Shown here: piece by piece, positions 1 to 64,000 of the stretch
Position numbering within the stretch: the first letter of the stretch is position 1
Layout: each line of letters begins with the position of its first letter
Source: Candidatus Latescibacterota bacterium
Lineage (GTDB): Bacteria > Latescibacterota > UBA2968 > GCA-2709665
Length of the DNA stretch: 64,000 nucleotides
Assembly: GCA_963662665.2 (NCBI GenBank)
Contig: CAXXJS010000010.1
Span: forward strand, 384,001-448,000
Reading direction: 5' to 3'
Notes under the pieces: generated by a model
The model's database searches: none
Seen by the model: only the letters and a program-made list of their open reading frames with translations
What the model was told of the DNA's origin: nothing
Program-made: the position numbers and the translations under genes

Positions 1-808
1 TTGCAACCTGCTGCAGAAGGTCGGGATTGTTTGCTTTCAGGCCGAAGCGTCCGAGTTCTGTCTGATCCGATCGGAAATTGTATACATAATTGGGACGGCC
101 AGAAATGCCGTCACCATCGGCATCAGCGGGATCCGAGAGCGCAAGAATGTCAGACTCGGAAATGGCTTCCAGCAGGCCGCGTCCGAATACGGGCGGCGCC
201 ATGCGCGCCGATAGCAGGACCCCTGCGGGCAACGGCTGATAGGGTTCAACGATATGGTAGACCGGGTGTTTCAGATAGACTTCCTGTCCGTCGGCCAGTT
301 TTTCCGCGGTTTCGAAAAAGCTGACCTGAACACGAGCCTCAGGCTGAACGCCATAGTTTGCGCGGTCGCCGAGTTGCGTGCCAAAGCCGGGAACCGACGC
401 GGGGCCGCCATGCGGGGACAAACCGGGTAGACTGACGCGCATAAGCATGGACCCGACAAAAGGCGGTTCTGCGCCGAATGCGCCGCGCCCTCGCCCGTCG
501 CGCAGGTGACAGCCAACGCAGGAGGTGTGGCTGAACACGGGACCGACGCCCGGGTTCACTTCGGCCGGCGGTGTGACAAAGACCTGTTCGAAGGTGGCAT
601 CGCCCGCAAGAAACATGTCAAGTTCGTTGGCCGAAAGCGTCGGGATGGGCATTTCAAATGCCTTGCTCGACGCGTCGAAAACCGTCGCCTGCCCGCCAGA
701 CAAGGGTCTGGTTTCATCGGGCACTGGTGAAATCGTCTCTTCGCTGCCACATGCGGAAACGAGCAGCAAGACGCCGATGGCGCGCCGAAGTCTGCCGGGA
801 AGTTTCAC
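1..808 (-). CDS. Di-heme oxidoreductase (DHOR / thiol oxidoreductase) family lipoprotein, 3' end outside window
   Basis: Not in the ORF track (no stop in window). Manual translation from GTG 808: MKLPGRLRRAIGVLLLVSAC (lipobox), LSGGQATVFD, GVGPVFSHTSCVGCH (CxxCH heme motif), RMAPPVFGRGLLEAI, DPADADGDGISGRPN, GRFGLKA. Lies downstream of an imelysin gene. Start codon uncertain. Confidence 0.88.
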   Translation of the reverse strand, partial: MKLPGRLRRAIGVLLLVSACGSEETISPVPDETRPLSGGQATVFDASSKAFEMPIPTLSANELDMFLAGDATFEQVFVTPPAEVNPGVGPVFSHTSCVGCHLRDGRGRGAFGAEPPFVGSMLMRVSLPGLSPHGGPASVPGFGTQLGDRANYGVQPEARVQVSFFETAEKLADGQEVYLKHPVYHIVEPYQPLPAGVLLSARMAPPVFGRGLLEAISESDILALSDPADADGDGISGRPNYVYNFRSDQTELGRFGLKANNPDLLQQVA

Positions 809-857
809 GAGCGAGAGTACTGGTTTCTGTCGAATGGGTGGAAGGACGCATGTGCGG

Positions 858-887
858 AGCCGATAGGGCAAACGGACCCTATCGGCT
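858..887. terminator. Intergenic hairpin (attenuator or mRNA-stability element) between imelysin and DHOR genes
   Basis: AGCCGATAGGG-N8-CCCTATCGGCT, perfect 11-bp arms, no clear U-tract. Confidence 0.45.
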
Positions 888-910
888 TCCTGGTGATTGC
901 ACACGGCGGT

Positions 911-1987
911 CTATGGCTCCGCGTTGACCAGGCGCAACACATCGCCTTCGAGCGTCGCCTGCACCTTTGCAATGGCCTGTTGGGCCGCCGTGATCTGCGC
1001 GGCATCGGACCCCAGAGCGTCACGGAACGGGAAGGAAATCTTCCCGATTTCTTCAATCGCTGTCTTGATTTCGTCTTGTACGCGCTGGTCGAGCGCGGAG
1101 TTTTTTGTTCTTACGAAATAATCCAGGCCCACTGCCTGAACATTGTACCCACCGGTGTATACATGCCAGATCCCGCGGATATTGTTCTGGAAATCGAGCA
1201 GAGAGTTAAAGCTGAACTGCGATTCGACCAGGCGCGTGTCCTGTTCATTGAAGGGGTCGGCAATCTTGCCGTTTCCAACTTCGTCGGCAATGCCGACCAT
1301 GCCGTTGATCATCTCCTGAACGGCCGATTTCCGTGTGGTGTAGGTGTTGCTGCCCCCACCGGCATTGACGACTTGATCGCGGAAATTTCCGCCAGATGAA
1401 CTCCAGTCGGTGTGCATTGCAGTGGCCGCTTCATCCAGCAATTCCGTCGCGGCGATCAGGTAATCGTATTGTCGCGGAGTAAAGTCGTCTACGGTCTTGC
1501 TGCCGCCCTCGTCATAAAGCAGGAACTCAATGGTGTGAAATCCCTTGAGCGTGTTCTCGAGGTTATTGACGGTCGTTTTGGTCAAGGGATCGCTGCCCGA
1601 CAAAACAGCTTCCAGGTCCGCGCGGTTTACGGGCCAGGAATCCAGCGCGGGATCATATCCCTTGAAATCGACCGGACCGAACAGGAACGCCTCGCTTCTT
1701 TCCCATGGCTGGCGCGAGGCCACCCACGACGCGCGAGCGGTCGACAACGTGGCGGGCGACGGATTGGCCTTGAGATTGCGCACGGCGACGAGAAGATCCG
1801 ATGCCTTGTCCGATAGATCCTTGTAGATGGGGATGACCGTTTTATCGGCGAAGTCGGTGAGAATAGGTGAGAAATCAAATCGCGGATCGGGTTCCGGCTC
1901 GGGTGCAATGGGGTTTTCATCGTTGTCGCCGCACCCGGCGAGTGAAACGGCAAGCAGGAGACCGAATAATACTGCGACGTTCTTCAT
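911..1987 (-). CDS. Imelysin (peptidase M75 / IrpA-like) iron-uptake lipoprotein
   Basis: Lipobox LAGC; GFHTIEFLLY (GxHxxE motif); WERSEAFLFGP, LDSWP, DEVGNGKI, ESQFSFNS; RBS GGAGG upstream. Confidence 0.9.
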   Translation of the reverse strand: MKNVAVLFGLLLAVSLAGCGDNDENPIAPEPEPDPRFDFSPILTDFADKTVIPIYKDLSDKASDLLVAVRNLKANPSPATLSTARASWVASRQPWERSEAFLFGPVDFKGYDPALDSWPVNRADLEAVLSGSDPLTKTTVNNLENTLKGFHTIEFLLYDEGGSKTVDDFTPRQYDYLIAATELLDEAATAMHTDWSSSGGNFRDQVVNAGGGSNTYTTRKSAVQEMINGMVGIADEVGNGKIADPFNEQDTRLVESQFSFNSLLDFQNNIRGIWHVYTGGYNVQAVGLDYFVRTKNSALDQRVQDEIKTAIEEIGKISFPFRDALGSDAAQITAAQQAIAKVQATLEGDVLRLVNAEP

Positions 1988-2203
1988 GGATGTTTCCTCC
2001 TTATATGGTTAACCTCAATGTGAAAAAAACAGCAACTCGGCAACGCGACGAAAACCCCTGAAACGGGGCGTAACGGTCGTTAAAAAGGACGTTTTTTCAG
2101 TCCACGTCCAGTGACCTGGTGTATCCTGGTAATCAGAAGTTAAATCGCCTTTATCTACTTGCATATATTCGGTTTTACTTCCCCGAAGAATTGCGAATCA
2201 AGG

Positions 2204-3442
2204 TTAAAACTGAAAGCCGACTGCGAAACTGGCAGTATTTTCACCGTTGAATCTCGACGTACCCAGGCGACGCATCGCATAGTCGCCCTTGAGAACCACC
2301 GCGTCGTCCAGGATGTAGTTGAGGCCGAGCGTGTAGACAATCCGTTCAAAGCGAGGATTGTCGAAGAAGCCCGTCGGCACGCTCGCCATCGTGTCGTAGC
2401 TGTCAAATCGCAAAAACACGTAGAGTTGATCTTCCCGTCGAGTGGTGAAAGTGGGCAGAATATCACAACCGACCTCGATATAAGACGCAAAGGCGCCGCT
2501 GCCGACGGGAGTACGCAACACGTCCAGATTATTGGACAGCGAACGGTTGCGTTCGCTCACGATATCCGCGTTCTGCAGATTTCCGTAGAGATACATCCCC
2601 TGTGCGCGAAAGCGATTGTACCGCAGCACGGCGTGGACGTCGAAGATGGACACATTGGCATCCACACCTTTCATATCCGGTTTTGGCCGGTTGTCGGCGC
2701 TGTTGCCGCGATAGCCCGAGACACCAAGTGTGAGGCCGTCAGCGACGTGGTAGTCCAACCGACCGGCAAGCGCCATGTCCGATGCGCGGACTTCCTCGAA
2801 GCGGGTCTGATGGCCCCCCACGATCCAGTTCTGTGAACTGAAACCCGTTGCGTCCAGGCCGTTGACGAGTTGAACCTGGTAGCTCAGACGATCGGTGCGG
2901 CCGTTGACCTCGATGCCGGTTTCGTGCCATATCGCGGGGATTACCGAGGTCTCCGACTCGGGACGGCGGGTTCCGAAAAAGTCCGTGGGATGGTATTGCT
3001 CTGTGGTCAGCCCAACTGCGACGTAGAAGTGTCCCAGTCGGATGTTGAAGGCGTCGCTGAACTCGCGTTCAATGAAGAGTTCCTCGAGGATGACTTCACC
3101 GCCTTTTTCCACTTCGGTTTCGTATTCGCCGAATTCCTCGTATTCAATTTCGAGTGCGCCCCCCGTACCGCCGTGTTCGATTTCCAGTTCAACTTCCAGC
3201 TCAACGCCGTGAAGCAGGCGGGTTTCCAGCTCGAGGGCCAGACGTGTGACGTCGATGGTCGCGCGGCTGTCCGGCGGTGAACCCGTCGGGCTGCTCTTCT
3301 GGTCGGGGCCGTAATCGAAGTGCGAATAGATGAGTTCGCCGTATCCCGTGATTTTTAATCTCGGTTCCGGCTTGTCGGCCTCGCCCGTGGCGGTTACCGG
3401 CAACGCGAGCCCCAACAGAATCGGAAAGATCCGTCCGATCAT
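2204..3442 (-). CDS. Outer-membrane beta-barrel / porin associated with the imelysin operon
   Basis: Signal peptide; ELEIEHGGTG and acidic EIEYEEFGEYE loop; amphipathic strands; C-terminal aromatic GFQF. Confidence 0.75.
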   Translation of the reverse strand: MIGRIFPILLGLALPVTATGEADKPEPRLKITGYGELIYSHFDYGPDQKSSPTGSPPDSRATIDVTRLALELETRLLHGVELEVELEIEHGGTGGALEIEYEEFGEYETEVEKGGEVILEELFIEREFSDAFNIRLGHFYVAVGLTTEQYHPTDFFGTRRPESETSVIPAIWHETGIEVNGRTDRLSYQVQLVNGLDATGFSSQNWIVGGHQTRFEEVRASDMALAGRLDYHVADGLTLGVSGYRGNSADNRPKPDMKGVDANVSIFDVHAVLRYNRFRAQGMYLYGNLQNADIVSERNRSLSNNLDVLRTPVGSGAFASYIEVGCDILPTFTTRREDQLYVFLRFDSYDTMASVPTGFFDNPRFERIVYTLGLNYILDDAVVLKGDYAMRRLGTSRFNGENTASFAVGFQF

Positions 3443-3647
3443 CGGTTTTCCCTACTCATTGACGCGTGAATCAGAGCCGCGCAAACCGCGCGCTTCATTG
3501 CTGTGAGAGGCGAAAGGCAGTCTAGACCCGTTCGACAGTATCCATTCACCGGGCGACAATTATGCATACCCGTCGGTCGATTTGTAAATCCATCGATTAT
3601 TAGTTTAATATTATGAATGTTTTATATATATAACTATTGGCAATTCT

Positions 3648-3676
3648 ATAATACATTTCGAATAGTAATAAGTCAA
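3648..3676 (-). promoter_or_regulatory. sigma70-type promoter of the porin-imelysin-DHOR operon, in a very AT-rich tract
   Basis: Minus strand TTGACT-N17-TATTAT. Confidence 0.65.
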
Positions 3677-3729
3677 GGAGAAATTGGGGATTTTACCGTA
3701 TGTGAACGTTAAGTATTTAAATAACAAAT

Positions 3730-3762
3730 AAATAAAAACGCCCGGTATTTAAATACCAGGCG
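3730..3762 (-). terminator. Rho-independent terminator downstream of the AKR gene
   Basis: Minus strand CGCCTGGTATTTAAATACCGGGCG hairpin followed by TTTTTATTT. Confidence 0.7.
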
Positions 3763-3783
3763 ATGTCAATTCGCGGATGCGTG

Positions 3784-3823
3784 GTTCATGTAGGGGCGAC
3801 CGGCCGGTCGCCCCTACATGAAC
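3784..3823. repeat. GTAG-type REP-like palindrome
   Basis: Perfect 40-bp palindrome GTTCATGTAGGGGCGACCGG/CCGGTCGCCCCTACATGAAC. Confidence 0.8.
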
Positions 3824-3859
3824 AAGGCCCTGTGGGCAACTGTTCGCTGTTCCTCACGT

Positions 3860-4753
3860 TCAAACATCGAACCCCTCCTGAAACGCCGCTCTGGCCCGTT
3901 GCACGATGTCATCGGAGAGGGGATGTCCGTCGGAAATCTCAACGTTGGCGCGGATGTGATCCGGGTCCGTGGAGCCGATGATGGCTGTGCAGACGTCTGG
4001 ATGCGAGAGGGTGAAACGCAGGACGAATTCGAGAATGGGCATCTCGCCCGCCAAATCTGCAAGGGGGATTGTTTGGGCCCGGTCCCAGGGGCCGCCCATG
4101 TAGTCGCCGGCGGGGCGTTCACTCTGTTCCCACACGGCATTGGAGATGGGACGCTTGATGATGGTGCCCATCCCTTGAGCCTTCAACGTGGGTATAAGAT
4201 CTTCGGCGGATTCCTGGTAGAGGATATTGTAGGTGAATTCCTGTGTGTCCAGAGGCCATCGTCGCGCCGCCGCCGCTGCCGAAGGTCCGTCGGCGGAAAC
4301 GCCCACGAATCGTGTCCAGCCTCTTTCTCTGGCATCGAGAAGCGCCTCGAATGCCACCTCGTCGTCGTCGCCCGGATCGGGCAGCCCGTGAAACTGGACG
4401 ATATCGATGACGTCCGTATCCAGCTTTTTGCGACTCTCGTCTATCGTACGTAGAATACCTTCCCGGCTGTAGTCCCTGACAATATGGTATTGACCGTCGG
4501 TTTCGCCCACGTAGTCGCCGCATTTCGTGGCCACGATGAATTCGTCACGTCTGTGGGAGATGAATCTGCCGATCCGGGCTTCGCTCAGTCCATACATGGC
4601 GGCCGTATCGATGAAATTGATGCCAGCGTCCAGGGCCGCGTTGAGGGCCCGTTCGGCCTGGCTTTCGGGCAGGTTGATATTGCCGATCTGTGCTGCGCCG
4701 TAGCCGATTTCAGAAACGCGCAGCCCGGTCTTTCCGAGGAATCGATATTCCAT
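3860..4753 (-). CDS. Aldo/keto reductase
   Basis: MEYRFLGKTGLRVSEIGYG, GINFIDTAAMYG, VATKCG; RBS GAAGGAG. Confidence 0.93.
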   Translation of the reverse strand: MEYRFLGKTGLRVSEIGYGAAQIGNINLPESQAERALNAALDAGINFIDTAAMYGLSEARIGRFISHRRDEFIVATKCGDYVGETDGQYHIVRDYSREGILRTIDESRKKLDTDVIDIVQFHGLPDPGDDDEVAFEALLDARERGWTRFVGVSADGPSAAAAARRWPLDTQEFTYNILYQESAEDLIPTLKAQGMGTIIKRPISNAVWEQSERPAGDYMGGPWDRAQTIPLADLAGEMPILEFVLRFTLSHPDVCTAIIGSTDPDHIRANVEISDGHPLSDDIVQRARAAFQEGFDV

Positions 4754-4765
4754 CGCGGTTCTCCT

Positions 4766-6028
4766 TCAGGATGAGTTTTTAGACGGCCGGGCAAACTCGC
4801 CCCGCGGGGTACGGAAGTAAGCCCAGAAAATCAGCGTGCCGATTGCTGTGAATGCGGCGCTTGTCATAAAGAGGGCGGGGTAACCGGACGTGGAAATGAT
4901 ATAGCCGCCACCCATCGCGATCACGGAATAGCCTATTCCCGCCATCATGGAGGACGCGCCGGACATGGCCGTCCGCCATCGCGGGGCCACGATTTCCAGG
5001 ATGTAGACCACGAAGGCGGGGCGCCGTATGGCGGCCAGGGCCACGATGTTCATAAAGCAGAATCCGGCCGGAATCCAGTGCGGCAACATGGCCATCGGCA
5101 TCAGGATGAGTGGCGTACAGATGGCGCTCAACACCACGGTTCGGTGATTGCCGAAGCGCCCCGTGAAAAATGGTACGGTCAGGGCGGCGGGCACCGCCAG
5201 GAGCTGGCCGGTGGCCATCAGCGTACCGATGAGTGAGGTGGGTACCTTCAGGCCGGCATCCAGGTAGACGTTGAAGAATGTCCGGACGGCGCCCTCTCCC
5301 GCGACGTGCAGAAGAGAAGACAGCGCGATTAGCGCGATCAGTCCCATCGGGAACGGCGAATCGGATTCTTCCACACTGTCACGTGGCTGCCGGACCTGAG
5401 GCTTCTGCATGGCGATGAGCAGGAACAGAGCAGGAATGAGCAGGGCGGAAGCGATGAACAGCGTATATCGGAAGGGCGAGGGGTGGATTGGGGCGACGTT
5501 TATCAACCAGGCGATCCGGCCCGGGAGGATGCCGCCGACGAAGCTTCCCAGGAAACCGGCCAGCGGGAAGAGGGCGCCCTGCATGGAAAACACGTGGTTG
5601 CGTTCCCGTGCGCCGGTAACGCGCATCAGATAGGGGGCGCCGTTGACGATATAGAGGGCAACACCCAGCAGCCCGAGAGCGTTCGTGGCCAGGACATACA
5701 CGTCCCTGGCGGCGGGGCCGACGAGTTCAGCCTGCGAGAGAAGGCCATTGCCGATGATGGCGATACCGATACCAGCGATCATGACCCGGCGCGGGTCCCA
5801 GCGAGCCCCCATGAACCCTGCCGGCAGACTGCAGACCGCAAAGGAAAACGCGCCGGTGGCGTTTACCCACCCGACAAACGTGGGCCCGTATCCCAGCCGG
5901 AGCAGGTACAGGTTGAGCAACAGGGAGGTAATGCCGCCGAAAAGACTGAACCCGAAGAGGATCGTTGCGGCGAGATAGAGCCGGACGTCGCGGTTGAAGA
6001 GGCGCAGGGTTTGCAGGTAGGATTGCAT
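4766..6028 (-). CDS. MFS transporter
   Basis: About 12 hydrophobic segments; GFMGARWDPRRV and TGRFGNHR loop motifs. Confidence 0.88.
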   Translation of the reverse strand: MQSYLQTLRLFNRDVRLYLAATILFGFSLFGGITSLLLNLYLLRLGYGPTFVGWVNATGAFSFAVCSLPAGFMGARWDPRRVMIAGIGIAIIGNGLLSQAELVGPAARDVYVLATNALGLLGVALYIVNGAPYLMRVTGARERNHVFSMQGALFPLAGFLGSFVGGILPGRIAWLINVAPIHPSPFRYTLFIASALLIPALFLLIAMQKPQVRQPRDSVEESDSPFPMGLIALIALSSLLHVAGEGAVRTFFNVYLDAGLKVPTSLIGTLMATGQLLAVPAALTVPFFTGRFGNHRTVVLSAICTPLILMPMAMLPHWIPAGFCFMNIVALAAIRRPAFVVYILEIVAPRWRTAMSGASSMMAGIGYSVIAMGGGYIISTSGYPALFMTSAAFTAIGTLIFWAYFRTPRGEFARPSKNSS

Positions 6029-6065
6029 GGATTCAAAAGACCGCGACGGGATTATGTACGGGCTG

Positions 6066-7136
6066 CTACGCGAGCAGGCGTTGGCCCCTGGATTTGAAGG
6101 AGGCCGAAAGGCGTTTCTTCATAGGGCTTCGGGTTTCTCCGACGGGCGGGTTGACGGCCAGCGCGAAACAGAGTTCGACCATGTGGGCGGCATCGGACGC
6201 GGAGATTATCTCTTCCGCGGGCCAGCGCTTGCCCATGTTGTGATAGTTTCCAAGGGGGAAGGCCAGCGCGCCCACCGGCATGCCGTAGAGGACGTACAGG
6301 GTAGCTTCGCAGACGCCGCCGCTCATCAGCTGGCGCTGATATTTGAATTTGCGTTTCTTCTTTGCGAGTTCACGCGCGGTGGTGTGGATGGCGTACTCGA
6401 TTCGCGGATCGAAGACGCTCATGGCATCGCCCACCCGGATGACGGGTCCGCCGCCGATTTCAGCGCCGGGAAGGGCTTTGCTCGTCTCGAGCACGATAAT
6501 GGGCACCCGCCGGGGAACGGATCGGGCACGCACGATTCCGCCTGCGCCGAGCAGGCCGACTTCCTCGGCGCGAGTAAAAACACCCCGGAAATCGGCGTTG
6601 GCTTTCTCTCGATTGAGCCGGTCCATCACGGCCAGTATCGCGGCGCAACTCGCAAGGTTGTCCGCGCCTTTGGTCCTGATACGATCGTCGTCGAACGCGA
6701 CCGGCGCGAGGCCCCAGTAACCGAACGCGCCTTCGAGTCTCGGCAGCGGTCGAGCGGCGCGGGCGGTAAACGTCTTGTCGTCGCCCAGCGCCGACGTCGC
6801 CCGGCCGGTGATCTCTTCTTTGCCCGTGACGAGGGCGAGACGGCCGCCCGGAAAGTGGCGCTCGTCGCATGCCCCCAGCCAGCGCGCGGTGAGATCCCGT
6901 CCGTCGGCGTTGAGAATTTCACAGCCTGGGTGGTCCATGTGTGCGGTAAGCGCTACAGGTTCCGTTCGTTCTCCGTTTGTGTACCGAAGGATGAGGTTAC
7001 CGTACCGGTCTGTCTTCACCGGTATGCGTCGTCGCCTCGCGAAGGTTCGGATGAATGCCGCAACGGCGTTTTCATAGAAGGGTGCGGTGGGCAGAGAGAG
7101 GACGTCGCGAAAGATTTTCCGGAGGCGTTTGTTCAA
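6066..7136 (-). CDS. M20/M28/M42-clan metallohydrolase
   Basis: TAHMDHPG, GADNLAS, FTRAEEVG, GNYHN metal-ligand motifs. Confidence 0.8.
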   Translation of the reverse strand: MNKRLRKIFRDVLSLPTAPFYENAVAAFIRTFARRRRIPVKTDRYGNLILRYTNGERTEPVALTAHMDHPGCEILNADGRDLTARWLGACDERHFPGGRLALVTGKEEITGRATSALGDDKTFTARAARPLPRLEGAFGYWGLAPVAFDDDRIRTKGADNLASCAAILAVMDRLNREKANADFRGVFTRAEEVGLLGAGGIVRARSVPRRVPIIVLETSKALPGAEIGGGPVIRVGDAMSVFDPRIEYAIHTTARELAKKKRKFKYQRQLMSGGVCEATLYVLYGMPVGALAFPLGNYHNMGKRWPAEEIISASDAAHMVELCFALAVNPPVGETRSPMKKRLSASFKSRGQRLLA

Positions 7137-7139
7137 GGC

Positions 7140-8600
7140 TCATCCCCAGCGGCTGATGGTGACCTTTTGACGAGTGAAGAAGGAGACGCCTTCGTGACCC
7201 TGAACGTGCAGGTCGCCGAAGAAGGAGTTGTTCCAGCCGGAGAACGGAAAGAAGGCCATGGGCGCCGGAACGCCGGTGTTGATGCCCACCATGCCCGCAT
7301 TGATGCGGTGGCGGAACTCTCGGGCGGCGCCTCCGCTTTCCGTAAAGAGCACGGCGGCGTTGCCATAACCGCTGTTGTTACAGGTTTCGATAGCGGCATC
7401 CAGGTCATCTGTGTGCATCACCGACAGAACCGGGCCGAAGATTTCGTCCCGGGCGATCTGCATCCGGGGCTGTACGCGATCGAAGACGGTCGGACCCAGA
7501 TAAAAGCCGTTGGGGCAGGCATCCACGGCCACGTCGCGCCCGTCGACGATCAGGTCGGCGCCCTCGGAAAGGCCGGTCCGGATGGAAGCCCGCACTCTTT
7601 CCAGGTGTTGCGGCGTAACCAGCGGACCCATCTCGGCATCGGCATCTCTGTCGGTCGGGCCAACACGGAGACTGCGGGCCGCATCCCGGAGGAGCGGCAG
7701 AAACCGTTCGGCGGCGTTGTGGGCGCACACGAGCACGCTGCCCGCCATGCACCGCTCTCCCGCGCAGCCGTACGCGGAACCCATAACGGCATCTATAGTG
7801 GCCTCCGGTTCGGCATCCGGAAGGACGACCATAAAGTTCTTTGCGCCACCTGCGGATTGTACGCGTTTCCCGTTGCGCGTTGCGGTTTCGTAGATGTACC
7901 TGGCCACGGGAGTGGAGCCAACGAAAGACACCGTGCGTACCCCGGGATTGTCGAGCAGGGCATCCACGGCTTCACGTCCGCCGTGAACGAGATTCAGAAC
8001 TCCGGGAGGCAGGCCGGCTTCCTCCAGGAGTTCCACCAGGCGGATGGCGCTCAGGGGAACCTTCTCGGACGGCTTGAGAACAAAGGTGTTCCCGCAGACG
8101 AGTGCTACGGGCAGGGTCCAAAGCGGCACCATAACGGGAAAATTGAACGGGGTGACGGCCGCGCAGACGCCCAGGGGTTGTCGAATCGTGTCGCAGTCTA
8201 TGCCGGCCGCGATGTTCTCCAGGGCTTCGCCCATCAGTAGAGACGGCGCCCCGCAGGCAAATTCCACGACTTCAATACCGCGTCGGACCGAGCCTCTGGC
8301 CTCGTCGAGGGTTTTGCCGTGTTCTCTGGTGACGATCCTGGAGAGGTCTTCGAAGTGTGCTTCCAGGAGGTCCTTGAAGCGGAACATGAGCCGTGCGCGG
8401 TCCACGGCCGGGGTTTCGGCCCAGTCCGGAAACGCGGTGCTTGCGGCTCCGACGGCGCGGTCAATTTCATCTGCGCCGCACATGGGCGTTGCGGAGATCT
8501 GTATCCCTTCCGACGGGTTGTACACCGGTTCCGTCCCGGTGCGGGCGGATTCAACCCATTCCCCGTTGATGAACAGCGGACAGGGCTCTAGTGCGGGCAT
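7140..8600 (-). CDS. mmsA: CoA-acylating methylmalonate/malonate-semialdehyde dehydrogenase
   Basis: TPFNFPVMVP, LKPSEKVP, SFVGST, GGAKN, GCAGERCMA, EIFGPV, FFPFSGWNNSFFGD. Confidence 0.9.
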   Translation of the reverse strand: MPALEPCPLFINGEWVESARTGTEPVYNPSEGIQISATPMCGADEIDRAVGAASTAFPDWAETPAVDRARLMFRFKDLLEAHFEDLSRIVTREHGKTLDEARGSVRRGIEVVEFACGAPSLLMGEALENIAAGIDCDTIRQPLGVCAAVTPFNFPVMVPLWTLPVALVCGNTFVLKPSEKVPLSAIRLVELLEEAGLPPGVLNLVHGGREAVDALLDNPGVRTVSFVGSTPVARYIYETATRNGKRVQSAGGAKNFMVVLPDAEPEATIDAVMGSAYGCAGERCMAGSVLVCAHNAAERFLPLLRDAARSLRVGPTDRDADAEMGPLVTPQHLERVRASIRTGLSEGADLIVDGRDVAVDACPNGFYLGPTVFDRVQPRMQIARDEIFGPVLSVMHTDDLDAAIETCNNSGYGNAAVLFTESGGAAREFRHRINAGMVGINTGVPAPMAFFPFSGWNNSFFGDLHVQGHEGVSFFTRQKVTISRWG

Positions 8601-8717
8601 TGCGGAATCTCCTGTTTCTATACGCAGACGACGGGCACAAGGGCGGAGGGTTACAGAAGTGCTTTCTCACGGTCCGCGCCGGTGGTGATGCTGTAACAGG
8701 GCGCGTTGCAAATCGCT

Positions 8718-9470
8718 TCACGTGTCCTGGATTTCAACGGTATCCGGGCGTCTTCCAACAGAAGGAGGCGCCATCAGGCGCCGCTGCCGGTCCGAGAGGT
8801 CAGGGTATTCTTCGGGGTCGTAATATCCCTGGGACCACGCCGAGTGCCCGGGGCTGTACTTGTAGAGCAGGGCGCGGCGATCGTAATCCGCCGTCCAGGG
8901 CTTCGTCCCGTGGATAAGGGCCTCCGTAAAGATGAGTGCGTCGCCGGCGTCCGCTTCGGGCTGTACCACGTAGTGGGCGTCGCGTTCGAATCTCCGGACG
9001 TCCCGGGGAAGGCGGTCGACGAAGTTGGACTTGTGGCTTCCCGGTATGCAGGCAAATCCGCCGTCTCCGGCACTCGCGGGAGAGAGAAAGTAGGTAACCA
9101 CGGTCAGCCCGTTGCGCATCACGCCGTCGCGATATTTGTACCAGTGGTCCGCCTCGGTGTCGGTTTCGCCGCCGTGCAGACCGCCGCGCGCCGCCCCTTT
9201 CTTCATAAAAATGCAGTAGTCGTGGTCGATACGGAATTTCGGGCCCAGCAACTCGACCAGGTACGGCACGATCTTATGGTGGTCCATCAGTGCCTGAAAT
9301 TCGGGCCCCCATTGAGAGACGCGCCCGATCGTGCTCGTGCCAGGGTCGCCGTTTTCGGAAGCGAACCCGTCCGCAACGGCGTTCAACGACTTCATCTCGT
9401 CCCCGGTGAGTACGTCCTTTACAATCAGGTAGCCTTCCAGGTCGAAGCTGAATTTTTCTTCGTCAGTCAC
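8718..9470 (-). CDS. Phytanoyl-CoA dioxygenase (PhyH) family protein, HGG variant
   Basis: FDLEGYLIV, GGFACIPGSHK, AGDALIFTEALIHGT, RR; the HxD position reads LHGG. Confidence 0.85.
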   Translation of the reverse strand: MTDEEKFSFDLEGYLIVKDVLTGDEMKSLNAVADGFASENGDPGTSTIGRVSQWGPEFQALMDHHKIVPYLVELLGPKFRIDHDYCIFMKKGAARGGLHGGETDTEADHWYKYRDGVMRNGLTVVTYFLSPASAGDGGFACIPGSHKSNFVDRLPRDVRRFERDAHYVVQPEADAGDALIFTEALIHGTKPWTADYDRRALLYKYSPGHSAWSQGYYDPEEYPDLSDRQRRLMAPPSVGRRPDTVEIQDT

Positions 9471-9534
9471 GGTCCTGGTCCCATTGCAGATTTCAGGGAT
9501 GACAGCAGAAACGCGATGTCACTTTTTCCTGCGT

Positions 9535-10977
9535 TCAGTGGACCCGGAACGCAGGCGTTTCGCCGGGAACCGGCGAGTTGTCGAAGGCGCCCCGGTTGCG
9601 TACGGCCGCTTCGCCGCCGAAAGACGCGATTTTCGCCAGTTGGTCCGTCCTGGCGCGCGCATCGGTGGCTTCGGGGTCCAGAAGTTCGTGCAGCCGCCGC
9701 TCGAAAAACGCCAGAGTGGATTGATGGTCCGGAGAACCCGAGAGGTCTGCTGTTTCAGTTGGATCGTCTATGAGGTTGAAGAGTTGCGGTGGCTCGTTCA
9801 CGTAGTGGATATACTTCCAGGTCCTGTCGCGGAGCATGTATGTGGCATTACGGGAGCCAACGGCGTGGTATTCGCTGAAAACGGTTCGATTCTCGTTGGC
9901 ATTCCTGGCGATCTGCCAGAGAGAACTGCCGGGGAGGCACTGGCGTTCCTGCGCGGCGCCGGCGCACTCCAGCACGGTGGGAAAGCAGTCCACAAGGGAT
10001 ACCGGCGTGTGCGCAGCACGGCCCGGCGGAACGTCGGGACCGGCCAGGATGAGCGGAACCGACGCGGCTTCCTCGTACATCGTGAATTTCCCGAACAGGC
10101 CGCGGGCGCCCAGGGATTCCCCGTGGTCCGACGTATAAAGGACACGCGTGGTGTCAGCAAGGTCCTGTTCGTCCAGTGCGTTCAGTACCCGTCCGATCTG
10201 CCGGTCCAGGTGAGTACAGGCGCCGTAATAGGCGGCGGTGAGATTGCGCAATTCGGATTCGGAAAACGGCCGGTCGTAGTTGAAGAACCGTCGGAAGCGC
10301 CGGATCGCCGGATGGGCGGGCCAGTCGTCCGGATGCCATTGCGGGGGTAGAGGGAGCGATTCCGGAGGGTAGATTTCAAAGAGTTCCGTCGGCGCGATGT
10401 AGGGCGGGTGGGGGCAGACGAATGACAGGAACAACACCCATGGCTTCTCGTCGTCCCGATGCTCTGCCAGCCAGGCGCACGCGTGGTCGGCGTTCGAAAC
10501 GTCGTATTGAAGATAGGTGGAATCGCCGGGGCCGGCGTTGCGGATGCCCGAACGTTTGTCACGGAACGGCGGCTGTTCCCGAATGCAACTCAGGATGTCC
10601 CCCACGCCATCCACGACGTGCAGCGGATCGATTTCCTCTGTGAAACCGTTATCGTCCTGTGCGGCACGGAAGTGGAGTTTGCCAATAGAAGTAACCTGGA
10701 ATCCCTGCTCCCGGAGACAGTGGCCCCAGCTGGGTACGCCGCCATCGTAAGCGAACGCGTTGTCCCAGTTCCCGGTCTGATGGACGTATCGTCCCGTCGC
10801 AAGGGAGGCGCGTGCGGGCACGCAAATGGGGCAGTTCGTATAGGCGCTGGTGAACCGGGTGCCTCGCCGGGCGAGACTGTCTATATTCGGCGTCCGGACG
10901 ATCGGGTGGCCGTAGCAGCCCGTGATGTCCCGTGTATGCTGATCGGACAGGATGAACAACAGGTTGGCGGGGTTCAT
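9535..10977 (-). CDS. Sulfatase (choline-sulfatase-like)
   Basis: NLLFILSDQH, TPNID, CVPARASLATG (CxPxR), GKLH, TSDHG. Confidence 0.92.
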   Translation of the reverse strand: MNPANLLFILSDQHTRDITGCYGHPIVRTPNIDSLARRGTRFTSAYTNCPICVPARASLATGRYVHQTGNWDNAFAYDGGVPSWGHCLREQGFQVTSIGKLHFRAAQDDNGFTEEIDPLHVVDGVGDILSCIREQPPFRDKRSGIRNAGPGDSTYLQYDVSNADHACAWLAEHRDDEKPWVLFLSFVCPHPPYIAPTELFEIYPPESLPLPPQWHPDDWPAHPAIRRFRRFFNYDRPFSESELRNLTAAYYGACTHLDRQIGRVLNALDEQDLADTTRVLYTSDHGESLGARGLFGKFTMYEEAASVPLILAGPDVPPGRAAHTPVSLVDCFPTVLECAGAAQERQCLPGSSLWQIARNANENRTVFSEYHAVGSRNATYMLRDRTWKYIHYVNEPPQLFNLIDDPTETADLSGSPDHQSTLAFFERRLHELLDPEATDARARTDQLAKIASFGGEAAVRNRGAFDNSPVPGETPAFRVH

Positions 10978-11183
10978 CGTCCCGGTTCCTCAGGGGAATC
11001 CATCTCTACTTCGATCTGATCGGCGGGGATCCATACGACTTTTCCATCTTTCCACGTTACGACGGAACACCCGTTGCGTTTGTGCTGCAGGAGCGCTTCA
11101 CGAACCGCTTCCTTCAAGGCGTTGTCAATCAGTGTGCCTTCCTTGAATATTTTACCGATGTCTTTTTTGGATGACCTTCTCAC
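10974..11183 (-). CDS. Small protein downstream of zeta-toxin-like ATPase (putative antitoxin or partner)
   Basis: 69 aa, ALKEAVREALLQHKRNGCSVVTWKDGKVVWIP; starts 4 nt after the ATPase stop. Confidence 0.7.
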   Translation of the reverse strand: MRRSSKKDIGKIFKEGTLIDNALKEAVREALLQHKRNGCSVVTWKDGKVVWIPADQIEVEMDSPEEPGR

Positions 11184-11187
11184 AGTC

Positions 11188-11766
11188 TTATATACCTTCT
11201 TCTATGTGTGTCCACAGATTGACGTCCCGGACTTCGATATCAGCCGTGCTTTCTCCCATTGAGATCAAACGGGGACCCGAGGTTGCAGTGTTATCGTAAA
11301 AACGCCAATCGTTCGCAACTGGGCGGTACAGTCTGAAAAAGTTACGTAGCCCGGAGTGGTACCGCCGTCGAATTGTTGAGTCAGGAACGTCGTGACCTCC
11401 TGCTATTACCCGCGCCGCAACTCGCGCGATAGCAACTTCCGGATCAGGCAACCATAAAAATGTCAGATGGAAGACATATCCGTTTTGTTTAAGACGGCGT
11501 ATCCACGGCGCAAAACTGCGGCTCGCGAGCGTCGACTCAAACGCAAAATCCGCTCGTCTTGACGCCAGATCTCTGAGCCGCCGTAACATCACGCGGCCCG
11601 CCTGAAGAGCGGCTGACTCCGGGTGGAACCCCGACAGTCCCGATGCGATGGCGTCGGCGTTGACGAATTCGGATACATCCAGCGTATCTCGCAATAGCTG
11701 TGGGGCCGCCGTGCTCTTACCGGCGCCGTTGGGTCCTCCGATAAGGACGAGTTGCGGGTTCGACAT
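11188..11766 (-). CDS. Zeta-toxin-like P-loop ATPase/kinase
   Basis: GGPNGAGKST (Walker A), FVNADAIA, FAFESTL, RVAARVIAGGHDVP, RRY, YDN; start taken at MSNPQ. Confidence 0.85.
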   Translation of the reverse strand: MSNPQLVLIGGPNGAGKSTAAPQLLRDTLDVSEFVNADAIASGLSGFHPESAALQAGRVMLRRLRDLASRRADFAFESTLASRSFAPWIRRLKQNGYVFHLTFLWLPDPEVAIARVAARVIAGGHDVPDSTIRRRYHSGLRNFFRLYRPVANDWRFYDNTATSGPRLISMGESTADIEVRDVNLWTHIEEGI

Positions 11767-11954
11767 AGCCAGGCACGGATTCGTCAAGAGGGATACGTTA
11801 CCAGTCGTTTGCGTACGGCAGGATAGCGAGCGTCAATATAAGATATTGGATCACCACGTCGCAAGGCATTTGACTGTAGCGGGCGTTTGTTCGGTTCCGG
11901 CGCACACTTTGATCGCTCGCACCTGTACTACTGGTTGAAGTGGATGATTGATCC

Positions 11955-11983
11955 TTGAAAGCGGTTTTCCCAGGCACTATATT
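11955..11983 (+). promoter_or_regulatory. sigma70-type promoter of pdxJ
   Basis: TTGAAA-N17-TATATT, 70 nt upstream of the ATG. Confidence 0.55.
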
Positions 11984-12053
11984 ATTGTTGAATATGGATA
12001 CTTTGGTCGTGCCGGCTGAAAACGGTAACCGGCTTCCTCGAAAGGCGATTGAG

Positions 12054-12782
12054 ATGACCCGACTCAGCGTGAACGTAAACAAGGTGGCGCTGCTCCGAAA
12101 CACCCGAACGATCGGCATACCAAGCGTGACCCGCGCCGCCCGGGTCTGCATCGATGCCGGAGCGTACGGAATCACCGTTCATCCGCGGCCGGACCAACGG
12201 CACATCCGGCCCTCCGACGTGTACGAATTGAACGCGCTCGTCTCGGACGTGGAATTCAACATCGAGGGGAATCCATTCGAGGCGGGGTACCTGGAGATCG
12301 TGCGTAACGTGAAGCCCACGCAGTGCACGCTGGTGCCGGACTCTCCCGACGCGTTTACATCGGACCAGGGCTGGGATCTTTCCAGAGAAGGGGATCGCCT
12401 GAAGCCCGTCATTCAGGAGTTGAAAGCCCTGGGAAGCCGGGTAAGCCTGTTTATGGATTACGACTCGGATGAGATCCCGCGCGCGGCGATGGTGGGGGCG
12501 GACCGGATCGAACTTTATACGGAGCCCTATGCGGATGCGTTTCGGGAGAACGAGGATCCGGAGGGGGTTTTCCAGGGATACGCGAAGGCGGCGGCAACAG
12601 CCCGTGACGCGGGCCTTGGCGTCAACGCGGGGCACGACCTTAACCTGGAGAACCTGGGCACGTTCTGTTCCATACCTGGCATTCTGGAAGTATCGATCGG
12701 GCACGCGCTGATCGGAGAGGCGCTGGAGATGGGGTTGGCGAACACGGTGAAGGCCTACCTGGATATCCTTGCGAAGTCATGA
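12054..12782 (+). CDS. pdxJ: Pyridoxine 5'-phosphate synthase
   Basis: LSVNVNKVALLRN, GITVHPRPDQRHI, QCTLVPD, IELYT, NAGHDL, EVSIGHALI. Confidence 0.95.
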   Translation: MTRLSVNVNKVALLRNTRTIGIPSVTRAARVCIDAGAYGITVHPRPDQRHIRPSDVYELNALVSDVEFNIEGNPFEAGYLEIVRNVKPTQCTLVPDSPDAFTSDQGWDLSREGDRLKPVIQELKALGSRVSLFMDYDSDEIPRAAMVGADRIELYTEPYADAFRENEDPEGVFQGYAKAAATARDAGLGVNAGHDLNLENLGTFCSIPGILEVSIGHALIGEALEMGLANTVKAYLDILAKS

Positions 12783-13967
12783 CCGGGAGTGAAGACCCCC
12801 CGCGTGCAGGTCCATGGCCAGGCTGCGGTAGTTTCGAATGCGATGGATCGTGCAGAGGTCGGCGTCGTGCTGGTCGCCTGAGTCCCGGCTGGTGCGTGAG
12901 AGCAAGACGATATCGTCCCCGTCTACGACGGCGCTGGGATACATGAAGCTGCGATAGACGTTGTCCGGCCAGCGGGCTACGCAGCCGGCCGGGAACCAGT
13001 TGAGACAGTCGATCCCGTAGTGCAGGTAGAGCCACCGCCGTTCGTTACCCGGACCTCCGTGGTAACCGGATTCGCGCATTCGTTCGCGCCAGCCCAGAAT
13101 GTCCTGAGAGTTGGTGATGAGGTTGCTCAACATCCAGTACATGGATTCTGAACGATCGTGGATAACGTAGAACTTGCACTGCGCGCCCGGCCAGGCCGCG
13201 AATTGCGTAAAACTCATTTGGTGCGCCCCCGGATCGTAGTCGAAAACCGCCGCAACGTGGGCTGCCGCATATTCGTCGAAGACGCAGCGGCAGAAGGCGC
13301 GAATGCGGCCGTTGACTTCAACGGTATTCGGCTCCAGCCAGACAAGCGGATCTTTCCAGCCCCCGGAAAGTTGCGGCCGGTTGCCGTCGGGAAAGAGGTT
13401 GCGGGTCATTGCGGCGGGAATTTCCGGCTGCCGCACGATATTGGAGAGTGTCCATGCTCCCGGATCCAGGGGTGACATGCTCCGGTCCACTCGGAGCATC
13501 GTTTTTCCGCCATGCCCATGGTCGGGCAGGTCCCAGTCCATTGCCCAATAGAGCGCCTCGGGGCGGAGAACACGGGACGTGGAGATATTCCAGATGGGAC
13601 CCTCAATGACGGTTACGGGGTCGGTCCAGCTTTCGCCTTTATCTTCGCTGGTTACAACGAGGAAGTCTTTGTGGCATTTTTCCTGGACGAACATAAGAAG
13701 CCGGCCGTCCAGCACGAAGGGGGTGGCCTCTTCGTAGGGCAGTCCCGGGAGTTCCTCCCAGGTGAGGCCGCCGTCTGTGCTCCTGAGCAGTCTGAGCCGC
13801 CTGCAAAAATCCCAACCGGGGCGGTGCCACTGCGGCGCGGCCAGCAGCAGCGTACCGTCGTCAAGGCGGGCCAGGTCGGGGTCGTGGAAGAAATACTGCA
13901 TCGGATCGGGCACGCGTGCGGCAATGACGAAGTCCTGGGCGAGCGGTTGAACGTTGGGATTGGACAT
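12777..13967 (-). CDS. Asp-box (BNR) sialidase-like beta-propeller protein
   Basis: STDGGLTW and SEDKGESW Asp boxes; YPSAVVDGDDI. Confidence 0.65.
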   Translation of the reverse strand: MSNPNVQPLAQDFVIAARVPDPMQYFFHDPDLARLDDGTLLLAAPQWHRPGWDFCRRLRLLRSTDGGLTWEELPGLPYEEATPFVLDGRLLMFVQEKCHKDFLVVTSEDKGESWTDPVTVIEGPIWNISTSRVLRPEALYWAMDWDLPDHGHGGKTMLRVDRSMSPLDPGAWTLSNIVRQPEIPAAMTRNLFPDGNRPQLSGGWKDPLVWLEPNTVEVNGRIRAFCRCVFDEYAAAHVAAVFDYDPGAHQMSFTQFAAWPGAQCKFYVIHDRSESMYWMLSNLITNSQDILGWRERMRESGYHGGPGNERRWLYLHYGIDCLNWFPAGCVARWPDNVYRSFMYPSAVVDGDDIVLLSRTSRDSGDQHDADLCTIHRIRNYRSLAMDLHAGGLHSRS

Positions 13968-14017
13968 AGGATTCTCCGCACTGAATTTTGGATTTAGTCT
14001 ATGAATGAGGGGGCATT

Positions 14018-14761
14018 ATGGACCAGGAACAGAAATATCTCTTCGACCTGCAGGGTTATATCGTACTTGAACAGGTGGTACCGCCGGCGCTGGTAGCGGC
14101 CTGCAACGCCGCGCTCGACCGGTTCGAGGCCATGGAGGCGGCGGATTACCCTCCGCCGGTGGTATTGGGCCAGGAGCGCACGCCGGAGAACCTCTATATT
14201 TCAAACATCATGGAGGGCGACGACGCGTTTCTGCCGCTGATGGAACTTCCCGAATTGCTGGATGCCGTCGAAGGCGTCACAGGCGGTCCGTACCGTCTCA
14301 ACCACACGTACACCATCTATCGCTGGGGCGGCGGCTATACGGGAATGCACATGCACGGCACGCCGATCCTCCCCAAATGCCAGTATCGTTGCCGCAACGG
14401 CCAGATGGTGTCGACCCTGACCAAGGCGGTCTTCCCAATGCTCGATTGCGGGCCCGAAGACGGCTGCTTCGCGGTCATCCCGGGGGCGCACAAGAGCAAT
14501 TTTGCAAAACCCTGGGGCGGCCACCCCAGTGAAAACCCGCCCCTGCAGGCCGTTCCGGCGCGCGCCGGCGACGCCATTCTGTTCACGGAAGCGCTCACTC
14601 ACGGGTCCACGGTAAACGTGTCCGGACGCCCGCGTCGCTCGCTCTATTATTGCTACAGCATCGGCTATATGCCCGATTGGGGCGGCCAGCACCTGCGCTT
14701 CAGCCCCGGCCTGGCCGACCGTCTCAGCCCGTCACAACAGGAGATTATCGCGCTGAAATAG
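14018..14761 (+). CDS. PhyH family protein, HGT variant
   Basis: FDLQGYIVL, GCFAVIPGAHK, AGDAILFTEALTHGS, RRS; the HxD position reads MHGT. Confidence 0.85.
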   Translation: MDQEQKYLFDLQGYIVLEQVVPPALVAACNAALDRFEAMEAADYPPPVVLGQERTPENLYISNIMEGDDAFLPLMELPELLDAVEGVTGGPYRLNHTYTIYRWGGGYTGMHMHGTPILPKCQYRCRNGQMVSTLTKAVFPMLDCGPEDGCFAVIPGAHKSNFAKPWGGHPSENPPLQAVPARAGDAILFTEALTHGSTVNVSGRPRRSLYYCYSIGYMPDWGGQHLRFSPGLADRLSPSQQEIIALK

Positions 14762-14780
14762 CGGAAAATCAGACAAGAAT

Positions 14781-14810
14781 CTCACACAAAGACACGAAGA
14801 CACAAAGAGA
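14781..14810. repeat. Octamer-periodic intergenic repeat, copy 1
   Basis: CTCACACAAAGACACGAAGACACAAAGAGA; related copy at 20993-21022. Confidence 0.65.
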
Positions 14811-14909
14811 ATCTCAGTATTGAGCTTCCGGTCGCCAGCCAGCCCTGCAATCGATACGGCGTGGCGAATTCAATCGATCGACCTAAACGCCCGCATTTAA
14901 CCTGTACTT

Positions 14910-14937
14910 GTAGGGGCGGTTCGCGAACCGCCCCTAC
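14910..14937. repeat. GTAG-type REP-like palindrome
   Basis: Perfect 28-bp palindrome GTAGGGGCGGTTCG/CGAACCGCCCCTAC. Confidence 0.8.
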
Positions 14938-14966
14938 GTGCGCCGATTTTCCCGTTCTTCTGCCGT

Positions 14967-15365
14967 TCATCGTCTTCGTTTATACGCCTTCCCGTGTCCC
15001 TCCCGGATCAGGACCTTCGCCAGGTTGGACCCGTCCTGCAGCCTGACCGTGGCCACGACGCGCCCGGAGAAGTTGCCTTGCTTCACATTCTCCAGGTAAA
15101 CGGTTTTCCCGATCCGTTTCCGGACGAAGTCGCGTGCCAGCAGTGCGCGTCGCTTCTCCGACTTGCTCTTCGTCTGAATTTCCGGCGTATCCACACCCCG
15201 CACGCGCACCTTTCCTCGCCATGTCAGGCCCGGCCAGAGGACGACGTCCACGGTCATCGTATCGCCGTCGTAGACGGAAACAACCGTCGCCTCATGCCTG
15301 GGGTACAACGATGGTCTTGCGTCGGCCGTCGAAATCAAGGCAAGATAAACGAGAATCCATACCAT
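14967..15365 (-). CDS. Thermonuclease (SNase) family protein, probably exported
   Basis: Hydrophobic N-terminus; VVSVYDGDT, VRVRGVDTPE, GR, LIREG; RBS AGGAG before ATG 15365. Confidence 0.88.
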   Translation of the reverse strand: MVWILVYLALISTADARPSLYPRHEATVVSVYDGDTMTVDVVLWPGLTWRGKVRVRGVDTPEIQTKSKSEKRRALLARDFVRKRIGKTVYLENVKQGNFSGRVVATVRLQDGSNLAKVLIREGHGKAYKRRR

Positions 15366-15405
15366 AGCACGCTCCTGAATGTGGCTTGAGAAACGGAAAC
15401 GCAAC

Positions 15406-15434
15406 AGTATATTGCAATCGCATCGGGCTGTCAA
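15406..15434 (-). promoter_or_regulatory. Near-consensus sigma70 promoter of the thermonuclease gene
   Basis: Minus strand TTGACA-N17-TATACT. Confidence 0.75.
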
Positions 15435-15550
15435 CCTTCGGGCGGAGCATGCAGGCTGAGTTGCCACCGCGAAACAACGCAAGCATTTGGAAGTGCCGGT
15501 TGGGAAGATCTCAGAGACTCGCGAATCCGCCTTCCGGTGTACCGGCACCA

Positions 15551-15567
15551 TTCAATCATTGTGCCAA
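15551..15567 (-). promoter_or_regulatory. Candidate sigma54 (-24/-12) promoter divergent from the activator gene
   Basis: Minus strand TTGGCACAATGATTGAA = TGGCAC-N5-TTGA (A instead of C at -12). Confidence 0.55.
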
Positions 15568-15607
15568 CCCGTCATGCTCGGTTGACACGCGGATTGAGCA
15601 CACGTAG

Positions 15608-15671
15608 CACCAAGACGATTTTAGTACACACCATAAGAAATCTTGTGATACCACAAGATTTTTTGTATATT
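15608..15671. promoter_or_regulatory. Operator/UAS array overlapping the activator's own sigma70-like promoter
   Basis: Three imperfect repeats at 20-21 bp spacing (CACCAAGACGATTTTAGTA, CACCATAAGAAATCTTGTG, TACCACAAGATTTTTTGTA); perfect IR AAATCTTGTG-N4-CACAAGATTT at 15638-15661; TTGTGA-N17-TATATT ending 7 nt before ATG 15679. Confidence 0.65.
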
Positions 15672-15678
15672 GCAGCCT

Positions 15679-17184
15679 ATGGCAAAGATACTGATCACCT
15701 GGATCGGCCGGGCCGATCTTCGGGCGCCCCTGGACGATCCCGTCGTGGGCATCGGGCCGGTTGCGCAGGCGCTCGGCGCACGTGAGTTCGACGCCGCCGT
15801 GTTGATAAGCGACTGGGCCGAAAACGTGTCGTCGCCGTTTCTTGAATGGCTCCGGCCGTGGACCGGGGCCGATGTCACGGTCCGGCACGAGCCGCTCTCG
15901 GGGCCCACGGAGTTCGGCGAGATTTACGAAGCGGCCGTTCGAGTTGTGTCGGAGACGCTGGCGCGTTACGGGAAAGACGCCGATCTGACGTACCATCTGA
16001 GTCCCGGCACCCCGGCCATGGCCGCTGTCTGGATCATCCTGGCCAAAACGCGGTTTCCCGCGGAACTGATCGAGTCATCCGCAGAGCAAGGCGTGCGCAT
16101 CGCGTCGGTGCCGTTCGACATTTCGGCCGAATTCATTCCGGACCTCCTCCGGGGACCGGACGAGCGCCTCGAAAAGACGATGGCAGGACTCCCGCCGGAG
16201 GCGCCCGAATTCGCCGATATCATACACCGCAGCGATGTAATGGCGCGCGTCATTTCCAGGGCGAGCCGTGTGGCGCCGCGATCGGTTCCCGTGCTCATCC
16301 AGGGGGAGTCCGGTACGGGAAAGGAATTGCTGGCACGGGCGATACACCGGGCGAGCCCCCGGCGGGACCGGCCCTTCGTGGCGGTCAACTGCGGCGCGAT
16401 ACCCGCGGAACTGGCAGAATCCGAACTGTTCGGTCACGAAAAAGGCGCGTTCACGGGCGCGCATCGATCGCGCGTCGGCTATTTCGAGGCTGCCGACTCG
16501 GGAACGCTCTTCCTCGACGAGGTTGGCGAACTCTCCCCGTCCGCCCAGATCAAGTTTCTTCGGATCCTGCAGGATGGGAACGTCCTGCCCGTGGGTTCAA
16601 GGTCGCATCGCGGGGTGGACGTCCGGATCATAGCGGCAACGAACAGGGGTTTGTCAGGAGAAGTCGCCGATGGCCGGTTCCGGGAGGATTTATACTATCG
16701 TCTGGCAGTGGCGGACCTGAAGCTGCCGCCCCTGAGAGACCGCGAGGGCGACCTGGGTCTTCTCGTGGATAGATTGCTTAAACAGGTCAACGTGGAACAC
16801 GCGGGACAGCCGGGCTACGAGCACAAGAAGATTTCTCCAGGTGCAAGAAATCTCATCATGGCTCATCCGTGGCCGGGTAACGTCCGCGAACTGTTGAACA
16901 CGCTTCACCGGGCCGCTTTGTGGTCCACCGGGCCCATCATCCAAAGCGAAGACTTGCGGGATGCGTTGTTGCCGGCGGTGAACCCGGTCGACGCCAGGAT
17001 CCTCGAACGTCCGCTGGGCGACGGCCTCAGCCTGCCGGATTTGCTGGCAGCCGTGGCGCGGCACTACCTGGCGCGGGCGTTGGACGAGACCAACGGAAAC
17101 AAGTCGCGCGCGGCCCGGCTCGTCGGCCTCCCCAGCTACCAGACGTTTACGAATTGGCTGAAGAGATACGGGGTGGATCGATAA
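15679..17184 (+). CDS. sigma54-dependent enhancer-binding protein with N-terminal CARF/RtcR-like sensor domain
   Basis: AAA+ motifs GESGTGKE, VNCGAIP, GAFTGA, LFLDEVG, FREDLYYRL, WPGNVREL; C-terminal Fis-type HTH; N-terminal Rossmann-like domain with LTYHLSPGTPAM and no receiver motif. Confidence 0.85.
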   Translation: MAKILITWIGRADLRAPLDDPVVGIGPVAQALGAREFDAAVLISDWAENVSSPFLEWLRPWTGADVTVRHEPLSGPTEFGEIYEAAVRVVSETLARYGKDADLTYHLSPGTPAMAAVWIILAKTRFPAELIESSAEQGVRIASVPFDISAEFIPDLLRGPDERLEKTMAGLPPEAPEFADIIHRSDVMARVISRASRVAPRSVPVLIQGESGTGKELLARAIHRASPRRDRPFVAVNCGAIPAELAESELFGHEKGAFTGAHRSRVGYFEAADSGTLFLDEVGELSPSAQIKFLRILQDGNVLPVGSRSHRGVDVRIIAATNRGLSGEVADGRFREDLYYRLAVADLKLPPLRDREGDLGLLVDRLLKQVNVEHAGQPGYEHKKISPGARNLIMAHPWPGNVRELLNTLHRAALWSTGPIIQSEDLRDALLPAVNPVDARILERPLGDGLSLPDLLAAVARHYLARALDETNGNKSRAARLVGLPSYQTFTNWLKRYGVDR

Positions 17185-17386
17185 TCGCGCACTACCCGCC
17201 AGGCAATGCATCGCCCGCGCCTTCGAACGAACGGCAAAGAAATAGAGGGAAGACAATCGGCCCGTGGCGAACAATCGGCCTATCCGGGATCTCCTGTCAC
17301 CCACAAAGAATAACATCGCAAGCGTTCGCGTTCGTCATAGACACTTCGAGTGTAAATTTCGAACCCGACGCAAACTTCCAATCCCA

Positions 17387-18097
17387 ATGACCAACGTCGA
17401 ATGGATCTTTCTGGACCTGGGCTGGACGCTCGTGGACGAAACCCGGTCGCACCGTGCGCGTCTAAGGGGCGTTTGTGATCGGTTGGCCGGGTTGGGCACT
17501 CGTCATTCCGTGGACGAACTCATGCGGTTGTGCGAACAGGCGGCGACGGATTTTGCGCCAAGCCCCTTTCGCGGCATGCTGGCGCACCTGGAACTGTCTG
17601 AAGACCGGACTCCCACCCTTGCGGATTCGGCCCGCTACGAGCACAAATACGAAGTCCTGTATCCCGGCGTTCCCAAGATTCTCGAGGCGCTGGCGCAACG
17701 GTTCAAGCTCGGCGTCATCGCCAACCAATCCGAGGGAACTGAGAAACGTCTCGTGCGATGGGGAATTCGGGACCATTTTTCGCATGTTTTCGCGTCCGCC
17801 GAGTTCGGGCTTTCAAAGCCCGATCCGGAGATTTTCCGGAGGGCCGCGTCCGTGGCCGGGTGCGTACCCGAACGCGCACTGATGGTTGGCGACCGGCTCG
17901 ATAACGACGTCGGTCCCGCGAAATCCCAGGGCTGGAAGACCATGCGCGTATTGCAGGGTTTTTCCCGGTTTCAGGCGCCCCGGCGCCCCGAAGAGATACC
18001 CGATATGACCATCCCGTCGATCAGGGGACTATCCGACGCCCGGCAGATGGGGCGACCGTACCACAACCCCGGCGCCGCCATTCGAGGGTCGGTATGA
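17387..18097 (+). CDS. HAD family hydrolase
   Basis: IFLDLGWTL, LYPGV, SKPDPEIF, MVGDRLDND; stop overlaps the next ATG (ATGA). Confidence 0.88.
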   Translation: MTNVEWIFLDLGWTLVDETRSHRARLRGVCDRLAGLGTRHSVDELMRLCEQAATDFAPSPFRGMLAHLELSEDRTPTLADSARYEHKYEVLYPGVPKILEALAQRFKLGVIANQSEGTEKRLVRWGIRDHFSHVFASAEFGLSKPDPEIFRRAASVAGCVPERALMVGDRLDNDVGPAKSQGWKTMRVLQGFSRFQAPRRPEEIPDMTIPSIRGLSDARQMGRPYHNPGAAIRGSV

Positions 18098-19254
18098 AGA
18101 TCATTGGCGCAACCTGCTTCGAACTCAGGATTCCCTTCGTCGAGGCCTTCGGCCACAGCGCTTCGGTACGTTCCCGCTCGGACTCGGTCGTCGTGCGCCT
18201 GACTGCAGAAGACGGCACCGTGGGCTACGGAGAAGGCCTGCCGCGTCCGTACGTGACGGGTGAGACCGTCGAGACCTGCGTCAGCCATATAGCGCATTGT
18301 CTCTGGCCGGCCATCGCGGATTCAGACTTTCAGGCGCTGGAACCCGGCCCGGATCCCATTCGCACGCTGGATCCTGTGGGCCGGACACTGCCCGACGGCG
18401 ATGCCGGCGACGTCGTCGCGTGGAACGCGGCGAGGGCGGCGTGTGAACTGGCTTTGATCGACGTCCTTTTGCGCCGCCAGAAACTGTCTCTGGGAGATAT
18501 TCTACCGGCGAAGCGGGCTTTCGTCACCTACAGCGGCGTCATTACGGGCGGTTCAATCGACAACGCCGTCCGACTCGCGCGGGTCTGCGTGGAATACGGA
18601 CTTCGGGCCGTCAAGATCAAGATCGACGGGGAAGACGCACGCGACCGCGTCGCGGCCGTCCGCGAGGCCGTGGGACCGTCGGTATCCCTTCGAGTCGACG
18701 CGAACTGTGCCTACACGCCCGATGAAGCCGTCTCAACGCTCGCGGCCCTGGCGCCGTATGACGTCGCCTGCGCGGAGCAGCCCATTCCCCGTGGCGATCC
18801 GGCGGCGCTGGCGCAAGTCCGGTCTCTGTCCCCGATTCCGATCATGGCGGACGAATCGCTCGTGACTCCGGACGACGCGGAGGCGCTCATCGCGTCGGCG
18901 GCCTGCGATTTCTTCAATCTCCGCATTTCCAAGTGCGGCGGAATAGCCCGCACGCTGGAGATCGCGCGCAAGGCCGCCCGTGCGGGTCTGCACCTGCAAC
19001 TGGGGTGCCAGGTGGGAGAATCCGCCATCCTCTCGGCGGCGGGACGGCACGTGGCTGCACATCTGGACCGGGTTTCGTTTGTGGAGGGGTCCTACGGGGG
19101 CATGTTGCTGGTGGAAGACGTGTCTGAAGAACCTGTTGCGTTCGGCCGCGGCGGAAACGCGCCGTTGCTTCGGGGTCCGGGGCTCGGCGTCGACGTACGG
19201 GAATGCGCCCTGCACGCCCACGCGGAGTCCACGACGGCTCTTGGTGAGGGATAG
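18094..19254 (+). CDS. Enolase-superfamily enzyme (muconate cycloisomerase / dipeptide epimerase subgroup)
   Basis: GYGEGLPR, KIK, RVDAN, EQP, MADES, SKCGG, GCQVGE, PGLGV. Confidence 0.88.
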   Translation: MKIIGATCFELRIPFVEAFGHSASVRSRSDSVVVRLTAEDGTVGYGEGLPRPYVTGETVETCVSHIAHCLWPAIADSDFQALEPGPDPIRTLDPVGRTLPDGDAGDVVAWNAARAACELALIDVLLRRQKLSLGDILPAKRAFVTYSGVITGGSIDNAVRLARVCVEYGLRAVKIKIDGEDARDRVAAVREAVGPSVSLRVDANCAYTPDEAVSTLAALAPYDVACAEQPIPRGDPAALAQVRSLSPIPIMADESLVTPDDAEALIASAACDFFNLRISKCGGIARTLEIARKAARAGLHLQLGCQVGESAILSAAGRHVAAHLDRVSFVEGSYGGMLLVEDVSEEPVAFGRGGNAPLLRGPGLGVDVRECALHAHAESTTALGEG

Positions 19255-19257
19255 ACC

Positions 19258-20931
19258 ATGGGAAAACTCGTCAAGACGCTCATTCGGATGAAGGGATACG
19301 GGCTGGCGCGGAAGCTCGACCGCGCCGCCGAACGCCCACACGCCGCGCAGAACGCCTTTCTGCTCCGCCAGACAAAGGCCAACGCCAACACGGCATTCGG
19401 AAAGGACCATGGTTTCGCCGCAATCCGCACGGAAGCCGACTACCGTCGTCAGGTCCCCATCCGGGACTACGAAGGGCTGCGTCCCTACGTCAACCGGATT
19501 ATCGCGGGCGAGCAGGCGGTACTCACGTCGGCCGCGCCACGGATGCTGAACATGACGAGCGGGACCACGGGCGAACCGAAATACATCCCCGTTACGCCCG
19601 ACTCCATGCGCCTCGCCTCCGGCTTCTCCCTGGAATGGATCTATCGCGCGCTGCATGACCATCCCACGTTCCTGGACGGCGCCTTTGTGGGTATTGTCAG
19701 CCGGGCGATCGAGGGTCGTACATCAGCCGGACTTCCTTACGGCAGCGCGTCCGGGATGCTCTATCAGCGAATCCCCGGGCCGATTCGAAGCACCTACGCG
19801 ATTCCTTACGCGGTTTCCGAGATCAAGGACTACGATCGCCGTTATTTCATTGCCGCGCGCCTGGCGCTGGCCAGGCGTGTTACGTACATCGGCACACCCA
19901 ATCCAAGCACGCTTGTCCGTCTGGCCGAAACCGCAATACAAAACGCCGATGCCATTGTTCGCGCCGTTCACGACGGCACGCAGGGGATCGATTTGCCGGA
20001 CCAGCCGGAACTGGCCGTGCAACTGTCCGCCCACGTGAAACCGGACCCGGAACGTGCGCGGGTCCTGGAGGACACAGTGAGACGGACAGGGGCGCTTCGT
20101 CCTGCGGACTGCTGGCCCAACCTGAAACTCATCGGGTGCTGGCTGGGCGGCAGCGTGGGCGTTCAGGCCCGAAAGTTACCGGAATATTACGGCGACGTCC
20201 CCATGCGCGACCTGGGCTTTCTGGCCAGCGAAGGACATTTCACCCTTCCGAACCGGGACCATTCCGCCTCGGGCATCCTTTCGCTGAACGGCAACTACTA
20301 CGAGTTTATACCGGAGGCATCGTTGGATGAACGGAATCCACCGGTACTGTCCAGCCACGAACTGGAATCAGGCATGAACTACGCGGTCCTGCTGACCACC
20401 CCCGGCGGCCTGTACCGCTACGATATTCACGATATCGTACAAGTGACGGGGTTCTATCGGAATGCCCCGTTACTGGCCTTTATCCGGAAGGGCCGCGACA
20501 TGACGAGCATCACGGGCGAGAAGATGCACGTAAACCATCTGCTACTGGCGCTGGAGGAGGTCCGCCGCCGATATGACGTATCGGTGGTCGAACAGTTCCG
20601 GGTGGTGGCGAACGTGGAGGCGCGCCGGTACGAAATCTACGCGGAATTCAAGGGGGAGGTTGCGCGGGATCTGCTCAGAGACGAAGTGATTCCCCATCTG
20701 GATCGCGCGTTGGCAGGGGTCAACGTGGAGTATGCGGAGAAGCGCCGCTCGCGAAGGCTGGCGCCGCCTTGTATTCATCTGATGCGCCGGGGCTGGGCCG
20801 AAGACGAGGTGCTGCGCGCCGCGGGCGCGGGGAAGCGGGATATTCAGTACAAGTGGCGGATTCTCTGCGCCGAGCCCACAGAGGAAGACGTTGGCGCCAT
20901 ACTCTACACGCTCGAAGCGGAGGAGGAGTAG
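19258..20931 (+). CDS. GH3-family acyl-acid amido synthetase-like protein
   Basis: TAFGKDHGF, VPIRDYE, TSGTTGEPKYIP, FLASEG, YYEFIP, TTPGGLYRYDIHD. Confidence 0.9.
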   Translation: MGKLVKTLIRMKGYGLARKLDRAAERPHAAQNAFLLRQTKANANTAFGKDHGFAAIRTEADYRRQVPIRDYEGLRPYVNRIIAGEQAVLTSAAPRMLNMTSGTTGEPKYIPVTPDSMRLASGFSLEWIYRALHDHPTFLDGAFVGIVSRAIEGRTSAGLPYGSASGMLYQRIPGPIRSTYAIPYAVSEIKDYDRRYFIAARLALARRVTYIGTPNPSTLVRLAETAIQNADAIVRAVHDGTQGIDLPDQPELAVQLSAHVKPDPERARVLEDTVRRTGALRPADCWPNLKLIGCWLGGSVGVQARKLPEYYGDVPMRDLGFLASEGHFTLPNRDHSASGILSLNGNYYEFIPEASLDERNPPVLSSHELESGMNYAVLLTTPGGLYRYDIHDIVQVTGFYRNAPLLAFIRKGRDMTSITGEKMHVNHLLLALEEVRRRYDVSVVEQFRVVANVEARRYEIYAEFKGEVARDLLRDEVIPHLDRALAGVNVEYAEKRRSRRLAPPCIHLMRRGWAEDEVLRAAGAGKRDIQYKWRILCAEPTEEDVGAILYTLEAEEE

Positions 20932-20992
20932 CAGGAAGCAGATGTGAGCGGTCAGTTTTCAGCCGTCAGCTTGAAGCAAGATCGAAAATCAG

Positions 20993-21022
20993 CTCACACG
21001 AAGACGCCAGGACGCAAAGAGA
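20993..21022. repeat. Octamer-periodic intergenic repeat, copy 2
   Basis: CTCACACGAAGACGCCAGGACGCAAAGAGA; compare 14781-14810. Confidence 0.6.
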
Positions 21023-21036
21023 AACAAACGAAAAGC

Positions 21037-21061
21037 GGGCAACCACAAGGGTTGCCCCTAC
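21037..21061 (-). repeat. GTAG-type REP-like hairpin
   Basis: Minus strand GTAGGGGCAACCCTTGTGGTTGCCC. Confidence 0.7.
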
Positions 21062-21185
21062 GAACGCAATTTGCACGCGGGCGGACCCACGCGAATCCAC
21101 CAGGATGAACTCCCCTGACGACCTTCAGTCCGCACGCTGGTGTGGACGGGGCTATTGTTCGTGGCAAAAAACCGGCTCCGTGCAC

Positions 21186-22547
21186 CTACTCGCGCCGGTG
21201 AACCGTCATCGGCATCCCGTGGAGCGGCCATGTCTTCACGTCCATAGACGGTTCTACGGGATGGCCGGGAACAAGTTCAAGCCGATACTGCCGTATCGCC
21301 ATCGACAGCACAAGCGCGGCTTCCAGCATCGCGAAATTGGCGCCCAGGCAGATCCGGGGCCCGGCGCTGAAGGGCAGGTAGGCGTAGCGGGAGCGTCGTT
21401 CCGTCTGCTCCGGGGTGAATCGTTCCGGGTCGAACCTCGCCGGTTTTTCCCAGAGGGCCGGATGGCGCTGCGTGATATAGGGACTCACGAGCACCAATGA
21501 CCCTGCAGGAATGTGGTACCCGTCGATCTCGTCGTCGGCCGCGGCCTCACGGACGATCACCTTGATCGGCGGGTACAGCCGCATCGCTTCCTGGAACACC
21601 ATACGTGCGTATTGGAGACGCTGGACAGCCGCGAAAGTCGGCAGGTCTCCATTCAGTACCGAATGCTGTTCCTTCCATAACACTCCCTCCGCCTGCCGAT
21701 GTCGATCCAGCAGGTACCACGTCCAGGTGAGGGCGTGCATTGTTGTCTGATACCCCGCAACGAAGAGCGTTACCAGTTCGTCACGCAGTTGCAGCCGATC
21801 CATCCGCTCGCCGGTTTTCTCGTCGCGGGCGCCCAGCAGTACCGAGAGCAGATCCTCCTCCACGGGACGGTCTCGCCGTTCGTCTATACGCGCTTCGACG
21901 TATTGGTGGATGTCGTTCAGGCATTGCTTGAACCGGCGGTTCGCGGGCGTGGGGACGAACATGGGCGGCGCGATCAGATCGGCCGAACGCCGGTCGATAA
22001 ACCCCACGCAGTACTGGAACGCTTCGTCGATTCGCGACGTCTCATCGTTCAGGTCCCTGCTGAAGAGAATACGGACGATGATATTTCCCGTAAGGCGCGC
22101 CATTTCCTCGTCGACCTGGATCACGTGCTTTCCGTCCGCAAGGGGCTCCCAACGCGCAAGCATGTCGCGGATCGCGTTCACCATAACATTCACGAATCGC
22201 ATCGTGCCCCTGGGCGTGAATAACGGCTGCATGATCCGGTGCTGGCGCTCCCAGAGTTCTCCTTCGCTCGTAATCAGGCCTTCGCCCAGCAGAAGCTTCT
22301 GGTCGTCGTAACCATAACCCTTGAAATAGGTTCGCCTCCCTCGTACAAGTACGTGTTCGATATGCTCCGGGCGGGTGACCAGGTGCACCGTCTTGCCACG
22401 GATGTTCAGCCGGACTACGTCGCCGAAACTGGACCAGGCATCCATCAGATACCCGATCGGGTCCTTCCGGAACGGAAGCACGCAGCCCAGAAAGGGCAGC
22501 CCACGCGGTCCGGGGGCGAGGGTCCTGACGGCTGTTGGATCAGGCAT
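21186..22547 (-). CDS. Cytochrome P450
   Basis: PGP hinge, VAGYQTT (I-helix), EAMR (ExxR), PERF, FSAGPRICLG (heme Cys). Confidence 0.95.
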   Translation of the reverse strand: MPDPTAVRTLAPGPRGLPFLGCVLPFRKDPIGYLMDAWSSFGDVVRLNIRGKTVHLVTRPEHIEHVLVRGRRTYFKGYGYDDQKLLLGEGLITSEGELWERQHRIMQPLFTPRGTMRFVNVMVNAIRDMLARWEPLADGKHVIQVDEEMARLTGNIIVRILFSRDLNDETSRIDEAFQYCVGFIDRRSADLIAPPMFVPTPANRRFKQCLNDIHQYVEARIDERRDRPVEEDLLSVLLGARDEKTGERMDRLQLRDELVTLFVAGYQTTMHALTWTWYLLDRHRQAEGVLWKEQHSVLNGDLPTFAAVQRLQYARMVFQEAMRLYPPIKVIVREAAADDEIDGYHIPAGSLVLVSPYITQRHPALWEKPARFDPERFTPEQTERRSRYAYLPFSAGPRICLGANFAMLEAALVLSMAIRQYRLELVPGHPVEPSMDVKTWPLHGMPMTVHRRE

Positions 22548-22625
22548 GGTCCATCCAACCCTTGTTCAACCCGCTCCGGCAAGGCGCCGGCCTTTGATCC
22601 GGCCCACCCAGGTTGGCCGCGGGCT

Positions 22626-23900
22626 TCACTTGGGGATTTCCGAGGTCAGAATACGGGGGTCCGCCGCGGTGACGAGCACGTTGTCCTCGATACGGACGCC
22701 GCCCACATCCCGCCAGGACGCCAGTGCGTCCCAGTCGACCACTCCAGCGAAGCGTTCGCGCCGCTCAGGGTCGTCGAGCAATGCCGGCACGAAATACACC
22801 CCGGGCTCAACGGTCATCAGGTAGTTTTCCTCCAGCGGCAGGTCGATGCGCATCCGGATGCCGCAATAGACGCTGACTTCACGCCCGGCCGTCCGGCCGC
22901 CCACGTCCCGGACGCCAAGGCCGACCATGTGGCCGACGCCGTGGGGCAGGAAGAGCGAAATGGCGCCGGTGTCGAGGACGGCGTCCGGTTTCTCTCTGAA
23001 AATGCCCAGGTCGCGAAGCCCAAGTGCGATCACGGCGGCGGCGGCCCGGTGTACTTCGTGCCACTCGACCCCTTTCCGGCAGGTGGAGATGGCCTCCAGC
23101 TGAGCGGCAAGAACGAGGTCGTAGATGGCCTGCTGCCGGGGCGTGAAACGGTCTCCGGCGGGGTAGGTGCGGGTGACGTCGGCGGTGTAGCCGGCGATGG
23201 ATGCGCCGGCGTCGATGAGGACCAGGTCGTCCGGTTCCACAGTCCGGGCGCCGGGTTCGAAATGAAGCACGGCCGCGTGGGTTCCCGCGCCGACGATAGT
23301 GTCGAAGGCCACGTCGTCGGCGCCGTGCCGGTACATTTCGGCTTCAAGTTCAATGCGGATCCGGCGTTCGCTGACGCCCGGCTGTATGGTTTCGCGGGCT
23401 CTCGCGTGGCCGGCCGCGGTTGCTCCCGCCGCCCGTTCGATCAGTGCGACCTCGGCCTTGTCCTTGCGGCGGCGGACTTCGTCAAGGGAAACCTGAAGCG
23501 CCGCCACCCGTTGATGTTCGCTTTCTACGTTGTCCACCGCGGCGCCAATGACCGCGATGGGGCGGCCTGAGCGTGTGACCAGCCAACGCGGGAGTTCGGC
23601 GACGTCCTCGCCCTCGACCGTTTCCGTGCCGCCTTCCCACAGCCGTTCGTTCTGTGAAACCGGTCGCACGAAGTGCCTCCAGCCGTCCTGCGGATCATAG
23701 GCGAGTACGCCGCCCCAACGTCTGGATCCGGTGAGCCAGTAGTATTCGGGGTAGGGGACGAACGGATAGGTCTGGTCCTGCCCTCCGGGAATCTGAACCG
23801 GCTTCCCGGCGCCGAAGAGCACGATTGGCGGGTCGTCTCCGAATGCGCCGGAAGCACGCTGCCGCCTGCGTTCCAGCACGTCATTCTCGAATATGGACAT
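22626..23900 (-). CDS. Xaa-Pro aminopeptidase (M24B)
   Basis: LIDAGA, YTADVTRT, PHGVGHMVGL, TVEPG, GVRIED. Confidence 0.9.
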   Translation of the reverse strand: MSIFENDVLERRRQRASGAFGDDPPIVLFGAGKPVQIPGGQDQTYPFVPYPEYYWLTGSRRWGGVLAYDPQDGWRHFVRPVSQNERLWEGGTETVEGEDVAELPRWLVTRSGRPIAVIGAAVDNVESEHQRVAALQVSLDEVRRRKDKAEVALIERAAGATAAGHARARETIQPGVSERRIRIELEAEMYRHGADDVAFDTIVGAGTHAAVLHFEPGARTVEPDDLVLIDAGASIAGYTADVTRTYPAGDRFTPRQQAIYDLVLAAQLEAISTCRKGVEWHEVHRAAAAVIALGLRDLGIFREKPDAVLDTGAISLFLPHGVGHMVGLGVRDVGGRTAGREVSVYCGIRMRIDLPLEENYLMTVEPGVYFVPALLDDPERRERFAGVVDWDALASWRDVGGVRIEDNVLVTAADPRILTSEIPK

Positions 23901-23909
23901 GGTATCTTC

Positions 23910-24686
23910 TCAATTCGTTTTTCGGGTTGCCGCTTCGCGTTTGAAGATCAGGTTCTGAACGATTCCCTCCGTGTAGTCCACCGGGCTCGCGTTGGCGAGG
24001 GTGAATCCCTGATTGAAGAAGGCCGTTTCGATCTCTTGGGCCATGTTCTTGAACATGTACACTTCGATCAACACGGTTTTCAATCGCGCATCTTCTAGTG
24101 TCCGGGGAGCGCCGGCGACAATCTTGTCCTCGATGCCGTCGACGTCGATCTTCACGTGGTCGGGAAACGGCAGCCCGAATCGCCCGGTCAGGTCGTCCAG
24201 GGACACGGACATCGTCCCCTGCCGGTTCTGCGGCGAGAAGGGCACGGCGCCTTGCGTTACGGGTTCGCCCAGCGCATGCAGCGCCGCGCCGGGGGCAAAG
24301 GTTTTAGAGTAGAAGTGTTGTATTGACGTGCGATCCGATACGGCGATGGGATAGGCGGTGATAACCTCACCCAGACCGTTCAGCAGGATATTCCTGTTCA
24401 GTTTGGCCTGGTTCAGGGATTCCGGTTCAAAGGCGAGAACCCGCGCCCGCCCATTCAGTTTGCGAGCCGCGTACAGGGAATATTGGCCGATATTTGCGCC
24501 AACGTCGTAAATCGTCTCGCCGGGTTGGAACCAGGTATCAATCCAGTCCAGGGTATCGGGCTCTTTCTCATTGAAGGAATTCGCCCGCCAGAGTTCGTGG
24601 TTTCTGGAGCTCTCGCTTTCCCCGTCTGTTTCAACGTCGATGAGGATGGCCTGTTCCCGCACGTTGCACGTAATGGTTGTGCCCAA
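23910..24686 (-). CDS. FkbM family methyltransferase
   Basis: YDVGANIG, AFEPE, KIDVDG; TTG start with GAGG RBS. Confidence 0.88.
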   Translation of the reverse strand: MGTTITCNVREQAILIDVETDGESESSRNHELWRANSFNEKEPDTLDWIDTWFQPGETIYDVGANIGQYSLYAARKLNGRARVLAFEPESLNQAKLNRNILLNGLGEVITAYPIAVSDRTSIQHFYSKTFAPGAALHALGEPVTQGAVPFSPQNRQGTMSVSLDDLTGRFGLPFPDHVKIDVDGIEDKIVAGAPRTLEDARLKTVLIEVYMFKNMAQEIETAFFNQGFTLANASPVDYTEGIVQNLIFKREAATRKTN

Positions 24687-24756
24687 ATCTGATTCCTCAA
24701 AATGGTAGTTTTCTCAGCCGTGTCATTGTATTTTGGTAACGAAAATAGTCCCGTGT

Positions 24757-24783
24757 GCAGGGGCAGGCTTCAAACCTGCATCT
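24757..24783 (+). repeat. Degenerate REP-like hairpin
   Basis: GCAGGGGCAGGCTTCAAACCTGCATCT, resembles the GTAGGGGC family. Confidence 0.4.
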
Positions 24784-24930
24784 GTCTGTGCCTGGAGATG
24801 CCGTGAGATAAGGGTTACCGCTCGCGGCTGTCAACTGTGCACGTCGTTCCACGCCTGCGAACCGTCGGGACGGTGGAAACCGTGAACGGCATTATAATAA
24901 GGAAACCAACCGATTTTGCAAGGAGCGCGT

Positions 24931-25920
24931 ATGGGCAGGGTGTTTGGCGTCTACGGTATCGGCAATGCGCTGGTGGACATTCAGTATCGGGTAACGCCCG
25001 ACTTTCTCGCGGCGGCCGGCATTGAGAAGGGGGTAATGACATTGATCGGAGAGGACCGGCATCACGAACTCCTTGAACACCTGGGCGATGACGTTCTGAA
25101 GCGTTCGTCGGGCGGGTCGGCTGCGAATACCATGATCGCCATGGCCAATCTGGGCGGGAAGGCATATTATGCGTGCAAGGTGGCGAAGGACGCGTACGGG
25201 GACTTTTATCTCCAGGATCTGGCAGCGGCCGGAGTGGCTTCCAACCGGTTTCAGGGAGAGGGCATCACGGGCAAGTGTCTGGTCATGATCACCGACGACG
25301 CCGATCGCACGATGAATACCTACCTCGGCATTACCGGAACGTTCGGTCCGGACCAACTCGAGCCCGACATGATTGGACAAAGTGACTACCTGTATATTGA
25401 AGGGTATCTTGTGGCCTCCGATGAGGGTTTCGCCGCGGCGCTGTCTGCACAGGTCGAAGCACACGCGCGAGGAACCCGGGTGTCGTTGTCGCTGAGCGAT
25501 CCCTCCATCGTAGCCGCGTTCGGAGACCGGATGCGGGCGCTGGTGGACGGCGGGGTGGATATGCTGTTTTGCAATGAAGACGAAGCGCGGACATTTACGG
25601 GAACAGCCGAAACAAACGATGCCTGTGTCGTTCTGGAAACCAGGGTGGGTGCATACGCGGTTACCTGTGAGGCCGATGGCGCCATTTTATGGGACGGAGG
25701 GGAACGGTTTCGCTCACCGGGATTCAGCGTTGACGCGGTGGATACCAACGGCGCGGGGGATATGTTCGCGGGGGCCTATCTGTTCGGCGTCACCCATGGG
25801 CTCGACGCGGCACAGTCGGCAAAACTGGCGAACTACGCGTCGAGGTGCGTTGTGGCGCAGTACGGGCCGCGGCTGGAGGTTTCGCTAAAAGGGGAGATCG
25901 AACGGATTCTGTCGATGTAA
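24931..25920 (+). CDS. PfkB family kinase (adenosine/inosine kinase-like)
   Basis: GIGNALVD, GGSAANT, RTMNTYLG, FCNEDE, VDTNGAGDMFAG. Confidence 0.9.
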   Translation: MGRVFGVYGIGNALVDIQYRVTPDFLAAAGIEKGVMTLIGEDRHHELLEHLGDDVLKRSSGGSAANTMIAMANLGGKAYYACKVAKDAYGDFYLQDLAAAGVASNRFQGEGITGKCLVMITDDADRTMNTYLGITGTFGPDQLEPDMIGQSDYLYIEGYLVASDEGFAAALSAQVEAHARGTRVSLSLSDPSIVAAFGDRMRALVDGGVDMLFCNEDEARTFTGTAETNDACVVLETRVGAYAVTCEADGAILWDGGERFRSPGFSVDAVDTNGAGDMFAGAYLFGVTHGLDAAQSAKLANYASRCVVAQYGPRLEVSLKGEIERILSM

Positions 25921-25966
25921 GTTCGGGCCGGTGAGAACATCCCCGAATTGAAATAGAACAGATGAC

Positions 25967-26000
25967 GAGAATGCCGTCCCCTTTTGGGGGCGGTATTCTC
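25967..26000. terminator. Hairpin between convergent genes (probable bidirectional terminator)
   Basis: GAGAATGCCGTCCCC-TTTT-GGGGGCGGTATTCTC. Confidence 0.6.
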
Positions 26001-27270
26001 ATGCGTTCGCCTCCCGTGCGGCCGGTGCATTCCGGAAACCCGACATGGCCAGCGTGACCGCAACAACGAACAGGGCCGCGGTGGCGCACGTTGTACCCAC
26101 GGCGAAAGGCGCGCCGAAGCGTTCGGCCAGCGCGCCGGCACTCAGGCGGCCCGGGGGACCCGTCCCGATAGCCAACACGACACCGCCCATGGCGCGACTG
26201 CGCATGTCGTCCCGTGCCGATAGCAGGACGATGGTGCTTTGGAGAAGACCGAAGGCCGCGTGGCCGATTCCTGAGAGGATGAGAAGGCCCAGCGAGAGAT
26301 AGAAGTCGGTGGACATTGAAAATACAACCACGGCGGCGGCCATCAGAAACGAGCCGGCCGCGTAGAGCCAGCTAATTCCAACATAACGGCGGAACCTGCT
26401 CACAATCCAGAGGCCGGCGAACGCACCCACCCCGTTGGCGGATGCGAGTACGCCGAATCCGACCGGGCCCTGATGCAGGATATCTCGTGCAAACACAGGC
26501 AACAGCGTCTGGTAGGGAAAGACCAGGAAGTTCATGGTAATCGTAATGAGCGTAACACCCAGAATTGACGGGTTGCTGCGGATATAGCGCAGCCCATCCA
26601 CCGTCCGGGTCCAGTGGGAACCTTCCGTCGGCGTTCGTTCGAGGGCGGGTTGTCTGGAGAGCCGGAAAAGGATCAATAGAGAAGCCAGGGCAATTCCGGT
26701 CAGAATCAGAAAACACCCGAGGGGTCCCAGGGTCGCGTAAAGTGCCCCGCTGGAAAAGGGCCCGGCAACCCGCGTGATGTTCTGTGAGATTCCCTCGAGG
26801 AGCATGGCGTCCATGGTACGCGCTCTGCCGACCAGGTCGGGCAGCATCGACCTTCGGGCGGTCCAGTCCACCGCCCAGGTCGTTCCCATGACCAGTGCGG
26901 CGACAGCCAGATGCCAAACAGCCAGGCGGTCCGCCAGGATAATCAGGGCGATCGAAAGGGATACGGCAAGGTTGACCGCCTGGGAGAAGATGATGATCTT
27001 CCGGCGCCCGAACCGGTCCGTGAGGGGTCCGGATACGAAGCCGACCAGCAGCAGCGGGGCCATGCGGTAGAAACCGATCAGCGATACCTGCCAGGCCGAG
27101 TTGGTCAACTCAAGGACCAGCCAGCCGGCCACGATGATTTCCATCCACATGAACTGCCACCAGAGGGCGTTACTGGCCAGCAGCCGGCGATAGTCGGGGT
27201 TGTTCAGTGGCGCGAAAGCGCCGTGAAATCGGGGTGGGGTTTCGGAGGGTCCTTCGGATCGTTGGGGCAT
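25999..27270 (-). CDS. MFS transporter (EntS/DHA3-like)
   Basis: GPLTDRFGRRK, about 12 TM segments, MRSRAMG. Confidence 0.9.
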   Translation of the reverse strand: MPQRSEGPSETPPRFHGAFAPLNNPDYRRLLASNALWWQFMWMEIIVAGWLVLELTNSAWQVSLIGFYRMAPLLLVGFVSGPLTDRFGRRKIIIFSQAVNLAVSLSIALIILADRLAVWHLAVAALVMGTTWAVDWTARRSMLPDLVGRARTMDAMLLEGISQNITRVAGPFSSGALYATLGPLGCFLILTGIALASLLILFRLSRQPALERTPTEGSHWTRTVDGLRYIRSNPSILGVTLITITMNFLVFPYQTLLPVFARDILHQGPVGFGVLASANGVGAFAGLWIVSRFRRYVGISWLYAAGSFLMAAAVVVFSMSTDFYLSLGLLILSGIGHAAFGLLQSTIVLLSARDDMRSRAMGGVVLAIGTGPPGRLSAGALAERFGAPFAVGTTCATAALFVVAVTLAMSGFRNAPAAREANA

Positions 27271-27528
27271 GGAGGATTCAGCTGACGGATCGAGGCAACC
27301 GTAATGCGTGGCTCGAAATCTTTGTGTTCACGTGACGAATCATTGCCGACTTGAAATTACCGGTTTGTCCCGGTTCACTGACGTTCGCATGTTTCGCTAC
27401 AGTCATTGCCTGTGTTGTGTTCGGCAAGCCTGTGGAACCGGGTTGGCTTTGGGCAGCCGACGGATGGAATCGTAACGTCCCTCCCCGTGGAGGGAGGGGT
27501 CGAATTCCGGATTTCTTCCATGCAATCC

Positions 27529-28707
27529 CTACCCGCTTGTCTTGCCGAAATTCCTGGCGAACGTGAGAAAGTCGTTGAAATCCACGTCGCCGTCCCCGTC
27601 GAAATCCCCGATCAGCCCGGTTGACGTGCCGGTGTCCCCAACGGCGGCCGCTTCAGAAGACCAGCGCTGATTCCCATCGTTCCCCACGGTTTCCGCCACT
27701 CCGTTGCCGTTCCCGTCGACAAAGGCACTGAACCCGCCGCCTTCGATACTCATTCGCCCGATGCCGGTCGAATCGGCGCCCATGCCGGCCACAACCCGCT
27801 CGGACGCATTCATGAATCCGATGAGACCGTGTCCATTCTGATTCGCGCCCAGTATCCCAATGGCTTTGTTGTCCCGATTTCCCACAATTGCCAAACCGTC
27901 TCCATCGGCGTCGACGGAGAAGCCCGCCGCCGGTCCTGACTTGTTCCTGACGTCCATCCATCCATTGGCGTCCTCCGTCTCATCCGCGCCAATTGCGGCA
28001 ACGATACCGCCCGCCGCATTCGAGATACGAAGGGCGCCGTTACCGTTTTCGTCGATACCGAAACCGGAAACGAGCTTGTCATCCGAGTTAAATACCAGAA
28101 TCGTGCCGTCACCGGCACTATCGAAGGCGAGTGCGGCAGCCGAACCCGTTGCGCTCCTCGCGTCGACCCATCCATTGGCCTGTTCCGACGGATCGGCGCC
28201 CATGGCGGCCGCGACCCTCCCGGCGGAATTGAGGACCCCCAGGTTCCCATGTCCGTTTGGGTCGACGCCCACGACGGAAACCACGGCGCCGTTTTCGTTC
28301 CCTATCAACAGCGAACCGTTTCCCGACTCGTCCGACCCGAGGGCTGCGACGACCTCCCCGCTCGCATTTACAACGTGAAGTGTGCCCACCCGCAAGGTGT
28401 CACCGGCGTCGATGATTTGCTCCGGAGCAATCTTGCTCAGTCCACCACTAACGGCCTCCGGTAAAGGGAGGTCGGGACGTACAGGCGACAGATCGACGAA
28501 CCGCACATCGCCTGCAGTCGTGCCGTGTCGGAGGCTGAACGAGGCCAGCTTTGACGGAAGCGTCCGGTTAAGCCACTTCGATGCCTGGGTCAGAGCGGGC
28601 GACGCGGTGAAGAGGAAGGCAACGAGCAACCCTGCAATCGCCCGCTTCTGCCAGCGTAATTTCACTTCCAGCGCCTCAAGTCTTTGTCGTACATCGCCCT
28701 GAGTCAT
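27529..28707 (-). CDS. Membrane-anchored or exported beta-repeat protein with C-terminal dockerin/EF-hand-like motif
   Basis: N-terminal coiled-coil-like and hydrophobic segment; about 10 repeats of about 23 aa; GDFDGDGDVDFNDFLTFARNFG; RBS GGAGG. Confidence 0.75.
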   Translation of the reverse strand: MTQGDVRQRLEALEVKLRWQKRAIAGLLVAFLFTASPALTQASKWLNRTLPSKLASFSLRHGTTAGDVRFVDLSPVRPDLPLPEAVSGGLSKIAPEQIIDAGDTLRVGTLHVVNASGEVVAALGSDESGNGSLLIGNENGAVVSVVGVDPNGHGNLGVLNSAGRVAAAMGADPSEQANGWVDARSATGSAAALAFDSAGDGTILVFNSDDKLVSGFGIDENGNGALRISNAAGGIVAAIGADETEDANGWMDVRNKSGPAAGFSVDADGDGLAIVGNRDNKAIGILGANQNGHGLIGFMNASERVVAGMGADSTGIGRMSIEGGGFSAFVDGNGNGVAETVGNDGNQRWSSEAAAVGDTGTSTGLIGDFDGDGDVDFNDFLTFARNFGKTSG

Positions 28708-28770
28708 CTGTTACCTCCGTCACGTGAATAAATCAGCTGCGTGGGTTTTTCCTGTCGTGTCCTGCAAAGA

Positions 28771-29931
28771 CTACGGCCCTTCGTCGCGCGGATGCCGCAG
28801 CTTGCGACCCGGGAACCGGCGAAAGGGATACTCGGCGAGCGCGTCCTCGTCCAGGTCGATGCCCAATCCGGGCGTGGCGGGAAGCGCGATGTAACCGTTT
28901 TCGACAGTGAAGTGATTCACAGCGATTTCGTTTCCCACCGGTTCGAAATTCACGAAGTACTCGGTTATCAGAAAGTTGGGCATGCCGGCCGCGGCCTGCA
29001 TTGTTGCGGCCAACCCGACCGTTGTGCTGTTGTAGTTGTGGGGCGAAACCGCAACGTGGCAGGGCTCGGCCATCGCCGCGATTTCGCGAAGTTCGAGGAT
29101 ACCGCCGCAGTTACAGACGTCCGGGTTGATGACGTCGGCGGCGCGTTTGTCAAAGACGTCGCGGAACTCGGTTTTGGTGTAGAGTTCCTCGCCCGTGACA
29201 ACCGGGATGCGGATGTTTCGTCTGGCTTCCGACAGGCCGTCGAGGTCGCGGGAAGAAACAGGTTCCTCGTACCAAAAGGGATTGAATGGCTCCATGGCGC
29301 GCGCAACGCGGACGGCATGCGCCGGAGAGAGCCGGCGGTGCACTTCAACCAGGATATCCACGTCGGGCCCCACGGCCTCGCGTACGGCCCCCACCCGGTC
29401 CACGGCGGCCTGCTCGTCCTTCTTGTCGATGATGCTGCGCCAGGGGCCGGGAAAGGGGTCGAACTTGAGCGCGGTGAACCCCCTCGCCACAACCGAGGCC
29501 GCCCGTTCGGCGAGTTCCTCCAGCCCCTTCCCGGGGTCGTACCAGCTCCCCCAGCCATTGGCATAGACCTTGATCCTGGTCCTGCATGCGCCGCCGAGCA
29601 GGTTGTAGACGGGCTGGTTCAGAGATTTGCCGACAATGTCCCACATCGCCTGTTCGATGGCGCTGATGGCGGCGTAGAGATCCATCGCGCCTCTCTTGCT
29701 CGCGAAGTCCGTATACGCCGCGTACGTGAAATGCTTGATATCGAACGGCGACCGTCCGGTCAGGTAGCGTCCCAGTTCTTCCACGTGAACCTGGATGCTC
29801 CGGTCCCTGTCGTGCTGGGTGTAGGCCTCGCCCCATCCGTGGATGCCAGCGTCGGTTTCCAGTTTGACAAAGAGCCAGTTTTTCGCGCTTCCCGGATGAA
29901 CAAGGAAGGAATTGACGCGCTCAACCCGCAT
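28771..29931 (-). CDS. Mandelate racemase / galactonate dehydratase-like enolase-superfamily enzyme
   Basis: NWLFVKLETDAGIHGWGE, YANGW, KFDPF, WYEEP, TGEEL, PHN, PGLG. Confidence 0.9.
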   Translation of the reverse strand: MRVERVNSFLVHPGSAKNWLFVKLETDAGIHGWGEAYTQHDRDRSIQVHVEELGRYLTGRSPFDIKHFTYAAYTDFASKRGAMDLYAAISAIEQAMWDIVGKSLNQPVYNLLGGACRTRIKVYANGWGSWYDPGKGLEELAERAASVVARGFTALKFDPFPGPWRSIIDKKDEQAAVDRVGAVREAVGPDVDILVEVHRRLSPAHAVRVARAMEPFNPFWYEEPVSSRDLDGLSEARRNIRIPVVTGEELYTKTEFRDVFDKRAADVINPDVCNCGGILELREIAAMAEPCHVAVSPHNYNSTTVGLAATMQAAAGMPNFLITEYFVNFEPVGNEIAVNHFTVENGYIALPATPGLGIDLDEDALAEYPFRRFPGRKLRHPRDEGP

Positions 29932-29983
29932 TTCGTAAATGCTCCTGAGAGCCGTACCTGACACCCGATGGAAAACCGGGGCG

Positions 29984-30751
29984 CTAAATCATCAGATCTC
30001 CGCCGTTGATGTCCAGCGACGCGCCGGTAATGTAGGCAGCCTGATCGGAGGCAAGGAAGGCGACAAGGTCGGCCACTTCCTCCGGTCTGCCAAGGCGGGG
30101 GATGGGAAAGCTCCGCGCGAAGGCGTGCGTACGGTCTTCGTCGATGGTTCCGCGAACCATTTCGGTATCGATCAGACCGGGACAAACGGCATTCACGGTA
30201 ATGTTGAAAGGCGCGACCTCACTGGCCAGATGGCGGGTGAATCCCAGCACGCCGGCTTTGGCGGCGGTGTAGTGTGCGCCGCCCACGGTACTGATATTCT
30301 TGCCGGCGGTGGATGAGAAATTGACGATGCGCCCCCATCCCGCCTCCCGCATATGGGGGAGGACAGCCTTTGAGCAGAGAAAGGCGCCTTTCAGATTGAC
30401 GTCGATCACTCGATCCCATTCGTCTTCGTCGATGTCGATGACGCTGGTGGGGAAGAGGATGCCGGCGTTGTTGACCAGGATATGGACGGCGCCGAATGTA
30501 TCCGCCGTCCAGTCGACCATAGCTTGCACGCCGGGCGCATCGGTGACATCGGCCTGAAAGTGAAAGGCCCTGGTGAACGAGGAACGCAGCTCTTCGGCCG
30601 TACTTTCGGCGTTGGACTCGTCGAGGTCGTTAACGACGAGGTGAGCGCCGTTTTCCGCCAGGGTTCGGGCAACTGACCGGCCGATGCCCTGCCCGGCCCC
30701 GGTCACAATGGCGATGCGGTCCCGCAGGGGTTGCTGCCTGGCCATTTCCAT
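29984..30751 (-). CDS. SDR oxidoreductase (FabG-like)
   Basis: TGAGQGIG, NNAG, YTAAK, VNAVCPG, DINGG. Confidence 0.92.
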   Translation of the reverse strand: MEMARQQPLRDRIAIVTGAGQGIGRSVARTLAENGAHLVVNDLDESNAESTAEELRSSFTRAFHFQADVTDAPGVQAMVDWTADTFGAVHILVNNAGILFPTSVIDIDEDEWDRVIDVNLKGAFLCSKAVLPHMREAGWGRIVNFSSTAGKNISTVGGAHYTAAKAGVLGFTRHLASEVAPFNITVNAVCPGLIDTEMVRGTIDEDRTHAFARSFPIPRLGRPEEVADLVAFLASDQAAYITGASLDINGGDLMI

Positions 30752-30829
30752 GATATGCGTCCTCTCACAATTGCGGACGGCTGCCTGTGTGCCCGCATTG
30801 TCTTCAGTTGTCGTAATCGATAGGGAAGT

Positions 30830-32023
30830 TCATTCCGGTCCGACACCGAGGGCCTTGCCGACCTCCACAAAGGTATCGATGGCGCGGTCAAGTTGCGTTC
30901 GTGTGTGGGCCGCGGAGATCTGAACGCGGATCCGGGCCTCGCCCCTGGGGACCACCGGATAACTGAAGCCCACGACGAAAATACCACGCTCATTCATGGC
31001 GTGGGCCATTCGCACGGTCTGCCGTTCGTCGCCAATCATAATGGGGACGATAGGGTGGATGCCCCCCGGTATACTGAAGCCGCGCTGGCTCATTGTCTTC
31101 CTGAAGTATCGGGTGTTCCGCATCAGGGACCGTCGATATACCGGCCGCGTCTGTGCGAGTTCCAGCGCTTTCAATCCGCCCGCCGCAGTGGCCGGCGCCA
31201 CGGTGTTGGAGAAGAGGTAGGGACGGGAGCGCTGTCGCAAGTAATCGATGATTTCCCCACGGCCCGTCGTGAATCCTCCGGAAGCGCCGCCCAGGGCCTT
31301 TCCAAGCGTACTGGTGAGGATATCGATCCGGTCTTCAACGCCGCACAATTCAGGGGTGCCGCGGCCGTGGGCCCCCAGAAAGCCGGTTGCGTGGGAGTCG
31401 TCCACCATCACGAGCGCGTCGTGTGCGTCCGCGAGGCGACAGATCTCATCGAGCGGCGCCACGGCGCCGTGCATGGAGAATACGCCGTCTGTGGCTATCA
31501 TGCGGAAGCGGGCGTCCGCCGCATCCTCGAGCAGGGCTTTGAGGCGCGCCATGTCGGCATGGGGATAAATGCTGCGCCGCGCCTTGCAGAGTCGGATACC
31601 GTCTATAATACTGGCGTGGTTGAGCGCATCGCTGATCACGGCGTCTTCCGGGCCGAGCAGGGTCTCGAACAGGCCCGCGTTGGCGTCGAAGCAGGAAGTA
31701 TAGAGAATGGTGTCATCTGTATTCAAAAACCTGGAGATACGACCCTCCAGGGTCTTGTGCAGGGTCTGTGTGCCGCAGATGAAGCGCACCGAAGCCAGGC
31801 CGTATCCAAACTCGTTCAACCCTTTCGCGGCCGCATTTACAATCTCCGGATGGTTGGCGAAGCCTAGATAATTATTGGCGCAAAAGTTGATGGCTTCACC
31901 TTCCAGGGCTTCGATCCGCGTGTGCTGGGGTGTGGTTATCTGTCTTTCCGTCTTGTAGAAGCCGTTTTCCCGGATGGATTGCAATTCGTCCTGCAACCAC
32001 GATTTCATTCCGGCATAGGCCAT
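30830..32023 (-). CDS. kbl: Glycine C-acetyltransferase (2-amino-3-ketobutyrate CoA ligase)
   Basis: [54 protein letters not shown]. Confidence 0.93.
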
Positions 32024-32147
32024 GTGGAACGCCCCTCGGATCGTTGTACGCTGCCCTCTCTTCCGGCATCCAAAATAGAAGAACCATGCAGGAAAATCAA
32101 GCCGCATATGCCGCGCATTGTCCCGGATCCGGGAAGTATATTTCGCC

Positions 32148-32176
32148 TTGACATCAATTCGGACCATCATCATATT
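32148..32176 (+). promoter_or_regulatory. Candidate sigma70 promoter
   Basis: TTGACA-N17-CATATT in the divergent intergenic region. Confidence 0.45.
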
Positions 32177-32315
32177 GGCCTTGATGATCGGGCGGAGGAC
32201 CCGTGAATTTTTCGTTCCGCTCAAAGTACCGGTGGCGGTCGATGCGCCATTCATTGGGGATATCCCGACAAAGGCGGACCACTTGTTCGCCCGTTGTTTC
32301 GAGAGGCGGTCTCCC

Positions 32316-33500
32316 GTGTCAGAATTCAAGAAAATAGCGGCAATTGTAACGACGTACTACCCGCGTTCGCACGCAGACGTCATTGTGACGAAGTTTTTGA
32401 AGGGATTTCCGTCGGATGACGGGTTGATACCGCCGCAGGTGGAAATCGCGTCCCTGTATATGGACCAGGTTCACGAGAATGACGTAGGGCTCGAACTGGC
32501 AAAGGAACACGGGGTGCCCGTCTACAACAGCATTCCGAAGGCACTGACGCTCGGTGGAGGGAAACTGGCGGTAGACGGCGTGTTGATTGTCGGCGAGCAC
32601 GGCGACTACGCCCGGAACGAGAAGGAGCAGCACATGTATCCGCGCCGGTTCTTCTTCGAGCAGGTTTGCGGGGTGTTTGCCGCGACCGGCAGGTCCGTTC
32701 CCGTGTTCAACGATAAACACCTGGCCTATGACTGGGGGAACTCAAAGTGGATGTACGACCGGGCGCAGTTGCTGAATGTTCCTTTCCTTGCCGGATCCTC
32801 CGTGCCGCTTGCCTGGCGAAATCCATATCTCGAATACGGGCTGGACACGCCTCTGGAAGAAGCGTTGTCAATCGGGTATTCGGGCCTGGACTCCTATGGA
32901 TTTCACGCGCTTGAACTCTTGCAGTGTATGGTCGAACGCAGGCGCGGCGGCGAGACCGGTATCGTTGCGGTGCAATGCCTGGAGGGAGATGCCGTGTGGC
33001 GGGCGGGGGACGAGGGGCGGTGGTCCCGCGAGCTTGCCGATGGCGCGCGTGAACCCATTGAAGCGAAGGTCGCGGGGGCAATGGAAGCCCACTGCCCCGA
33101 CCCGGCGGTCTTCCTGCTGGAATACGCCGACGGGTTGAAGGCTGCCACCCTGATGTTGAACGGATACACGCAGGGGTTCGGATACGCCGGCCGCGTTTCG
33201 GGTCGCGTCCGGGGGATGGAGGTGTTCCTGCCGGAAGACCCGCATGCCCATTTCAGCTATCTCAGCCGGAATATCCACGAACTCTTCATTACCGGCAAAC
33301 CGCCGTACCCGGTGGAACGTACACTGCTGGTGAGCGGGGCGCTGGATGCGCTGATGGATTCGCGCCACAGGGGGCACGCGCGGGTGGAGACGCCCAATCT
33401 CAGCGCAACCTACCGGTCTTACGATAGCCCTCCGATCCGGCCCACTGCGCCAAGGCCATCAGGTGCGAGCCTGGTTCCAATTGTGCCCTGGCGAAATTGA
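32316..33500 (+). CDS. Conserved hypothetical protein, distant Gfo/Idh/MocA-like oxidoreductase
   Basis: KIAAIVT...[33 protein letters not shown]; GTG start with GAGG RBS. Confidence 0.65.
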
Positions 33501-33604
33501 ACGCAATTCTTCCGCCTGCGCCGTTTTGTCTGTGCCGCATTTCGGAACGCAGTACAAACCTTTAGATATGTACAAGTAAGTATGGCTCGTTGGAGGTCTG
33601 ACGG

Positions 33605-34606
33605 ATGTCATTGAACGCGGCGGTCATCGGACTGGGTGTGGGCAGGGGACATATCTCTGCCTACCGGGAAGCCGGTGCGGCGGTAACGGCGATTTGCGAT
33701 GTCAACGAGGAGATACTGGAACAAGTCGGGGAGGAGCAGGGGGTGCGGCGCCGATATACGGATTATCGCGACCTGGCGGGGCAGGATGACATTGACGTGG
33801 TGTCGATCTGCACGCCCGACCATTTGCACGCCGACCCGGCCGTTGAGATGATGGCCTCCGGGAAGCACGTGCTTGTGGAGAAGCCGCTGGCCACGTCCTT
33901 CGAGGATATCGAAAGAATCGTGCAGACGTCCCGACACACGGGGCGTAAGGTGTCCCACGGATGTCAGATCCGGTTCGACCCGACGTTTCAGGAGTTGAAA
34001 CGCCAGGTCGAGGCGGGGTCGTTCGGCCGGTTGTTTTACGCCGAAGCGGACTACATTTCAAACCACTTGAATCTGTTCCAGGAGGGATGGCGCGGCAGGC
34101 TGGGTCCCCGCTACAATGCGGCGGCCGGCGGCAGCGTTCATCCCGTTGACGTGATCCAATGGATTGTCGACTCGCCCGCGGCGGAGGTGGCGGCTTACGG
34201 AAATGCCATATCCGCCGGCTCGCACGGTCTGGACCTTACCGATTGCATCGTGGGTATCATCCGTTTTGAGAACGGGTGCGTGGCCAAGACGTTTACAACA
34301 ATGGGTTCGGCCCGGCCCGGGTTTCGCAATGTGCAGATTTACGGCACGCGCAAGACGTTTCTAACCGCACAGGCGCCCCCCGCCCGTCTGGTCTCGGATC
34401 TGCAGAGCCGGAAATGGAAGCCCATTGAGGTTGCGGACGATGGCGGCGACAGCCGGCGGACGCTGATAGAAGACCTGCTGCAAGCGATAGAAAACGACAC
34501 GGAGCCGCAGGTGAATCTGGTGCAGTCCGTCCGCACGGCGGGAATCTGCGTGGCGCTTTTTGAATCGGTGCGCTCGGGCAAGCCGGTGGCCGTACCCGGA
34601 TTCTGA
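33605..34606 (+). CDS. Gfo/Idh/MocA oxidoreductase
   Basis: VIGLGVG, ICTPDHLH, GKHVLVEKP, HPVD. Confidence 0.92.
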   Translation: MSLNAAVIGLGVGRGHISAYREAGAAVTAICDVNEEILEQVGEEQGVRRRYTDYRDLAGQDDIDVVSICTPDHLHADPAVEMMASGKHVLVEKPLATSFEDIERIVQTSRHTGRKVSHGCQIRFDPTFQELKRQVEAGSFGRLFYAEADYISNHLNLFQEGWRGRLGPRYNAAAGGSVHPVDVIQWIVDSPAAEVAAYGNAISAGSHGLDLTDCIVGIIRFENGCVAKTFTTMGSARPGFRNVQIYGTRKTFLTAQAPPARLVSDLQSRKWKPIEVADDGGDSRRTLIEDLLQAIENDTEPQVNLVQSVRTAGICVALFESVRSGKPVAVPGF

Positions 34607-34645
34607 CGTCCCGGGCAATACCATACACCAGCACGGAGTGTCGAG

Positions 34646-34990
34646 GTGGGCCTGGAGACGGTGGAAAATCCCCAGCCGGGCAGGTCGTATACAGTCGAGT
34701 TTGTCTTCCCGGAATTCACGGCCGTCTATCCGGTAACGAATGAGCCGTTTTTTGCGACGGTCACGATTCGGTACGTACCGTCCGCCAGGTGTATCGAAAC
34801 CGTATCGCTCAAACGGTATTTGGGATCATTCCGGAATGAGACGCTGCCTTACGAGGGGGCTGTCAACCGGATTCTGGATGATCTGGTCGCGGCGTGTCAC
34901 CCTGCCAGGATGGCGGTGATCGCCGAGTTCACGGTGCGAGGGGGAATTGCAACAACGGTAACCGTGGATGCGGCAGAAGCCGGGGAATAG
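34646..34990 (+). CDS. QueF paralogue lacking catalytic Cys and Asp
   Basis: Aligns end to end with the downstream QueF, but reads EFTAVYPVTNEPFF against EFTSLCPLTGQPDF. Confidence 0.8.
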   Translation: MGLETVENPQPGRSYTVEFVFPEFTAVYPVTNEPFFATVTIRYVPSARCIETVSLKRYLGSFRNETLPYEGAVNRILDDLVAACHPARMAVIAEFTVRGGIATTVTVDAAEAGE

Positions 34991-35026
34991 AACCGGTGCT
35001 GCGTTTTTCAGATCAGGGGGGCCGGC

Positions 35027-35407
35027 TTGCAGGCCGAGGCGAGTAAAATCCTGGAGGTCTTCGGGAATCCGCGACCGGAACGTCGGTACAAGATCGAGTT
35101 TACGTGCCGGGAATTCACTTCCCTGTGTCCCCTTACGGGGCAGCCGGATTTCGCCACGATCGTGGTGCGTTACGTGCCGGGTGAGAAGTGCGTGGAACTC
35201 AAGTCGCTCAAGCACTACTTCAGATCGTTTCGCGACAGGGGTGTCTTCTTTGAAGACGTGACGAACCGGATTCTGGACGATCTGGTACTGGTATGCGCTC
35301 CCGTGGAGATGGTGGTGGTTGGCCGGTTCAACGTCAGGGGCGGGATCGGACACGAAATCATCGCGCAATACGACCGCGAGCGAGGGGAACGTAGCGAGAC
35401 GGGATGA
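35027..35407 (+). CDS. queF: NADPH-dependent preQ0 reductase (unimodular)
   Basis: EFTSLCPLTGQPDFA, VELKSLK (QueF motif), NRILDDL, FNVRGGI. Confidence 0.9.
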   Translation: MQAEASKILEVFGNPRPERRYKIEFTCREFTSLCPLTGQPDFATIVVRYVPGEKCVELKSLKHYFRSFRDRGVFFEDVTNRILDDLVLVCAPVEMVVVGRFNVRGGIGHEIIAQYDRERGERSETG

Positions 35408-35525
35408 ATCGGCGGTCGAGTGGTGAGGAATTTTTAGGACAGGACATTAGCAGTCCGTTGAAAGAGTCGCTCCGCATGCGGGGCCGCTTCGTAAAGTGGC
35501 GTCGCCTACCAGCGACCCGGTTCGT

Positions 35526-36353
35526 CTACCGAACGATGAACGACTTGAGGAACTTTGCGGAACGGCTGGCTGCTTCGTTCGGGGACAGCCGGCCGCCGAA
35601 CGCCTGGTGAACGGTAACGCAGCCGGTGTAGGAGATGGCGTGCAGCCCCTCGAAGACGCTGCCGAAGTCGATACCATTGCCGGCATCCAGCGGACGCAGG
35701 ATGGACATTACGGTACCGTTCGCCCAGGTGGTCATCGGACGGTCGCCGTCGGGATGGGGCGCGTGGTTCTGGAGGTAGACATTGAACAGGTACGGCTGAA
35801 ATCTTCGCAGCGTTTTCGGGCCATAGTCTTCCCCGCACAGGGCGAGGTTGGCAGGTTCATAGATCAGTCCGAAGTTGGATCTGCCAATTTTCCGGAGGAC
35901 GTCCAGGGAGCCGTCAACGGTTTCGAACAGACTGAGCGTGTGGCTCTGGTGGGCCAGGCGGATGTTTCGGTCGGAGGCTTCGTCTGCCGATTTCCTTGCG
36001 AACGGGATGTCGGCCTCGGTTTTGATGCAGACGCGAATGAGGTCGCTTCCCAGAGCCTGCGCCAGGTCGAGGTAGGGGGTTATGTCGCGCAGGCAGCCCG
36101 GGCCTTCGTCGCCGTTTTCGGGAACCGCAAAGTCGCCGGTGACCATTGAGACCGCAAGGTGTTCGCGGTCGAGTAACGTACGTGCGGATTCCACGTCTTC
36201 CGGCGTACTATTGACACCAACGACCGAAGCTCGCATGCATAGCGCGCCATACCCGGCCCTTCGAGCGATTCCCGCAAGGGCGGGCAGCGGTATGTCCACG
36301 ACCCGTTTGTTGTTGAAGCTTTCGGCAACACGTACGGAAAGCGAGAGTTCCAT
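35526..36353 (-). CDS. Sugar phosphate isomerase/epimerase (xylose-isomerase-like TIM barrel)
   Basis: LDLAQALGSDLIRV, NFGLIYEPANL, GIDF, YTGCVTV. Confidence 0.75.
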   Translation of the reverse strand: MELSLSVRVAESFNNKRVVDIPLPALAGIARRAGYGALCMRASVVGVNSTPEDVESARTLLDREHLAVSMVTGDFAVPENGDEGPGCLRDITPYLDLAQALGSDLIRVCIKTEADIPFARKSADEASDRNIRLAHQSHTLSLFETVDGSLDVLRKIGRSNFGLIYEPANLALCGEDYGPKTLRRFQPYLFNVYLQNHAPHPDGDRPMTTWANGTVMSILRPLDAGNGIDFGSVFEGLHAISYTGCVTVHQAFGGRLSPNEAASRSAKFLKSFIVR

Positions 36354-36653
36354 AGGATATCCTCTTCCAGCACACCGGGCGGTAATTTACCCGCAGGACT
36401 CTTGCTTGTCAACCCGGGAATGTATCGTACCCGGCGAAGCATACACCTAAACAGCCCGTAGAAAAAGTCCATCCGGTCTGCGTCCGGCCCTTGTGGCCGA
36501 ATGACTGCGTTGCGACTTTATCAACGGACTGTTAACGGCGCGACCCATCGGGCAGGCGCCGCAACCCGCGTTTTCGATGGAGCAAACGCGAGGGCATCCC
36601 GGTCTGGGTGCCACCTCGACCGGTGAGTGAATGGAGGGACTTCGAAATTGCTG

Positions 36654-37937
36654 ATGGCCGGTGCTGTAAAGAGGTGTGTTACGCCACCCACGTGGGTTCC
36701 GTATTTAACGTCTTCCGGTAACGGAACGTGCGAGCCGTTTAAGGGCGTCCACGACGATCTGCACGCCAGGGCCCTGGTGCTCGACGACGGCTGCCGGTCG
36801 GTTGCGGTATTGGCAGTGGACTCGATCGGATACGACAACGCGATTCTTGGGCCGCGGCGAAATTTCACGAAGGAGTTGCGCTCGCGGGTATCCGAAAGGA
36901 CGGGCTTATCCGAAGAAGGGATTATGCTTTCAGCCACCCACTCCCACTCTACCCCCGAAACCATTGGCTTGACACCGTTTCGGGAAACCGAGGGGATCCA
37001 GTATTGGCTGGAGGCGCACCTGGAAACACTGGTGTCGACGGTTACCGAAGCGTGGGATAAACGGGCGGCGGTCCGGGCTTTCGCGGGGCAAACGCAGGTA
37101 TCCGGTGTCGCCCGTCACAGGCGAATTACTCTGAAAGACGGTACATTGAACCGTGGTGACGCTCTGCCGTCACTGGAAGAAGCCGCCGGACCCTGGGCAG
37201 TGGATGAAGCGCTGTCCGTCCTCTATCTCGAAGCGGTCACCGGAGAACCCCATGCGGTGATGGTGAACTATGCCGCGCATCCGGTCGTGGCCATGTTGCT
37301 GCCGCCGGTGTCGGCGGATTATCCGGGCGCCCTGGCGGCCTGCGTGGAGGAAAGTCTGGACGGCGCGGCATGTCTTTTTGTCAACGGTGCGTGCGGCAAT
37401 GTGAACTCAGTTCACGTGACGACCAATTTCGAAGACGTGTCCCGAATCGGAAAAACGCTGGGCCAGGCGGCGCTGGGGGAGATTGCACGGCTGAAGAATG
37501 GTGCTCCGCTCCGGTACACCGACGTGGCCTGCGTCACGGATCAACTGGAACTGGATGCAAGGCCCTGTCCGCCGCCCGAAGAGGCGGAGAAAGTGGAGGC
37601 GCGGAATCCTTCCACCGAAAACCGGCGTGCGTTGCGGCTCGCACGAAAACTCGCTGAAGTACCGCTTCAGGTCGAAGTACAGGCAATGGCGCTGGGTCCG
37701 TTGCGCTGGGTCGCGATTCCGGGGGAGGTATTCGTGGAGACCGGGCTCGCGATCAAACAAGCGGGCGCCTGGTTCGTAACCGGCAACGCAAATGGATGGA
37801 TCGGGTATTTTCCTATTCACAGAGCCTATGCGGAGGGCGGATACGAGGTGGTGGCCGGACCGTGGTCCCGGGTTGCGCCAGGGAGTGCCGAACGGCTTGA
37901 GTCGGTGTGTGTCCGCCTGATGGAACGGTTCCCGTAG
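36654..37937 (+). CDS. Neutral/alkaline ceramidase-like hydrolase
   Basis: GVHDDLHARALVLDDG, SATHSHSTP, NYAAHP, SADYPG, GACGNVN, IPGEVF, GGYE; start uncertain. Confidence 0.8.
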   Translation: MAGAVKRCVTPPTWVPYLTSSGNGTCEPFKGVHDDLHARALVLDDGCRSVAVLAVDSIGYDNAILGPRRNFTKELRSRVSERTGLSEEGIMLSATHSHSTPETIGLTPFRETEGIQYWLEAHLETLVSTVTEAWDKRAAVRAFAGQTQVSGVARHRRITLKDGTLNRGDALPSLEEAAGPWAVDEALSVLYLEAVTGEPHAVMVNYAAHPVVAMLLPPVSADYPGALAACVEESLDGAACLFVNGACGNVNSVHVTTNFEDVSRIGKTLGQAALGEIARLKNGAPLRYTDVACVTDQLELDARPCPPPEEAEKVEARNPSTENRRALRLARKLAEVPLQVEVQAMALGPLRWVAIPGEVFVETGLAIKQAGAWFVTGNANGWIGYFPIHRAYAEGGYEVVAGPWSRVAPGSAERLESVCVRLMERFP

Positions 37938-38035
37938 CAAGGCGTCTGATAAGGGCGTAAATTAACCTTGCCGAAGAACCTGGCTTTTGTATATTTTGGA
38001 CCGCGTTTCGGGCGAAGAGGAATCTGAGGAATCCG

Positions 38036-38707
38036 ATGATTGAAGTCAAGATCGACATCGAACGCACGCTGAACGCGTTACGACCCGTCCAGGTTTCCCA
38101 ACCGCGCATGATCTGGCTTTGCAGCCGCGAGGACAACGTACTGCTGCCGATCGTGATCGGCCTTATGGAGGCCAGCGCCATCTACGCCGAACTGACGAAC
38201 GAACGCCCCCCGCGACCGCTTACACACGACCTGGTCCGGTCCATTCTGGGCCAACTCGATACTACAATAGAAGGTGTCTACATTGTGGCGTTGAAAGAAG
38301 GAATCTTTTACGCGGAACTGGCGCTCTCGCGCGGCGCGAAACGCTGGCGGGTCGACGCCCGTCCAAGCGATTGCTTTGCCCTGGCGTTACGTTACGAGGC
38401 GCCCATATACGTATCGGAGGCCGTATTAACCGAGGCCGGACACGAGGATCAGCCCGGTGTCGGCGCCGAGGAACCCGAGGCGATCGAAGCCTGGGCGCCG
38501 CCCAAGTTGTCGGAGGAAACGGAAGAAGCCGTGATGACGGTCGCGGAAGTTCCCAAGGGCGGGACTGCCGATTCCGGAGACCCTCTCGAGGTTCAAATCA
38601 TCGATCTTCAAAGAAAGATGGAACAGGCCAGCCGGCAGGAGCGATACGAGGAGGCCGGGCGACTGCGAGACGAAATAGACAGGTTGAAAAACAGCCGGGA
38701 AGAATGA
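38036..38707 (+). CDS. Bifunctional nuclease (DUF151) with C-terminal UVR domain
   Basis: LPIVIG, RPLTHDL, DARPSD, ERYEEAGRLRDEI. Confidence 0.9.
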   Translation: MIEVKIDIERTLNALRPVQVSQPRMIWLCSREDNVLLPIVIGLMEASAIYAELTNERPPRPLTHDLVRSILGQLDTTIEGVYIVALKEGIFYAELALSRGAKRWRVDARPSDCFALALRYEAPIYVSEAVLTEAGHEDQPGVGAEEPEAIEAWAPPKLSEETEEAVMTVAEVPKGGTADSGDPLEVQIIDLQRKMEQASRQERYEEAGRLRDEIDRLKNSREE

Positions 38708-38722
38708 GATAGGCCAACCCGG

Positions 38723-38767
38723 CACACAATAAGCGGATGAGCGTGGTTCTCATCCGCTTATTGTGTG
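38723..38767. terminator. Strong hairpin / terminator
   Basis: Perfect 19-bp arms CACACAATAAGCGGATGAG-N7-CTCATCCGCTTATTGTGTG just after the stop. Confidence 0.75.
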
Positions 38768-38992
38768 TACGACCGTCACAATGCGAATTTCATCCTGCGT
38801 GCGCCGGGTTCGGTGGTGTTGCCGGCCACAGTGATCACGGCAAGGCAAAAGTCTGGCGTTTTTCATGTTGACAGGGGGTTCATCCTGTACATTTATGGAA
38901 CACTAAGGCCGATGAACGGGGTGCATTGGCTGCGGTGCGGATAACGCAGTTTCCATCTAACTCCAACTCCCCATTACAGAAGGAGACACACG

Positions 38993-39427
38993 ATGGCAGG
39001 CACGATTCCCCTCATCAGTTCCGGTGTCGCGGGGCCTCTGGGCGCCATCCACCTCCCCAGATTGTGGTTGAAGTTGACGCTTTCCGCGAAGGGACAGCTT
39101 GCGGACGACTACCCCGAATGCGGCGCCGGTTACGACCAGATGGTGCTGGACGGATTGAAAGTCGATCGAGACGCGGCGGTGGACCACGTGAAGAGCAACC
39201 TGCCGACGTATATCGAGTTTGAAAATTGGGTGGTAAGTCAGCGCGGCGGCAGCATACCGCAGGGGGAAATTGACGCCTCGAACGACGCCATACGCGGGTA
39301 TCACCACGATGACGACACGCGCGGGGCGATTCTGTCGGCGGCCGGTGTGGAGGATGACGGGTCTATTCTGGACGCGGTAAACCTGAACAATCTGGACGAT
39401 TGGACGGAATTCCACAACAACCTGTAG
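38993..39427 (+). CDS. DUF5069-like protein
   Basis: GPLGAIHLPRLWLK, GQLADDY, GYDQMVLDGL, LDD; RBS AAGGAG. Confidence 0.7.
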   Translation: MAGTIPLISSGVAGPLGAIHLPRLWLKLTLSAKGQLADDYPECGAGYDQMVLDGLKVDRDAAVDHVKSNLPTYIEFENWVVSQRGGSIPQGEIDASNDAIRGYHHDDDTRGAILSAAGVEDDGSILDAVNLNNLDDWTEFHNNL

Positions 39428-39511
39428 GAGGTTCCGACCGGAGCGTTCGACCGCTGGCTGCACCGGTAAAGGCGTAGGCAGTCGAACGCTCTTTGTACGC
39501 CGGAGGGCAAG

Positions 39512-40402
39512 ATGGAGACTTCTGATTTCAGAATCGGTGTGGTGGGCGTCGGGCGAATGGGAGCGAATATTGCAAGGCACCTGAAGGATGACGGTTTTTC
39601 CGTAACGTCAGTCTACGATGTCCGAACCGCTGCAGCTGCCGAACTGGCGCGGGAACTCGGGTGCGAGGCATCCAGGACGCTGGCGGGTGTGACCGCGGCG
39701 GCGGATCAGATCATTACGGTCGTCACCGACGACGACGCGATGCGTGCGGTTTTTTCCACCGGGGGAGATAGTTTGCTGCGCGGTGCGGACGGAAGGGTTT
39801 TTATCAATTGCGCAACCATCACGCCCCAGGTGCACGTCGACGTCGAGGCGCTGGCGGAGGAGGCGGGCGCCAGAAGTCTGGAGGGCTGTATGGCAAGCAG
39901 TATCACCCAGGCTCGCGAGGGCACCCTTTATCTGATGTGCGGCGGCAGGAAGGACGTATTCGACGACGTGCAGCCGATTCTGGATTCGATGAGTACGGAT
40001 TTGAAGTACATCGGAGAGGCCGGAACGGCGGCACAGGTCAAGGCGCTCGTGAATATGGTGATGAATATCAATACGGCAGGCCTGGCGGAGGGCCTCGGCC
40101 TGGGTTCGGCGCTGGGTCTCGATCTGGATATGCTTCAGCAGGTGTTTTCGCAAACGGGCGCCAACTCCCGGGTACTGGAAACGGACGGTGAGGACATGGT
40201 GGCCCGCGATCACGAGTGTTATTTTTCGTCTGCACACGCGTCCAAGGATTCCGGCATCGCCCTGGACCTCGCGCGAAACGCCGGGCTGAATCTTCCGCTT
40301 GCGGATGCGACCAAGAGGCAGTTCGACCGCATGATTGAGATCGGCAAAGGCGAACTCGATAAGTCCGGCGTTGCCGAGTTGACGTTTCCAGGGAGAGGAT
40401 AG
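39512..40402 (+). CDS. 3-hydroxyisobutyrate dehydrogenase family NAD(P) oxidoreductase
   Basis: GVVGVGRMG, GTLYLMCGG, VKALVN, KDSGIA. Confidence 0.88.
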   Translation: METSDFRIGVVGVGRMGANIARHLKDDGFSVTSVYDVRTAAAAELARELGCEASRTLAGVTAAADQIITVVTDDDAMRAVFSTGGDSLLRGADGRVFINCATITPQVHVDVEALAEEAGARSLEGCMASSITQAREGTLYLMCGGRKDVFDDVQPILDSMSTDLKYIGEAGTAAQVKALVNMVMNINTAGLAEGLGLGSALGLDLDMLQQVFSQTGANSRVLETDGEDMVARDHECYFSSAHASKDSGIALDLARNAGLNLPLADATKRQFDRMIEIGKGELDKSGVAELTFPGRG

Positions 40403-40464
40403 CCCCCTTTCACGTGCGTCCTGTCGCGGGTTTTGGATTGGACGCTGCTATATCGGCGCCCGGT

Positions 40465-41268
40465 ATGGAATCGGTTCGTTATCGCTATGTAATGGGGTTT
40501 ACGAGGCTTTCCCTCTGGTACGTGTGGCGCCTGGCGGCAACCGGTGCGGAACCCTTTGCCGACGCGGTGAATAAGCGGGTGAACATCTATCGGAACACCT
40601 CGTTCTATGACGGGAAACACCACCCATCCGGGGATGACGTCGGTCCCGGGTGGGCGGCCTTGGTCGATCGGCTGGCTGCCCTATTTACCGTGCACAGGGA
40701 GGATGCGTCAACACACGGATTTGAAGAGGCCGGGCTCGACTTGCTGTGGCCCTGGCTCGAGGCCCGACTCAAGAAAGGCGGCGACGGCCCGGCGGGGGAA
40801 CGGCCTTACGAATGCTGGTCTTACGACTATACGGGCTCGGGTCGTCTGAATATACATATAGACAACGTGTACACGCCCGGATCGCCTCTGAGCGAGATGT
40901 TCGCGCCCTTCGCCGCTTCCCTGATACGCATGCTGCTCGATTCGCTGGAGCGGTGCCCTGAAGTCACCGTGGTGCGTTGCTCCAGTTGGATGAATTCTAC
41001 GCCGCGGTTCCGGTCCCTTTTCCCACCTCGCTGGGTGAAGAGCGAGGTGGTGAATCCCCACGTCGGTTATACAATGGGCCACTGGGGGCAGTTCATGGAC
41101 CGGCGCGGCGATTTTCACGTCAGGAACGGTCAACGGTTTCGCGCCACCGGGACATTGCCGTACGCGGCCTCAAGTTGCGAATGCGGAATCAACGAAGCGC
41201 TGGATCATCTGACACGCCGGTTTCCGGAGGCGGTCGCGTACAACCGGCAACGGGCTGTTAAGGTTTGA
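40465..41268 (+). CDS. Hypothetical protein, possible GNAT-like acyltransferase C-terminal domain
   Basis: Fills the gap between co-oriented genes; LNIHI...PGSPL...RCSSWMN pattern; start uncertain. Confidence 0.5.
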   Translation: MESVRYRYVMGFTRLSLWYVWRLAATGAEPFADAVNKRVNIYRNTSFYDGKHHPSGDDVGPGWAALVDRLAALFTVHREDASTHGFEEAGLDLLWPWLEARLKKGGDGPAGERPYECWSYDYTGSGRLNIHIDNVYTPGSPLSEMFAPFAASLIRMLLDSLERCPEVTVVRCSSWMNSTPRFRSLFPPRWVKSEVVNPHVGYTMGHWGQFMDRRGDFHVRNGQRFRATGTLPYAASSCECGINEALDHLTRRFPEAVAYNRQRAVKV

Positions 41269-41287
41269 AGGGGGTCGTTGAATCGAA

Positions 41288-42382
41288 ATGAAGATAACCG
41301 ATATCAAGGTCTACAATCTCCGGTACCCCCTGGAAGCGCCGTTTGCGAATGCGATCGCCTGGAATACGGCACGGACGGCCGGCGTGATCGAGGTCATCAC
41401 GGACGCGGGCGTGACGGGTTGGGGAGAAGGCGTTGCAGGTCTGAACGAGACGGCGCTGCGGGCGCGGCTCCTGGGACGCGATCCGCTTGACGTCGAGGTC
41501 ATCTGGAACGATCTGTATCATCGGGGCGGCATCGGGTTTTCGGAATTGAGCGCGGTGGATATCGCGCTGTGGGACATCGTGGGCAGAACCCTGAATATGC
41601 CTATATATCGTCTTTTGGGCGGTGCGTTCCGGGATCGGATTCCGGCATATGCCAGTGGATTGTTCATGCAGCGGAAGGCCGATATGACCGGGACGTTGGT
41701 GGAAGAGGCGGGGTCGTACGCGGATATGGGGTTTGCGGCCGTGAAGATGAAAATCGGGTTCGGTGAGGATTACGACGTGAAAAACGTCGCCGCGGTGCGA
41801 GCGGCCGTGGGCGATTCGATTCTGCTTGCCGTAGACGCCAATTGCGGCTACGATACCGGCACGGCGATCCACGTGGGGCGCCGGCTGCTCAAGAACGATC
41901 TGTTGTGGTTCGAGGAACCGATTTCAACCGACGACGTGCCGGGCTACCGCGAGATCCGTCAGGCACTGGGGGTGCGCGTTGCGGGCGGCGAAGCGCTCCA
42001 GGGCCGGTGGGCTTTTCGCCATCTCATCCAGGAACGGGGCGTGGATATCGTGCAGCCGGACATCAGCGACGCGGGCGGGTTTACGGAGTGCAGGAAAGTT
42101 GCCGCGCTGGCAAGCGCAAACCACGTGCGGGTGCTGCCCCACATGTGGGGAACCAGCATTCGACTGGCCGCTACGATACATTGGCAGGCAACCCTTCCCG
42201 ACTCGCCCGAAACCCTGAATCCGTTTCCGTCGTTGTTTGAATTCGATATGACCGAGAACCGGCTGCGCACGGAACTCGCCAGAGATCCGATCCAGGCCGT
42301 GGAAGGGTACGTACCCGTGATACAGGATCCAGGCCTTGGAATCGAGATTAACAGAGATGTACTGGAAGCATACGCTGTTTAA
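41288..42382 (+). CDS. Mandelate racemase family enzyme (galactarolactone cycloisomerase-like)
   Basis: TDAGVTGWGE, KMKIG, VDAN, WFEEP, AGGE, PHMWG, PGLG. Confidence 0.9.
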   Translation: MKITDIKVYNLRYPLEAPFANAIAWNTARTAGVIEVITDAGVTGWGEGVAGLNETALRARLLGRDPLDVEVIWNDLYHRGGIGFSELSAVDIALWDIVGRTLNMPIYRLLGGAFRDRIPAYASGLFMQRKADMTGTLVEEAGSYADMGFAAVKMKIGFGEDYDVKNVAAVRAAVGDSILLAVDANCGYDTGTAIHVGRRLLKNDLLWFEEPISTDDVPGYREIRQALGVRVAGGEALQGRWAFRHLIQERGVDIVQPDISDAGGFTECRKVAALASANHVRVLPHMWGTSIRLAATIHWQATLPDSPETLNPFPSLFEFDMTENRLRTELARDPIQAVEGYVPVIQDPGLGIEINRDVLEAYAV

Positions 42383-42449
42383 GGAAGCATATAACCGGAG
42401 GGGTGTGCGGCCCTGACAGTCCGGGGGTCCAATCAACAAGGAGGGTGGT

Positions 42450-43703
42450 TTGGCAACAGGTACGAGGAAGTCCGACCTGGCGATTAACGGCGGCAGGCCG
42501 GTACACCGTAAGCCCTGGCGTACGGGAGCGTTCCATTTCAGGGAGGAATTGGCTGCGCTGGAAAAGCTGCTTGATGGACCGGCGCTACCGCTGGCCCGCG
42601 GCAAGGCCGTTATGGCCTATCGCGAAGGGTTGCAGAAGCTCTACGGACTACCCTACGCCGTGCCGACGAGTTCAGGGAGCGCGGCCATCCACGTGGCGTT
42701 GGCCGCGGCGGGTATCGGCGCGGGAGACGAGGTCATATTGAGCCCGCTGACCGACTATGGTAGCATTATGGGGATATTTCAGTTGAACGCGATTCCGGTC
42801 TTTGCCGACGTGCAACCCGACGGACTGTTGATGGACGTTGGGGCGATGGAAGCGTCAGTCACCCCGTTCACCCGGGCGATCATGCCAATTCATAACGGGG
42901 GGTACGCGGTGGACATGCCGGCGGTGATGAGGGTCGCCCGCAGCCATCGGCTGATGGTCATCGAGGATTGCGCGCAGGCGCATCTCTCGTCTTTAAAGGG
43001 CAAATACCTGGGCACGTTCGGCCACCTTGGGGCGTGGAGTACGAACGAGAGCAAACACATGAAGTCGGGCGAGGGCGGGTTTGTTATGACCCGACGGCGG
43101 AAACTGGCTGAAACGGCGGATCTGTTTTCCGACAAATGCTATCCGAGGTTCCCTGGAGCGCCGGCAACACCCGCCTTCCCCGCGTTGAACGTGCGGCTTA
43201 GCGACGTCAACGCGGCATTGGCATCGGTGCAGCTGAAGCGGGTGCCGGGGTGGATCGCCAGGCGTCAGGCGTTTGGCGAGGCGTTCGATATGGGGATTTC
43301 GGGGCTGCCGGGCGTCAAGCCCCATCCCCAGCCGGCAGGCGCGAAGCCCAGTTACTGGTGGGCGCTGTTTTCCGTAGACCCTGAAGTGCTGGGCGTCGAT
43401 GCGGCAGAGTTCTGTAGGATGGTCGCGGCGGAAGGCGTTCCGGCGTTCGCGAGTCCACAGCAGTACGTGGTCGGGTGGCGGGTATTCCGCAGGCTGAACC
43501 AGGATCCGGCGGTGTTCAACAGCTACAGGCCGGACCGGCTCGAAAAGGGGGCGTATCCTCTCGATGCGTGTCCGAATGCCAGAAGCTGCGGAGAACGCGT
43601 CGGCGCGGTTCGGTTGACCCAGCACAATACCGTGGGGGAGGCGAACGCCGCTGCACGCGCCGTGCGGAAGGTCACGGAGGCATTGATGGGAAAACGGGCA
43701 TAA
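42450..43703 (+). CDS. DegT/DnrJ/EryC1/StrS PLP-dependent aminotransferase
   Basis: SSGSAAIH, GAGDEVI, IEDCAQAH, NESKHMKSGEGG. Confidence 0.9.
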   Translation: MATGTRKSDLAINGGRPVHRKPWRTGAFHFREELAALEKLLDGPALPLARGKAVMAYREGLQKLYGLPYAVPTSSGSAAIHVALAAAGIGAGDEVILSPLTDYGSIMGIFQLNAIPVFADVQPDGLLMDVGAMEASVTPFTRAIMPIHNGGYAVDMPAVMRVARSHRLMVIEDCAQAHLSSLKGKYLGTFGHLGAWSTNESKHMKSGEGGFVMTRRRKLAETADLFSDKCYPRFPGAPATPAFPALNVRLSDVNAALASVQLKRVPGWIARRQAFGEAFDMGISGLPGVKPHPQPAGAKPSYWWALFSVDPEVLGVDAAEFCRMVAAEGVPAFASPQQYVVGWRVFRRLNQDPAVFNSYRPDRLEKGAYPLDACPNARSCGERVGAVRLTQHNTVGEANAAARAVRKVTEALMGKRA

Positions 43704-43780
43704 CGACGCGGTCACCGGGGTCCGCGGATGAATGTCATCCCGCGGGGCTCCGATGTCAGTCCAATTCGTGGAGGATCGGG

Positions 43781-44350
43781 ATGGATGTTCTCGATGTACT
43801 GAAGGCGCGGCGGACGATCTTCAAATTCAATTCCAGGCCCGTTTCCGGCGAGATGCTGAAACGTATTTTCGAGTTCGGCCTATGGGCGCCGAACCACCAT
43901 GTAACGGAGCCCTGGCGTTTTGTTGTTCTCGGGGAAGAGACGAAAGAGGCGCTGGCACGGCGATATGCGAAAATCCAGGAAGCCAAGGCGCCGGACGCCG
44001 CCGCCGAGGAGACCCGGATGAAGCTCCGGCAGGCAGGTTACGACAAGTTCATGTCCAAACCCTCGATCGTCGCGGTTTCCTGTCTGCAGGAGGGAGATGA
44101 ACAGCGGCGGCGGGAGGACTATGCGGCGGTGTGTTGCGCTATGCAGAACGTCCAACTCGCGGCCTGGGAACTGGGTGTGGGAATCCAGTGGAGCACCGGA
44201 CCCATTACAATGCAAGAGGATACGTACGATTTGCTCGGAATGGATCAGGACCGGGAGTATATCATCGGATTCTTCTATATGGGATACCCGAGCGAAATTC
44301 CGTCGCCCAGGCGGAAACCGCTGGATGACGTGATGCGCTGGACTGCTTGA
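43781..44350 (+). CDS. Nitroreductase (YdjA-like)
   Basis: RRTIFKF, APNHHVTEPWRF, QNVQLAAWELGVG, YMGYP. Confidence 0.9.
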   Translation: MDVLDVLKARRTIFKFNSRPVSGEMLKRIFEFGLWAPNHHVTEPWRFVVLGEETKEALARRYAKIQEAKAPDAAAEETRMKLRQAGYDKFMSKPSIVAVSCLQEGDEQRRREDYAAVCCAMQNVQLAAWELGVGIQWSTGPITMQEDTYDLLGMDQDREYIIGFFYMGYPSEIPSPRRKPLDDVMRWTA

Positions 44351-44369
44351 CAACCCCCCTGAGGGCGCG

Positions 44370-45275
44370 TCAACTTCGCCCGGCCGTGCGGGCCTGTACA
44401 CCGGCCAGGTCTTCAACGACGGTCAAGAGGCCGGAGTGATCCAGTTCGCCCCGGTTCTTCGCCAGCGCCAGGTTGAACAATTCGTGAACGATGCTGGTTA
44501 CCGGCAGCGGCACATTGTAGTCGCTGCCGGTTTTCATGATGATATTGAGATCCTTGTAGTGGAGTCGGATGCGGAAGCCAGGTTCGAAGTCTCCGTTAAC
44601 CATGCGTTCGCCCCGGTTCTCAAGTACGCCGCAGCGGGCAAGGCCCCCGCTCAGGACCTGTACGATGTTGGCCGGGTCAACGCCCGCCTTGGCGCCGAGC
44701 GTCAACGCTTCCGACACACCGGCAATCGTCACGGCAACCAGAACCTGGTTGCAGGCTTTCACGGTCTGACCGGAGCCGAGGGGTCCGCACAGTACGATAT
44801 TCTTGCCCATGGCCTCGAAGACGGGCTTTACGGTGTTGAATACATCCTCTTCGCCGCCCACCATGATGGAGAGCGTGGCGTTTTGCGCTCCCACGTCGCC
44901 TCCGCTTACCGGCGCGTCCAGGCAGCGAACCCCTTTGCCTGCCATTGCCTTGCCGACTTTCAGGGCAACACTTGGCGCGATCGTGCTCATATCGACGTAA
45001 ATGTCACCCTTGCTCACGCCTTCGATAATACCCCCGGATCCGAGAGCAACTTCCTCCACGTCCGGCGAGTCGGGCAACATGGTGACAACGATATCGCTGT
45101 TTTCGGCGACCTCTTTGGGGGAATGGGCCTCCCTGGCGCCGGCGTCGGTCAGTTCGGCCGCGGATTCACGGCTGCGGTTGTGCGCAACAACGACGTAACC
45201 GGCCTGAAGCAGGTGCCTGGACATGGGTTTTCCCATAATTCCGAGTCCGATGAATCCGATCCTGGGTTTTGACAT
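44370..45275 (-). CDS. garR: 2-hydroxy-3-oxopropionate (tartronate semialdehyde) reductase
   Basis: IGFIGLGIMGKPM, TMLPDSPDV, DAPVSGG, GQTVKACNQ, PGFRIRLHYKDL. Confidence 0.85.
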   Translation of the reverse strand: MSKPRIGFIGLGIMGKPMSRHLLQAGYVVVAHNRSRESAAELTDAGAREAHSPKEVAENSDIVVTMLPDSPDVEEVALGSGGIIEGVSKGDIYVDMSTIAPSVALKVGKAMAGKGVRCLDAPVSGGDVGAQNATLSIMVGGEEDVFNTVKPVFEAMGKNIVLCGPLGSGQTVKACNQVLVAVTIAGVSEALTLGAKAGVDPANIVQVLSGGLARCGVLENRGERMVNGDFEPGFRIRLHYKDLNIIMKTGSDYNVPLPVTSIVHELFNLALAKNRGELDHSGLLTVVEDLAGVQARTAGRS

Positions 45276-45293
45276 TGATACGGCTCCTTTCAC

Positions 45294-46127
45294 TTACCCG
45301 TCTATAAAAAGAGACTTGTCCGACGTGGGAATAACGCGAGCGGCTTCGGCACGGGCGACGATATCGGAAATGGCGGCTTCCCCGTCCGGACCGTAGTCCA
45401 GGGTGTAGGCGTTGACGTACAGGTCGATAAATCTCTGTGCGACGGTCGCATCCATGTCCGGGGCATACCGAAGGATGTCATTTTTTACCTGGTCCGCATG
45501 GGTGTTGGCGTATTGCACGCTTTCCTGTACAGCTTTCTCAATGGCCCGGATCCGGTCGGCGCCGAGATTCCGGCGGGCAACGATACCGCCCAGCGGAATG
45601 GGGTGGCCGGTGGTGTGTTCCCACCAATCGCCCAGGTCGATCACTTCGTGCAGTCCGAAGTCGCGGAAGGTAAATCGGCTTTCGTGAATAATGAGTCCAG
45701 CGCGGACTTCGCCGATCCGTACGGCATCCATGATGCGGTGGTAGGGCAGAGTGACGAATTCGTCGAGGGACGGATCGAACAGGCGCAACAACAGGCCCGC
45801 GGTGGTCAATCTTCCGGGAACTGCAATTTTTCTGCCGGTCAGATCCGACGGATGAAGGGGTGTGGCGGCAACGACGAGCGGCCCGCAGCCTCGACCCAGC
45901 GCGCCGCCCGAATGGAGGAGACAGTACCGGTCACGGAGGTGCCCGAGGGCATGAAAGGAAACCTTGGATACATCTATCCGGCCATTCAGAGCCAGGTGGT
46001 TGAGGGTTTCTATGTCTTCGAGAATCGTATCAAACGTGGGCGCCTCTGGAATTTTTCCATGGGTGAGGCCGTAGAAGATGCACGTGTCGTTCGGGCTGGG
46101 AGAGTAGCCGAGAGAAGCGGACGCCAT
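45294..46127 (-). CDS. mqnD: 1,4-dihydroxy-6-naphthoate synthase (futalosine pathway)
   Basis: GYSPSPNDT, DIETLN, GGALGRGCGP, PGRLTTA, IIHESRF, DLGDWW, PIPLGG, LYVN. Confidence 0.92.
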   Translation of the reverse strand: MASASLGYSPSPNDTCIFYGLTHGKIPEAPTFDTILEDIETLNHLALNGRIDVSKVSFHALGHLRDRYCLLHSGGALGRGCGPLVVAATPLHPSDLTGRKIAVPGRLTTAGLLLRLFDPSLDEFVTLPYHRIMDAVRIGEVRAGLIIHESRFTFRDFGLHEVIDLGDWWEHTTGHPIPLGGIVARRNLGADRIRAIEKAVQESVQYANTHADQVKNDILRYAPDMDATVAQRFIDLYVNAYTLDYGPDGEAAISDIVARAEAARVIPTSDKSLFIDG

Positions 46128-46243
46128 AGCAGTCCGTTGATAAAGTCGCGCTGCAGTTAAGGCCGAGCGATCGTGCAGGAAGACAAGGCGCGCGACCGAG
46201 CGGTCGCGTCCGGAGAACGCCGGGACCGGATACGCTGTACGGT

Positions 46244-46978
46244 TCAGGGCGTCAGTTTTTCGATCAGGACACGGGCAGCCGCTTGCGCGTTGCGGGCCGC
46301 CAGCGGAAGCTTCCAGGCTCCCGGGTTCCGGTCTTCGACGAGGTTGCTGATGCCTCGCATTTCGATGAAAGGTACTTCGTAAAGCGTACAGAGATGCGCG
46401 GCGGCCGCGCCTTCCATATTTTCGCAGATGGCGTTGAACCGCGCCGCGAGTTCGGTGCCTCGGGCAGCAGTGCCGCTGCATTGCTGAACGGTCACAAACG
46501 GACCTGAGCGCACGGCCGGTGTTCCATCCGCCCACGTGGTATTGAGGATCCGGGCCACCGCCTCTCGGGCAAGCACCGAATCGAGCGGAAAGGTATTGTA
46601 GTGGTTCCGGATCTTGCTGAGGATCGGGATCCCGATCGCATCGGCAGGCAGCCAGCCGTCCGGTGCGAGGACCCCCAGTTCCCCGTCGTTCTCTTCGGTG
46701 GCCACGGCGAGGTCTCCTACGTCCAGTTGTGAGCCGGCGTAGGCGCCGCCGACGCCGACCTGCAGGACGAAGTCGGGCGGGCCGGATTCCAGAGCCGCGG
46801 TAAGCGCCTGCGCCGTATTGACGGCGCCGATACCGGTCTCGATCAGGATGACGCGGCGGGTCCCCAGATTACCCTCGGTGCGTACACGGTGGGCGAAGGT
46901 GCGCGTGGCCGGGTGTGAAATGCTCCTTCTGAGCGCATCCTGCTCGAAAGCGGTGGCTGTCAGGACGATGATGTCCAT
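46244..46978 (-). CDS. mqnB: Futalosine hydrolase
   Basis: TGIGAVN, GVGGAY, TVQQCSGT, ENMEGAA, RGISNLVEDR; adjacent to mqnD. Confidence 0.9.
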   Translation of the reverse strand: MDIIVLTATAFEQDALRRSISHPATRTFAHRVRTEGNLGTRRVILIETGIGAVNTAQALTAALESGPPDFVLQVGVGGAYAGSQLDVGDLAVATEENDGELGVLAPDGWLPADAIGIPILSKIRNHYNTFPLDSVLAREAVARILNTTWADGTPAVRSGPFVTVQQCSGTAARGTELAARFNAICENMEGAAAAHLCTLYEVPFIEMRGISNLVEDRNPGAWKLPLAARNAQAAARVLIEKLTP

Positions 46979-47064
46979 CGGTTATTCATAACGCGGGAAT
47001 GGGCCTCGACGATGGCCTGGATCTGACTGGCTTCGTTGCCAACCGCCGATCTGCCGCGGGTGTG

Positions 47065-48090
47065 TCATCCCAATCGTTTCGATACGCCGAGTCGGGCTGC
47101 AACGGATTCCAGGTCGGTAACGTGCGGCAGGAGCATGCGAATTCCGTTTTCGAGGTTGTGCTCGCGCGTGATCCACTCGGGTTCTCCCGGGTAGTAGACG
47201 CGGTCTGTCCCGGTTGCGGGTCTGGCCTCTCGGATGGACTGAATACGGGCGTCAACTTCCGCTCGGAAGGATTCCGGATCGGCGAACGTGGATACATTGA
47301 TCGCGATGAAGAGATAGCCGAATTTTTCGACGTCCGGAAAATCGGCCCCGGCCAGGATGCCGCCTATACATTGCATCACTACGGAGAGGCCCGATCCTTT
47401 CGGCCCCAGAGGTACGACGATGCGGGCTTCCGCCGGGTCGTCCGTAGGTTTGCCCGCCCCGTCCAGCGCCCAACCCGGCGGGATTTTCTCGCCTCGGTCG
47501 CGTGCAATGCCGATTTTGCCGGCGGCAACCACGCCCGTGGCCATATCCAGGATGATGGGGCGTTCCCGGCCTGCGGGAATCCCGTAGGCGAAGGGCGCGT
47601 TCCCGATGGCGGGTTCGATGCTGCCGTACGGCGCCATATTACCGCGGTTCTTGCGTCCACCGGTTGTGTTGAAGCCCACCATGCAGGCTTCGGCCGCCAT
47701 GTTGGCGTAGTAGGCCGCGGCGCCGTAGTGATTGGTGTTCCGAACGGCGGCCATCCCGATGCCCGCCCCTTCCGCTTTCCGGATAGCGCGTTTCATTGCC
47801 TTATACGCGGCAACCTGTCCCAGGGCGTTATCCGCGTCCAGATGGGCGTACGCGGCGCCTTCGCTCAGGACGTGGGGCCGGGCATCCGGGTTGATCTCGC
47901 CTCCCAGGATCTGGCGGATGTAACCCGCAATTGCGCGCGCGCCATGGGAATGGACGCCGCGAAGGTCCGCTTCAACCTGGATGCGGGCCGTGATTCGGGC
48001 GTTGGATTCGGGTACGCCCGCCGCTGTGAGGAGTTCAACGCAAAAAGCCTCAAGTGCGGCATGGGAGACGGTGCGAGTCGGAGTGGTCAC
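47065..48090 (-). CDS. Ldh_2 family (type 2 malate/L-lactate dehydrogenase) oxidoreductase
   Basis: ADLRGVHSHG, NHYGAAAYY, GNAP, LDMAT, GPKGSGL, PGE. Confidence 0.9.
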   Translation of the reverse strand: MTTPTRTVSHAALEAFCVELLTAAGVPESNARITARIQVEADLRGVHSHGARAIAGYIRQILGGEINPDARPHVLSEGAAYAHLDADNALGQVAAYKAMKRAIRKAEGAGIGMAAVRNTNHYGAAAYYANMAAEACMVGFNTTGGRKNRGNMAPYGSIEPAIGNAPFAYGIPAGRERPIILDMATGVVAAGKIGIARDRGEKIPPGWALDGAGKPTDDPAEARIVVPLGPKGSGLSVVMQCIGGILAGADFPDVEKFGYLFIAINVSTFADPESFRAEVDARIQSIREARPATGTDRVYYPGEPEWITREHNLENGIRMLLPHVTDLESVAARLGVSKRLG

Positions 48091-48133
48091 GATTTGTAGT
48101 CAGATGCAGGCAGTATACGGCGAATCGGGCGGA

Positions 48134-49525
48134 TCAGCCGGCCTTGCGGTCGGCCTGAAGGATTGCATACCGGTCCGGAAGGTTGATTTTGACCTGTTCT
48201 TCCAGTTCCTCGTCCGTAATTGCGCTCATTCGACCATGAACTTCGTACTGATCCATTACCCAGCGGGCGATCTTGTGTACTTTGATTTTGCTGAGCCGCG
48301 CGTTGCCTTTGAGCTCCAGGAACTCATTGACCCATAGGGCGACCCCGTCGACACCGGTCTTGTCCGTTATCGCCACGCGGGGCGGTCGACCGAACAGTAC
48401 GGTGGTGTCGAAGATGTTGTAGATGCGTTCATCGGAACGCAGCCCCCCCGCGTGGATGCCGGCCCTTGTCGTGTTGAAGTCCCTGCCCACAAACGGGTAG
48501 TTTGGTGCGATGTCGACGCCAATGGAGCGCATGTAGTCGGCCATTTCCTGGATCATCATGGTGTCTATGCCGCAAAGACTTCCGCGCAGGCCGATATATT
48601 CGAGTATCGCGCCCTCAAGGGGAGGGTTGCCGGTGCGTTCGCCGAATCCGAACAACGTGGTGTTGAGTGCATTGCAGCCGTAAAGCCAGGCGGTAGCCCC
48701 GTTGACGTGAACTTTGTGGAAGTCGTTGTGCCCATGCCATTCCAGGCAATCGTGCGGAACCCCGCCGTCGTTTGTCATCAGATAGACGAGTTTCGGAATT
48801 GAACGCGGGAGGCTGGCCCCGGGATAGCTGATCCCGAATCCCATGGTGTCACACAGCCGGATCTTGGCGCGGAGTTCGGGGGGAACCTGCTCGGAACGGC
48901 GCATCAGTTCCTGTACAAATGGCAATACGTAGCCTTCGATGTCCGCTCGGGTGACGTCTTCCAGGTGGCACCTCGGCCGTATGCCGGATTCCCAGGCGGC
49001 TTCGACGACCTCCAGGTAGTCGTTGAATGCCTTCCTGCGGTCCTTTTTGAGTTTGTAAAAGATGTGATAGTCTGAACTGGGCGTGAGCATCCCGGTTTCC
49101 CGTACACCGGCTTCCCTGACAAGCCGGAAGTCTCCCTTGTCGGCCCGGATCCAGGAGGTGATTTCGGGAAAACGGTGTCCGAGCGCACGGCATTCTTCCA
49201 GGGTCCGCCGATCGTTTTTGGTGTAGAGAAAGAACTCGGTCTGGCGGATAATGCCGTTTGGCCCGCCCAGCCTGGCCATCATATCGTAGAGTCTGACCTG
49301 CTGTTCCACCGTATACGGCGGCCGGGCCTGCTGTCCGTCCCGAAAAGTGGTATCCGTAATGACGAGGTCGCGGGCGAGGGCTTCCTCCGGGTCGAATCTG
49401 ACGAGCCGGTCGCCAAGTTCCTCATACAGGGGGCCGTCAAACAGGATTTTGGGAGGCAGGTTATAGTCGAACTGTTCGTCGAGGAGGTTTGGTTCGTCGA
49501 CGTCGATGAGGTCTCCTGTTTTCAT
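48134..49525 (-). CDS. Re-citrate synthase-like DRE-TIM metallolyase (IPMS/HCS family)
   Basis: DVDEPNL, ITDTTFRDGQQARPPY, IRQTEFFLY, SDYHIF, RCHLEDVTRAD, HGHNDF, GERTGN. Confidence 0.82.
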   Translation of the reverse strand: MKTGDLIDVDEPNLLDEQFDYNLPPKILFDGPLYEELGDRLVRFDPEEALARDLVITDTTFRDGQQARPPYTVEQQVRLYDMMARLGGPNGIIRQTEFFLYTKNDRRTLEECRALGHRFPEITSWIRADKGDFRLVREAGVRETGMLTPSSDYHIFYKLKKDRRKAFNDYLEVVEAAWESGIRPRCHLEDVTRADIEGYVLPFVQELMRRSEQVPPELRAKIRLCDTMGFGISYPGASLPRSIPKLVYLMTNDGGVPHDCLEWHGHNDFHKVHVNGATAWLYGCNALNTTLFGFGERTGNPPLEGAILEYIGLRGSLCGIDTMMIQEMADYMRSIGVDIAPNYPFVGRDFNTTRAGIHAGGLRSDERIYNIFDTTVLFGRPPRVAITDKTGVDGVALWVNEFLELKGNARLSKIKVHKIARWVMDQYEVHGRMSAITDEELEEQVKINLPDRYAILQADRKAG

Positions 49526-49566
49526 GGTACACACTCCTGGCATAATCGGGTACAGGTGTTTCGGTA

Positions 49567-49812
49567 TCAATTGTTTACGTATTGTGCGATGAAGTCGATG
49601 GCGCCGCCCACGGTTTGTACGGCCAGGGCTTCATCTTCGTCCATTTCTATTTCGAATTCCTCTTCAAAGCCGGCCATGAGTTCTACGGATTGTACGGATT
49701 CAGCCCCCAGATCCGCAGTGAAGCTCTGATTCTCTGCGACCTCCGTCGCGTCGATTTCCAGAACCTGGGATATGACCCTGTAAACACCGGCCTTGATTTG
49801 TTCGCGATCCAT
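49567..49812 (-). CDS. Acyl carrier protein (atypical motif)
   Basis: 81 aa, acidic; FTADLGAESVQSVELMAGFEEEFEIEM...TVG. Confidence 0.88.
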   Translation of the reverse strand: MDREQIKAGVYRVISQVLEIDATEVAENQSFTADLGAESVQSVELMAGFEEEFEIEMDEDEALAVQTVGGAIDFIAQYVNN

Positions 49813-49888
49813 TTGACGCTCCGTGAAAATTCGGGAAGGTTGAAAGTATCCCCATCCTATTGTGCAGGGCAGCGGGTGGTCTTATGAT

Positions 49889-50647
49889 TCAGATTTGAGT
49901 GGATTTGAGTCCTGAGGCGGCGTCACGGTCCACAACGAACGTGCAATCAGGATGGCTCTGCAGCAGGCTGGCCGGACAGTCCGGCGTGGGCGGCCCTTCG
50001 AGAGCCTTCGCGATCGCTGCGGCCTTCTGAGAGCCGGTGGCCAGGAGGAGAATGCTTCGCGCCTCTCTAATTGTGCCAATTCCGGCCGAGAGGGCAAATC
50101 GGGGGACGCTGGCGGCATCCTTGAAGAAACGGCCGTCACTGTTCGCCGCGATTGTGCTCGGAGCGAGGTTGACGAGGCGCGTGCGGCTGTCCACGGGGCT
50201 GCCGGGTTCATTGAACGCGATATGACCGTTGGTGCCAATACCCAGCAGCCAGAGGTCGATGCCGCCGGCGGCCAGGATTCTGGTTTCGAAGGCCCTGCAT
50301 TCGAACTCGGGATTGGCGGCTTTACCGTTCAGCACGTGGGAATTCCAGGGCCGAATGTCGATCTTTTGAAACAGGCGATCGTTCATGAAATAGCGATAGC
50401 TCTGGTCGTGGTCGCCGTCCAGGCCCCAGTATTCGTCCAGGTTGAACGAGGTAACCCTGGCGAATCCGAGACCCTCGTTACGATGTAGCTCCGCGAGCCT
50501 TGCATAGGTGTGTTCCGGTGTGGATCCCGTGGCCAATCCGATTACCGCATCGGGCCTGGCGCGGATCAGATCCGCGATAATTTCCGACGCTGCTGCCGCC
50601 ACGTCGGCGCTGGTCTCGCATACGCTGAGCCTGATGCTGCCCGCCAT
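49889..50647 (-). CDS. nagB: Glucosamine-6-phosphate deaminase
   Basis: GLATGSTP, FNLDEY, LGIGTNGHIAFNEPG, GIGTI, PASLLQ. Confidence 0.93.
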   Translation of the reverse strand: MAGSIRLSVCETSADVAAAASEIIADLIRARPDAVIGLATGSTPEHTYARLAELHRNEGLGFARVTSFNLDEYWGLDGDHDQSYRYFMNDRLFQKIDIRPWNSHVLNGKAANPEFECRAFETRILAAGGIDLWLLGIGTNGHIAFNEPGSPVDSRTRLVNLAPSTIAANSDGRFFKDAASVPRFALSAGIGTIREARSILLLATGSQKAAAIAKALEGPPTPDCPASLLQSHPDCTFVVDRDAASGLKSTQI

Positions 50648-50954
50648 TGACTTCCTTTCTTTCGACGTCAACCTGAAATTCCTGAATGCCTCGCCGTGAG
50701 TTGTCTATACCGACCGCCGATACGTGCGTTGGCAGGCGATCCAAAAGGACAGCCAATATACCATAGTGACGGCTTCAAGTAAAGCGTTTTGCCCGGCGAC
50801 GGGCTATGGCTGAACGTGCGGGCAATTTGAGAGAAAGTGCTTGCCGTCGGGTTCCAGGCTGAATATCTTACCCGTCCTCATGGTTGGATAATGAACGGTT
50901 TTTCAGTGAGATACGCGCCAATGAGTCGGACTGCGAAGGGAGGATAATTCTCAT

Positions 50955-52877
50955 ATGGCTGGCTATCGTGCGCTTACCCGTGCCGAGATTGCGGTGCTGG
51001 AAGGTAACGGATGCGCTGCCGCGGATTGGTCGAAGGTAGACGTGAAGCAACGGTTCAATCCGGAACGGGTGAAGCATGTCGTTTTCCACGGTCAGGTAAG
51101 GATGGGTGTTCTGGAGGGCACGGTGTCGTTCGCCGGTGTGGAATTGCCGGCGGAAATCTCGCACGCCACGCTGATAGACTGCGAACTGGGGGATAACGTG
51201 CGGGTGACGCGGGTGCGCAGTCATCTCGCGAATTACCGCGTTGGCTCCGGGGCGGTCGTAACGGACGTGGGGCAGATGTCTACGCGCGTCGGTTCCGTAT
51301 TCGGAAACGGCGTGGTTGTGGAGCCCGTTAACGAGGGAGGCGGCCGGGAGGTGCCGATGTTCGATGAGATGTCCAGCCAGTTTGCGTACCTGATGAGTAT
51401 GCACCGGTACCGGTCGGAGATGATTGTGCGCCTCCAGGCAATGGTGGACGCGTATGTCGCCGAAAAAACATCTGATGTAGGAATGGTTGGCGAACGAGCC
51501 GTCGTCGCGCATGTAAATGAGATATCGGACGTGAATATCGGCAGCTGCGCCGTGGTCTCCGGGGCGGCCATGCTGAAAAACGGAACCGTTCTGAGCGAGG
51601 CGGACGCGCAGACGCGGGTGGGAGCTTCGGTTGTGGCCGAGGATTTCATCATTTCAGAGGGCTCCACGGTGGAGAGCGGCGCTATACTTCACCGGTGCTT
51701 TATCGGACAGGGAGTCGAGGTCGGGAAGCAGTTTTCCGCCGAGAATTCGCTCTTTTTCGCCAATTCGGAGTGCTTTAACGGCGAAGCGTGCGCGGTATTC
51801 GGCGGCCCTTTTACAGTGACCCACCACAAGAGCACGCTGCTTATCGCGGGGCTGTTTTCGTTCTACAACGCCGGTAGCGGGACCAACCAGAGCAACCATA
51901 TGTATAAGCTCGGTCCGGTACACCAGGGTGTGATGGAACGCGGCAGCAAGACGGGATCTTCTTCCTATTTGCTGTTACCGAGCGCGGTGGGGCCGTTTAC
52001 CGTTGTCATCGGCAAGCATATGACGAATTTGGATATTCGGGATCTGCCGTTTTCGTACGTCGTCGAGGAAAAGGGCGCGAGTTTCCTTACGCCTGCCATG
52101 AACCTCCACACGGTCGGCACGGTTCGCGACGGCGAGAAGTGGCCGAACCGCGATCGGCGCACGGCTTCCATAAAGCGCGACCAGATCCGGTACGAAGTAT
52201 TCAGCCCCTACACGGTCGAGCGGATGATGAAGGGAGAGGCGCTGTTGAATGCGCTTTATTGCAAGACGCCGCAACAGGTGCAGCACGTGCGCCACAATGG
52301 GGTGAGGATCCGGCGCCTGGTCTTGCGCCATGGCATCAGGAATTACGCGTCGGCGATCGAAATGTACCTCATTGGCAAGATCGTTCATCGGGTGGCGGAG
52401 GGAAAGGCGCTGGGCAAGACTGAGGGCGAGGTTTACGATGAGCGGTGGGGGGACGTGGGCGGTCTATTGATTGCACGGGCACGGCTGGCTCAGATTGAAA
52501 CCGGTATTGTGTCCGGTAGCATCGATACGGTAGCGGCCGTCAATGCGGCATTCGAGTCGGCCAACGGGAAGTACGAAACGGATGAGTGGGCGTGGGTGCG
52601 GCGGGCGTTCCATGATCGGACCGGCACGGGCGTGGAGTCGCTGACGCAGGAGGACGTAGAGGAGTTGAGAGCAACCCACCGGAAATCGCGCGCTTCGTCG
52701 ATGAATAAGGTGCTGGCGGATGCGGAAAAGGAGTTTGGCGCCGCCGCGGCGATCGGTTATGGCGCCGACGGTGGCGCCGACGAGGCTGAGGCCGATTTCA
52801 GGGCAGTGCGCGGCAATTTTTCGGGAAACTCGTTTGTGCGGCAAATGCGCGAACGTGGCGCGAAAGACGAGATCTAG
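50955..52877 (+). CDS. DUF4954-like protein with left-handed beta-helix-like repeats
   Basis: YRALTRAEIAVLE, FGNG, NEGGGREV, GPFTVTHHKSTLLI, NAGSGTNQSNHMYKLGPVHQG, RDGEKWP. Confidence 0.8.
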   Translation: MAGYRALTRAEIAVLEGNGCAAADWSKVDVKQRFNPERVKHVVFHGQVRMGVLEGTVSFAGVELPAEISHATLIDCELGDNVRVTRVRSHLANYRVGSGAVVTDVGQMSTRVGSVFGNGVVVEPVNEGGGREVPMFDEMSSQFAYLMSMHRYRSEMIVRLQAMVDAYVAEKTSDVGMVGERAVVAHVNEISDVNIGSCAVVSGAAMLKNGTVLSEADAQTRVGASVVAEDFIISEGSTVESGAILHRCFIGQGVEVGKQFSAENSLFFANSECFNGEACAVFGGPFTVTHHKSTLLIAGLFSFYNAGSGTNQSNHMYKLGPVHQGVMERGSKTGSSSYLLLPSAVGPFTVVIGKHMTNLDIRDLPFSYVVEEKGASFLTPAMNLHTVGTVRDGEKWPNRDRRTASIKRDQIRYEVFSPYTVERMMKGEALLNALYCKTPQQVQHVRHNGVRIRRLVLRHGIRNYASAIEMYLIGKIVHRVAEGKALGKTEGEVYDERWGDVGGLLIARARLAQIETGIVSGSIDTVAAVNAAFESANGKYETDEWAWVRRAFHDRTGTGVESLTQEDVEELRATHRKSRASSMNKVLADAEKEFGAAAAIGYGADGGADEAEADFRAVRGNFSGNSFVRQMRERGAKDEI

Positions 52878-52959
52878 AAAAACGGAACCGTCTGCTGAGG
52901 TCTGTCCCTCTCGTTTGCCGGAAGCACGTCCGGAAATTCAAGCCGTCAACGAGTAAAGG

Positions 52960-53922
52960 TCAGCAGATCATGCCCTGTTTCGCGCGAATTCCATGCGCGG
53001 GAGGGCTGGCCCCGATCCAGCGTTCGTCCTGGGGTTCGGAGGCGAGTTGATAGCGGGAGTCCGAGGAAATGCGGATGCGGTCCGTGTGGTTGTCCGAACT
53101 GGCGTGCAGCGTATGCATGGAGAAGACGAGCACGTCGCCCAATTTGTAGTCCGCCGTCAGCCAACGGCCGCCAAGGTCGTTTCGAGCCTGAATGGCGTCG
53201 GACGCATACGAACCGGTGGAATTCCAGTTTATCAGGGACTGTTCCTCGCCCGTGAGATCGCGTTTCCGCACCCTGGCGGTTTCAACGATCCGTCTGGCCC
53301 GATTTTCGTTTTCGCAGTATTTGTCAACATCGGTACGTGCATAGGTGTGCTGCAGGCGTTCGCTCCTGTGGGAGTTTTCCAGGATGATCAGGCCGCCCAT
53401 TTCAAATGGTACGTCGCCCAGCGGGGTCCAGGAGGTGTAGAGGTTGGGGGTGCCGCGGCCCATATAGACCACGTCGTAGTGGGGTTGGGTGGGCGACGCA
53501 ATTCCTGGAGCTTTGACACGAAACCATGTGTAGTCGAAATGGGTGACGGGACCGCCCAGGAAGCTTTCGTAGAACCTGATCATGGGTCCATCGTAGAGAA
53601 TCTTCATCAGCGGCGGATTGTTGAGCGTGAAGTCGAACATGGTGCCGAGCCCGCCGCCCGGCTTGTATTTCCCTTCGATAAGCGGAAGCGTTTCGTCCAC
53701 GGATCCCAGCCCGGCGAGGCGCATCATCACTTCAAGGCGCGCCGCCAGCGCTTCGTCCGGGTCGAGTAGACCGGGCAGGTAGAGGTAGCCGTCATCGGCC
53801 ATGCGGGCGTGGAGCGCGGCAACATCGTGGGAAATGTCGTCCGAACGTCGCAACTCGCCGGCGTCGTTAACGGATCCAACCAGCGGTTTTCCGCGAAAGG
53901 TCAGGTCGAGCAGGGCGCCCAT
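52960..53922 (-). CDS. PhyH family dioxygenase (canonical HxD)
   Basis: DGYLYL, PHYDVVYM, WTPLGD, GDVLVF, TLHAS, RISSDSRY. Confidence 0.88.
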   Translation of the reverse strand: MGALLDLTFRGKPLVGSVNDAGELRRSDDISHDVAALHARMADDGYLYLPGLLDPDEALAARLEVMMRLAGLGSVDETLPLIEGKYKPGGGLGTMFDFTLNNPPLMKILYDGPMIRFYESFLGGPVTHFDYTWFRVKAPGIASPTQPHYDVVYMGRGTPNLYTSWTPLGDVPFEMGGLIILENSHRSERLQHTYARTDVDKYCENENRARRIVETARVRKRDLTGEEQSLINWNSTGSYASDAIQARNDLGGRWLTADYKLGDVLVFSMHTLHASSDNHTDRIRISSDSRYQLASEPQDERWIGASPPAHGIRAKQGMIC

Positions 53923-54065
53923 TCGAATCTCCTTGTTCCGGGTGTCCGTGACGGTAAGAAAACGAGGTCTATTCGCTTTCTTCGCCGGTTTGTAATATCC
54001 TACATTCGTCGCCGGCTGTCAATTTCATTGCGGTGAACCTGTTGAAGAGTCATGTCATTTCCGGA

Positions 54066-55019
54066 TTACGGAGGGTCCGAATCCGGTGCCTGGGACGTGG
54101 CAGTCGCAAGCTGTTCAAGCGCGGCCTGCAGGACGGATTCGACCGGGAGGGAAGAAAGGTGTCCGTCCGGGGCTTTCAGAATACGGGCGAGAGGATGGCG
54201 CGGCGCCCATGTCTCCGCTTCCGTGGGCCCGAACAGAGTGAGTGTAGCGGTGCCCACTGCCGCGCCTACGTGTCCCGGGCCGGAATCGTTGCCAATAAAG
54301 AGATCGGCCTGGCGCAGTAATCCGGCAAGGCTTCGAAGGTCCGGAGGAATCAGGCAGGGAAGGTGCAACCGCAGTTCAACCACGAAGTCCCGTTCCACGG
54401 GCCCGCAAAGAACTACAACGCCTGCGCCGCGGAGGCGGAGTCCCTGGGCGAGTTCAAGAAAGGAGGATAGCGGCCAGCATTTTCCCCGGCCGCCGCTTCC
54501 CGGGTGAATGGCCACCAGAGGGGACGGCAGACGGTGTTTTTCAAGGAGCTTGCCGGCGCTAACCAATTCACGCTCGTGCAAACGGACCCTTGGGATGGGG
54601 TCAGACGCTGGAATGCCCAACGTTCTGAGTGGCGCCAGTAGGTGTTCGATGACGTGGATGCCACGTGACGGACGTGGGTCGTATACGATTGCCCGTCCGT
54701 GGACAATCTCGGTGAGTCGGGCTTGAAGGCTGCAATCCGGGTCGACGGCGTAGGCCAGAAGCAGCTCGACATTGGAGAAGAGAGCGCGGGTGCGATCGGG
54801 AACCGCACCACCGGGATTGTATAAGCCGGCAACGTCGGCGCCGTTGATGTCGACGAGATCGTTGACGGGTGCGAGACGCAGAATCGAAGGGTTGCCGATC
54901 AGCCGCAGGTTCGAGCGCGGGTACGCCATGCGCAGGGCATCCACCGCGGGAAGCGTAAGTACGAAATCTCCAATGGCGCCGCTACGGACAAGCGTGATGT
55001 GTTCCGGATTAACGGACAT
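54066..55019 (-). CDS. Glycosyltransferase family 9 (heptosyltransferase-like)
   Basis: GAIGDFVLTLP, HPGSG, KCWP, GNDSGPGH, LFGPT. Confidence 0.92.
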   Translation of the reverse strand: MSVNPEHITLVRSGAIGDFVLTLPAVDALRMAYPRSNLRLIGNPSILRLAPVNDLVDINGADVAGLYNPGGAVPDRTRALFSNVELLLAYAVDPDCSLQARLTEIVHGRAIVYDPRPSRGIHVIEHLLAPLRTLGIPASDPIPRVRLHERELVSAGKLLEKHRLPSPLVAIHPGSGGRGKCWPLSSFLELAQGLRLRGAGVVVLCGPVERDFVVELRLHLPCLIPPDLRSLAGLLRQADLFIGNDSGPGHVGAAVGTATLTLFGPTEAETWAPRHPLARILKAPDGHLSSLPVESVLQAALEQLATATSQAPDSDPP

Positions 55020-55162
55020 GCAAGAGACCGTGTTGTGGTTTTTCCGAAATCGTCTACCACGATGGGAAACAGCGCGCCCGTGAGGCTGCCGCTTTGGGAT
55101 TGATCGCTATCGCTGTACCCCGGAAGATACAGGCGGGCCGGTAATGACGTGCGGGGCCGGCC

Positions 55163-55891
55163 TCAGGGTGAATCGGATGCCAGGGGCGGATGAGGCCAGG
55201 GGGGCAGCGGCTCGTCCCAGCCTAACCGGATGAACGTCGACCTGAGATCTTGCGACAGATCCGCAATAACGGCTATCCCTTCTCTGGAAAATGGATGCAT
55301 GAATTCCAGCCGGACGGCCACCAGCGCCAGGCGGTGTACACCGAATCTGGCGCGAAAGAATCGGTTCTGCGCGCCATCGCCGTACCTTGTATCACCCAGA
55401 ACGGGATGGGAGACGTGGGCCATGTGTTTCCGGATCTGGTGCATGCGGCCGGTTTGAGGAACGGCTCGTACCAGCGAGAACCGCGCCGTGGCATGTTTGC
55501 CCACGGATTCCTGAAGTTCGACGGTGCGCACGCGGGCGAAGTCGGTAACCGCGTCGACCGCTGCCTTCTTCTTTTCTTCGCGCAGGGGGTGATCGATCCG
55601 GCCGGCTTCAGGCGGGAACCCGCGAACCACGGCCAGGTATTCCTTCCGGATGCTGCGATTCTCGAAGAGGTTGCACATTTTCCTGGCGGCCTCGGAACTC
55701 AGTGCAAAGAGCAGCACACCGGATGTGGCTCGGTCCAGTCTGTGAATGGTGAAGACGGAACGACCGAGTTGCCGCCCCAACCTGGTCATGCAGTCGGGTT
55801 CCCGCGGACCAAGGCGAGTGGGGTGAACAAAGATGCCGCTCGGTTTGTCTATGGCAACGTAATGGTCGTCCTGGTAGAGGATCTTCAACAT
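55163..55891 (-). CDS. truC: RluA-family pseudouridine synthase, TruC-like
   Basis: KPSGIFVH, HRLDRATSG, KEYLAVVRG, TGRMHQIRKH, GDTRYG. Confidence 0.8.
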   Translation of the reverse strand: MLKILYQDDHYVAIDKPSGIFVHPTRLGPREPDCMTRLGRQLGRSVFTIHRLDRATSGVLLFALSSEAARKMCNLFENRSIRKEYLAVVRGFPPEAGRIDHPLREEKKKAAVDAVTDFARVRTVELQESVGKHATARFSLVRAVPQTGRMHQIRKHMAHVSHPVLGDTRYGDGAQNRFFRARFGVHRLALVAVRLEFMHPFSREGIAVIADLSQDLRSTFIRLGWDEPLPPWPHPPLASDSP

Positions 55892-56189
55892 GATGATCTA
55901 TTGATCCAAAGCGTCGATGTCAGTCGCACGCCGCGGCACACGTGGCGCCTCGTACACTCCGTCACGAACACGGCATTGCGGGGCGACCGGAGGCTCTCGG
56001 GCCGGCGGTTTCCGGTATCGTCCGTAAACGCCCCGAAACGGTCGACGGCTACGGGCTGAACGCAAACTGAATCGTTCACATCGTCAATTTCCATTGCTCG
56101 TCCGGCAGACTGGATATATATTCCATCGGTTCTTCCCCAAGGCAACGCTTCAACCCCACGATTCGAACTCCCCGAAGGAGGCTGATAAT

Positions 56190-57158
56190 TTGGGTTACGA
56201 CTTTCAAGTCTTCACCGGCAACATCAATCGACCCCTGGTCGAGGAGATCTGTCACGACCTCGACATCGGCCTGGGAAAGGCTGAAGTCACCAGTTTTCCG
56301 GGAGGCGAAACCGGCGTTCAGATCCACGAGAACGTGCGTGGCAACGACGTCTACATCGTTCAGCCCATTTGCGGCAACGGGATATTCACGCCCAACGACG
56401 CACTGATGGAAATCCTTATCCTGATCGACGCGGCGCGTCGCGCCTCTGCCCGGCGAATTACCGCCGTATTGCCCTATTACGGCTATGCGCGGCAGGACCG
56501 CAAAGACAGGCCGCGGGTGCCAATCACCGCCAAACTGATCGGGAACCTTATCGTTACCGCCGGCGCCAGGCGCGTCCTCTCGCTGGATCTGCATTCAAAC
56601 CAGATCCAGGGATTCTTCGACATCCCCATGGATCACCTCTATTCCATCAATGTCTTTGGAAACTACCTGGTGGAAAAAGGCATGGAAAACCTGGTCACGG
56701 TCACGCCTGACGTGGGCAACATCAAGATGACCCGGGCCTATTCCGAACTGCTGGACGCTCCCCTGGCCATTGTAGACAAACGACGTTCGAGCGGCACGCA
56801 AACGGAAGTTCTGAACATCATCGGCGACGTGGAGGGAAAGAACGTCGTGATCATAGACGATCTTATTTCTACCGGCGGGTCGCTCGTCGAGGCCGCTACG
56901 GCTTTGAGAGAACACGGCGCCCTGGACATCAGCGCCGTGATCGTGCATCCGGTGTTGGCGGGGCCGGCGATCGAGCGTGTGGAGAATTCCGTTCTCACCG
57001 AACTGGTGGTGTCAAACTCCATTCCCGTGCCGGAAAGGGTTCGAAACGGAAAAATAAAGGTGCTATCCGTGGCTTCTATTCTGGCCGAAGCCATCCGCCG
57101 TATACATAACGACGAATCTGTCAGCACCCTGTTCGGAAACGTCCACGTCGAAGGATAG
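56190..57158 (+). CDS. prs: Ribose-phosphate pyrophosphokinase
   Basis: PYYGYARQDRK, DLHSNQIQGFF, DKRR, IIDDLISTGGS; TTG start after AAGGAGG. Confidence 0.95.
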   Translation: MGYDFQVFTGNINRPLVEEICHDLDIGLGKAEVTSFPGGETGVQIHENVRGNDVYIVQPICGNGIFTPNDALMEILILIDAARRASARRITAVLPYYGYARQDRKDRPRVPITAKLIGNLIVTAGARRVLSLDLHSNQIQGFFDIPMDHLYSINVFGNYLVEKGMENLVTVTPDVGNIKMTRAYSELLDAPLAIVDKRRSSGTQTEVLNIIGDVEGKNVVIIDDLISTGGSLVEAATALREHGALDISAVIVHPVLAGPAIERVENSVLTELVVSNSIPVPERVRNGKIKVLSVASILAEAIRRIHNDESVSTLFGNVHVEG

Positions 57159-57254
57159 GGTCCCGGGTCGCAATCAGGCGGCATATGCGGGGGCATCGCC
57201 CGTATTGGCAATAAAAGTCGGATGAGATACGGTGGGGAAGTACAACGGCGCGCG

Positions 57255-58376
57255 CTACGTCACGGCAGTTGCAACCGCGTTACATACCCGCGGACGTACA
57301 GTCGCAGCGCCGTGCGGATCGTTTGTTAACAGCACACACGTCGTTTCCGTTCTGGGATCCACCCATGCCACCGTGCCCGTCGCCCCCTCGTGTCCGAAGG
57401 TGGCGTCCGATGTCAGATCGCCGAAGACCGAACTCACCCGGTCGCGCAGGCGCCATCCCAACCCCCATCGCTGTCTGACTCTGTCGGCCCGTGTCAGGTC
57501 CGGCATCGCCGACGTCTGATCCATCGTCATTGCGCCAACCGTTGCAGGGTTCAGAATGCGGTTTCCGTTCAACGCACCGTCGTACAGAAAGGCCTGACAG
57601 AGCGCCGTCAGCTCGGTCGCGGTCGTCAACAGCCCTCCCCAGGGTGCGCCGAATCCTCTCCAGTAGTCCGAATTCCAATTCCACGATACAGCGTCCTCGC
57701 CGCCATACTCACCGCTGTGGATCTTCACGTCGGATTCCCGCGCGTTCCGTTTCCGAGTCCCCAGCGAGGTATCCGCGAGGCCCAGCGGTTCGAAAAACTC
57801 CCGTCTCAGGAACGCCCGAATCGGCGTCGCCTCAACACGCTGAACAATCTCGCCGAGCATTGCGATTCCACAGCTCTGGTAAGATATCCGCGTACCGGGT
57901 TCAAATAGCAACTTCACCTTGCAGATTTGCCGTATAAAAACGTCAAGCGGCGCGTGTTCGGCCCGCAATGCCAGGTTTTCCGGCAGCATGTCCGGCAGTC
58001 CCGAAGTGTGGGTGAGGAGATGTCGCACCTGCACGCCTTCCTTGCCGGCCCGACCGAACTCCGGTACAAGCTCCGCTACCAGGTCGTCCAGGCAGACCTC
58101 GCCGCGTTCCACGAGCCGCATGACCGCCGCGGCCACGATCGGCTTGGTAATGGATGCAATCAGAAAAACCGTATCCGGTTCAACCGGCGGGCCATCGGGG
58201 TCCAGTTTGCGGCGCCCGAAGCACGCAGGTAAAAGGGCGACTCCGCCCCGGGATACCTGCAGCGCCGCGCCCATCAGCTCTCCGCGCACCACCGCTTCGT
58301 CCAGGATCCCGTAAGCCGTCCGGACGGCTTCCCCGGACAACCCGATCTCTTCAGGACTTTCTGTCTGTCGGATCAT
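57255..58376 (-). CDS. Serine hydrolase, beta-lactamase family
   Basis: ASITK (SxxK), LLTHTSGL, FEPG..YQS, FGHEG. Confidence 0.9.
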   Translation of the reverse strand: MIRQTESPEEIGLSGEAVRTAYGILDEAVVRGELMGAALQVSRGGVALLPACFGRRKLDPDGPPVEPDTVFLIASITKPIVAAAVMRLVERGEVCLDDLVAELVPEFGRAGKEGVQVRHLLTHTSGLPDMLPENLALRAEHAPLDVFIRQICKVKLLFEPGTRISYQSCGIAMLGEIVQRVEATPIRAFLRREFFEPLGLADTSLGTRKRNARESDVKIHSGEYGGEDAVSWNWNSDYWRGFGAPWGGLLTTATELTALCQAFLYDGALNGNRILNPATVGAMTMDQTSAMPDLTRADRVRQRWGLGWRLRDRVSSVFGDLTSDATFGHEGATGTVAWVDPRTETTCVLLTNDPHGAATVRPRVCNAVATAVT

Positions 58377-58716
58377 TACGCCTCCCGTTGGTATCCATCG
58401 TTTGGTCGCAATACATTCAAGGACTTAGCGGTTGGATTTGAACCCCGTACTGGTAACAACGATCACCGCTGTTTCGCCTCCGGCAAACGCGCCGGCGTTC
58501 GCAAGACGTTCGACCGCCGCCCGGACCATTGCCGAACACGCCTGGGTCGGGCCTCAAACGGTCAATGATTTGAGACCACGAAATTCGTCCTCCGGGCGGG
58601 GTGTGCCGGAAGTAGAGTCGTTTTTCAACAAATGATCCTGCATCGGCATGAAACGGTTGATTCAACTTAAGCGACGTGTGTCCAATTGAACGCGTGCGCA
58701 ATCGATACGGGCATCA

Positions 58717-59688
58717 TTACAAGGGTAACGCAATCCCTATTTCCCGCTCCACCGCACGGCGGTAGACCAGAATCGCAGTGGCCATGTCCTCCAGTCCCAG
58801 GCCCAGATTGATCGCAATCGTGCGTTCGCTGTCCGACTCCCGCCCGGGTTTCAGCCCTGCCGCGATTTCACCCAGGTCTGCATACGGCTCGGGAGTCCCG
58901 GCGAAATAGCCGGTCTGGCGGTAATAATCCAACTGATCGGAATCGTCGCTTACCAGTTTGTCCGCTTCGCGGAACGCATCGGCCCGAAAGTAGGAATCGA
59001 AGTCCAGCGGACAGGCGAAAGTCCCCTCGGACAACCAGCCGCTGCCCACCACCGGATCGGGACGCTTCCGAACCGGGCCGCTGGTAACCACGATGTCCAG
59101 CCCCTTGATAGCATCGGAGACGTTACGAACCGGCTCGATCCGAACTCCCATCCGGGGCCCCATTTCCGCGGCGAATCGATCAGCGAGATCCGGATAAAGA
59201 TCGAAGGCCTTGACTTCCTGAATATCGAAAACACACGACAGCGCTTCGAGATTGCCGCGACCCTGGACGCCACAGGCGACAATGCCAACGGTAGAGCTGT
59301 CGTTGCGTGCCAGATACTTCGCGGCAACCGCCGTTGCCGCTCCCGTTCGCATCGCCGTAATCCATGTGCAATCCATAACGCAAATGGGAACGCCGGTTTC
59401 AGGATCGTTCAGAATCAGCAATCCACTAATGTACGGCAACCCCTTCTTCTGATTTTCCGGATACCCGGATACCCATTTCATTCCTGCAGATTCAAGGCTC
59501 GGAATATACGCAGGCATCGCATGAATAAAAGCATCCGGCTGCGTATGGATACCCGGTTTGGGCGGCATTTCAACTCTACCTTCACCTTTTTCCACAAACA
59601 TCCGGTCCAGGCCGTCGATAATCTCCGCCATCGACAGGTTCACCGCTTCCACGTCACTTTTCGAGAGATATAATACTGAATCCGGCAT
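58717..59688 (-). CDS. Ornithine cyclodeaminase / mu-crystallin family protein
   Basis: HAMPA, KWVS, ITAMRTGA, GVQG, GLGLED. Confidence 0.9.
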   Translation of the reverse strand: MPDSVLYLSKSDVEAVNLSMAEIIDGLDRMFVEKGEGRVEMPPKPGIHTQPDAFIHAMPAYIPSLESAGMKWVSGYPENQKKGLPYISGLLILNDPETGVPICVMDCTWITAMRTGAATAVAAKYLARNDSSTVGIVACGVQGRGNLEALSCVFDIQEVKAFDLYPDLADRFAAEMGPRMGVRIEPVRNVSDAIKGLDIVVTSGPVRKRPDPVVGSGWLSEGTFACPLDFDSYFRADAFREADKLVSDDSDQLDYYRQTGYFAGTPEPYADLGEIAAGLKPGRESDSERTIAINLGLGLEDMATAILVYRRAVEREIGIALPL

Positions 59689-59837
59689 TGGCTGCTCCCG
59701 TGGGAAACTTGATCTCAGATCCGATGTTCGTTATCTTCTATCCATCGCCTCGGTTTCAACCGGCGGTGACGCTTTCTGCGTTTTCTCGGTTATCAGGCTG
59801 GAAAACGAGGACCCCGTCCACGATCGAAAGAAGCGAC

Positions 59838-60620
59838 ATGGAATCCATCACGGACGAACAGTGGGAACAATTCGAAAGTAACGGTTATCTCCGCCTCGGC
59901 AGGATCGCTGACTCGGTGGAAGCGCTAAGTCGTCGGATTGACGACATTATGCTGGGTACGGCTCCGCTGGATTACAGTTGCATGCTGATGCAACTGGACG
60001 TTGTTGACGGCCGGAAGGGACCGGGACCCCAGACCAGGGGTCACAAGGGGGCCACGTTGAACTACCGGAAAATTCAGGAACTGGAGTTCGACGACCTCTT
60101 TCTAGCCTATATGCAGAAACCGCTATTTCGCAGCATCTGCGCCCGGGCCTACGGGCCGGAAGCGCCTGTAGCGTGCTTCCGTGCAATGTTTATGAACAAA
60201 CCCGCCGGAAAAGGCCACGACCTTACCTGGCACCAGGACCACTGGACCGACCTCGACCGGGATCCGCTCGTTACCGTCTGGACGGCTTTGGATCCTGCCA
60301 CCATAGAAAACGGCTGCGTCAAAATCATACCCGGTTCACACAAATGGGGTCTGGTCAACCCCGAAAATGCGAGCGGATTTCTCAGTTCTGAGCAGATCGA
60401 CGAACGGACGCGAATGGCAGAGCAGGTCTACCTCGAACTCAACGCGGGTGAAGTCGTACTCTTGCACAACTGGATGTTGCACAGTTCCGGCACAAATCAT
60501 ACCAACGTTCCCCGAAGGGCGTTCAGCACCTGTTATATGCACGCGGCAACAAAATCAGCACGCGGCCACACATTTTCTGTGATTTTCGGAGAAGATGCAT
60601 TATCGCCGAAACCCCTGTGA
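59838..60620 (+). CDS. PhyH family dioxygenase (canonical HQD)
   Basis: FESNGYL, NKPA, WHQD, TVWTALD, IPGSH, MLHSSGTN, RRA. Confidence 0.9.
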   Translation: MESITDEQWEQFESNGYLRLGRIADSVEALSRRIDDIMLGTAPLDYSCMLMQLDVVDGRKGPGPQTRGHKGATLNYRKIQELEFDDLFLAYMQKPLFRSICARAYGPEAPVACFRAMFMNKPAGKGHDLTWHQDHWTDLDRDPLVTVWTALDPATIENGCVKIIPGSHKWGLVNPENASGFLSSEQIDERTRMAEQVYLELNAGEVVLLHNWMLHSSGTNHTNVPRRAFSTCYMHAATKSARGHTFSVIFGEDALSPKPL

Positions 60621-60663
60621 GGTCTAACAAGGGTGGATCGTGCGCTTGCCCGGGGTCCCGTCG

Positions 60664-61785
60664 TTACACCCAGTTCCTCGAATCGGGCACATCCAGCCAT
60701 GCGCCGTCGTTCACGATGGATGCCTGGCTGATCAGACCGGGCAGTGTCATGTCCATCGCCTCGTGTATCCCAATCGGGCAGGGTGCCGCTTCAGCGATGG
60801 CGTTCACAAAATCAAGAATCTCGAAATAATCCCCCCCGCCGTGGCCCGCTTTCAGTGCATCTTCGGAAGGATTTCGCCACATTTCCGGCATATATTCTTC
60901 TTCCAGTTCCGACAGATCCATCCAGGAATTGCCGTCCTCGCACAAGTCCGCCAGCCAGATCCGGTGCGCCTCACCTCTCGCACGCGCGGACTCATAACAC
61001 CCGGTGGTGCCCTGAAGGGAATAGTTCGCCATTGAATGGGGTCGCTCCGACAGCATATCGACCCGAATCTTGATCAATCCGCCCCGATCGGTCTTGCAAA
61101 GCATCACGCAGGAATCCTGGTTCTCATATCGGTTTCCTCTGGGATCTTCGTAATGATGTCCGCTTCCCTCACAGCAGACCCGCGCCACGCGGTCCCCGGC
61201 CATCCACTGTAGAATCGGCCCAAGGCTGTGCGTGCCATAGGTTACGCCGTCGATCCCGGTCTGCCATTTTCGCCGCCACGTGGTTATCTCGTTCAACCCC
61301 TTCAGCTCGTGGACGTACTCACCCTCCGCGTAATAGACCTCCCCGAACAGACCGCGCCGCGCGAGCTCTTTCACCAGAACATTCGGCTTCATATAGGTGA
61401 AATTTTCGGCCATCATGTATATCGCCCGTGTGGAAGTGGCGGCGGCGACGAGTCGTTTGCACTCGTCGACTGAAACCGCGGCCGTCACTTCGCTGAGCAC
61501 ATGCACGCCCAGCTCCAGGGCCGCTATCGCCTGAGGCGCGTGAAACTGCATCGGCGTTCCGATAACCACGGCATCCAGGTCGGATTTCTCCAGCATTTCC
61601 TCATAATCCGTGTAGGTCTCCGAGGCGCCCAGCTTTTCGGCCGCCGCGTCCAGCATCTCCTCCCGGATATCGCAGACGGCGTGCAGACGGGCGACGGGAT
61701 GGGCGTCAAAAGCCGCCCGAAAACTCCCGCCTCTTCCCGCGGCGCCGGCAACGCCGATATTCAATCTCTCCAGGACAGCCATCAC
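60664..61785 (-). CDS. Gfo/Idh/MocA oxidoreductase
   Basis: IGTPMQFH, HVLSEV, MMAEN, YYAEGEYVH, THSLGP, GHGGGD. Confidence 0.9.
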   Translation of the reverse strand: MMAVLERLNIGVAGAAGRGGSFRAAFDAHPVARLHAVCDIREEMLDAAAEKLGASETYTDYEEMLEKSDLDAVVIGTPMQFHAPQAIAALELGVHVLSEVTAAVSVDECKRLVAAATSTRAIYMMAENFTYMKPNVLVKELARRGLFGEVYYAEGEYVHELKGLNEITTWRRKWQTGIDGVTYGTHSLGPILQWMAGDRVARVCCEGSGHHYEDPRGNRYENQDSCVMLCKTDRGGLIKIRVDMLSERPHSMANYSLQGTTGCYESARARGEAHRIWLADLCEDGNSWMDLSELEEEYMPEMWRNPSEDALKAGHGGGDYFEILDFVNAIAEAAPCPIGIHEAMDMTLPGLISQASIVNDGAWLDVPDSRNWV

Positions 61786-61958
61786 GTCGTTCCCTGTTCG
61801 GTTGGAATACGAATGTCTTATTGATGTCGTCGACCTGCCGGACGGTACGGCGCCGCCACCGAACGGTCGTACGTCCTATTGAGATGCCGCCGCCGTCGTT
61901 GCATCATGTACCACCTGCAAAACCGCGTATCGGGTCAGTCGCGCGCCGGTCTTCCGGA

Positions 61959-62726
61959 CTATCGTCCGGCGTCCTGAACCTGAAAGCCATCTGATCTGAA
62001 TACTTCGGAAGCTGGCGTCGACTTCAGGAAATCCATAAATCGCCGTGTATTCGCGCCATCCCGTCCATGCACGATCGCAGCCGAATAAACAATCGCGTCA
62101 TGCGAACCGGCCGGAAACACCGCGAGCGCATCCACACGGTCGCTGGAGGCCGCGTCGGTCGCGTAAACAACGCCCGCCGCGCAGGCGCCCCGTTCCACAA
62201 ATGCAAGCGTGGACCGGGCATCCTGCCCGATGGCCAGGCGTCCACTCAGATCCTCCCACCATCCCAGGCGGACGAGCGCCTGCTTCGCGTATATCCCTGC
62301 GGGAACCAGGTCCGGGTCCGCTAGAGCCAGCGGTCCATCGAAGGCCGCGGCAAAATCAAATCCCTTCTCGCAAACAACGTTAAACCCTTCTCCCCGGGGA
62401 GCTGCCACGACCAGCGTGTTACCAAGCAGGTCAACCCGGCTGTACGGGTGAATCTGCCCTCGGGAGTCCAGGTAGTCCATCCATACGGGGTTCGCGGAGA
62501 AGTAAACCTCGGCCGGCGCACCCCGTTCGATCTGCCTGGCAAGGGTCGAAGACGCTGCGAACGAAAACCGGATCTCGACATTGTGCTCCTTCTCGAATAT
62601 TCTTTCAATCTGCTTCATTGAACCGACAAGGCTGACCGCGGCATACACCCTGACGGGCTCAGCCTGAAGCCGGGTATTCAACCAGCCGAATATGACAAGA
62701 CACCATGCCAAACGGAATACCGTCAT
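61959..62726 (-). CDS. modA: Molybdate ABC transporter substrate-binding protein
   Basis: Signal peptide; YAAVSL, FAASSTLARQIERGAPA, SAN, VPAGIYA, VYATDA, IVY. Confidence 0.92.
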   Translation of the reverse strand: MTVFRLAWCLVIFGWLNTRLQAEPVRVYAAVSLVGSMKQIERIFEKEHNVEIRFSFAASSTLARQIERGAPAEVYFSANPVWMDYLDSRGQIHPYSRVDLLGNTLVVAAPRGEGFNVVCEKGFDFAAAFDGPLALADPDLVPAGIYAKQALVRLGWWEDLSGRLAIGQDARSTLAFVERGACAAGVVYATDAASSDRVDALAVFPAGSHDAIVYSAAIVHGRDGANTRRFMDFLKSTPASEVFRSDGFQVQDAGR

Positions 62727-62891
62727 TTTCCATCTCAGGTACAGCCAGATTTTTCGCTTCGTCGACTACGTCTTATTTAACAAAAAACACCTCTCTTGCA
62801 AACCACTTTTTCAATCCCGATTCGCCTGGAACGGCGCGCTGGAATTGGCCTGGAACCTATCCTTCGAGACGAGAGGCACCGCCCGACCCAC

Positions 62892-62923
62892 TTGATAGTA
62901 TACATGATTTCATGTATACTATC
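62892..62923 (+). promoter_or_regulatory. sigma70-type promoter overlaid by a perfect 14-bp inverted repeat (candidate operator)
   Basis: TTGATA-N17-TATACT at 62892-62920; GATAGTATACATGA-TT-TCATGTATACTATC at 62894-62923. Confidence 0.7.
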
Positions 62924-62956
62924 GCCGACTCAATATCACGGAAGGATACCAGGGAA

Positions 62957-64000
62957 ATGACGTCTGGAGTCCACCCGGGTCCGAACCCCGATGTGCTGGA
63001 AGCCCAATCCCGCGTCTGCACCGGACCCCATCAATCACGTCCGCTGGGTCTGAAGCCTTCGGACCCGCAGCCCGGCCGAATTCTGGATCTGATTCTCGGT
63101 TCGGCCAGGGGAGAAGTGACCGATACGCTGCGGGTATCGTCCGTTCAAATGGGCGCATTTTTTGTGGCCATGGCCCTGCGGCGCCGCTATCCTCCCGAAA
63201 CCGCGTGGAGTCTCGCGGAAACCGAAGCATTCGAAAGATATCGTTCGGCGCTCCTTATAGACCTGCCGTCCGAAATCCAGTTTCTGATGGACACACGCAG
63301 AAAACCACAGGCGCAAAACGAACAGGAAGCCTTTCTCATTTCCGCGCTCGGCGACATTCTCGCCGGGGAGCATCTCAGCTATCGCAAGACCCGGCGGTTG
63401 TGCGACGCCATCCTGAACGGACGGGTACGGGGCGCGCTCAAGGGCGCGGCACTCATCGGTCAGCGGATGAATCGCGAAACCTACGACGAGGCGCGTGGTT
63501 ACCTGGACGCCGCATTTGACCCGTCCGGCGTCGTGGAACTGAACGTAGACTCGCTCACCCATTTCGGTGAACCGTACGACGGATCGAGCAGATATTTCCG
63601 TCCGACCCTTTTCGTCGCGGCGGTCAGGGCGGCTTCAGAACGCCCCACGGTTCTGCACGGCGTGGACGCAATGCCACCGAAATGGGGGGTCACCGACGAA
63701 CAGATCCTGAAGGCACTGGGGGCAAACGTAGACCTCACACTGAAACAGGCAGGAGTTCTGATTGAAAACCCGCGTGTGGGTTTTGCCTACGCCAGCCAGC
63801 GCATCTTCTCTCCAGCCGCCTACGCTGCGAGGGAACTCCGGGTGCATATCAGGAAACGGCCCCCCTGGGCGGCTACGGAGAAAGCCATGCAACTTTTCAC
63901 GTGTCCCGGCGAGAACCACATGGTGGTCGGCTACTACCACCCTGGTTACGAGGGCATGTTTCTTCAACTGGCAAGGGACCGCGGTTTCAACTCCGGCCTC
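62957..64000 (+). CDS. Anthranilate phosphoribosyltransferase-like (TrpD2/YbiB-like) protein, 3' end outside window
   Basis: Not in the ORF track. Manual translation is open for 348 codons: EAQSRVCTGPHQSRPL, QMGAFF, LIGQRMNRET, THFGEPYDG, LHGVDAMPPKWGVT, IRKRPP, GYYHPGYE. Confidence 0.85.
   Translation, partial: MTSGVHPGPNPDVLEAQSRVCTGPHQSRPLGLKPSDPQPGRILDLILGSARGEVTDTLRVSSVQMGAFFVAMALRRRYPPETAWSLAETEAFERYRSALLIDLPSEIQFLMDTRRKPQAQNEQEAFLISALGDILAGEHLSYRKTRRLCDAILNGRVRGALKGAALIGQRMNRETYDEARGYLDAAFDPSGVVELNVDSLTHFGEPYDGSSRYFRPTLFVAAVRAASERPTVLHGVDAMPPKWGVTDEQILKALGANVDLTLKQAGVLIENPRVGFAYASQRIFSPAAYAARELRVHIRKRPPWAATEKAMQLFTCPGENHMVVGYYHPGYEGMFLQLARDRGFNSGL

Follow-up and report, generated by a model that had tools for sequence, protein, structure and literature searches.

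Regulatory Question at the SNase-Activator Locus

The window (the whole stretch of 64,000 nucleotides that was analysed) contains the gene of a sigma54 activator placed back to back with the gene of a secreted SNase-family nuclease, and raises the question of what such an activator controls. The original prediction saw here an undescribed switch, responsive to a nucleic-acid signal, whose output would be the nuclease and/or a small RNA; the fallback was that a lost defence island might have left the activator behind. Our analysis gives a modest preference to a reading close to the latter. The activator would be a solo, autoregulated RtcR-like regulator of the defence type, which has lost its cargo and the promoter behind its stop codon, and its coupling to the SNase would be a lineage-specific by-product. 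The genes and protein domains concerned are as follows:

14967–15365, minus strand: secreted SNase-family nuclease, 132 aa (Pfam SNase)
15679–17184, plus strand: RtcR-like CARF-AAA+-HTH sigma54 activator, 501 aa (Pfam, PADLOC, NCBIfam, AF2/Foldseek, motifs, dN/dS)
~15679–16200, plus strand: CARF domain of the activator
16219–16719, plus strand: AAA+ domain of the activator
17059–17169, plus strand: Fis-type HTH of the activator
17387–20931, plus strand: HAD hydrolase, enolase-superfamily (MR_MLE) and GH3-family genes (Pfam, synteny)

The Activator Protein

The open reading frame of the activator can be read from 15670 or from 15679 to 17184 on the plus strand, and the ATG at 15679 corresponds to the start in all homologues. 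Pfam identifies a Sigma54_activat domain (PF00158) at residues 181–347, with an E-value of 1.5e-68, as well as an AAA_lid_14 domain and an HTH_8 domain at residues 461–497. The motifs GESGTGK, GAFTGA and LFLDEV are located at residues 209, 256 and 277. A bacterial enhancer-binding protein is defined by an AAA+ domain that has the two Walker motifs (A and B) and the GAFTGA loop; such a domain is present, and the Pfam and motif positions agree with the intact enhancer-binding protein that had been described. The GAFTGA and Walker motifs are also intact in all six genomes with the activator. Purifying selection acts across all three domains (dN/dS 0.10–0.17), over a span of dS 0.4–1.3 at this site.

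No Pfam match was obtained for residues 1–180 at E <= 0.01. The AF2 model of this part (pLDDT 78.1, pTM 0.75) gave 36 Foldseek matches against the PDB at E <= 0.001, the top one being Csm6 (6tug, 5.4e-7). Among the matches listed, all those with recognised names are CARF proteins (Csm6, Can2, Card1, Cad1 and ring nucleases), to which the sequence identity is 9–19%. The PADLOC model PDLC01995, RtcR_PspF2--CARF_AAA_HTH, whose name reportedly goes back to the CARF classification published by Makarova et al. in 2020, matches the activator over its full length (E 4.6e-193, 640.7 bits; residues 3–499 on model positions 2–480 of 481). The NCBIfam equivalog model of RtcR (NF038308) aligns with residues 69–488 at 332.9 bits, below its cut-off of 650. 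The motif HLSPGTP (residues 106–112) is invariant in the 14 aligned homologues. As judged from the predicted structure and the profile matches, the N-terminal domain is a CARF fold and the protein is RtcR-like, which agrees with the CARF-like character proposed for this domain at the outset.

Predicted Operators and Promoter of the Activator

The following elements surround and interrupt the activator gene:

15635–15646 and 15655–15666, plus strand: predicted operator/UAS pair, two AAGN4CTTGT units (sequence; conserved in homologues)
15643–15671, plus strand: sigma70-like promoter of the activator, TTGTGA-17-TATATT (sequence; same layout in homologues)
16825–16856, plus strand: internal operator-like pair in the coding sequence, AAGAAGATTTCT and AAGAAATCTCAT, 20 nt apart (sequence; comparison with relatives)
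17185–17200, plus strand: decayed relic of a stop-abutting sigma54 promoter, TCGCGCACTACCCGCC, without GG (comparison with homologues)

The two operator units, separated by exactly 20 nt from start to start, show a single mismatch to the pattern and form the top-scoring pair of the genome. Three operator-like repeats had been reported originally. Two of them stand as units, while the third (15612–15623) is 23 nt off, has three of its eight specified bases wrong and is without a counterpart in the homologues. The perfect 10-bp inverted repeat at 15638–15661 was recovered exactly, with arms at 15638–15647 and 15652–15661; it is part of an inverted repeat with arms of 13 nt (15635–15647 and 15652–15664, 92% complementary). 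The operator pair is kept in all six loci of the own family although the DNA upstream is unrelated, and it lies at most 90 nt from the activator start in 52 of 73 homologues.

The sigma70-like promoter overlaps these operators. Because it ends 7 nt before the ATG and no Shine-Dalgarno sequence is present, the activator mRNA is, from its sequence, probably leaderless. Operators over a leaderless-looking promoter had been predicted for this locus, and the arrangement proves to be conserved family-wide. The internal operator-like pair, situated about 330 nt before the activator stop, is in the window more degenerate than its counterparts in relatives. At the internal pair, the Arg codon is AGR in 46 of 50 cases; in the rest of these genes the share of AGR is 14.4%.

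Promoter Layout and Cargo in the Family

The activator family comprises at least 490 loci from many phyla, and promoters were surveyed in 73 full-length homologues (72 for the divergent zone). A canonical sigma54 promoter abuts the stop codon in 59 of the 73 and starts 1–5 nt behind it. A divergent sigma54 element was found in 23 of 72, at −100 to −123 in 20 of these. Both promoters occur in 16 homologues and neither in seven of the 72; control zones inside the genes contained a sigma54 promoter in none of the 73. The −12 part reads TTGA in 14 post-stop and three divergent cases. This variant was considered as a mark of decay and rejected as such, given that 11 of the 14 post-stop cases precede HsdR ORFs of 767–1147 aa and that the three divergent cases share it.

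The gene right after the activator was identified in 13 sampled loci: six encode a Type I HsdR, four another defence-type protein and three a protein without a defence match. Further cargo in these loci includes a Type IIG or DISARM-like methyltransferase, a BrxHII/DrmD helicase and PDC-S02. In the sister genus, TGGCACG-N4-ATGCW follows the stop codon in seven of eight loci and is succeeded by AriA/NsnB/PDC-M55A-like ATPase pairs. No sigma54 promoters were found for the upstream genes of the relatives (1449-aa, 1474-aa and methyltransferase-island genes).

RtcR-like regulators preceding restriction or defence operons possess a stereotyped regulatory grammar in many phyla, made of a sigma54 promoter 1–5 nt past the stop, an alternative divergent one near −110, two operator units of 12 nt, spaced by 20 nt, over a leaderless promoter and a second operator pair inside the gene. 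Literature passages that link RtcR homologues to defence islands, those of PMC11090510 included, give no promoter or operator positions. The family itself cannot be called undescribed, as had been assumed, because a PADLOC model of it exists and because RtcR homologues heading defence superoperons are in print, as passages of PMC11090510 indicate.

In the window, this grammar is incomplete. The stop codon of the activator is followed by the relic, which is seen in the own clade too, and a canonical local sigma54 promoter is missing in five of six relatives. In one congener the activator is reduced to a C-terminal remnant of 24 aa. The 62 called ORFs of the window, less the activator and the SNase, which were scanned separately, gave no PADLOC match at E <= 1e-10 (0 of 60). 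The lack of rtcA/rtcB, cas and restriction genes in the window, part of the first description, is confirmed, rtcB being located elsewhere.

The SNase Gene and the Divergent Sigma54-Like Site

The SNase assignment rests on a Pfam match (PF00565, residues 52–130) that scores 36.4 bits, above the gathering cut-off of 21. Between its ATG (15363–15365) and that of the activator, the divergent spacer occupies 15366–15678 and measures 313 nt, as given before. Three elements on the SNase side of this spacer have to be considered:

15406–15434, minus strand: sigma70-type promoter of the SNase gene, TTGACA-17-TATACT (sequence; conservation)
15552–15566, minus strand: candidate divergent sigma54 promoter, TGGCACAATGATTGA(A), that is TGGCAC-N5-TTGAA (sequence; position and form in the family)
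15552–15597, no strand assigned: imperfect palindrome with arms of 18 nt, 78% complementary, the left arm being the sigma54-like site (sequence)

In the switch model, which follows the original prediction, the activator bound at 15635–15666 would fire the site at 15552–15566, and signal-dependent induction of the SNase, on top of constitutive sigma70 transcription, would be the selected output. The opposite-strand TGGCAC-N5-TTGA on which this model was built indeed occupies the typical divergent position of the family and has a recurring form. The distance between its 5' T and the activator ATG is 113 nt, and the predicted transcription start, at ~15540, points towards the SNase. TGGCAC is perfect, and the −12 part is TTGAA and not the textbook GC. 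The putative UAS lies ~70–115 nt upstream of the −24/−12 element, a classical geometry for enhancer binding. A loose sigma54 pattern with at most one mismatch is not enriched in the window (7 matches versus 6.94 expected). The strict motif TGGCAC-N5-NTG[CA] occurs only 0.0078 times per kb and strand in this genome, and this rarity, which corresponds to a chance expectation of ~0.001 in the 130-nt divergent zone of the family, argues that the position of the site is not due to chance. Since no terminator-like site is present on the minus strand from 15540 to 15366, read-through from the site into the SNase gene, specific to this lineage, is plausible if the promoter fires. The SNase and the activator are also adjacent in a second genome, G007.

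The comparison with relatives, however, speaks against a selected SNase switch. All 21 other genomes of the own family were examined, and the sigma54 site is absent from all five relatives carrying the activator. Among these, G007 has the same gene order with a spacer of 205 nt. A DNA search with 15440–15640 matched none of 40 relatives, pattern scans of metagenomes for further relatives of the spacer gave no match, and only 15336–15446 is common with the activator-less congeners. In 12 of 16 genomes, nine of which lack the activator, the SNase gene has HAD or the activator as its neighbour, and in those nine congeners both the gene and its promoter are unchanged. This sigma70-type promoter is invariant in 10 of 12 genomes, whether the activator is present or not. 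No SNase occurs as cargo among the 13 homologue loci that were annotated, and the sigma54-like site doubles as a palindrome arm. The SNase is a genus-core neighbour and not a conserved partner of the activator. Because it has its own conserved promoter, keeps the same place where the activator is missing and lacks the sigma54 site in the relatives, it does not appear to be the evolved output that had been proposed, and we consider the switch model unlikely.

Since a perfect TGGCAC and the TTGAA variant of the family stand at the typical position, the divergent site could still be a maintained, functional link to the SNase. A domesticated defence-island regulator, having lost its restriction cargo, might then have been kept (dN/dS ~0.13) because the surviving divergent promoter makes the core secreted SNase inducible by an intracellular signal of RNA damage or cyclic nucleotides. 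This scenario, which we find unlikely, would link the sensing of infection or stress to the degradation of extracellular or periplasmic DNA.

Downstream Genes

The usual place of the cargo is taken here by the HAD, enolase-type and GH3 genes, which are found as core genes downstream of the activator in all six genomes carrying it, with HAD following the activator in two genera. The DNA upstream of HAD is the 3' flank of the activator, unlike the promoter region in activator-less congeners, and ~330 nt separate the internal operator pair from the activator stop that follows it. The activator might control these genes, either by read-through from its own promoter or from a non-canonical promoter in 17185–17386. 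However, no convincing sigma54 promoter was detected in the activator-HAD spacer. No sigma54-like element there has both GG and GC/GA, and the GG of the best candidate is lost in the relative G021. Moreover, HAD is found in all 14 congeners, those that lack the activator still have the HAD-MR_MLE pair, and the genes appear to be metabolic and gave no PADLOC matches. Control of the downstream genes is thus quite improbable.

Genome-Wide Context

A copy of the operator region was found on another contig (C17:38683), with 31 of 36 bases identical, just after a PDC-S01 gene and the gene of a 1362-aa P-loop protein. This copy, like the purifying selection on an activator without a canonical local promoter, would suit an action in trans on a distant locus, be it the C17 copy or a promoter within the 8% of the genome that is missing from the assembly. 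We hold such an action to be very unlikely: the −10 box of the copy is altered, it faces a metabolic gene, and the only sigma54-like match in its 19.5-kb locus is ~3.4 kb distant. No further operator pair with fewer than three mismatches exists genome-wide, and matches with three mismatches are at the level of shuffled sequence. The rtcB locus was rejected as a trans target, as it contains no operator unit with fewer than two mismatches and no strong sigma54 site; the sole RtcB match is on contig C55, which carries not one of the genome's 15 Sigma54_activat matches. A divergent family of 560–600-aa proteins, also considered as a trans target, is absent from the own genome (tblastn).

Neither a Sigma54_DBD nor a Sigma54_CBD match, and thus no rpoN, was found in the own assembly, which is 92% complete; rpoN is present in 20 of 20 relatives. 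We count this observation against the preferred reading.

A small RNA as output, the second part of the original proposal, is not supported, as Rfam gave only a sub-threshold miRNA match on the inverted repeat (22.8 bits versus 50) and the predicted folding of the 180-nt leader does not exceed that of shuffled sequence (z −0.28).

Proposed Role of the Activator

By analogy with RtcR, for which cyclic-phosphate tRNA fragments have been proposed, the CARF domain may sense a nucleotide or RNA-end signal. The signal would release the AAA+ domain, resulting in the remodelling of sigma54-RNA polymerase. The C-terminal HTH is expected to bind the AAGN4CTTGT units, and the pair over the activator's own leaderless sigma70 promoter might provide both autoregulation and an enhancer, with the second pair lying in the coding sequence. 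The outputs in most homologues are, as their sequences show, the stop-abutting sigma54 promoter, followed in the annotated loci mostly by Type I RM or other defence genes, and/or the divergent promoter near −110.

In the preferred reading of a solo regulator, the defence cargo would be gone here and the post-stop promoter decayed, leaving the divergent promoter as the sole survivor. Due to the cargo loss, this promoter would now face the genus-core secreted SNase gene with its own sigma70 promoter. If it fires, it would read into the SNase gene, as a lineage-specific by-product and not as an evolved nuclease switch. The fallback suggested from the start, a relic of a lost defence island, fits best in that the homologues head defence operons, no cargo is present here and the post-stop promoter is decayed. 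Nevertheless, purifying selection over dS 0.4–1.3, in five of six relatives with no canonical sigma54 promoter at the locus, argues that the activator does something and is more than a remnant. Solo copies under such selection raise the question of the role of a regulator without cargo. The CARF activator and the nuclease side by side represent a known regulator family next to a housekeeping gene and not a new defence system.

Comparison with Known Systems

The sensor domain of the activator shares its fold with the CARF effectors of type III CRISPR systems (Csm6, Can2, Card1 and Cad1). In contrast to these, its output would be transcription and not a fused nuclease, and no cas genes or cyclase are found nearby. 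RtcR, the activator of the rtcBA RNA-repair genes in Escherichia coli and Salmonella, is likewise a CARF-AAA+-HTH sigma54 activator with a divergent promoter layout; PMC7790460 and PMC9650030 propose that its CARF domain senses an RNA-derived signal. The window activator differs from RtcR by its score below the 650-bit cut-off (332.9), by the lack of adjacent divergent rtcBA genes and by its best profile, the RtcR_PspF2 clade.

The same domain architecture is found in the RtcR homologues that head CoCoNuT, Type I RM and other defence superoperons, as described in passages of PMC11090510. In the surveyed homologues, the activator is followed by HsdR/M/S and other defence genes of the same orientation. 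In PMC11090510, Bell et al. (eLife 2024) propose that an RNA-fragment signal sensed by the CARF domain drives transcription of the downstream defence genes. The window copy differs from these homologues by having no defence gene within 64 kb. Compared with PDLC01995 RtcR_PspF2, no difference is seen at the protein level; it is the genomic context that differs, with the SNase and HAD genes in the place of defence genes.

Identity of the Activator

The activator most likely belongs, as a solo copy, to a defense-associated RtcR-like clade. The elements around it are organized as follows:

14967-15365, minus strand: SNase-family protein of 132 aa with a hydrophobic N-terminus
15434-15406, minus strand: SNase promoter, TTGACA-17-TATACT, 11/12 to consensus
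15552-15566, minus strand: divergent site TGGCACAATGATTGA, a predicted sigma54 promoter
15635-15646: operator unit 1, AAGAAATCTTGT
15655-15666: operator unit 2, AAGATTTTTTGT, exactly 20 nt from unit 1
15670/15679-17184, plus strand: activator ORF, 501 aa from the ATG at 15679, the start common to all homologues
16825-16856: in-gene operator pair, kept in a degraded form

Pfam places Sigma54_activat at residues 181-347 (1.5e-68), followed by AAA_lid_14 and HTH_8 (461-497), and the motifs GESGTGK, GAFTGA and LFLDEV are all present. Residues 1-180 have no Pfam match at E <= 0.01. An AlphaFold2 model of this region, made from 14 homologues (pLDDT 78.1, pTM 0.75), gave 36 PDB matches at E <= 0.001 in Foldseek, the best being 6tug (5.4e-7). 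Among the matches listed, the chains recognized by name are all CARF proteins: Csm6, Can2, Card1, Cad1, Cdn1, ring nucleases and Cam1. The best NCBIfam match is the RtcR model, which extends over residues 69-488 into the N-domain (332.9 bits versus a cut-off of 650), and PADLOC model PDLC01995 (RtcR_PspF2--CARF_AAA_HTH) covers residues 3-499 (E 4.6e-193). These three lines of evidence bear out the original prediction of a CARF/RtcR-like N-domain; as modeled, the domain is a CARF domain, and the family is already known. HLSPGTP is unchanged across the 14 aligned sequences.

The activator is not in decay: between pairs of the six copies, dN/dS is 0.10-0.17 overall (at dS 0.38-1.33) and alike for the CARF, AAA+ and HTH parts, with all motifs intact.

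Operators before and within the Gene

The divergent spacer between the SNase and the activator measures 313 nt. The inverted repeat, the sigma70-like promoter 7 nt short of the ATG and the minus-strand site at 15552-15566 all lie where they had been predicted. From the three operator-like repeats proposed, units 1 and 2 are solid, but the third (15612-15623) is 23 nt off and a poor match. Only ~45 nt before the ATG are kept in all six activator loci, a stretch comprising the operator pair and -10 box. Throughout the homologues, AAGN4CTTGT units (at most one mismatch) cluster before the start, with 119 matches at -50 to -1 in 69 loci, and an operator pair is found at most 90 nt from the start in 52/73. 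The activator would be autoregulated, as predicted from an operator pair lying over a leaderless-looking promoter.

A second cluster of 63 matches is located inside the gene, near +1150, where the peptide KK(I/L)S..ARN(L/I)L is encoded as two operator units 20 nt apart. The Arg codon at this site is AGA/AGG in 46/50, compared to 14.4% (405/2809) of the other Arg codons of the same genes, and thus the DNA itself looks constrained. We infer that this pair may act as an enhancer within the coding sequence, ~330 nt ahead of the promoter that abuts the stop.

Promoters and Cargo in the Activator Family

A scan of species-representative genomes identified 490 loci or more, of which the best 80 have a CARF-domain identity of 56-83% and include Latescibacterota, Binatia, Gemmatimonadota, Desulfobacterota, Myxococcota, Acidobacteriota, Planctomycetota and others. 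Promoters were counted in 73 full-length copies, as GG/GC elements of at least 9/11 or as strict TGGCAC-N5-NTG[C/A]. A sigma54 promoter is present at -25 to +45 of the stop codon in 59/73, mostly beginning 1-5 nt past the stop, and on the other strand, 80-210 nt ahead of the start, in 23/72 (20 of the 23 at -100 to -123); both occur in 16 copies, neither in 7/72, and in-gene control zones contain sigma54 elements in 0/73, although these homologues are phylogenetically related and the counts are therefore not independent events.

Cargo was annotated at 13 representative loci, picked by us from the best 80. The gene directly after the activator is a Type I HsdR in six, another defense-type gene in four and a gene without defense match in three. 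HsdM and HsdS come next in the clearest HsdR cases. The 13 loci also contain a methyltransferase-AAA giant and its STAND-like partner, PLD together with a BrxHII/DrmD helicase, a DUF4007/SspB-like gene accompanied by a Type IIG or DrmMI-like methyltransferase, PDC-M09A and PDC-S02.

In the sister-family genus, TGGCACG-N4-ATGCW is found shortly past the activator stop in 7/8 loci, followed by one or two low-GC pairs of an AriA/NsnB/PDC-M55A-like ATPase and an unannotated partner of ~320-330 aa. In L026-L033, the conserved promoter lies about 26-40 nt after the stop, and the 2-6 kb that follow hold a conserved leader of ~190 nt (~450 nt in two loci) and the pairs; some of the ATPases have DUF3696. 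The pairs look like a candidate sigma54-controlled defense module. Five of the sister-genus activators (L029-L033) mismatch G[AS]F[TS]GA, yet a canonical sigma54 promoter follows.

A family of 560-600-aa proteins is encoded under the divergent sigma54 promoter in 10 loci, mostly of Myxococcota (L076 6188-7867, minus strand; L092 5360-7078, minus strand; eight more). It has no Pfam or PADLOC match, and a protein atlas describes it as hypothetical and hints weakly at Mrr_cat, which is carried by 15% of the members of a related cluster. Seven loci (L079, L101, L104, L107, L115, L122 and L125) share a further sigma54-like element, TGGCA[CT]...CTGC[AT], 455-461 nt past the activator stop; where annotated (L079 and L101), it falls within an HsdR-type ORF, in the N-terminal part that resembles S24 peptidases.

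Sigma54 Sites of the Window

The stop-abutting promoter reads TAA TCGCGCAC... in the clade of the window, without GG, and TGGCACG-N4-TTGC in other phyla; one relative (G001) has CGGCACAAATCCCGTC at this position, with no GC or GA at -12. To judge from the sequence, the stop-abutting promoter is gone from the window.

The divergent site, TGGCAC-AATGA-TTGAA with its 5' T at -113, is very probably a genuine family-type sigma54 promoter, as its TTGA variant recurs in the family and the strict TGGCAC motif, with 76 occurrences in the 9.7 million strand-bases of the genome, gives a chance expectation of ~0.001 in the 130-nt divergent zone. TTGA at -12 as a sign of decay was rejected, since the variant recurs post-stop in 14 loci, 11 of them with a long HsdR ORF (767-1147 aa) within 13-19 nt, and divergently in three, at -111, -113 and -123. 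The site also forms the left half of a palindrome (18-nt arms, 78% complementary). It is absent from all five other activator-bearing relatives, and segment 15440-15640 has no match in 40 relatives. Relative G007 has the same SNase-activator order, but a 205-nt spacer without the divergent site.

A perfect sigma54 consensus, TGGCACCCCAGTTGC(A), lies at 18996-19010 (minus strand), antisense within the MR_MLE gene. Only three other 11/11 matches exist in the genome, and the site may be due to chance.

No rpoN domain was found in the assembly of this genome (92% complete, 15 Sigma54_activat matches). Because all 20 relatives searched have rpoN, the gene is probably in the unassembled 8%.

Evolution of the Neighborhood

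The activator N-domain is present in 13/40 related genomes (4/14 in its own genus, 1/2 in the second genus of the family, 8/16 in the sister-family genus), with all 21 other available genomes of the family covered. In nine congeners that lack the activator, PhyH and a minus-strand SNase are followed by plus-strand HAD and MR_MLE, across a spacer of 152-514 nt. Of the window's spacer, they share just 15336-15446, which includes the promoter of the SNase (Pfam SNase 36.4 bits versus a cut-off of 21). This promoter is invariant in 10/12 genomes, activator present or not. In congener G004, the activator is reduced to 24 aa of its C-terminus next to HAD, so at least some absences are losses.

ORFs in the relatives were assigned by a simple longest-ORF rule, with approximate start codons. 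The DNA preceding the activator varies among the five activator-bearing relatives: the SNase itself in G007, a 1449-aa PPDK_N-fn3-cadherin gene in G011, a methyltransferase and Schlafen/AlbA_2 island in G021, a methyltransferase-AAA gene with a STAND-like gene in G001 and a WD40 gene in G024. Rearrangements seem to concentrate at the regulator's 5' end. In G021 (L023, 12048-12283), a duplicate operator pair with an N-terminal activator fragment (residues 4-71, 47% identity) and the intact copy bracket a 3.5-kb low-GC island containing the DNA methyltransferase and the Schlafen/AlbA_2 gene.

The SNase had been proposed as the output of the switch. Its order and promoter in genomes without the activator, and a sigma54 site unique to this genome, argue against this, and by this comparison the SNase is a bystander in evolutionary terms.

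Downstream of the HAD and enolase-type genes, the window has a GH3-family amido-synthetase-like gene, which converges on cytochrome P450 and M24 peptidase genes. This region (19258-23900) may be a conserved cluster of the genus for small-molecule conjugation.

Proposed Role and Comparison with Known Systems

The window has no defense cargo, with PADLOC matches at E <= 1e-10 in 0/60 of its ORFs. The cargo would have been lost or rearranged, leaving one surviving sigma54 promoter that now faces the SNase. Firing of this promoter would result in transcription into the SNase; the minus strand between them has no terminator-like site, and the fold of the leader is not unusual. A rise in SNase mRNA once the activator is switched on is possible, though we lean slightly against it, and it is unlikely that such a rise would be a selected function.

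The activator might instead act in trans, at the sole other operator-like copy in the genome (contig position C17:38683; L143 9683-9714), which is 31/36 identical. However, no sigma54-like site is near this copy, the only match in the 19.5-kb locus being ~3.4 kb off. The copy has no activator gene and resembles a scar left by a further copy of the regulator; it lies ~100 nt past a PDC-S01 (AAA_14/DUF4143) gene and a 1362-aa P-loop gene without family match, and is followed by a homocysteine S-methyltransferase-like gene. Control of the HAD operon downstream is another alternative; HAD, the next gene after the activator, occurs in 14/14 congeners, including those without the activator.

The preferred reading, a solo regulator of a defense-associated clade, makes the switch a member of a known family and not the undescribed type originally suggested, given the existing PADLOC model and RtcR homologues already in print. 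Bell et al. (eLife 2024, PMC11090510) place RtcR homologues of the same architecture at the 5' end of CoCoNuT, Type I RM, Druantia III and Shield defense "superoperons", and PMC12191111 lists a Pseudomonas defense island with an RtcR gene.

Follow-up and report, generated by a model that had tools for sequence, protein, structure and literature searches.

Why should a genome carry, directly upstream of a gene for a seemingly complete QueF, a second queF-family gene whose product lacks the catalytic cysteine? Such a tandem pair lies in the 64,000-nucleotide stretch of Candidatus Latescibacterota DNA analysed here (the window). QueF is, to our knowledge, the only known biological nitrile reductase, and a search of the freely readable literature brought up neither a Cys-less QueF nor a tandem one. 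The comparisons described below indicate that the upstream product (copy 1) does not itself catalyse the reaction and probably serves as a partner or binds a ligand, a role so far undescribed in QueF, and that it perhaps co-assembles with the downstream product (copy 2).

An earlier note on this DNA had reported tandem queF-family ORFs 36 nt apart, an arrangement that both the ORF list and the sequence bear out (Table 1). Neither a promoter-like nor a terminator-like site was found between copy 1 and copy 2, and the two proteins would be made from one transcript. They align without gaps over 103 residues (E 1e-37) and, judged by their protein identity of 49%, the duplication that gave rise to them is old.

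Table 1. Features of the tandem QueF locus, in window coordinates; residue equivalences follow B. subtilis QueF numbering.
Feature	Position	Strand	Remarks
Gfo/Idh/MocA-family oxidoreductase	33605..34606	+	Pfam; same strand, end 39 nt 5′ of copy 1
Shine-Dalgarno-like GGAG	34635..34638	+	7 nt 5′ of copy 1 GTG; read from sequence
Copy 1, Cys-less QueF paralog	34646..34990	+	114 aa, GTG start (ORF list)
Copy 1 Tyr28 codon	34727-34729	+	Cys55 position
Copy 1 Phe35 codon	34748-34750	+	Asp62 position
Copy 1 Val53 codon	34802-34804	+	Lys80 position
Shared 23-nt tract, copy 1	34865..34887	+	encodes NRILDDLV
Intergenic spacer, copy 1/copy 2	34991..35026	+	36 nt, contains stretch 35016-35021
G-rich Shine-Dalgarno-like run	35016-35021	+	5 nt 5′ of copy 2 TTG
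Copy 2, canonical unimodular QueF	35027..35407	+	126 aa, TTG start (ORF list)
Shared 23-nt tract, copy 2	35264..35286	+	encodes NRILDDLV

The two genes had also been said to share DNA tracts. One such tract, of 23 nt with one mismatch, is indeed present, but it is not above chance and carries no information; it is explained by the identical peptide NRILDDLV together with codon bias, and an exact run of at least 14 nt arose in 8% of 5000 synonymous-codon resamplings with local codon usage. Gene conversion between the copies was considered and rejected, the longest exact run being 14 nt (P = 0.08) and third-position identity 44%.

Both proteins belong to the QueF family. The Pfam QueF model (PF14489) matches copy 1 with 91.4 bits and copy 2 with 104.1 bits (cut-off 27.3), and the unimodular preQ1 synthase model TIGR03139 matches them with 126.9 and 158.9 bits (NCBIfam cut-off 86.9); with the bimodular YqcD-type model TIGR03138 they score 46.1 and 54.5 bits, both below its cut-off of 293.45. 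Family and fold are common to both copies and the unimodular YkvM-type QueF of B. subtilis (PDB 4F8B), and residue positions given here derive from ungapped alignments to that protein (E 7e-30 for copy 2). An AF2 model of copy 1 (pLDDT 88.3) matches 4f8b_A in Foldseek with a TM of 0.90 and an rmsd of 1.3 Å, and copy 1 is thus predicted to keep the T-fold. The same model is 15% identical to the archaeosine synthase QueF-L (5jyx), which in a sequence search matched copy 2 only (E 0.0088), and a look-alike search of the ESM Atlas returned ordinary QueF clusters only. Both copies (114 and 126 aa) lack the long C-terminal tail of the B. subtilis enzyme; in the accessible portion of one source, such tails are described as linking two pentamers via metal ions (PMC5372742).

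The functions of the relevant residues are taken from the available parts of two sources, in which Cys55 is the thioimide nucleophile, Asp62 the proton donor, Phe33 and Phe95 stack on the substrate, and Glu78 and Glu97 hold the deazaguanine ring (PMC13740343, PMC5372742). A lysine of vcQueF, with which the Lys80 position aligns, is said in the accessible text to hold the NADPH 2′-phosphate (PMC13740343). Copy 2 carries all the sequence hallmarks of a unimodular QueF. The motifs SLCP, QPDF and ELKSLK previously attributed to it were confirmed by the 4f8b alignment, and it has Cys34, Asp41, Glu76 and, in ELKSLKHY, seven of the eight positions of the QueF motif, E(S/L)K(S/A)hK(L/Y)(Y/F/W). The His96 position is occupied by Phe in copy 2 and by Tyr in 84 of 120 best matches, and according to the available part of a review, gkQueF stays active with the H96F change (PMC13740343). 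Copy 2 would be a working preQ0 reductase.

In copy 1, the reported motifs are equally as described: AVYP has Tyr at the Cys55 position, EPFF has Phe at the Asp62 position, and ETVSLK replaces E(S/L)KSLK, so that ETVSLKRY matches five of the eight motif positions and the NADPH lysine is absent. The reported retention of Glu78, Glu97, NRILDDL and VRGGI holds in the 4f8b alignment too, and the core of the motif helix is kept. The loss of nitrile-reductase machinery is thereby confirmed and extends further than first noted, for two stacking phenylalanines (Phe33, Phe95) and two residues of the loop (Gly59, Gln60) are missing as well.

These replacements were followed through a comparison of 41 copy-1-type, 26 copy-2-type and 274 canonical sequences, in which the positions changed in the copy-1 clade are near-invariant in canonical QueF. 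Among the 41 copy-1-type sequences, the Cys55 position is held by Tyr in 71%, Leu in 22% and His in 5% (Arg in the related locus L003), the Asp62 position by Val in 98% (Phe35 in copy 1 of the window) and the Lys80 position by Val in 100%, whereas Phe33 is replaced by Val or Thr, Phe95 by Ser in 73%, Gly59 by Asn or Ser, and Gln60 by Glu in 98%. The replacements Glu60, Val62 and Val80 have themselves become fixed. Retained in the clade are Glu97 (41/41; Glu70 in copy 1), Glu78 (95%) and likewise S81, L82, K83, Y85, R90, N101, DDL and RGG, and 37 columns are invariant among 29 clade sequences. Glu97 would serve only copy 1's own pocket, and its invariance therefore argues for ligand binding over mere scaffolding. 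On this residue pattern, copy 1 is probably unable to reduce preQ0.

The Cys-less clade comprises 29 protein clusters at 90% identity and has an SH-aLRT support of 87, or 93 when three deeper Cys-less sequences are included, in a quick tree in which neither branch was starred. A strain-specific copy 1 with a dN/dS near 1 would have spoken against the earlier note, and on both counts the outcome favours it. A search of related genomes found the pair at 12 of 12 loci, from Latescibacterota-type MAGs, in addition to the clade of 29 clusters, and in these loci and the window the Cys-less ORF lies directly upstream of the canonical QueF ORF, with a gap of at most 36 nt or an overlap (outside the window, the second ORF begins 10-34 nt past the stop of the first or overlaps it). 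The 12 loci share approximately 12 kb of synteny and are thus not independent, representing one lineage; in one of them (L012), the pair is kept though the downstream genes differ. The copy 1 frame is intact in 13/13 genomes. Of 78 pairwise comparisons, 68 were usable for copy 1, with a median dN/dS of 0.231 at a dS of roughly 0.2-0.95, and 67 for copy 2, with a median of 0.181. Copy 1 is under purifying selection and is neither a duplicate in decay nor one confined to a single strain. It combines lost catalytic residues with purifying selection, as would be expected of a pseudoenzyme partner of an active paralog.

The preferred reading, to which a probability of roughly 0.45 is attached, is that copy 1 is a non-catalytic, ligand-binding QueF paralog that acts as a subunit or accessory protein of copy 2. 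Copy 1 would be an old paralog that no longer reduces preQ0 but has kept both ring glutamates along with its T-fold and the core of the motif helix. Its remodelled pocket would bind a 7-deazaguanine base (preQ0 or preQ1) with no covalent chemistry and, most likely within rings mixed or stacked with copy 2, have a part in tuning, buffering or sensing substrate or product. A more specific form of this proposal is put forward tentatively, namely a heteromeric T-fold nitrile reductase in which pseudo-sites of the dead paralog bind preQ0 or preQ1 non-covalently and either control the catalytic sites allosterically or pass the product on.

Association of the two proteins was approached by complex prediction and by co-evolution. 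Copy 2 together with copy 1 scored 0.35 and the best of three controls 0.00, with 100% contact agreement between runs and a partner pLDDT of at least 89. Of 157 solved complexes 116 reach the mark applied, as do 2 of 215 mismatched pairs, but scores of 0.60 or less include only 18 of those solved complexes together with both passing mismatches, counts that are rough, the alignments having been custom-made. Since a similar complex, the B. subtilis QueF homodecamer, has been solved, a passing score may reflect likeness only, and the prediction weakly favours an association of copy 1 with copy 2. A mirror-tree comparison of copy 1 and copy 2 distances, from which the background of eight neighbour genes had been removed, showed no signal (partial r of 0.02, rank 29 among 45 gene pairs), in what is a weak test with 12 taxa and short proteins (L012, which lacks the downstream genes used, was omitted). 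B. subtilis QueF forms pentameric rings, and in a pentameric ring two subunit types cannot alternate strictly.

Two observations on the proteins themselves speak against a partnership. Copy 2 holds every element for homo-oligomeric function and, by homology with bimodular QueF, each mixed interface would be defective: where the Cys side of copy 2 met the motif side of copy 1 the NADPH lysine would be missing, and where the Cys side of copy 1 met the motif side of copy 2 the nucleophile would be missing. The pace of copy 1, highest among 10 neighbourhood proteins, also counts against it.

Relatives in which two domains are fused bear on the same question. P0241 (304 aa) consists of an N-terminal Cys-less domain and a C-terminal canonical domain, in the order of the gene pair, and gives two TIGR03139 matches and a TIGR03138 score of 75 against the cut-off of 293. 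Its N domain has Thr at the Cys position and Val at the Asp position and retains Glu97; it matches copy 1 at 36% (E 3e-18) and copy 2 not at all at E ≤ 1, and scores 66.3 bits with a copy-1 profile, 65.7 with a broad canonical profile and 44.5 with a copy-2 profile. The tree puts P0241 inside the copy-1 clade, but its branch there is very long, at 4.7 changes per column. All 61 unimodular sequences align to its C domain only, and its fold, predicted without an alignment, was unusable (pLDDT 38.9, pTM 0.30). The fused dead-plus-live form, represented by this one sequence, lends some support to a physical partnership. In P0289, the N domain has an intact motif and lacks Cys and Asp, and the C domain carries these two residues but a degenerate motif, a sequence pattern showing that YkvM-type domains can evolve a bimodular-like split of labour.

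It is possible, though doubtful, that copy 1 forms no stable complex with copy 2 and is instead a stand-alone homo-oligomeric T-fold ring that binds a 7-deazaguanine (preQ0, preQ1 or a salvage base) non-covalently and serves as a buffer, as a carrier to tRNA-guanine transglycosylase or as a sensor. The retention of Glu78 and Glu97 beside a newly fixed pocket set (Glu60, Val62, Val80 and Gly87) would suit such a binder, as would a fully canonical copy 2 that requires no partner, the absence of a co-evolution signal across the 12 taxa, and the age of the duplication, which gave the interfaces time to diverge. Among 148 candidates for longer fused relatives of copy 1 there were three matches (P0390-P0392), all QueF domains fused to an XRE-type HTH; such fusions make a regulatory tie conceivable, though Cys and Asp are intact in them. 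The strict tandem, near-overlapping layout in 13/13 genomes is less readily reconciled with independent action, as are the dead-plus-live fusion P0241 and, weakly, the complex-prediction score relative to its controls, and the loss of both stacking phenylalanines would weaken base binding.

An enzyme with a new T-fold activity, acting without covalent catalysis on a purine, pterin or deazapurine in the remodelled pocket (Tyr55, Glu60, Tyr96), had also been suggested and is unlikely. Purifying selection and fixed replacement residues would be expected of such an enzyme, and T-fold paralogs do change chemistry, as exemplified in the accessible part of one source by QueF-L and by DpdL, derived from QueD (PMC10516641). 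The suggestion is nevertheless disfavoured by the variability of the residue that replaces Cys. In addition, most of the swaps run from polar catalytic to aliphatic residues (Asp to Val, Lys to Val), Glu60 is the sole new invariant polar residue, and the window contains no other que or modification gene. The absence of further que genes, as first reported, holds for 54 window ORFs (Pfam, E ≤ 1e-5), a greedy non-overlapping set of at least 100 aa each.

Quite improbable is the reading of the pair as an unfused bimodular QueF. The bimodular YqcD-type enzymes of V. cholerae and E. coli (PDB 3BP1) likewise pair T-fold modules that differ in catalytic content, in one chain, and their active site lies where the modules meet. 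The motif belongs to the N module and Cys and Asp to the C module of this type; according to the available parts of PMC13740343 and PMC5372742, one module gives the QueF/NADPH motif and the other gives Cys and Asp. In a split YqcD-type enzyme, copy 2 would provide Cys, Asp and Glu97 and copy 1 the QueF-motif helix, which is in fact where copy 1 is best conserved (V53, S54, L55, K56, Y58, L59 and G60 are invariant, n = 29); Glu78 is also kept in copy 1, and P0289 shows such a split in YkvM-type domains. Copy 1, however, has Val in 41/41 sequences at Lys80, the position aligned with the vcQueF NADPH 2′-phosphate lysine, the motif of copy 2 is complete and leaves nothing for copy 1 to supply, and TIGR03138 scores of 46 and 54 bits are far below the cut-off of 293. 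Here the modules are two ORFs, set apart by a stop codon and 36 nt of spacer, and their division is not complementary. With both halves in copy 2, and copy 1 defective in both for want of Cys, Asp and the motif lysine, the pair does not fit the earlier description as a bimodular QueF in unfused form.

That copy 1 is a functionless decaying duplicate or annotation noise is hardly credible, for although it is the fastest-evolving of 10 neighbourhood proteins (mean distance 0.232 versus 0.058-0.169) and all its catalytic residues are lost, its frame is intact in every one of the 13 genomes, its dN/dS is 0.23 over a dS of about 0.2-0.95, and it combines 37 invariant columns in 29 sequences with a confident predicted fold.

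As a non-catalytic partner or binder, copy 1 can be set beside two known kinds of protein. QueF-L archaeosine synthase (PDB 5JYX) is also a unimodular paralog without NADPH-dependent reduction, according to the accessible part of PMC10516641, but it retains the cysteine and forms a thioimide (title of 5jyx), whereas copy 1 has no cysteine at that position. 'Prozymes', such as the trypanosome AdoMetDC prozyme, are likewise selected dead paralogs of active enzymes, as described in the available portions of PMC5201418 and PMC6221367; they differ from copy 1, a putative partner, in fold, pathway and organisms. If the heteromeric nitrile reductase proposed above were real, it would amount to a 'prozyme' system in bacteria and to the first QueF built from unlike subunits, and P0241 and P0289 would be snapshots of two-module QueFs arising from unimodular ones.

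Members of the Cys-less clade are named preQ1 synthase or 7-cyano-7-deazaguanine reductase in the source databases, and since copy 1 lies above the NCBIfam equivalog cut-off, automated pipelines would label every family member as the enzyme. A conserved clade without the nucleophile implies that the QueF family has members to which this name is misapplied. The pair offers a natural system for asking how dead subunits are tolerated or exploited in T-fold rings, and bears on the possible evolution of two-module QueFs. Should copy 1 bind preQ0 or preQ1, the homeostasis of queuosine precursors would gain a new handle at the protein level. The scope is narrow, confined as it is to a single Latescibacterota-type group of uncultured genomes, and the mechanism is a proposal.

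An Rfam scan of the whole window gave no family at the gathering score, and hence no preQ1 riboswitch. When phages and plasmids were searched by tblastn, 23 and 58 records, respectively, had a single match each, at below 60% identity, with no tandem pair. Between the Gfo/Idh/MocA gene and copy 1 no terminator-like site was found, and this oxidoreductase gene may be co-transcribed with copy 1. It is regarded as context for the QueF pair; the gene lies directly 5′ of the pair in 12/12 related loci, L012 included.

The two queF-like ORFs lie in tandem with a spacing of 36 nt, each behind a Shine-Dalgarno-like motif. Their products, copy 1 and copy 2, are 49% identical over 103 ungapped residues (E 1e-37), match PF14489 and exceed the cut-off of the NCBIfam equivalog for unimodular preQ1 synthase, TIGR03139 (126.9 and 158.9 bits, respectively; cut-off 86.9), while scoring 46 and 54 bits against the bimodular model TIGR03138 (cut-off 293). 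No other que gene was detected among the 54 window ORFs scanned, and an Rfam scan of the window returned no family at its gathering score. The ORF listing and family matches thus confirm an earlier note that had described two queF ORFs at this distance and no further que genes in the window.

Features of the tandem queF pair and of the surrounding window
Feature	Position	Strand	Description
Copy 1	34646..34990	+	ORF, 114 aa, GTG start
Copy 2	35027..35407	+	ORF, 126 aa, TTG start
Shine-Dalgarno-like motif before copy 1 start	34635-34638	+	GGAG, read from sequence
Shine-Dalgarno-like motif before copy 2 start	35016-35021	+	G6, read from sequence
23-nt shared tract in copy 1	34865-34887	+	read from sequence
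23-nt shared tract in copy 2	35264-35286	+	read from sequence
460-aa ORF	32118-33500	+	no Pfam match at E <= 0.001
Possible small-molecule modification cluster	19258-24683
PhyH-family dioxygenase gene	14018-14761
PhyH-family dioxygenase gene	52960-53922
PhyH-family dioxygenase gene	59688-60620
198-aa ORF	11188-11787	-	kinase-like

Aligned without gaps to B. subtilis QueF (PDB 4f8b), whose numbering is used here, copy 1 shows Tyr, Phe and Val (ETVSLK) at Cys55, Asp62 and Lys80 and retains Glu78 and Glu97; copy 2, aligned likewise, has the Cys, the Asp, ELKSLK and Glu97 and carries Phe at His96. These are the residues from which the same note had recognized a disarmed copy with intact pocket glutamates and a copy with canonical catalytic residues. 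Among the best 120 of 990 matches in a homolog search over 5.8 billion clustered proteins, P0001-P0029 (61-83% identity to copy 1) all lack the cysteine, with Tyr, Leu or His there, and Asp62 is replaced by Val or Phe and Lys80 by Val; P0030 is intermediate (Tyr at the Cys position, Asp retained) and the remaining 90 are canonical QueF. Cys-less homologs outside the main clade (109-129 aa) comprise P0030 together with P0242, P0253 and P0378, which have Tyr and Ile, Tyr and Cys, and Ser and Ala, respectively, at the Cys and Asp positions.

Sequences of copy-1 type (41), copy-2 type (26) and canonical type (274) were compared column by column, the canonical set having been picked by its Cys...Asp pattern, which makes its 100% at those two residues true by construction. 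Eight residues, each nearly invariant in canonical QueF, are replaced in the copy-1 clade: Phe33 (Val/Thr), Cys55 (Tyr 71%, Leu 22%, His 5%), Gly59 (Asn/Ser), Gln60 (Glu, 98%), Asp62 (Val, 98%), Lys80 (Val, 100%), Gly93 (Ala/Thr/Ser) and Phe95 (Ser, 73%). Kept are Glu78 (95%), Glu97 (100%), S81, L82, K83, Y85, R90, N101, I103, DDL, F122 and RGG, and Gly87 is invariant in the copy-1 type where a bulky residue is found elsewhere. The copy-2 clade has fixed oddities of its own relative to the 274 canonical sequences (Arg/Ser at Pro49, Phe at His96, Glu115, His130 and Glu131). According to a 2026 review, Cys55 acts as nucleophile and Asp62 donates a proton, preQ0 is contacted by Glu97 (N1 and N2) and Glu78 (N9), the base is stacked by Phe33, Phe95 and Ile130, and the vcQueF lysine aligned with Lys80 holds the NADPH 2'-phosphate (PMC13740343). 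With residue roles so assigned, copy 1 would no longer support the chemistry, the stacking or one of the cofactor contacts; judged by sequence, it retains both carboxylates with which the 2-aminopyrimidinone ring is read. Structure prediction gives copy 1 a confident T-fold (pLDDT 88.3), which superposes on B. subtilis QueF with TM 0.90 and rmsd 1.3 A. By their residues, copy 2 is an ordinary QueF and copy 1 a maintained paralog without the catalytic residues for nitrile reduction.

A genome scan gave 59 pattern matches, 12 of them encoding a relative, all from MAGs titled Latescibacterota or Gemmatimonadota. A canonical QueF ORF directly follows the Cys-less ORF in all 12 loci (gap 10-34 nt, or overlap), within a common gene order of SDR, aminotransferase, unknown, Gfo/Idh/MocA, copy 1 and copy 2. 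Annotated flanking genes are 71-96% identical, and 11 loci also have the downstream genes in common; in the most distant, L012, upstream block and pair are retained but the downstream genes differ. Because the whole neighbourhood is common to them, the 12 loci are not independent. The 460-aa ORF, on the same strand upstream of the Gfo/Idh/MocA gene and both queF genes, is likewise kept in 12/12 loci (34% identity in L012, 58-70% elsewhere).

The reading favoured here, at a probability of roughly 45%, is that copy 1 is a non-catalytic, ligand-binding partner of QueF, co-expressed and probably co-assembled with it. Counted for this partnership are the strict, nearly overlapping tandem arrangement (12/12 loci), a fused homolog (P0241, described below), the two-domain protein P0289 with its complementary split (also below) and the finding of no promoter-like or terminator-like site between the window genes. 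As described in two papers, unimodular QueF has ten active sites at subunit interfaces, and those of bimodular QueF lie between an N module with the QueF motif and a C module with Cys, Asp and Glu (PMC5372742, PMC13740343). A unimodular interface would then combine the Cys side of one subunit with the motif side of the next. In a mixed ring, the Cys side of copy 2 and the motif side of copy 1 would supply all but the NADPH lysine, and the reverse pairing would have both glutamates and no nucleophile. Alternatively, a copy 2 ring could stack on a copy 1 ring, which would sidestep the odd number of a pentameric ring. The two pentamers of B. subtilis QueF are reported to join via C-terminal tails and metal ions (PMC5372742), whereas both window copies are too short for such a long tail. 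Complex prediction for copy 2 with copy 1 scored 0.35 (best of three controls 0.00), with contacts agreeing 100% between runs and partner pLDDT of at least 89. Its score passes the mark, which 116 of 157 solved complexes also reach, against 2 of 215 mismatches; these counts apply roughly, since custom alignments were used. Scores of 0.60 or lower comprise just 18 of the 157 and both passing mismatches. A homodecamer of like kind is already solved, so the pass may reflect likeness alone, and the prediction weakly supports contact between the copies.

In a mirror-tree test, copy 1 and copy 2 showed no sign of evolving in step (partial r 0.02, rank 29 of 45 gene pairs), which counts against the partnership. 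Copy 1 as a stand-alone deazaguanine-binding protein, with both glutamates kept and the evidence counted for partnership standing against it, is somewhat unlikely. A new activity of copy 1 is improbable. Its replacement residues have become fixed, a sign that the protein has reached a new constrained state and is not drifting, but the residue at the Cys position is variable, and this speaks against the tyrosine having taken up catalysis anew.

Slightly less probable still is a true unfused bimodular enzyme, the counterpart suggested in the earlier note. Bimodular QueF has a complementary split and the window pair does not, since copy 2 is complete and lacks nothing. A profile search over 1.84 billion representatives (4201 matches at E <= 0.001) returned, among the best 150, P0241 (304 aa), whose N domain lacks the cysteine and whose C domain is canonical, in the order of the window pair; it has two TIGR03139 matches and a score under the bimodular cut-off. 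By BLASTP its N domain matched copy 1 (E 3e-18) and not copy 2, but it scores about equally with the copy-1 and canonical profiles, so that kinship to copy 1 is tentative, and P0241 is a lone sequence on a very long branch, for which single-sequence fold prediction gave no usable model. Another protein, P0289 (282 aa), joins two T-folds from unimodular-type domains with a complementary split: in the N domain, Asn and Phe stand in for the Cys and Asp while the ESKSLKLY motif is intact, and the C domain combines Cys and Asp with a degenerate motif. TIGR03139 hits P0289 twice (180.7 bits; TIGR03138 82.6, cut-off 293), and the protein may be an independently evolved bimodular QueF. P0390, P0391 and P0392 (207-209 aa) carry an XRE-type helix-turn-helix (PF01381, PF13560) fused to a unimodular QueF domain that is complete, with intact Cys, Asp and ELKSLK/ELKALK, and these might be enzyme-regulators or preQ0-sensing repressors.

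That copy 1 is junk is very improbable: although the fastest-evolving protein of the neighbourhood, it is clearly under constraint as judged from its sequences, with 37 invariant columns across 29 clade members. Pairwise Nei-Gojobori estimates for 13 sequences (usable pairs, 0 < dS < 3; those left out have saturated dS and involve L012) gave median dN/dS of 0.231 for copy 1 (68/78 pairs) and 0.181 for copy 2 (67/78), and 1.06 for copy 1 in the near-identical pair L006/L008 (dS 0.023). Occurrence in 12/12 loci and this copy 1 median differ from the strain-specific gene with dN/dS near 1 that the earlier note had named as grounds for refutation. In a quick IQ-TREE analysis (101 rows, 121 columns kept; branches cited not starred), the copy-1 clade had SH-aLRT 87, or 93 with P0030, P0242 and P0253, and copy 2 fell in a separate 39-row canonical group (SH-aLRT 94). 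The separate groups imply an old duplication rather than a recent tandem one. The shared DNA noted earlier does exist as a 23-nt tract encoding the same eight residues in both copies, but it carries no information on recent exchange: 8% of 5000 codon resamplings gave an exact run of at least the observed 14 nt. Overall, the copies share 57.6% of their nucleotides (44% at third positions).

The openly accessible literature searched yielded no account of a QueF that lacks the cysteine or occurs in tandem. A 2025 proteomics study validated QueF of Synechocystis (Slr0711) as RNA-binding by UV-crosslinking (PMC12475003), which offers some precedent for a QueF-fold role beyond catalysis. The pair is of interest for QueF enzymology and annotation, copy 1 being labelled 'preQ1 synthase' by sequence models although its catalytic residues are gone; its reach is restricted, as the lineage is narrow and uncultured and ligand binding is a prediction.

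Elsewhere in the window, a GH3-family adenylating enzyme, a cytochrome P450 and an FkbM-type methyltransferase are encoded together and may form a small-molecule modification cluster. Around the three PhyH-family genes are many sugar-acid/oxidoreductase genes, including two enolase-superfamily, two Gfo/Idh/MocA and two HIBADH-like genes, and the 198-aa ORF has Zeta_toxin and AAA_33 domain matches (E 7e-11).
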